A stretch of 21,497 nt of DNA from Octopus sinensis (lineage: Eukaryota), in contig NW_021823698.1 in the NCBI RefSeq assembly GCF_006345805.1, forward strand, positions 1 to 21,497. The letters run 5' to 3'. The notes below the pieces were generated by a model, which was given only the letters and a program-made list of their open reading frames with translations, was not told the DNA's origin and made no database searches. Below are positions 1-21,497 of this stretch, piece by piece (the first letter of the stretch is position 1; each line of letters starts with the position of its first letter). The position numbers and the translations under genes were made by a program.

Positions 1-163
1 AGGCAATGCTGAAAGTAGTCAGATTATAATAACCTGAGTTACATTACAATAATTTACTCTTGAGAAATTCAGGTGACTGGACATCAAAAAGATATTCTTC
101 TGGTATGTAGAAATTTAGACATTTTAGATGACTCATTCCGTTCACATAAAACTCGATAAACCT

Positions 164-416
164 GTGTGTGAATTTCTCTGTGTGTGTGTGTATGTGTGTG
201 TATGTGTATGTGTTAGTGTGTGTGTGTGTGTGGTAAATGGTAAAGAGGTCCACCTAGATTTTGTAATGTTTGCGTAAAAAAAATATGTCAAACAAGTTCA
301 GGTGTTCTGGGAATATGGCTCATGTGATGATTACAAGGTATTTCTGCTTTAAGACGTCATCCACACGCACACACACACACATAAATATGTGTGTGTGTGT
401 GTGTGCAAGTATGTAT

Positions 417-448
<32 letters not shown>

Positions 449-718
449 TATATACACACATAAACACACGAACATGAGAACGAATATTTCCGTGTGTGAG
501 TGTGTGTATACATACACATAAATGTACGTACATAAATGCAAATCTATCTATATATATATATGTGTATACATATGCATACATATACTTATACATGCATATA
601 CATACATATACATACATACAAATATATATATGTATATATGTATATTATGTATAATATATATATATATATATATATATATGTGTTGTGTGTGTGTGTATAA
701 TACGAGTGTATATATATA

Positions 719-785
<67 letters not shown>

Positions 786-786
786 A
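164..786. repeat. Compound (TG/CA)n and (TA)n microsatellite region with short unique islands
   Basis: Dinucleotide runs visible directly; source of the spurious HT/YI/CV ORFs. Confidence 0.9.
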
Positions 787-1143
787 CCGTAAGTAAATAC
801 TCAGGGTTGATACTAGGCTTTAATAAAATATAAAATATATTGTGACCAGAAAAAATCTTTATCAGTAAAAGACAATGTAAGATATGGGAACGTGTGGGCG
901 TGTGCGTGAGCGTTTGCGGTGTATTATGTATGTATATGCTTGTGTGTGTGTTTGTGTGTGTGTGTTTTCATACATATGTACACACACCTGAAGGAATTAG
1001 ACCCAGCTGAGTGGGTTGCACCTATGTCCACATATAAACAAAATAAATATATACAAGACAAGTGTAAACAAAGCTGTCAGTCGAGGCCATAGAGATACAC
1101 ATATTTTTATTTTGTATACACGTTGCATTTAATATACATGCAA

Positions 1144-1243
1144 ATATATATATATATATATATATATTAATATATATAATATATATATATAATATAATAA
1201 TATATATATATATTATATATAATAATATATATATATAATATAT

Positions 1244-1274
<31 letters not shown>

Positions 1275-1321
1275 TTTATATATATATTATACATATAATA
1301 TATATATATATATATATATTC

Positions 1322-1390
<69 letters not shown>

Positions 1391-1441
1391 GGATATAGAT
1401 ATTCATGTATATATATATACATATACATGTATGTCTATATG

Positions 1442-1520
<79 letters not shown>
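1144..1520. repeat. (TA)n - (GATA)n - (TA)n compound microsatellite
   Basis: Degenerate (TA)n 1144-1320, (GATA)n about 1322-1398, (TA)n to about 1520. Confidence 0.95.
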
Positions 1521-1524
<4 letters not shown>

Positions 1525-1748
1525 CAAAAGAAAAACAGGACGCAAAGGATTGTGCGGTACATATGTTTCTGGCTTATTGAACTATTTATATCAATGCATA
1601 ATTGATAAAACATGTAGTACAACAGCCTTCTTCAGCCGCGTACAATTACCACACCAAAGACATGTATTACATTATAGCAGGTTTGAGAAAAAGATTGGGG
1701 AGAAAATGAGTTTCATTGGGAAGGTAAATCCTCAATGCGTATATGGCA

Positions 1749-1849
1749 TTGCGAGACACCAAGACAAAACATCCATACCGTTTTATCACTTGATAAGGCC
1801 CTTATCAAGTGAAAAAACGGTATGGACGTTTTGTTTTGGTGTCACGCAA
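1749..1849. repeat. Near-perfect 101-nt palindrome (50-nt arms, 1-nt centre)
   Basis: ttgcgagacaccaagacaaaacatccataccgttttatcacttgataagg-c-ccttatcaagtgaaaaaacggtatggacgttttgttttggtgtcacgcaa; 4 mismatches. Confidence 0.95.
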
Positions 1850-1945
1850 ATTTCACAAAAGATCCATTCAGTACTTTTGACCTAGTTTTGGATCATAAAA
1901 GAAATGACTAAAATTTAGGAGTTAAGGCCCCCATTAGGGTGTTAA

Positions 1946-2185
<240 letters not shown>

Positions 2186-2259
2186 TACAAAGATAAATTG
2201 AGAGATACAACTGAGTAGGCAAACAAAAATATGAGAACCAGCCTAGTGCTTTTTTTATA

Positions 2260-2570
2260 TTTTGATAAGCCTGGTACTTATTCTATCAGTTTCTTCTTGT
2301 GAAACCAGTAAGTTATAGGGATGTAAATAAACGAACACCAGTTGTGAATCAGTGATGAGGGAGAAACTCAAAGAGATACACATAGACTTACATATATACA
2401 TACATATATACAATTGATTTCTTTCCGTTTCTGTCTACAAAATCCACTGACAAGGCTTTGGTTGGTCTGAGGCTATAGCAGGAGACACATGCCAAGTTAC
2501 CACACAGTGGGACTGAACTCAGGACCATGTGTTTTGGAACAAAGTTTGTTACCACACAGCCACACCTGCA
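2260..2570 (-). mobile_element. tRNA-derived SINE family A, diverged copy
   Basis: Reverse complement matches the head (gtggctgtgtggtaa...gttcagtcccact), body (accaaagccttg..agtggatt) and part of the tail of the 10131-10520 copy. Confidence 0.85.
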
Positions 2571-2589
2571 CATGTATGTGTGGGGGATC

Positions 2590-2775
2590 TATGTGTGTAT
2601 GGGTGTATATATGTATGCATGTATATATGTGTATATATTACATGTACATCTATATATATACATCTACACATACATGTATATATATACATCTATATATATA
2701 TATACATCCATATATATATATACATATATATATATATAACATATATATATATATACATCTATATGTATACATCTA

Positions 2776-2849
<74 letters not shown>

Positions 2850-2852
2850 CAT
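2590..2852. repeat. Degenerate (TA)n/(TATACA)n microsatellite
   Basis: Seen directly. Confidence 0.9.
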
Positions 2853-2999
2853 GTAACTTAAAATTTAAAATAATAAGGGTGAAAAATTGAATATTAATTT
2901 GATTGATATGAATTTAAAACCAGTAGTGTAGCATATAAGACCATAGCGGATCTTCTTCTACCATAATGGATAGATGTCCAGTTACAGTTCATCCTTGTT

Positions 3000-3297
3000 A
3001 TATAATAGTTTCACATTATTAGTTTCAGTATTAAAGTGAAAGCATGTGACATTACAATAGAGAGATGTTTTTGTTTCACTTTTGACACGTAATACTGAAA
3101 TAGTAGAGAAGATATGATATTGCTGTGGGCTCGCACTATGCAAAAAGTTAAAAGTTTTTGTTCACGACGCTACATGGTCCCTAAGTAAGGCATGTGTAAA
3201 ATTTGAATGAAATTGGTTGTGTAGTTCTCAAGTTTTAGGGATTCACACAAACAGACAGACACACACACACGCACATTCTCAGTTTTATATAAATAGA
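3000..3297 (-). mobile_element. Non-autonomous Helitron-like element, 5' portion
   Basis: Minus strand starts A|TCTATTTATATAAAA, then (GT)n/GTCT microsatellite, then caaccaatttcattcaaatttt: same architecture as the 5' end of the 7298-7668 element. No 3' hairpin-CTAG found, so the left boundary is approximate. Confidence 0.6.
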
Positions 3298-3579
3298 TTA
3301 TGTGTATATGCATATTTAGATATGTATATATATTTGGATGTGTGTGTATGTGTGTATGCGTCTGTGTACGTGTGTGTCTTTGTATACATGTAAGTATGTA
3401 TGTATGTATGTATGTATGTATATTATGTATAAGCATATACAAACACCTGCGCGCCTACGCAGCGAGTGATATCATTTGAAAGCTAAAACAATACGAAGCG
3501 TATTGCGACGAACAGTGCATAGCAATATAATATATATATATATGTGTAAAAATATATATATATACACATATATATATAG

Positions 3580-3767
3580 ATCGTTAGCCACTACACACAT
3601 TTTTTTCGCTCCTTGTTTCTCTCCTTGTTTTTTTCTGTGTCCCTTTCTGTAGAAGAAGTAGGCTCGAAACGTAAAAGACTTTTTCTATTCCTGAGCGTTA
3701 TACTAATACATCTGTTTGTTTTGTACACCACCTGCCTTCGTCTTTTGTTTTTTTCGTAAACTCACCC
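3580..3767 (+). mobile_element. Short Penelope-like pseudo-LTR fragment with degenerate hammerhead motif, flanked by (TA)n
   Basis: CTTT-CTGTAGA-AGAAGTAGGCTC-GAAAC-GTA-AAAG at 3643-3677. Shares downstream ttcctgagcgt with the 7105-7287 element. Confidence 0.6.
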
Positions 3768-3884
3768 AATATATATATATATATATATACATATATACAT
3801 ATATATGTATGTGTGTATGTGTGTGTTTGCGTGTATGTATATATACATGCGCATAGGTATGCGTATCTGTATTTTTGTGTATAT

Positions 3885-4105
3885 CTTTACGTCTGTGTTT
3901 GTCAAGCGCCCTCACCAACCAACTCTAGACACCCTGTGTTCATTTCTATACTCCTGTATATTCCACAGCAGCTCGAGGAAAAACCGAAGAGTAAGCAGAA
4001 AACGTTTCAAATAAGCACCGAGATCGATCCATGTGACTTTAAAACCCATTTCAAAACCGAGACCGAGTATGGTTACAGTCGAACGACTAAAGCAACTGTA
4101 AAAGT
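3885..4105 (+). mobile_element. Highly diverged SINE family A tail
   Basis: aataagcaccgagatcgat...gtatggttacagtcgaacgactaaagcaactgtaaaag aligns with aataagtcctggggtcgat...gcatggccacagtcaaatgactgaaacaagtaaaag. Confidence 0.55.
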
Positions 4106-4290
4106 ACGAGAAAAAAAATCCCGGTTTAGTGTTCAGCACGTGTTAGGGTAACTTATTGTCATGAACCAACATGAAAATCTTAATATCCCTATTTGACCTT
4201 GTAACTTACTTCATGATTGCCGTGCTTTCCTCTCGTGCGTGTAGCGTGTATATACACGTAATAGAAAAGCGAAGGTAAATTGAATCGTCA

Positions 4291-5256
4291 TTGGGTTGCT
4301 TGTTCAGTCACGTGACATGTCTGTTTTAATATATTAATGTTTGTTCACCCGCCCACCCCCCGCTTGATAACCGATGTTGGTTTGTTTATATCTCCGTAAT
4401 GTAGCAGTTCGGTAAAAGACCGGTGGAAGTATCAGACCGAGAAGAAAATACTTTTAAATCAATGAATTAGTGGTTGAGTTCACCTCAGATACGTTGTGTT
4501 GCTTGTTCAATAACTTCACATGTCTGCTTATTAGTGTTTGTTCGCCCCACCGCTTGATAACCGGTGTTGGTTTGTTTACATCTCCGTAATGTAGCAGTTC
4601 GGCAAAAGACCGTAAAAGCATCAGAACGAGAAGAAAATATTATTTTTAATAATAAACTAGTGGTTGAGTTCACCTCAGATACGTTGTGTTGCTTGTTCAA
4701 TAACTTCACATGTCTGCTTATTAATGTTTGTTCACCCCACCGCTTGATAACCGGTGTTGGTTTGTTTACATCTCCGTAATGTAGCAGTTCGGCAAAAGAG
4801 CGATAGACTTATCAGACCGAGAAGAAAATATTTTTTTTAACAATAAATTAGTGGCTGAGTTCACCTCAGATACGTTGTGTTGTTTGTTCAATAACTTCAC
4901 ATATCTGCTTATTAAAGTTTGTCCACTCCAGAGTTTGACAACCGGTGTTGGCTTGCTTATGTCTCAGTAACGTAGCAGTTCGGCAAAAACGATTGAGAGA
5001 AGTATCAAACAGAAGAAAAAAATTTTATCAGTGAACTAGTGGCTGAGTTCACTTCAGACACGTTGGGTTGCTTGTTCAGTTACGTGACATATCTGCTAAA
5101 TAAATTAGTGTTTGATCACTCCACCGCTTGACATCCGCTGTTGGTCTGTTTATGTCTGTGTAACGTAGCAGTTCAACAAAACAGACTGACAGAATAAGCT
5201 CCAGGCCGAAACAAAAATAAACAGAAATTTAGTGGCTGAGTTCACCTCATACACGT
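4291..5256 (+). repeat. Tandem array of five ~190-bp units derived from the SINE A tail
   Basis: cgcttgataaccg-type anchor at 4361, 4551, 4741, ~4931 and ~5125; each unit also carries tagtggYtgagttcacctcagatacg. Confidence 0.92.
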
Positions 5257-5351
5257 CCAACTCTTAACATAATTTTCATACAAAATCATTGCGACAGGGT
5301 TTATGTGAAACAATGGTTGGCTCTTTGAAATACAAACACAATCGATTCACT

Positions 5352-5430
5352 GGGCTTCCACATAGTTTCCGTTTATCCATTTTGTCTCTCAATGTTCTTT
5401 CCAACTCGAGACTATGGTGAAATATACTTT
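5352..5430 (-). mobile_element. Degenerate SINE A body fragment
   Basis: gggcttccacatagtttccgtttatcca...cgagactatggtgaaa resembles gggcttctttcagtttccgtctacca...cgaggctatagtagaa. Confidence 0.5.
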
Positions 5431-5523
5431 ATGAGTGAAGCGTAAGTTGAACTCCTTCAGCCCTCGGTTGTGGTACTTTATACCATTGTACTCATTACAA
5501 ATTCACACACACATTTATATATA

Positions 5524-5942
5524 TATTTCTTTACTACCCACAAGGGGCTACACACAGAGGGGACAAACAAGGACAGACAAACGGGTTAAGTCGATTACAT
5601 CGACCCCAGTGCGTAACTGGTACTTAATTTATCGAGCCCGAAAGGATGAAAGGCAAAGTCGACCTCGGCGGAATTTGAACTCAGAACGTAACGGCAGACG
5701 AAATACGTATTTCTTTATTACCCACAAGGGGCTAAACATAGAGGAGACAAACATGGACAGACATAGGTATTAAGTCGATTATATCGACCCCAGTGCGTAA
5801 CTGGTACTTAATTTATCGACCCCGAAAGGATGAAAGACAAAGTCGACCTCGGCGGAATTTGAACTCAGAACGTAACGGCAGACGAAATACGGCTAAGCAT
5901 TTCGCCCGGCGTGCTAACGTTTCTGCCAGCTCGCCGCCTTAT
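5524..5942 (-). mobile_element. SINE family B (Nin-domain-like): one head plus two 184-bp body units, 17-bp TSD
   Basis: Head aaggcggcgagctggcagaa; body gccgaggtcgactttgcctttcatcctttcggggtcgat. TSD acacacatttatatata at 5507-5523 and 5943-5959. Confidence 0.9.
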
Positions 5943-5961
5943 ACACACATTTATATATACA

Positions 5962-6318
5962 TTGTGTGGTTAGATGCTTGCTTCCCAACCTCATAGTTCC
6001 GGGTTCAATCCCATTGCCCGAGCGTATTCCACTACACCCTCGAGCCGACCAAAGCTTTGTGAGTGAAATTGATAGACGGAAACTGACAGAAGCCTCTCGT
6101 ATGTGTGTGTGTGTATCTGTGTGTGTGCGTGTCTGTCTGTCCCTTACCACCGCTTGACAACCGGTGTTAGTGTGTTTGCGTTTCCGTAAGCTAACGGTTC
6201 AGCAACAGGGAACGATAGCATAAGTACCAAGCTGGTTTATTCGACCAAAAATTCTTCAAAGCGATGCCCCAGCATGGCCTCGGTCTGATGACTAAAACAA
6301 GTAAAAGATAAAAGATAT
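5962..6318 (+). mobile_element. SINE family A, near full length
   Basis: tgtgtggttagatgcttgcttcccaac...gggttcaatccc (B box), body, internal (GT)n, tail ...acaagtaaaagataaaagata. Confidence 0.88.
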
Positions 6319-6320
6319 AC

Positions 6321-6473
6321 ATGTGTGTGTGTGCGTGTGCGTGCGTGCGTGTGTGTGTGTGTGCGTGCGTGTGTGTGTGTGTGTGTGTACGTGTGTGTGT
6401 GTACGTGTAAGTGTGTACGTGTAAGTGTATGTTTGTGTGTGTATGTTTGTGTGTGTGTGTATGTGTATGTGTA

Positions 6474-6520
<47 letters not shown>

Positions 6521-6600
6521 TTGTGTGTGTGTGTATGTGTATGTGTATGTTTGTGTGAGTGTGTGTGTGCGTGTGTGTGTGTGTGCGCGCGTGCGTGTGC
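6321..6600. repeat. (TG)n/(TGTA)n/(TGCG)n microsatellite
   Basis: Seen directly. Confidence 0.95.
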
Positions 6601-6756
6601 CCATAAAGACAAATCCATTTATACGCTCATTCACATTAACGATACAAACAGAAACATATATACGAAAAATATATACGAAAAAATACCTACACGTACATAT
6701 AGCCACCCAGATATACAGCCGAGAAAGGAAAAAAAAAAAATCCTCTCGACATGTTA

Positions 6757-6915
6757 TGCTAGAAATAGTAGTCAAATCTCTCTGAAATCACACCCCTTAA
6801 GGTCACATTGGATAACGTAGTCCGGGATACATTATGCCTAGATTGGGAAATAGATGAGATTATCTAAATCGGGAACGCCTTTGATCATAATCTCGCTTGG
6901 TCAGAACCAACATGG
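6757..6915 (+). mobile_element. Dispersed repeat family D fragment (probable SINE or LINE 3' tail)
   Basis: tgctagaaatagtagtcaaa...cattggataa...gcctttgatcata, homologous to 16450-16620 and 18920-19007. Confidence 0.6.
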
Positions 6916-7002
6916 CGGTGGTAGCAACGGTGATGATGCAGTGGGAAATTAACAAAATATACACCGTTCATATATACATATAGTTATTTATCAACCCACG
7001 CA

Positions 7003-7021
7003 TGTATATATATATTATACA

Positions 7022-7104
<83 letters not shown>
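7003..7104. repeat. (TA)n microsatellite
   Basis: Seen directly. Confidence 0.95.
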
Positions 7105-7109
<5 letters not shown>

Positions 7110-7287
7110 TAATCCAAACAGAAAACACAGAAAAATAGAGAAAAAAACACAGCAACGCGAGGACGTGGAACAATTAAAGTATTATTGACGCTCAGGAAAG
7201 AAGGGAAGGAGGGTTTAACGTTTCGAGCGGAGCTCTTCGTCGGAAACAAGGAGAAGGAAAGATCCCAAGAAGGGAAGACAGAGGAAA
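7105..7287 (-). mobile_element. Short Penelope-like pseudo-LTR or retrozyme-like element in (TA)n
   Basis: Contains a minimal hammerhead motif; (TA)n on both sides; second partial copy at 8251-8357. Confidence 0.7.
7213..7247 (-). ncRNA. Minimal type I hammerhead ribozyme-like motif (U4C core variant)
   Basis: Minus strand: GUUU-CCGACGA-A-GAGC(UCC)GCUC-GAAAC-GUU^AAAC; stem I GUUU/AAAC; palindromic ACGU in place of stem III. Confidence 0.65.
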
Positions 7288-7297
7288 TATATATATA

Positions 7298-7668
7298 TCT
7301 CTCTCTATATAAACGGCAGTTTGTCTGTGCGTTTTCTGTGTGTCTGTTTTCTCGTACCCTCACCCTGACCACGGCTTTCAACCGATTCTGATGAAACTTG
7401 ACACACACATAGCCCAATGTCATAATTCAAAACTAACGCAGCGAAAATTTTGAAAAGTTCCCCCAGTTCTGAAAAAAATCGATAAATTCGACATGGGGTC
7501 AAGAATCAGAAACCCAAACCACAGACCGTCTAGGGGACGCAACTCCACCTTTTTTAACTCTGAAAAAAAATTTACCATCATTTTTTTTCTATTTTTTGGC
7601 TATAACTCTAAAAATGCTTTATAGTTATTTCCCTTACAAACCTGAGCAACGCCGGGCGATACTGCTAG
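7298..7668 (+). mobile_element. Complete non-autonomous Helitron (~371 bp)
   Basis: 5' A|TC(TCTCTCTATATAAAC), internal GTCT repeats, imperfect 3' hairpin cctgagcaacgccggg about 8 nt before terminal CTAG|T; no TSD. Confidence 0.85.
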
Positions 7669-7775
7669 TACATGCATATAAACATGTCTATATATCGATG
7701 TAGTCATACTATGTGCAAATACGAACCATATTGGCACATACATGCATGTCCATACATGTATATACACATACACGA

Positions 7776-7968
7776 TAGGTGTATGTGTGGTAACATAGCT
7801 GTGTGGTAAGAAGCTTGCTTCATAACTACATGGTTCCGGGTTCAGTCCTACTGTGTGGGACCTTGGGCAAGTGTCTTATACTATAGTCCTTCGTGCCGCG
7901 CAAAGCCTTGTGAGTGGATTTGGTAGGCGGAAGGTTAAAAAAGCCCGTCGTATATATAAGTATATATA

Positions 7969-7999
<31 letters not shown>

Positions 8000-8124
8000 T
8001 GTGTGTTCGTGTTTATACCGCGTGACAACCGGTGTTGGACTGCTTACGTCCGCGTAACTTAGAGTTTCGGCAAAACTAATAAGTATTAGGCTTTAAAAAA
8101 TAAGTCCTGGGTGGTAGATTTGTT
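7776..8124 (+). mobile_element. SINE family A (head, body and most of tail)
   Basis: agctgtgtggtaagaagcttgctt...gggttcagtcc...ccttgggcaagtgtctt...aagccttgtgagtggatttggt. Confidence 0.88.
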
Positions 8125-8198
8125 ATAAATATATATATATATATATGTGTGGTGTGTGGTGTGTGTGTGTGAATGTATGTATGAATATAATATAATAT

Positions 8199-8238
<40 letters not shown>

Positions 8239-8250
8239 ATATATATATAT

Positions 8251-8357
8251 AAACCCTCCTTCTTTCCTTCTTTCTTGAGCATCAATAATACTATACTTGT
8301 TCCACGTCCTCGCGTTGTTGTGTTTTCTCTTTGTGTTTTCATGTTTGGATTAACTTT
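8251..8357 (+). mobile_element. 5'-truncated copy of the 7105-7287 element, opposite orientation, in (TA)n
   Basis: aaaccctccttc...ttgttccacgtcctcgcgttg...tgtttggattaacttt is the reverse-complement homologue of 7105-7216. Confidence 0.9.
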
Positions 8358-8387
8358 ATATATATAGATATATACACGACCGACGGG

Positions 8388-8432
<45 letters not shown>

Positions 8433-8456
8433 CGTGTGTGTACGTGTGTGTGTGTG

Positions 8457-8540
8457 TAAGTTTTGAGGTCGATTTACTCGATTAAAGCCCTTCGAGGTGG
8501 TGCCCCAGCATGGCCGCAGTGTCCAAGTGAAAGATGAACG
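8457..8540 (+). mobile_element. SINE A terminal tail fragment
   Basis: gaggtcgatttactcgattaaag...gtggtgccccagcatggccgcagt. Confidence 0.75.
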
Positions 8541-9098
8541 ATCGACATAAACACATCATTTATTAGTCTCTAACATACACGAACACGTGCGCGCGTGCAC
8601 AGAGAGAGAGTGAGAGAGTGAGTGAGTGAGTGAGTGAGTGAGTGAGTGAGTGAGAGGCAGCCTGAGACAGACAGACAGACAGACAGACTGAGACAGACAG
8701 ACAGTCAAACAGTCAGCTAGACATGTACAGAGATCAATGCACGCAGTTACATGAAGCCAAGAAGCCAATGGTAGATAAAGCAGAGACTGAAGAGGTTGGT
8801 GTACGTAACAAGCTGTGACAGATCATTGTAATATCGGCGGCTTCTTTAACCCCGAACTACTTGTGCTAGGAAGGGCAGGTAGCGTAAGGAGGTGGGGGGG
8901 AGGGGTAAGGGTTAGGGTTTAATGAGGAGGAGTGACGGAGGTGGGTAGAGAGCTGTGGAGACGGCGCAGACAAGAATGAACCGGTACTCTGTCTGTGTGT
9001 CTGTCTGTCTGTGTGTCTGTCTGTCTGTGTGTCTGTCTGTCTGTGTGTCTGTCTGTCTGTCTCTCTCTTTCGAGATAACACGGACGACCAATGCTTAC

Positions 9099-9141
9099 CC
9101 GGCAACAGATAGCAAAGTAGAGCTCCATCGCATGCCAGCAC
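9099..9141 (-). CDS. Candidate 43-nt exon of an unidentified minus-strand host gene (possible start MRWSSTLLSVA or MELYFAICCR)
   Basis: Minus strand: long (CT)n pyrimidine tract, ttctgtacctgtAG, exon, then CGG|GTAAGC donor; no stop codon in any frame. Confidence 0.4.
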
Positions 9142-9149
9142 CTACAGGT

Positions 9150-9422
9150 ACAGAAAGAGAGAGAGAGAGAGAGAAAATGGGGACAGAAGCAGAGAGGGAG
9201 AGGAGAGAAAGGAGGAGGAGGAGGAAGAAAGTGGCAGACAGACAAGCAAGCAAACAGACAAACTGAGAGAGAGAGAGAGAGAGAGAGTGAGAGTAACAGA
9301 CATAAACAAAAACGAGGGCAGGCTGACAGACAGACAGATAGATAAACCGAGGAAGTGAGAGAAAGAGAGAGTGGCAGACAGAGACAGAGAGAGAAAGGCA
9401 GAGACAAAGACAGAGACACAGA

Positions 9423-9456
<34 letters not shown>

Positions 9457-9535
9457 AAGAGAAACAGACAGACTGAGAAAGACACAGAGAGAGAAAGAGT
9501 GTGTGAAAGGGACACAGAGCGAAAGAGACAGGGTA
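9150..9535. repeat. (GA)n/(GACA)n purine-rich low-complexity tract
   Basis: Seen directly. Confidence 0.9.
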
Positions 9536-9565
9536 ATAGTATGACAGAACGAGAAGACACACACA

Positions 9566-9660
9566 GCCGTTTATTGTAATCACGAATAATAACGTCAACT
9601 GATTATTGTTGAGGTAATTAGCGGGCTTTGATTTCTTCATTTGCATAATGTTATCAGCCG
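9566..9660. promoter_or_regulatory. Candidate enhancer: dense cluster of developmental transcription-factor motifs
   Basis: TTTATTG 9570-9576, ATTGTT 9605-9610, TAATTA 9615-9620, CTTTGAT 9626-9632 and octamer ATTTGCAT 9639-9646 in non-repetitive-looking DNA. Confidence 0.3.
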
Positions 9661-9775
9661 ACTATTTATTATTTTTTATCAAGCCGGCTTCAAATGGCTC
9701 AAAAACACAAACATGCAAACACACATAGGGATGGATGAGTGTGGTTGGAATATGTATATATATATATATATATAT

Positions 9776-10125
9776 TTGAGTAATTGAATGAATTATCTTA
9801 TTAAGGATAATTCGAAAGATAACCGATACCTGGGTAGCAAATTCACATCAGAAAGAACACGGTTGAAGCTACGTCCCTAGGGCATAGACTACGTGTCTTC
9901 GTGCGGAAATTTGCATGTTTGTTTTAAAATTATAAGTATATGAAAGAATGGAGTAGAACGACTAGTTAACAAATATCCTTTATTCTCGACATATGTTTCG
10001 AAGGTTGCATATTCCTAATTCCGAAGGAATAAGGAGTACATTATGCAGATTTCTCATCAGGAAAATCAAGGAACTTATGTCGACATCAAAATGCACAAAA
10101 AGCTTTTAGCTGACCGCTCTCAAGG
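9776..10125 (-). mobile_element. Penelope-like pseudo-LTR fragment containing a canonical hammerhead
   Basis: Hammerhead followed at once by AATAAA; 3' end abuts (TA)n at about 9755-9775; 5' boundary approximate. Confidence 0.7.
9976..10072 (-). ncRNA. Type I hammerhead ribozyme, canonical core, long stem II
   Basis: UCCUUGAUUUUC-CUGAUGA-[GAA..UGCAUA..UCCU.AUUCC UUC GGAAU.AGGA.UAUGCA..UUC]-GAAAC-AUAU-GUC^GAGAAUAAAGGA; cleavage predicted between 9988 and 9987. Confidence 0.85.
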
Positions 10126-10130
10126 AGCCC

Positions 10131-10520
10131 ATAGGCGTGGGAGTGACTGTGTGGTATGTAGCTTACTTACGAATCACATGGTTCCAGGTTCAGTCCCACT
10201 GCGTGGCACCTTGGGCCGACCAAAGCCTTGTGAGTGGATTTGGTCGATGGAAACTGAAAGAAGCCCGTCGTATATATGTATATATATATATATATGTATG
10301 TGTGTGTATATCATTGTGTGCCTGTGTTTGTCCCCCCACCCCAACATCACTTGACAACCGATGCTGGTGTGTTTACGTCCCCGTAACTTAGTGGTTTAGC
10401 AAAAGATACCGATAAAATAAGTACTAGGCTTCCAAAGAATAAGTCCTGGGGTCGATTTGCTCGACTAAAGGCGGTGCTCCAGCATGGCCACAGTCAAATG
10501 ACTGAAACAAGTAAAAGAGT
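10131..10520 (+). mobile_element. SINE family A, full-length young copy with a small internal deletion
   Basis: tRNA-like head with A/B boxes, body, internal (TA)(TG) microsatellite, tail ending acaagtaaaagag. Reads ccttgggccgacc where other copies have ccttgggcaagtgtcttctactatagcctcgggccgacc. Confidence 0.92.
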
Positions 10521-10529
10521 AGCATTTAT

Positions 10530-10713
10530 CGTTTACTTATTTCAGCCAGTAGATTGCGGCCATGCTGGAGTACCGCCTTGAAGAAATTTTAGTCTCCAGT
10601 ACTTACTTTTATAAGCCTGGTCTCTTATGCTGAACTGCTATGTTACAGGGACGTAAACACACTAACATCTGTTGTCAAGCGGTAGCGGGGAAACAAATCC
10701 AGACACAAACACA
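10530..10713 (-). mobile_element. SINE family A tail half (antisense)
   Basis: gcggccatgctggagtaccgcctt...acgtaaacacac...gttgtcaagcggt is the reverse complement of the tail. Confidence 0.85.
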
Positions 10714-10791
10714 ATTTATTCTCGAAGGCACGATAATACAATAGCATGAACAGGATAAACTATCCAGATATTGCAGAAAGAAATCGTTACC

Positions 10792-10864
10792 TGCCAGCCA
10801 GAAGACTCGAACTCACATCTCTGTGATTACGCATCAAGTGCTTTAACCTGTAAGCTAATCTGCT
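10792..10864 (-). pseudogene. Degenerate tRNA-like sequence (Thr-CGT-like anticodon)
   Basis: A box TAGCTTACAGG, D stem GCTT/AAGC, loop TGCGTAA, B box GAGTTCGAGTC; acceptor and T stems poorly paired; G at position 33. Confidence 0.6.
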
Positions 10865-11066
10865 CAGCAACGAATAGTTCTGCAATTTTAGGATCTATAA
10901 ATCTAGCTTTATAAGAAGCTGACGTTAAATTTAACTTACGATGAAAGTAGACTAAGTTTGCTTTAGAAGCGCTGAGATGTATTGAAAGATACAGAAATAA
11001 TTTATTTTCAAGCGCACGATAGTGCTAATACAGTACCACGAACAAGATAACCTACCCATATATTGA

Positions 11067-11106
11067 AGACAAACAGAGACACACAAACATACACACACAC
11101 ACACAC

Positions 11107-11154
<48 letters not shown>

Positions 11155-11322
11155 TACGACGGGCTTCTTTCAGTTTCCGTCTACCAAATCCACTCACAAG
11201 GCTTTGGTCGGCCCGAGGCTATAGTAGAAGACACTTGCCCAAGGTGCCATGCAGTGGGACTGAACCCGGAACCATTTGATTTGTAAGCTAGCTACTTACC
11301 ACATAGCCACTCCTACGCCTAT
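11067..11322 (-). mobile_element. SINE family A head and body (antisense, young)
   Basis: cgacgggcttctttcagtttccgtctaccaaatccactcacaaggctttggtcggcccgaggctatagtagaagacacttgcccaagg...ccactcctacgcctat. Confidence 0.92.
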
Positions 11323-11339
11323 AAAAAATATATATATAT

Positions 11340-11540
11340 TTTAATAAGTGTAGGTGGTATACGAGTGGGTATATATTTATAAAAAAGAAGTTTGAAAACG
11401 TCACTATATAAGATAAATTTTAATTTTCTTAGAGATTTTATATGTTTCGGTTCTTCTTGAAAAAAGGAACCTTATCAAAAATATTTTTAAAAGCTAAGTG
11501 TAAAAATGACCAGCGGCCGAAATAGCAGTAGTAGCAGTGA

Positions 11541-11542
<2 letters not shown>
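11340..11542 (-). mobile_element. Probable decayed Penelope-like fragment with eroded hammerhead motif
   Basis: Minus strand TTGATAA-GGTTC...GAACC-GAAAC-ATAT at about 11438-11478; (TA)n on both flanks. Confidence 0.4.
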
Positions 11543-11575
<33 letters not shown>

Positions 11576-11624
11576 AATACTAAATTTCTAAATCTCTCGT
11601 AGAGACATGTACGGTGGTTGGGCG

Positions 11625-11883
11625 ATAGAATGGTTGTATACAGTCAATCTAACACGAACGTGACAGTAGGGGGGTACACCACCGCTGTATAGCCCTAGGA
11701 AACATCGAAGCCTCCTGATGGCTTTGACACATTTTTCCTGTGTCCTTCGTAAATGTATATAAGGACACAGGAAAAATGTATCAAAGCCATCAGGAGGCTT
11801 CGATGTTTCCTAGGGCTATACAGCGGTGGTGTAGCCCCCTACTGTCACGTTTGTGTTAGATTGACAGTATACAACCATTCTAT
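11625..11883. repeat. Fold-back inverted repeat, 123-bp arms, 13-nt spacer
   Basis: 11625-11747 versus 11761-11883; 4 mismatches counted by eye. Confidence 0.97.
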
Positions 11884-12236
11884 ATATATATATATTACAT
11901 ACATTCACAGACATTTAACTTATATTAGTCTTAATGCATACACAGGCACACACTCATGCACAAACACACATATATACACACACTATTGTTAGATGAGCAC
12001 ATGCACGTACCCCAACAGCTGAGCGCCTCATCCTTGCTTTTTAAACACATTGTATATCAATAGAAGTTAGTTAAAAATTGTAATATGAGACATTAAATGA
12101 AAAGCTGCTTGAAATTTTATTGAAGAGCAGGTAAAATAAAGAGTTGAAGATGTGTGAGGACTATGTTAAATTATGTAGCGAAGTCTTTGACTAATGATTC
12201 CAAAGGAAACAGCTGGAATTCGTAGTTAAGGAGAGT

Positions 12237-12336
12237 TACCGTATTTACTCGAATGTAGATCACCCTATTTTATTCTCGATTGTAACTAAAAAAAAAAAAA
12301 AAACTGTGAAGCGACTTATACTTAAGGTAAAGTCTG
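12237..12336. mobile_element. Possible decayed Tc1/mariner (pogo/Tigger-like) MITE
   Basis: Left TA-CCGTATTTACTCGAATGTAG; right gcgacttatacttaaggtaaag is a degraded inverted counterpart. Confidence 0.4.
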
Positions 12337-12658
12337 AATATCAAGGGAAATTTTTTGTACCAGATCTAACACGAAATGTTCCTTTTCAAAACTAACTGCA
12401 ACACTGGGAGATTATTGTAAAACTGGCACAATATCTTCTTCAAGAAATGGTGATGATGGTGAATAGCATATCTGAATAAGTAAAAACTGATGGATTTGGA
12501 GTTTTAATTTTTCGTTCTTTTCCTTTAAGGTATGAGATGTTTTACCATAGCCGTTTTGGCGCCGCCTATTTGGCGTCGCTGATTCGACGCTGACTTATTT
12601 GACATCAGGTATTATAATGTTTGTCTTGTTTTAATGCTTCTCTCGTTCTCTTCCCCTA

Positions 12659-12660
<2 letters not shown>

Positions 12661-12716
<56 letters not shown>

Positions 12717-12898
12717 GTGTGCGAGAATATTCCTCTTTATGCGTAAGAGGAGAGGGAAATTATTTATGTCGATCCTGTTCAAGTAATATGTTGTGACGTC
12801 TCTCTCCCTCTCTTTCTCCCTCTTTTTCTTCCCCCCTACTCTCCTCTCTCTCTCTCTCACTCTCTCTTCTCTCTCTCTCTCTCTTTCTCACTCTTTCT
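12661..12898. repeat. (CT)n microsatellites
   Basis: Seen directly. Confidence 0.9.
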
Positions 12899-13249
12899 AC
12901 ATGCATATTTCTGCGCGCGTGTATGTGTTTGCCTCCACTACCAAAAGTACTGTCACCGAAACAGCTGACTGTCCTCTCAACCGCGCCCAATCGTCAGCGT
13001 CCAAGCAGCTACGCCAGATCGTCTCATTCTGTGTATTTTCTTTTTCTTTTCTTTTTCTTTTGCCCATACACAGTCGAAGAGCCAATGTTATAATAAATCA
13101 CACAAACTTCAGACTGCTCTGTTGTCGAGTCTTCCTGTTATCTTTTTTTTTCTTTCTTTCAAACGTATGATACAAGTGATTTATATTACGAGAAGAACAT
13201 TTTAAATGCATTACTACCACAACAGAGGCTAAATTTGATCAAGTAGTAG

Positions 13250-13600
13250 TAAATACAGAAACTAGAAATCTTCAGAATCATGTAATGCGACTTATTACTA
13301 ACACCAAATTCTAAAACCATATCGAAATTGAAGATCTAAGAAAAATAACCAAATTACACCAATCTCCTCTGTCATCAAAAATAAGTACTCAAGCTACTTG
13401 GCCACACTAAGCGAATGATTCGTGGCGCCAGAACGATCTGCTTGGAAAGTATGATTAATGGAAAGAGAAACAGAGGTCGGCAAAAGATGGAGACATAGCA
13501 TCACAGCATGGACAGGTCTTGACATATCATTCCTGAATGCTCTTGCGAAGTATCAAATACTATGGAGCCAGGTATCTCGTGTTTGGTGCACATCGTGCCA
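13250..13600 (+). pseudogene. RTE-clade LINE ORF2 C-terminal remnant (frameshifted)
   Basis: Across frames: RNLQNHVMRLIT..HIEIEDLRKIT / KLLGHTKR / ICLESMINGKRNRGRQK / RWRHSITAWTGL..LNALAK..ILW, matching the RTE motif GH..R...G.R.RGR...RW...I..W.G. Confidence 0.8.
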
Positions 13601-13874
13601 CAAGCGGCGAGGGCGGGAAATGATGGCGCGAATGGATAAAAAAAAAAAGAGAAAGGAGGAGAGGGACGGAGAGAGGAAGAGGACAAGAGAAACTTCAAAA
13701 TAAGAGAAATATTAAAACGTTTGATGTGTAAACATATGTCAGCGCCGAATCAGCAACGCCACATAAACACCGACAAAACAGCTGTGCCACAACGTCTCAA
13801 AGGCTGAGGAAAAACTTGGCCGGTAAGTTGCCGACATATTAATATATTACCAAATATGATGTCCAGTATGTATT

Positions 13875-14245
13875 TTTTATCTTTTATTCGTTGAGCCATT
13901 AGATTGTGGTCATGCTGGGGCAACAAGTTAACGGGTTTAGTCAGACAAATTGATCCTGATCCTTTTCTTTTTTATTAAGTCTTATCCTCATTCGATCGGT
14001 CTCTTTTTGCTGAACCGCTAACTTACGTTGACGTAGACAAACCCACACTAGTTGTCAAGTGGTAGTACGGGTTAAACACAAACGGAAAGATACACAAACT
14101 TCGGTGTACACAGATATACCACTCACAGTCCCTTGGTCGCCTTGGGGCTATAGCAGAAGACACGAGCCTAAGCTGCCACTCAGTGGGACTGAACCCAAAA
14201 CCATGTGATTGGGAAGCAGACTTCTTACAATCCAGCCATGCTTCC
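13875..14245 (-). mobile_element. SINE family A, diverged full-length copy
   Basis: Tail (gtcatgctgggg), ttgtcaagtggt, body (ggctatagcagaagacac), head (gtgggactgaaccc...gggaagca). Confidence 0.85.
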
Positions 14246-14329
14246 ACTTATTGTACATGAAGCCCGAATAATAATGGAATGAATCATCATAAATATGAAC
14301 TTTACATCTTCTATGGATGCAGAAAACCA

Positions 14330-14480
14330 GAATGGGTAAAAAGTTCGCTTCGCAATCACAAGGCCCCATGTTCAATCCCACAACATGGCATCAAGATAAA
14401 GTGTTTTTTACCATAATCTCGTCTCGGCCAAATTTTTGTGGGTGGAAATGAGTTGATAGAAACTGTATGGAAGCCCGTCG
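14330..14480 (+). mobile_element. SINE family A head and body, highly diverged
   Basis: ggtaaaaagttcgcttcgcaatcac...gttcaatccca...gaaactgtatggaagcccgtcg. Confidence 0.7.
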
Positions 14481-14554
14481 GGTGGGTTCTACCCATAATT
14501 TGAATGTCCAATATTGTCATACTGTATCATACTGAAAAGAGAAATGAAAAAATA

Positions 14555-14686
14555 GACTGATTGATTGATCGATTGATTGATTGATTGATTGATTGATAAA
14601 TAGATGGATTGATGGGTATGTAGGTAGGTAAGTAGGTAGGTAGGTAGGTAGGTAGGTAGGTAGGTAGGTAGGTAGGTAGGTAGGTA
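14555..14686. repeat. (GATT)n then (TAGG)n microsatellites
   Basis: Seen directly. Confidence 0.95.
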
Positions 14687-14982
14687 AGTCTATTCAACTT
14701 AGCATTAAGGTGTTTGCTGTCTTGTATTGGTGCTTGAAATTCTTATATAATTTGTTATTTTGCTCTCTTACTCAGCTAGATAGAGAGAGAGAGAGATCGA
14801 GAGACAGACAGACAGACAGATAGACAGATAGACAGAGACAGACAAACACACACACACACACACATACACACACACAGATGAATAATGAGATAGATAAAGA
14901 TAGGGAGGCGTATAGAGAAACAAATAGACAGACAGCAGACAGACAGACACAGACAGATAGATAGATAGATAGATAGGTAGAT

Positions 14983-15903
14983 AAGTTTCTTTATTGGCCA
15001 CACAGGGCTGCACACAGATGGGACAAGTTACAAGGTAGAGCTTTTCTTTTGAGGGATGAAAAAAAGGGGGTGGCGTAGGTTTTCGATCAAGAGGGATCGT
15101 AAAAGGGAAGAAAAGAACAAAAAAATGAAAAAAAATAAATAGAATAAAAATAAAAAGAATAAAAGAAAAAAAAAGGGAAAAGGAACAAAAGAAAAGAGAA
15201 ATGAAAAAAGAAGAAAAAGGGGAAAAAAAGGGGAAGAGGAAACGATCAATAGGGATCGTGTATCACAGTGTTATGATATATGGTGTAAAGGGGAAAGCAA
15301 GTAAGGTTTATCCGTGGAAAGAAAAGCCTACGAAAAAGACCACGGTAACCTTGGTCAATATTGTTATGTGTTACCACATTTGTTTGCAAGTGGGTAACCC
15401 TCTGTTTTCAATTTCTGGGTTCATATAGGTTATGCTCAAGGTGGCTTCGTCATTCATACGTGCCATCCTTGCTACATTCACCATCTTTTTTTAAAACATT
15501 CGCTAGACAAAACTTGCCTCTCTACTCTCACTTTCCTTTTCAAGTGGTACTTGAAGAAGTTAATGAGAGATTGACCAGAGAGGAAAGTGTTTGTCTCCGA
15601 TCCTTTCAGACGCGTCCACCAGATACATTCTTTCGCCATAGCCACAAGGATGATGACTATGGCGAAAGAATGACCAAGGTTACCGTGGTCTTTTTCGTAG
15701 GCTTTTCTTCCCACGGATAAACCTTACTTGCTTTCCCCTTTACACCATATATCATAACACTGTGATACACGATCCCTATTGATCGTTCTTTTTTTTTCTC
15801 TTCCCCTTTTTTTCCCATTTTTCTTCTTTTTTCATTTCTCTTTTCTTTTGTTCCTTTTCCCTTTCTTTCTTTTTTCTTTTATTCTTTTTATTTTTTATTC
15901 TAT
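14983..15903 (-). mobile_element. 5'-truncated L1/Tx1-like LINE with inverted duplications at its 5' junction, embedded in (GATA)n
   Basis: Minus strand: ORF2 C-terminal remnant, pyrimidine-rich 3' UTR, AATAAA near 14990-14995, then (TATC)n. 15671-15903 is an inverted copy of 15139-15357. Confidence 0.78.
15478..15655 (-). pseudogene. L1/Tx1-like ORF2 C-terminal remnant
   Basis: IILVAMAKECIWWTRLKG...LINFFKYHLKRKVRVERQVLSSECFKKRW resembles the hydrophobic-AK..IW..R...F...W tail found after the zinc knuckle in Tx1/L1 ORF2. Confidence 0.72.
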
Positions 15904-15996
<93 letters not shown>

Positions 15997-16018
15997 GCAG
16001 ACAGACAGACAGACAGAC

Positions 16019-16068
<50 letters not shown>
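15904..16068. repeat. (GATA)n/(GACA)n microsatellite
   Basis: Seen directly. Confidence 0.95.
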
Positions 16069-16069
<1 letters not shown>

Positions 16070-16449
16070 AGTGAAAGTAGGGTTATTCAGTACTGCTACA
16101 TTTAAGAGAGGACTCAATACAGGCATTATTGTTTTACGTATTCGTACATACACGAACACATACAGAGTAATAGACACACACACACAACACACACACACAC
16201 AATATCAGAAACGTCAGTTTTTGCAGAGAAATATTAACGGTCACCTTCAATGTTCTGCAAAATGGGGCAGACACTTTGTCACCACACCTTCTGTTCGGCT
16301 TGACCTTTTACCGAGATTCTTGTATAATATGAACGTCAGCGACAATAACATCAACAACAAAAACAACAACAACAACCACACTGACAGCAACGACGACGAT
16401 GGCGACCACAGGAGCAAACAACAATAACAACTACTATGTAGTCATAAAA

Positions 16450-16620
16450 CCTGCTAGAAATAGCAACCAAACCATCTTTACATCACACACTAACGTTTAA
16501 AGTAAGGAAAAGACAAATTGGATAAAATAGTATTAGGTGTCACTAGAAAAGTGGGGTTGTCATGGATGGAAGCTTTTCATCATAGGTCTGCTGAATTAGG
16601 GGTCAAATAAGAACAGCTAC
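16450..16620 (+). mobile_element. Dispersed repeat family D fragment
   Basis: cctgctagaaatagcaaccaaa...attggataaaatagt...catcataggtctgct. Confidence 0.6.
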
Positions 16621-16669
16621 AAATACAAGGCAACGCGGGATGTCCTACATCGGTGGTACTCAACCGGGG

Positions 16670-17088
16670 AAAGGCGGCGAGCTGGCAGAAACGTTAGCAC
16701 GCCGGGCGAAATGCTTAGCGGCATTTCGTCTGCCGCTACGTTCTGAGTTCAAATTCCGCCGAGGTCGACTTTGCCTTTCATCCTTTCGGGGTCGATTAAA
16801 ATACAAGTTACGCTATGCACTCGATCGATGTAATCGACTTAATCCGTTTGTCTGTCCTTGTTTGTCCTCTCTGTGTTTGGCCCCTTGTGGGTAGTAAAGA
16901 AATAGGTATTTCGTCTGCCGTTAAGTTCTGAGTTCAAATTCCGCCGAGGTCCACTTTGCTTTTCATCCTTTCGGGGTCGATTAAATAAGTACCAGTTACG
17001 CACTGGGGTCGATGTAATTGACTTAATCCGTTTGTCTGTCCTTGTTTGTCCCCTCTGTGTGTAGCCCGTTGTGGGCTGTAAAGAAATA
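16670..17088 (+). mobile_element. SINE family B (Nin-domain-like): head plus two body units, 15-bp TSD
   Basis: TSD ggtactcaaccgggg at 16655-16669 and 17089-17103; unit junction aaagaaatag|gtatttcgtctgccg at about 16905. Confidence 0.92.
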
Positions 17089-17178
17089 GGTACTCAACCG
17101 GGGTCCGTACCACCCTTGGAGGTCCATTAAAAATTTTGTTGTTAAATTTCAAGTGCACTGAATTGATTATATGTCTAC

Positions 17179-17364
17179 AAGGCGGGTGGTTTAGTGGTTA
17201 GGGTATTCAGCTTACGATCGTAAAGTCGTGAGTTCGATTCACAGCGCGCATTGTGTTCTTGAGCAAGATATTTTATTTCACGTTGCTCCAGTCCATTCAG
17301 CTGCTAAATATGAGTTGTACCTGTTTTCCAAAGAACATGATAACAAGGTACACTCTGTGTCACG
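17179..17364 (+). mobile_element. SINE family C (tRNA-Arg-ACG-like head, Meta-domain-like body)
   Basis: tggtttagtggttagg A box, cttACGat, gagttcgattc B box, ttgagcaaga...ttgctccagtccattcagctg. Confidence 0.82.
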
Positions 17365-17992
17365 CTGAGTCTCCCTCAAGACGACGTTAAGGGTACGTGT
17401 CTCTGTGGAATGCTCAGCCACTTTCACGCTAATTTCACGTGCAGGCTGTCATTCCTGAATCTCCCTGAATACTACGTTAAGTGTACACGTGTCTGTGGAG
17501 TACTCAGCCACTTGCACTTTAATTTCACTTGCAGACCGTTATCCCTAAATCTCCCTCAAAACTACTTTAAGGGTACACGTACCTGTGGAATGCTCAGCCA
17601 CTTTCACGCTAATTTCACGTGCAGGCTGTCGTTCCTGAATCTCCCTGAGTACTACGTTAAGTGTACACGTGTCTGAGGTGTACTCAGCCACCTGCACATT
17701 AATTTCACTAGCAAACCGTTATCCCTGAATCTCACAACTACGTTAAGTGTACACGTGTCTGTGGAGTACTCTGCCACTTGCATATTAATTTCACTAGCAC
17801 ACTGTTATCCCTGAATCCCCCCCACAAATATGTTAAGGGTACACGTGTCTGTGGAGTACTCAGCCAGTTGCACAATAATTTCACTAGCAGACCGTTATCC
17901 CTGTATCTCCCACAGAACTACGTTAAGGGTACACGTGTCTGTGGAGTACTCAGCCGTTTTGACGTTAACCTGACGAGCAGATGACTCCGTTG
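17365..17992 (+). repeat. Tandem array of seven ~90-bp units derived from the SINE C tail
   Basis: Unit starts at 17365, 17455, 17545, 17635, 17725, 17811 and 17901; single-copy equivalent at about 18138-18230. Confidence 0.95.
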
Positions 17993-18273
17993 ATCATAAG
18001 GTCGTAAGTTCGATTCCCGGTGGCGGGTTGTATCCTTGAGCAAGACACTTTACTTCACGTTGCTCCAATCCACTCAAAAGGCAAAAATGAGATGTACCTG
18101 TATTTTTAAGGGCCAGCCAAGCACATTCTGAGTCACGCTGAATCTCCCTGAAAATTACCTTAAGAGTACGCGTGTCTTTGGGGTGCTCAGCCATTTCCAC
18201 GTTAATTACACGATCAGGTTATTCTGTTGATTCAATCTACTGGATCCCTCGTCGTCGTAACCGACGGAGTACC
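17993..18273 (+). mobile_element. SINE family C, 5'-truncated, with single tail unit
   Basis: aagttcgattccc B box, tccttgagcaagacactttacttcacgttgctcca, tail ending cgtcgtaaccgacggagtacc. Confidence 0.85.
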
Positions 18274-18335
18274 TGTTTGAATATTTCTACAATAAATAAA
18301 ATATTTTAATTTTTTTTATACAAGTCTTAATAATC

Positions 18336-18913
18336 CTTTCTACTATAGGTACAAGGCCGAAAATTTGGGAGGGGGGAATTACTCGATTACATCGAGCCCA
18401 GTGCGAAACTAGTACATAATTTATCGATCCCGAAAGGATGAAAGGCTAAGTGGACCTCGGTGGCTTTGAACTCAGAACATGAAGACTGACGAAATACCTA
18501 TTTCTTTACTACCCAAAAGGGGCTAAACACAGAAGGGACAAACAAGGACAGACAAACGGATTAAGTCGATTATATCGACCCCAGTGCGTAACTGGTACTT
18601 ATTTAATCGACCCCGAAAGGATGAAAGGCAAAGTGGACCTCGGTGGAATTTGAACTCAACGTAACGGCAGACGAAATACCTATTTCTTTACTACCCACAA
18701 GGGGTTAAACACAGAAGGGACAAACAAGGACAGACAAACGGATTAAGTCGATTATATCGACCCCAGTGCGTAACTGGTACTTATTTAATCGTCCCCGAAA
18801 GGATGAAAGACGAAGTCGACCTCGGCGGAATTTGAACTCAGAACGTAACGGCAGACGAAATACGGCTACGCATTTCGCCCGGCGTGCTAACGTTTCTGCC
18901 AGCTCGCCGCCTT
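18336..18913 (-). mobile_element. SINE family B: head plus three body units, the last with a different tail
   Basis: Junctions at 18499 and 18681 (182-bp period); probable short TSD cttaat(a/g)atc at 18326-18335 and 18911-18920. Confidence 0.9.
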
Positions 18914-18919
18914 AATGAT

Positions 18920-19007
18920 CTACTAGAAATAATAGCCAAAATCCGTTAAACCACATATAACCGTCTTTCTTTTTAAAAACTATACATTGCGAGATGTAAT
19001 TCTAGAT
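18920..19007 (+). mobile_element. Dispersed repeat family D fragment
   Basis: ctactagaaataatagccaaa...acattgcgagatgtaattctagata. Confidence 0.5.
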
Positions 19008-19305
19008 AGGCATAGGTATGGCTGTGTGGTTAAGAAGCTCGCTTTGCAACCAGGTGATTTCGGGTTCACTGTCACTGTGCGGCACCTTGGGCAACTATCT
19101 ACTATCGGCCCGAGTCATCCAGCAGCCTTGTGAGTGGATTGGACAGACAAAAACTGTGTAGAAACCTATTGTTTTGTTGTTGCTGTGTGTGTGTGTGTAT
19201 TTGTCCCATTCACACCATTTGATAGACGGCGTTGGTTTGTTTACGACCTCATTTCGCATGTCGCCAAAAGATACCGATAGAATATGTACTAAACATTTTT
19301 AAAGC
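19008..19305 (+). mobile_element. SINE family A, diverged
   Basis: tggctgtgtggttaagaagctcgctt...ggcaccttgggcaa...gccttgtgagtggatt...gataccgatagaata. Confidence 0.85.
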
Positions 19306-19309
19306 ATAA

Positions 19310-19408
19310 GTAGTGTATAGTTAGTGATGGCAGTAGTTGGATTAGTAGTAGTAGTAGTGTAGTAGTAGTAGTAGTAGTAGTAGTTGTTGTTGTTGTTGTT
19401 TTGTTGTA

Positions 19409-19444
<36 letters not shown>

Positions 19445-19568
19445 TAGTAGTAGCAGCAACAGTAGTGGTAGTAGCAGTAGTAGTAGTACAGCAGCAGCAG
19501 CAGCAGAAGTAGTGGTAGTAGTAGTAGTAGTAGTAGCAGCAGTAGCAGCAGCAGCAGCAGCAGTAGTG

Positions 19569-19599
<31 letters not shown>
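19310..19599. repeat. (TAG)n/(TTG)n/(CAG)n trinucleotide microsatellite
   Basis: Seen directly. Confidence 0.95.
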
Positions 19600-19715
19600 A
19601 AAATAGGGCAGGCGACTCTTAACTACATCAACTAGGATGACGCCAGAGGCGATAAGGATAAGAAACTAGGTGAAGGTGGAGACAAGGCGTGTCATGAACG
19701 CCATGAACGTTTGCA

Positions 19716-19875
19716 TATGTATGTATGTATGTATTATGTATGTATTATTATGTATGTATGTATGTATGTATGTATGTATGTATGTATGTATGTATGTATG
19801 TATGTATGTATGTATGTATGTATGTATGTAGTATGTATGTAATGTATGTATGTATGTATGTATTTATGTAGTATG

Positions 19876-19907
<32 letters not shown>

Positions 19908-20191
19908 TGTATGTATGTATGTATGTATGTATTAGGAATGTATGTATGTATGTATGTTTGTACGTATGCATGCATGTATGTATGTATGTATGTATGTATG
20001 CATGCATGTATGTATGTATGTATCTATATATGTATGTATATATGTATGTATGTATGTCTGTACGTATGCATGTATGTATGTATGTATATATGTTTGTATG
20101 CATGTATGTATGTTTGTACGTATGCATGTATGTATGTATATATGTATGTATGTATGTATATATGTATGTATGTATGTATGATGTATATATG

Positions 20192-20223
<32 letters not shown>

Positions 20224-20258
20224 ATGTATATATGTATATATGTATATATGTATGTATG

Positions 20259-20292
<34 letters not shown>

Positions 20293-20372
20293 TGTATGTA
20301 TGTATGTATGTATGTATGTATGCATGTTTGTACGTATGCATGTATGTATGTATGTATGTGTGTATATATATG

Positions 20373-20406
<34 letters not shown>

Positions 20407-20648
20407 TGTATGTATGTATGCATGTTTGTACGTATGCATGTATGTATGTATGTATGTATGTATGTATATATGTATATATGTATGCATGTATGTATGTATG
20501 TATGTATGTATGTATGTATGTTATTGCTCAGTTTTCTTTCAAGATTTCTTGCCAATGGAGAAAGAACCGGTTTCAAACCTAGATCCAAGGTTCCTTCATT
20601 GGAATTTCAACATCAACAACAGGGTATGTATGTTTGTATGTATTTATG

Positions 20649-20679
<31 letters not shown>

Positions 20680-21185
20680 TGTATGTATGTATCTATGCAT
20701 GTATGTATACATGTATGTATGTATGTATGTATGTATGTATGTATGTATTTATGTATGTATGTATGTATGTATGTATGTGTGTATGTATGTATGTATGTAT
20801 ATGGTCAGAGTTGCATGTTTTGTTTTATGTATGTATTGTGATGGTATATAGTTGCATATGTAGACATGCTCATATATATTCAAATGCTAAACTTCTGGAA
20901 AGGTTTACAGACCTTTACAGTTCCAATGATGGATTGGATCCGTTGTCTTCGAATGTATATATGTATATAGGTATGTATGTATGCATGTATGTATGTATAT
21001 GTGTGTGTGTGTATGCATGCAGGTACGTACGTCTATATGTATGTACGTATGCCGGTATATATACATGCATATGTATGTATATATACATATGTATATGTAC
21101 GTAAGTCTGTATGTATGTACGTATGCATGTATGTATACATGCATATGTATGTACGTATGTATGCATTATGTAAATATACATATGT
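19716..21185. repeat. ~1.45-kb degenerate (TATG)n tract with unique islands (20520-20624, about 20800-20955)
   Basis: Seen directly; source of the MYVC/HTYI ORFs. Confidence 0.95.
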
Positions 21186-21188
21186 AGT

Positions 21189-21420
21189 GAAGGCGCATGG
21201 CTCAGTGATTATAGCGTCGAGCTTACGATTTTTAGGTTGCTAGTTCGATTCCCAGACCGGGCTGCGTGTTATGTTCTTGAGCAAGACGCTTTATTCCACA
21301 TTGCTCCAGTTCACTCAGCTTTAGAAATGAGTCGCGATGTCACAGGTGCCAAGCTGTATCGGCCTTTGTCTTTCCCTTGGATAACATCAGTGGCATGGAG
21401 AAGGGAGGCTGGTATGATGG
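21189..21420 (+). mobile_element. SINE family C-related copy with a different tail, 3'-truncated
   Basis: ggcgcatggctcagtgatt A box, cttACGat, agttcgattcc B box, ttgagcaagac...ttgctccagttcactcagct; downstream sequence differs from the 17179 and 17993 copies. Confidence 0.82.
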
Positions 21421-21497
21421 ACAGACACACACACTGTTGAATAATGAGATAGATAAAGATAAGGAGGTGTATAGAGAGACAAATAGACGACCCGACA

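What the first reader, a model, noticed from the sequence alone, without database searches (positions are those of the whole stretch)
7105..8357. Element copy begins exactly at the predicted hammerhead cleavage site of its sister copy
Seen: the minus-strand element 7105-7287 contains GUUU-CCGACGA-A-GAGC(UCC)GCUC-GAAAC-GUU^AAACCCUCC. The homologous plus-strand copy at 8251-8357 starts with AAACCCTCC directly after (TA)n and shares the same 3' end (ggattaacttt). Known: minimal type I hammerheads with palindromic stem III occur in Penelope-like pseudo-LTRs and non-LTR retrozymes and cut after NUH. Inference: the 8251 copy is a reverse-transcribed 3' cleavage product, a genomic footprint suggesting this non-canonical (U4C, extra A, GUU) ribozyme cuts in vivo. 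Caveats: one example only, and the first A could belong to the TA run.
Basis: partly seen in the sequence, partly recalled or inferred. Interest (0 to 1): 0.8.

Follow-up and report, generated by a model that had tools for sequence, protein, structure and literature searches.

The report
Faint ribozyme footprint in Penelope repeats
Both stretches are ordinary truncated end-repeats of a very common Penelope-like retrotransposon that carries a predicted self-cutting RNA motif; the exact start at the predicted cut is rare, but truncated copies begin several times more often just after that cut than just before it, which may be a faint trace of cutting in living cells.

Summary
7105-7287 (-) and 8251-8357 (+) are solo pseudo-LTR copies of a Neptune/Nematis-type Penelope-like element (roughly 35-40 thousand copies, estimated; RT plus GIY-YIG ORF found upstream and downstream of the same repeat) with a minimal type I hammerhead. 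The single example proves little: 27 copies start like 8251 against 4921 that read through (0.55%); 46 of 100 unselected copies start about 105 nt upstream and none has this junction; there is no spike at the cut. The two copies belong to different subfamilies, and 8251 most likely came from a canonical CUGA core, not U4C. However, a census of TA-joined 5' ends shows a step: 3 ends in the 10 nt before the cut, 58 in the 17 nt after, with the edge within 1-2 nt of the scissile bond (3- to 10-fold, depending on the census). About 3% of copies are in excess there. Run-off from cleaved RNA is my best reading (0.45); a reverse-transcriptase stall at a hairpin ending at the same place cannot be excluded. 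No RNA-end or cleavage data were obtainable.

The parts
7105..7287 (-). Copy A: solo pseudo-LTR of a Penelope-like element, 5'-truncated at about -71 from the predicted cut, CCGA (U4C) subfamily, TA runs on both sides
   Evidence: 87-89% to both pseudo-LTRs of the near-full-length natural copy L432
7213..7247 (-). Minimal type I hammerhead motif: 4-bp stem I, CCGACGA core, extra A, 4-bp stem II with 3-nt loop, GAAA, palindromic ACGU stem III without loop, U17; predicted cut between 7217 and 7216
   Evidence: sequence; stem I G-C/C-G exchange in a second family; monomer folds weakly and into a non-hammerhead hairpin, -7.2 kcal/mol, z -0.33
8251..8357 (+). Copy B: solo pseudo-LTR fragment whose 5' junction lies at -1, +1 or +2 relative to the predicted cut; most likely from a CUGA subfamily
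8185..8251 (.). (TA)n run 5' of copy B; overlaps the element by TA microhomology
7005..7105 (.). (TA)n run 3' of copy A; overlaps the element's own internal TATATA, the inferred priming site

Best explanation
Both stretches are truncated pseudo-LTR copies of a high-copy Penelope-like retrotransposon, likely made by reverse transcription primed on (TA)n at an internal TATATA about 105 nt after the hammerhead and running back until the RNA ended. Shown: the repeat flanks an RT + GIY-YIG ORF; all examined solo copies end at or near that internal TATATA; most start at -112..-98; over 90% of unselected copies read through the predicted cut. Inferred: -110 is the transcript start of the pseudo-LTR promoter, so uncut RNA is the normal template. 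Inferred, and the contested step: a small share of transcripts is cut by the hammerhead (probably as a dimer or with protein help), the reverse transcriptase runs off the new 5' end, and joining to the TA target by microhomology trims 0-20 nt, giving a plateau of 5' junctions that begins at the scissile bond and holds about 3% of copies. Copy B would be one member of that plateau; taken alone it is about as likely to be a background truncation or stall product.
For: Element. Step: of 119 TA-adjacent junctions on contigs C1-C3 (all such places listed), 105 lie at +1..+17, 5 at -1, 8 at -20..-2, 1 is not a truncation; pure-TA junctions 3 in 10 nt before vs 58 in 17 nt after, p=4e-9; change point at -2 or -1 with posterior about 0.9 or more, -1 being the cut itself under T microhomology. 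Same-sequence control: AAAC at -7..-4 holds 1 junction, AAAC at -1..+4 holds 25. Composition control: the pyrimidine tract upstream of the hammerhead has 0.05%/nt against 0.19%/nt downstream (hand counts 46 and 75, at-risk counts, computed). Only 5 of 119 had hammerhead-like sequence upstream and those inspected were neighbouring copies or other repeats, not displaced halves; 1 of 27 exact copies had one, a complete neighbour. Precedent: R2 5' junctions reflect ribozyme cut position with microhomology joining (PMC3774820, passages); PAc hammerhead cleaves when its protein is present (PMC11167929).
Against: No spike at +1. The step is smaller, about 3-fold, in the census anchored at +2 (12 places at -1..+3 vs 12 at -13..-2, hand count of 37 unique places; overlaps one search's data). 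In the unselected 100, all junction types: 6 independent ends in +1..+17, 3 in -31..-2, 6 in -62..-32, 14 in -97..-63, which also fits a valley over the hammerhead rather than a step. Copies in the plateau are not enriched for the canonical CUGA subfamilies (25 of 96 vs 28 of 82, p=0.25), although U4C is reported to lower activity (PMC3088659, passage). An internal TA site 3' of the cut collects 9-10 of 39 junctions in its own window (hand count), so microhomology alone makes local peaks. Predicted folds put the end of a paired region at -8..-1, next to the cut. For PAc, uncut RNA is the dominant substrate and no RNA-seq reads ended at the cut; metazoan minimal hammerheads are nearly inactive in vitro.
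Confidence: 0.45

Rival explanations
1. The element and mechanism are the same, but the RNA is never cut: the reverse transcriptase tends to stop in the unpaired pyrimidine stretch just 3' of a folded region (the GACG/CGUU hairpin or the pairing of the stem II 3' strand with a downstream GAGC), and once through it rarely stops inside. The edge falls at the predicted cut because the hammerhead's helices end there.
For: Minimum-energy folds of copy A and of natural copies place pairs up to -1 or to -5..-8 and leave +1..+20 unpaired. No dependence of the plateau on CUGA vs CCGA core. No spike. PAc precedent that cleavage is dispensable.
Against: The hairpin is weak (-6.5 to -7.2 kcal/mol, no better than shuffles). 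The folds differ among subfamilies while the edge is sharp at -2/-1. Density at +1..+4, which is paired in the hairpin fold, equals that at +5..+16.
Confidence: 0.28
2. No special site: junction density falls with distance from the priming site and is modulated by base composition and TA/T microhomology; the purine- and GC-rich hammerhead is simply a poor place to join to (TA)n, and copy B is a chance truncation at a TA dinucleotide.
For: 0.55% of copies; an unrelated internal TA site collects a quarter of junctions in its window; unselected sample shows rates of the same order in +1..+17, -62..-32 and -97..-63.
Against: Identical AAAC 8 nt apart gives 25 vs 1; the upstream pyrimidine tract is 3.7-fold lower; the stretch further 3' (about +20..+50) appears lower, not higher, than +1..+17 (rough: 27 pure junctions over 31 nt with an at-risk number only estimated).
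Confidence: 0.2
3. One reading: copies that start exactly at the cut form a distinct, peaked class of reverse-transcribed 3' cleavage products of the U4C ribozyme.
For: 27 exact copies exist, 19 of the 21 classifiable ones from CCGA subfamilies; a few start at +1 after a base other than T.
Against: No peak above +4..+16; 0 of 100 unselected copies; 0 of the 29 closest relatives of B; 0 of 14 ORF-attached 5' pseudo-LTRs; B itself is likely CUGA-derived.
Confidence: 0.07

Closest known systems
Minimal type I hammerheads in pseudo-LTRs of metazoan Penelope-like elements (Cervera and de la Pena 2014, PMC4209133; read parts 1-2 of 4)
   Same: In the pseudo-LTR; 4-bp stem I; unpaired nucleotide between 9 and 10.1; G10.1-C11.1; palindromic 15.2-16.2 without loop; thousands of dispersed single copies.
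   Different: Stem II is 4 bp, not the 7-8 bp given for the Schistosoma families; 60 of the first 100 listed copies carry C at position 4 (hand count); that text does not analyse 5' junctions against the cut site.
Poseidon element PAc of Anolis (Frangieh et al. 2024, PMC11167929; read parts 1-2 of 4)
   Same: Reverse transcription starts inside the RNA about 100 nt 3' of the hammerhead cut, targets AT-rich DNA, and uses mostly uncut RNA.
   Different: Here the start site is a native TATATA that matches the (TA)n target, the protein has a CxxxxCxxC linker, and a genomic step at the cut is seen; that paper found no RNA-seq reads ending at the cut.
Neptune / Nematis clades of EN+ Penelope-like elements (as described in PMC8557442; passages)
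   Same: RT, CX2-5CxxC linker, C-terminal GIY-YIG with two Cys and two His, pseudo-LTRs, (TA)n bias.
   Different: Clade not resolved by a tree here; 3' UTR is about 3.3 kb of CA-rich simple sequence.
R2 elements with 5' HDV-like ribozymes (PMC3774820; abstract and passages)
   Same: Works like it if the best explanation holds: ribozyme cut position leaves a mark in genomic 5' junctions through run-off and microhomology joining.
   Different: In R2 the cut defines the 5' end of full-length copies; here it accounts for a few percent at most and the main end lies 105 nt upstream.
Animal non-LTR retrozymes (bioRxiv 10.64898/2026.07.22.740005; read part 1 of 5)
   Same: Type I hammerhead in a short non-coding repeat related to PLE pseudo-LTRs.
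   Different: Not a tandem array of hammerhead units; dispersed solo copies with an autonomous ORF-bearing parent.

Membership tests
EN+ Penelope-like element | Single ORF with PLE-type RT (DKG, Q..G.AMG, YIDD motifs) | tested here: met
   Motifs in broken ORF pieces of L147, L148, L429, L431, L432; Pfam RVT_1 E=2.5e-4, below the curated cutoff
EN+ Penelope-like element | C-terminal GIY-YIG endonuclease | tested here: met
   PF01541 E=0.0043 and 0.0018, both below cutoff; Atlas best clusters 0.96 carrying GIY-YIG in 13-56% of members
EN+ Penelope-like element | Direct pseudo-LTRs on both sides of the ORF, partial tandems and inverted truncated copies | tested here: met
   L432 has the repeat before and twice after the ORF; 14 repeat-to-ORF junctions; inverted pairs in L279 and L272
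Neptune/Nematis clades | CX2-5CxxC linker before the endonuclease and (TA)n insertion bias | tested here: met
   Linker read in L147, L148, L429; TA flanks in most copies
Neptune/Nematis clades | Phylogenetic placement of the RT | not tested
   No reference set of PLE proteins was fetched
PLE minimal type I hammerhead | Core CUGANGA ... GAAA and NUH | tested here: inconclusive
   Met in CUGA subfamilies (40 of 100); copy A and 60 of 100 have U4C, a known natural variant of lower activity; triplet GUU, GUC in one subfamily
PLE minimal type I hammerhead | Extra nucleotide between 9 and 10.1, G10.1-C11.1, palindromic 15.2-16.2, stem I of 4-5 bp | tested here: met
   Sequence; 145 distinct motif instances with these traits in the loci held, with a G-C to C-G exchange in stem I of a second family
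PLE minimal type I hammerhead | Self-cleavage as dimer or with protein help | not testable with these tools
   Monomer and homodimer minimum-energy folds are not the active form; bench test needed
Rfam hammerhead families | Covariance-model match | tested here: not met
   No hammerhead among 129 matches at E<=1 in the window
Non-LTR retrozyme | Tandem array with a complete hammerhead in at least two consecutive non-coding units | tested here: not met
   Window copies are solo and inverted relative to each other; the family is dispersed and ORF-linked; short tandems of two occur in a few loci

The most novel reading that the evidence does not exclude
The genome records in vivo cleavage by a minimal Penelope hammerhead: about 3% of copies (on the order of a thousand) descend from cut RNA and form a plateau of 5' ends starting at the scissile bond, in U4C as well as canonical subfamilies. 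5'-junction censuses of solo pseudo-LTRs would then be a general, purely genomic read-out of ribozyme activity and of transcript starts for PLE families in any animal genome.
Probability: 0.45. Interest if true: 0.62.

Novelty: new member of a known kind. Interest (0 to 1): 0.4.

Why it matters
Whether the minimal hammerheads of animal Penelope-like elements cut in cells is open: they barely cut in vitro, are dispensable for insertion in vitro and left no read ends in the one RNA-seq check. This family shows that uncut RNA is the normal template in vivo (over 90% read-through), and offers a statistical trace of a minor cut fraction that can be tested across many genomes without bench work. The element and the motif themselves are ordinary members of known kinds.

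Tried and rejected
Rfam scan: no hammerhead. Closest relatives of copy B as a separate short family starting at the cut: rejected, 29 of 29 keep the hammerhead. Full-length elements starting at the cut as in R2: rejected, 14 of 14 extend upstream, two of them with internal deletions over or next to the cut. A spike at +1: rejected. TA runs inserted later into intact copies as the source of the plateau: not supported. Dependence on CUGA vs U4C: not seen (classifier right in 100 of 112 leave-one-out tests; 15 of the selected and 13 of the unselected copies were dropped for lack of a readable 3' part). RNA ends: no RNA holder listed, only contigs with RNA status guessed; laying four of them gave no start or end information; no evidence either way. 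Pfam at default threshold found nothing in five ORF pieces. A dimer energy with the intermolecular stem III was not computed (one search scored stems I and II only). The paper on dimer cleavage by small PLE hammerheads (PMC5785218) was not held, so variants tested there, possibly U4C, were not seen; supplements of the cited papers were not opened. Earlier findings of this scan: none in this genome.

Full report
Observation. The window is G000:C169 of a 2.72-Gb assembly rich in simple repeats. Copy A (7105-7287, minus) holds a complete minimal type I hammerhead motif with the predicted cut between 7217 and 7216; copy B (8251-8357, plus) begins with the stem I 3' strand after a TA run and ends like A. 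They are 83.5% identical. Positions below are counted from the cut (+1 = first base after it). Since -1 is T and +1 is A, B's junction can be at -1, +1 or +2. Rfam has no hammerhead hit here and the monomer folds weakly into a different hairpin, as expected for a motif without a stem III loop.

What the element is. The repeat is very common: 10,731 and 13,242 exact matches to two 16-nt anchors; 9 of 30 and 11 of 32 sampled copies hold both, which puts the family at roughly 35-40 thousand copies (estimate). Long copies run upstream through about 3.3 kb of CA-rich sequence into an ORF with PLE-type RT motifs, a CxxxxCxxC linker and a GIY-YIG domain (Pfam scores below curated cutoffs). The same repeat stands before the ORF, where its invariant 3' end continues through a native TATATA into the 5' region, and L432 has repeat-ORF-repeat-repeat. 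So A and B are solo pseudo-LTRs of a Neptune/Nematis-type Penelope-like element (linker and TA bias as in PMC8557442, passages; no tree made). The shared 3' end is most simply an internal priming site annealed to (TA)n, like the internal initiation shown for PAc (PMC11167929); this step is inferred.

The hammerhead. The extra A, G10.1-C11.1, palindromic 15.2-16.2 and short stem I are the standard traits of PLE minimal hammerheads (PMC4209133). U4C is not decay of one copy: 60 of the first 100 listed copies carry it (hand count); it is a known natural variant with lower in vitro activity (PMC3088659, passage). A second family in the genome exchanges the first stem I pair from G-C to C-G. Copy B lacks the core, but 8 of its 10 nearest intact relatives have CUGA, whereas 10 of 10 of A's have CCGA (B's relatives were partly fetched by likeness to B), so B says nothing about the U4C form.

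Is the start at the cut a peak? No. 27 copies have B's exact junction (all look like real truncated copies) against 4921 read-through copies: 0.55%. All 29 closest relatives of B keep the hammerhead. In the first 100 places, unselected for their 5' end, 16 extend beyond -131, 4 end at -130..-113, 46 at -112..-98, 14 at -97..-63, 9 at -62..-32 (6 after removing one internal deletion and a duplicated divergent pair), 4 at -31..-2 (3 after removing another family), 7 at +1..+19 (6 independent), and none has B's junction (one row labelled +1 is a +3 junction misassigned by a subfamily reference). All 14 ORF-attached 5' repeats start upstream of the hammerhead. Uncut RNA is therefore the normal template. 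The -110 edge sits on a TTCA-NN-ATGTG motif kept across subfamilies; I read it as the transcript start of the pseudo-LTR promoter (PLE internal promoter: PMC2377424, passages; initiator likeness recalled; untested).

Are the 5' ends even around the cut? Also no. Two gap patterns listed TA-adjacent junctions within about 31 nt of an anchor at +17/+20 (271 and 438 rows, first 100 of each shown). I fetched all 119 unique places on contigs C1-C3, 21.9% of the assembly, and aligned them to natural intact copies: 105 at +1..+17, 5 at -1, 8 at -20..-2, 1 not a truncation (positions beyond +12 are blurred by subfamily length differences). Because impure TA runs are caught more easily near the anchor, the test uses pure runs: 3 ends in -11..-2, 14 in -1..+3, 44 in +4..+16; step p=4e-9, spike p=0.88. 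The change point is -2 or -1 (posterior 0.34+0.56 for pure runs, 0.47+0.53 for all). The AAAC of the GAAAC box (-7..-4) has 1 junction, the AAAC after the cut (-1..+4) 25. The pyrimidine tract upstream of the hammerhead has 0.05%/nt, the one downstream 0.19%/nt (46 and 75 places by hand count). The excess is about 2.4% of copies in that junction class and about 3% in all (estimate).

Against over-reading. With an anchor at +2 the step is only about 3-fold (12 places over -1..+3, 12 over -13..-2, 13 over -28..-14, of 37 unique places by hand; same contigs, not independent). An internal TA site 3' of the cut gathers 9-10 of 39 junctions in its window (hand count), so microhomology makes local peaks. 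The unselected 100 fit a valley over the hammerhead as well as a step (small numbers). Plateau copies are not enriched for CUGA subfamilies (25 of 96 vs 28 of 82, p=0.25). Predicted folds of six natural copies leave +1..+20 largely unpaired and end a paired region between -8 and +4, so a stall in front of structure predicts an edge at nearly the same place. Published work finds these ribozymes nearly inactive in vitro, protein-assisted and dispensable for insertion, with no RNA reads ending at the cut. Public runs gave only contigs, so RNA ends could not be seen.

Mechanism and odds. Shown: identity of the element, common 3' end, dominant -110 start, read-through, step at the cut. Inferred: internal priming, transcript start at -110, and the cause of the step. 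For copy B alone the chance that it came from cut RNA is about one in three.

Novelty. Element and motif are new members of known kinds. I found no paper analysing PLE 5' junctions against the hammerhead cut or describing this family in searches (listings only, except the papers named above); the library lacks most subscription papers, PMC5785218 was not held, and no supplements were read. Overall interest 0.4; 0.62 if the step proves to be cleavage.

Noticed in passing
family-wide, -112..-98 from the cut (e.g. L200, L211, L402): 46 of 100 unselected copies start in a 15-nt zone with a sharp 5' edge at a TTCA-NN-ATGTG motif kept across subfamilies; possibly the transcript start of the pseudo-LTR promoter.
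   Followed up: partly
window 7189-7196 (-) and family-wide, about +17..+30: A GAGC-containing motif 3' of the cut is kept in both hammerhead families and can pair with the 3' strand of stem II in place of the 5' strand; a possible built-in off-switch for the ribozyme.
   Followed up: partly
L009:873, L044:1242, L064 (-), L154 (-): A second repeat family has a hammerhead-like motif with U at core position 6 in all instances seen, a 4-nt loop II and a compensatory stem I pair; a third has a 12-nt loop II (L117, L222).
   Followed up: no
L354, L365, L367, L370, L371: A subfamily with a GUC triplet, U4C core and a U-U mismatch in stem I; the best natural control for the TA-microhomology problem.
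   Followed up: no
L147:5200-8300, L148: The element's 3' UTR is about 3.3 kb of CA/TACA-rich simple sequence, so this retroelement spreads microsatellite-like DNA.
   Followed up: no
window 5524-5891, 16723-17092, 18383-18863: Dispersed repeat of about 184 nt in short tandems, 88-93% alike, on both strands; SINE-like.
   Followed up: no
window 4354-5181 and 17365-17955: Tandem arrays with periods of about 190 nt (4.3 copies) and 90 nt (6.6 copies).
   Followed up: no
window 11625-11883: Near-perfect inverted repeat, 123-nt arms, 97% complementary, 13-nt spacer.
   Followed up: no
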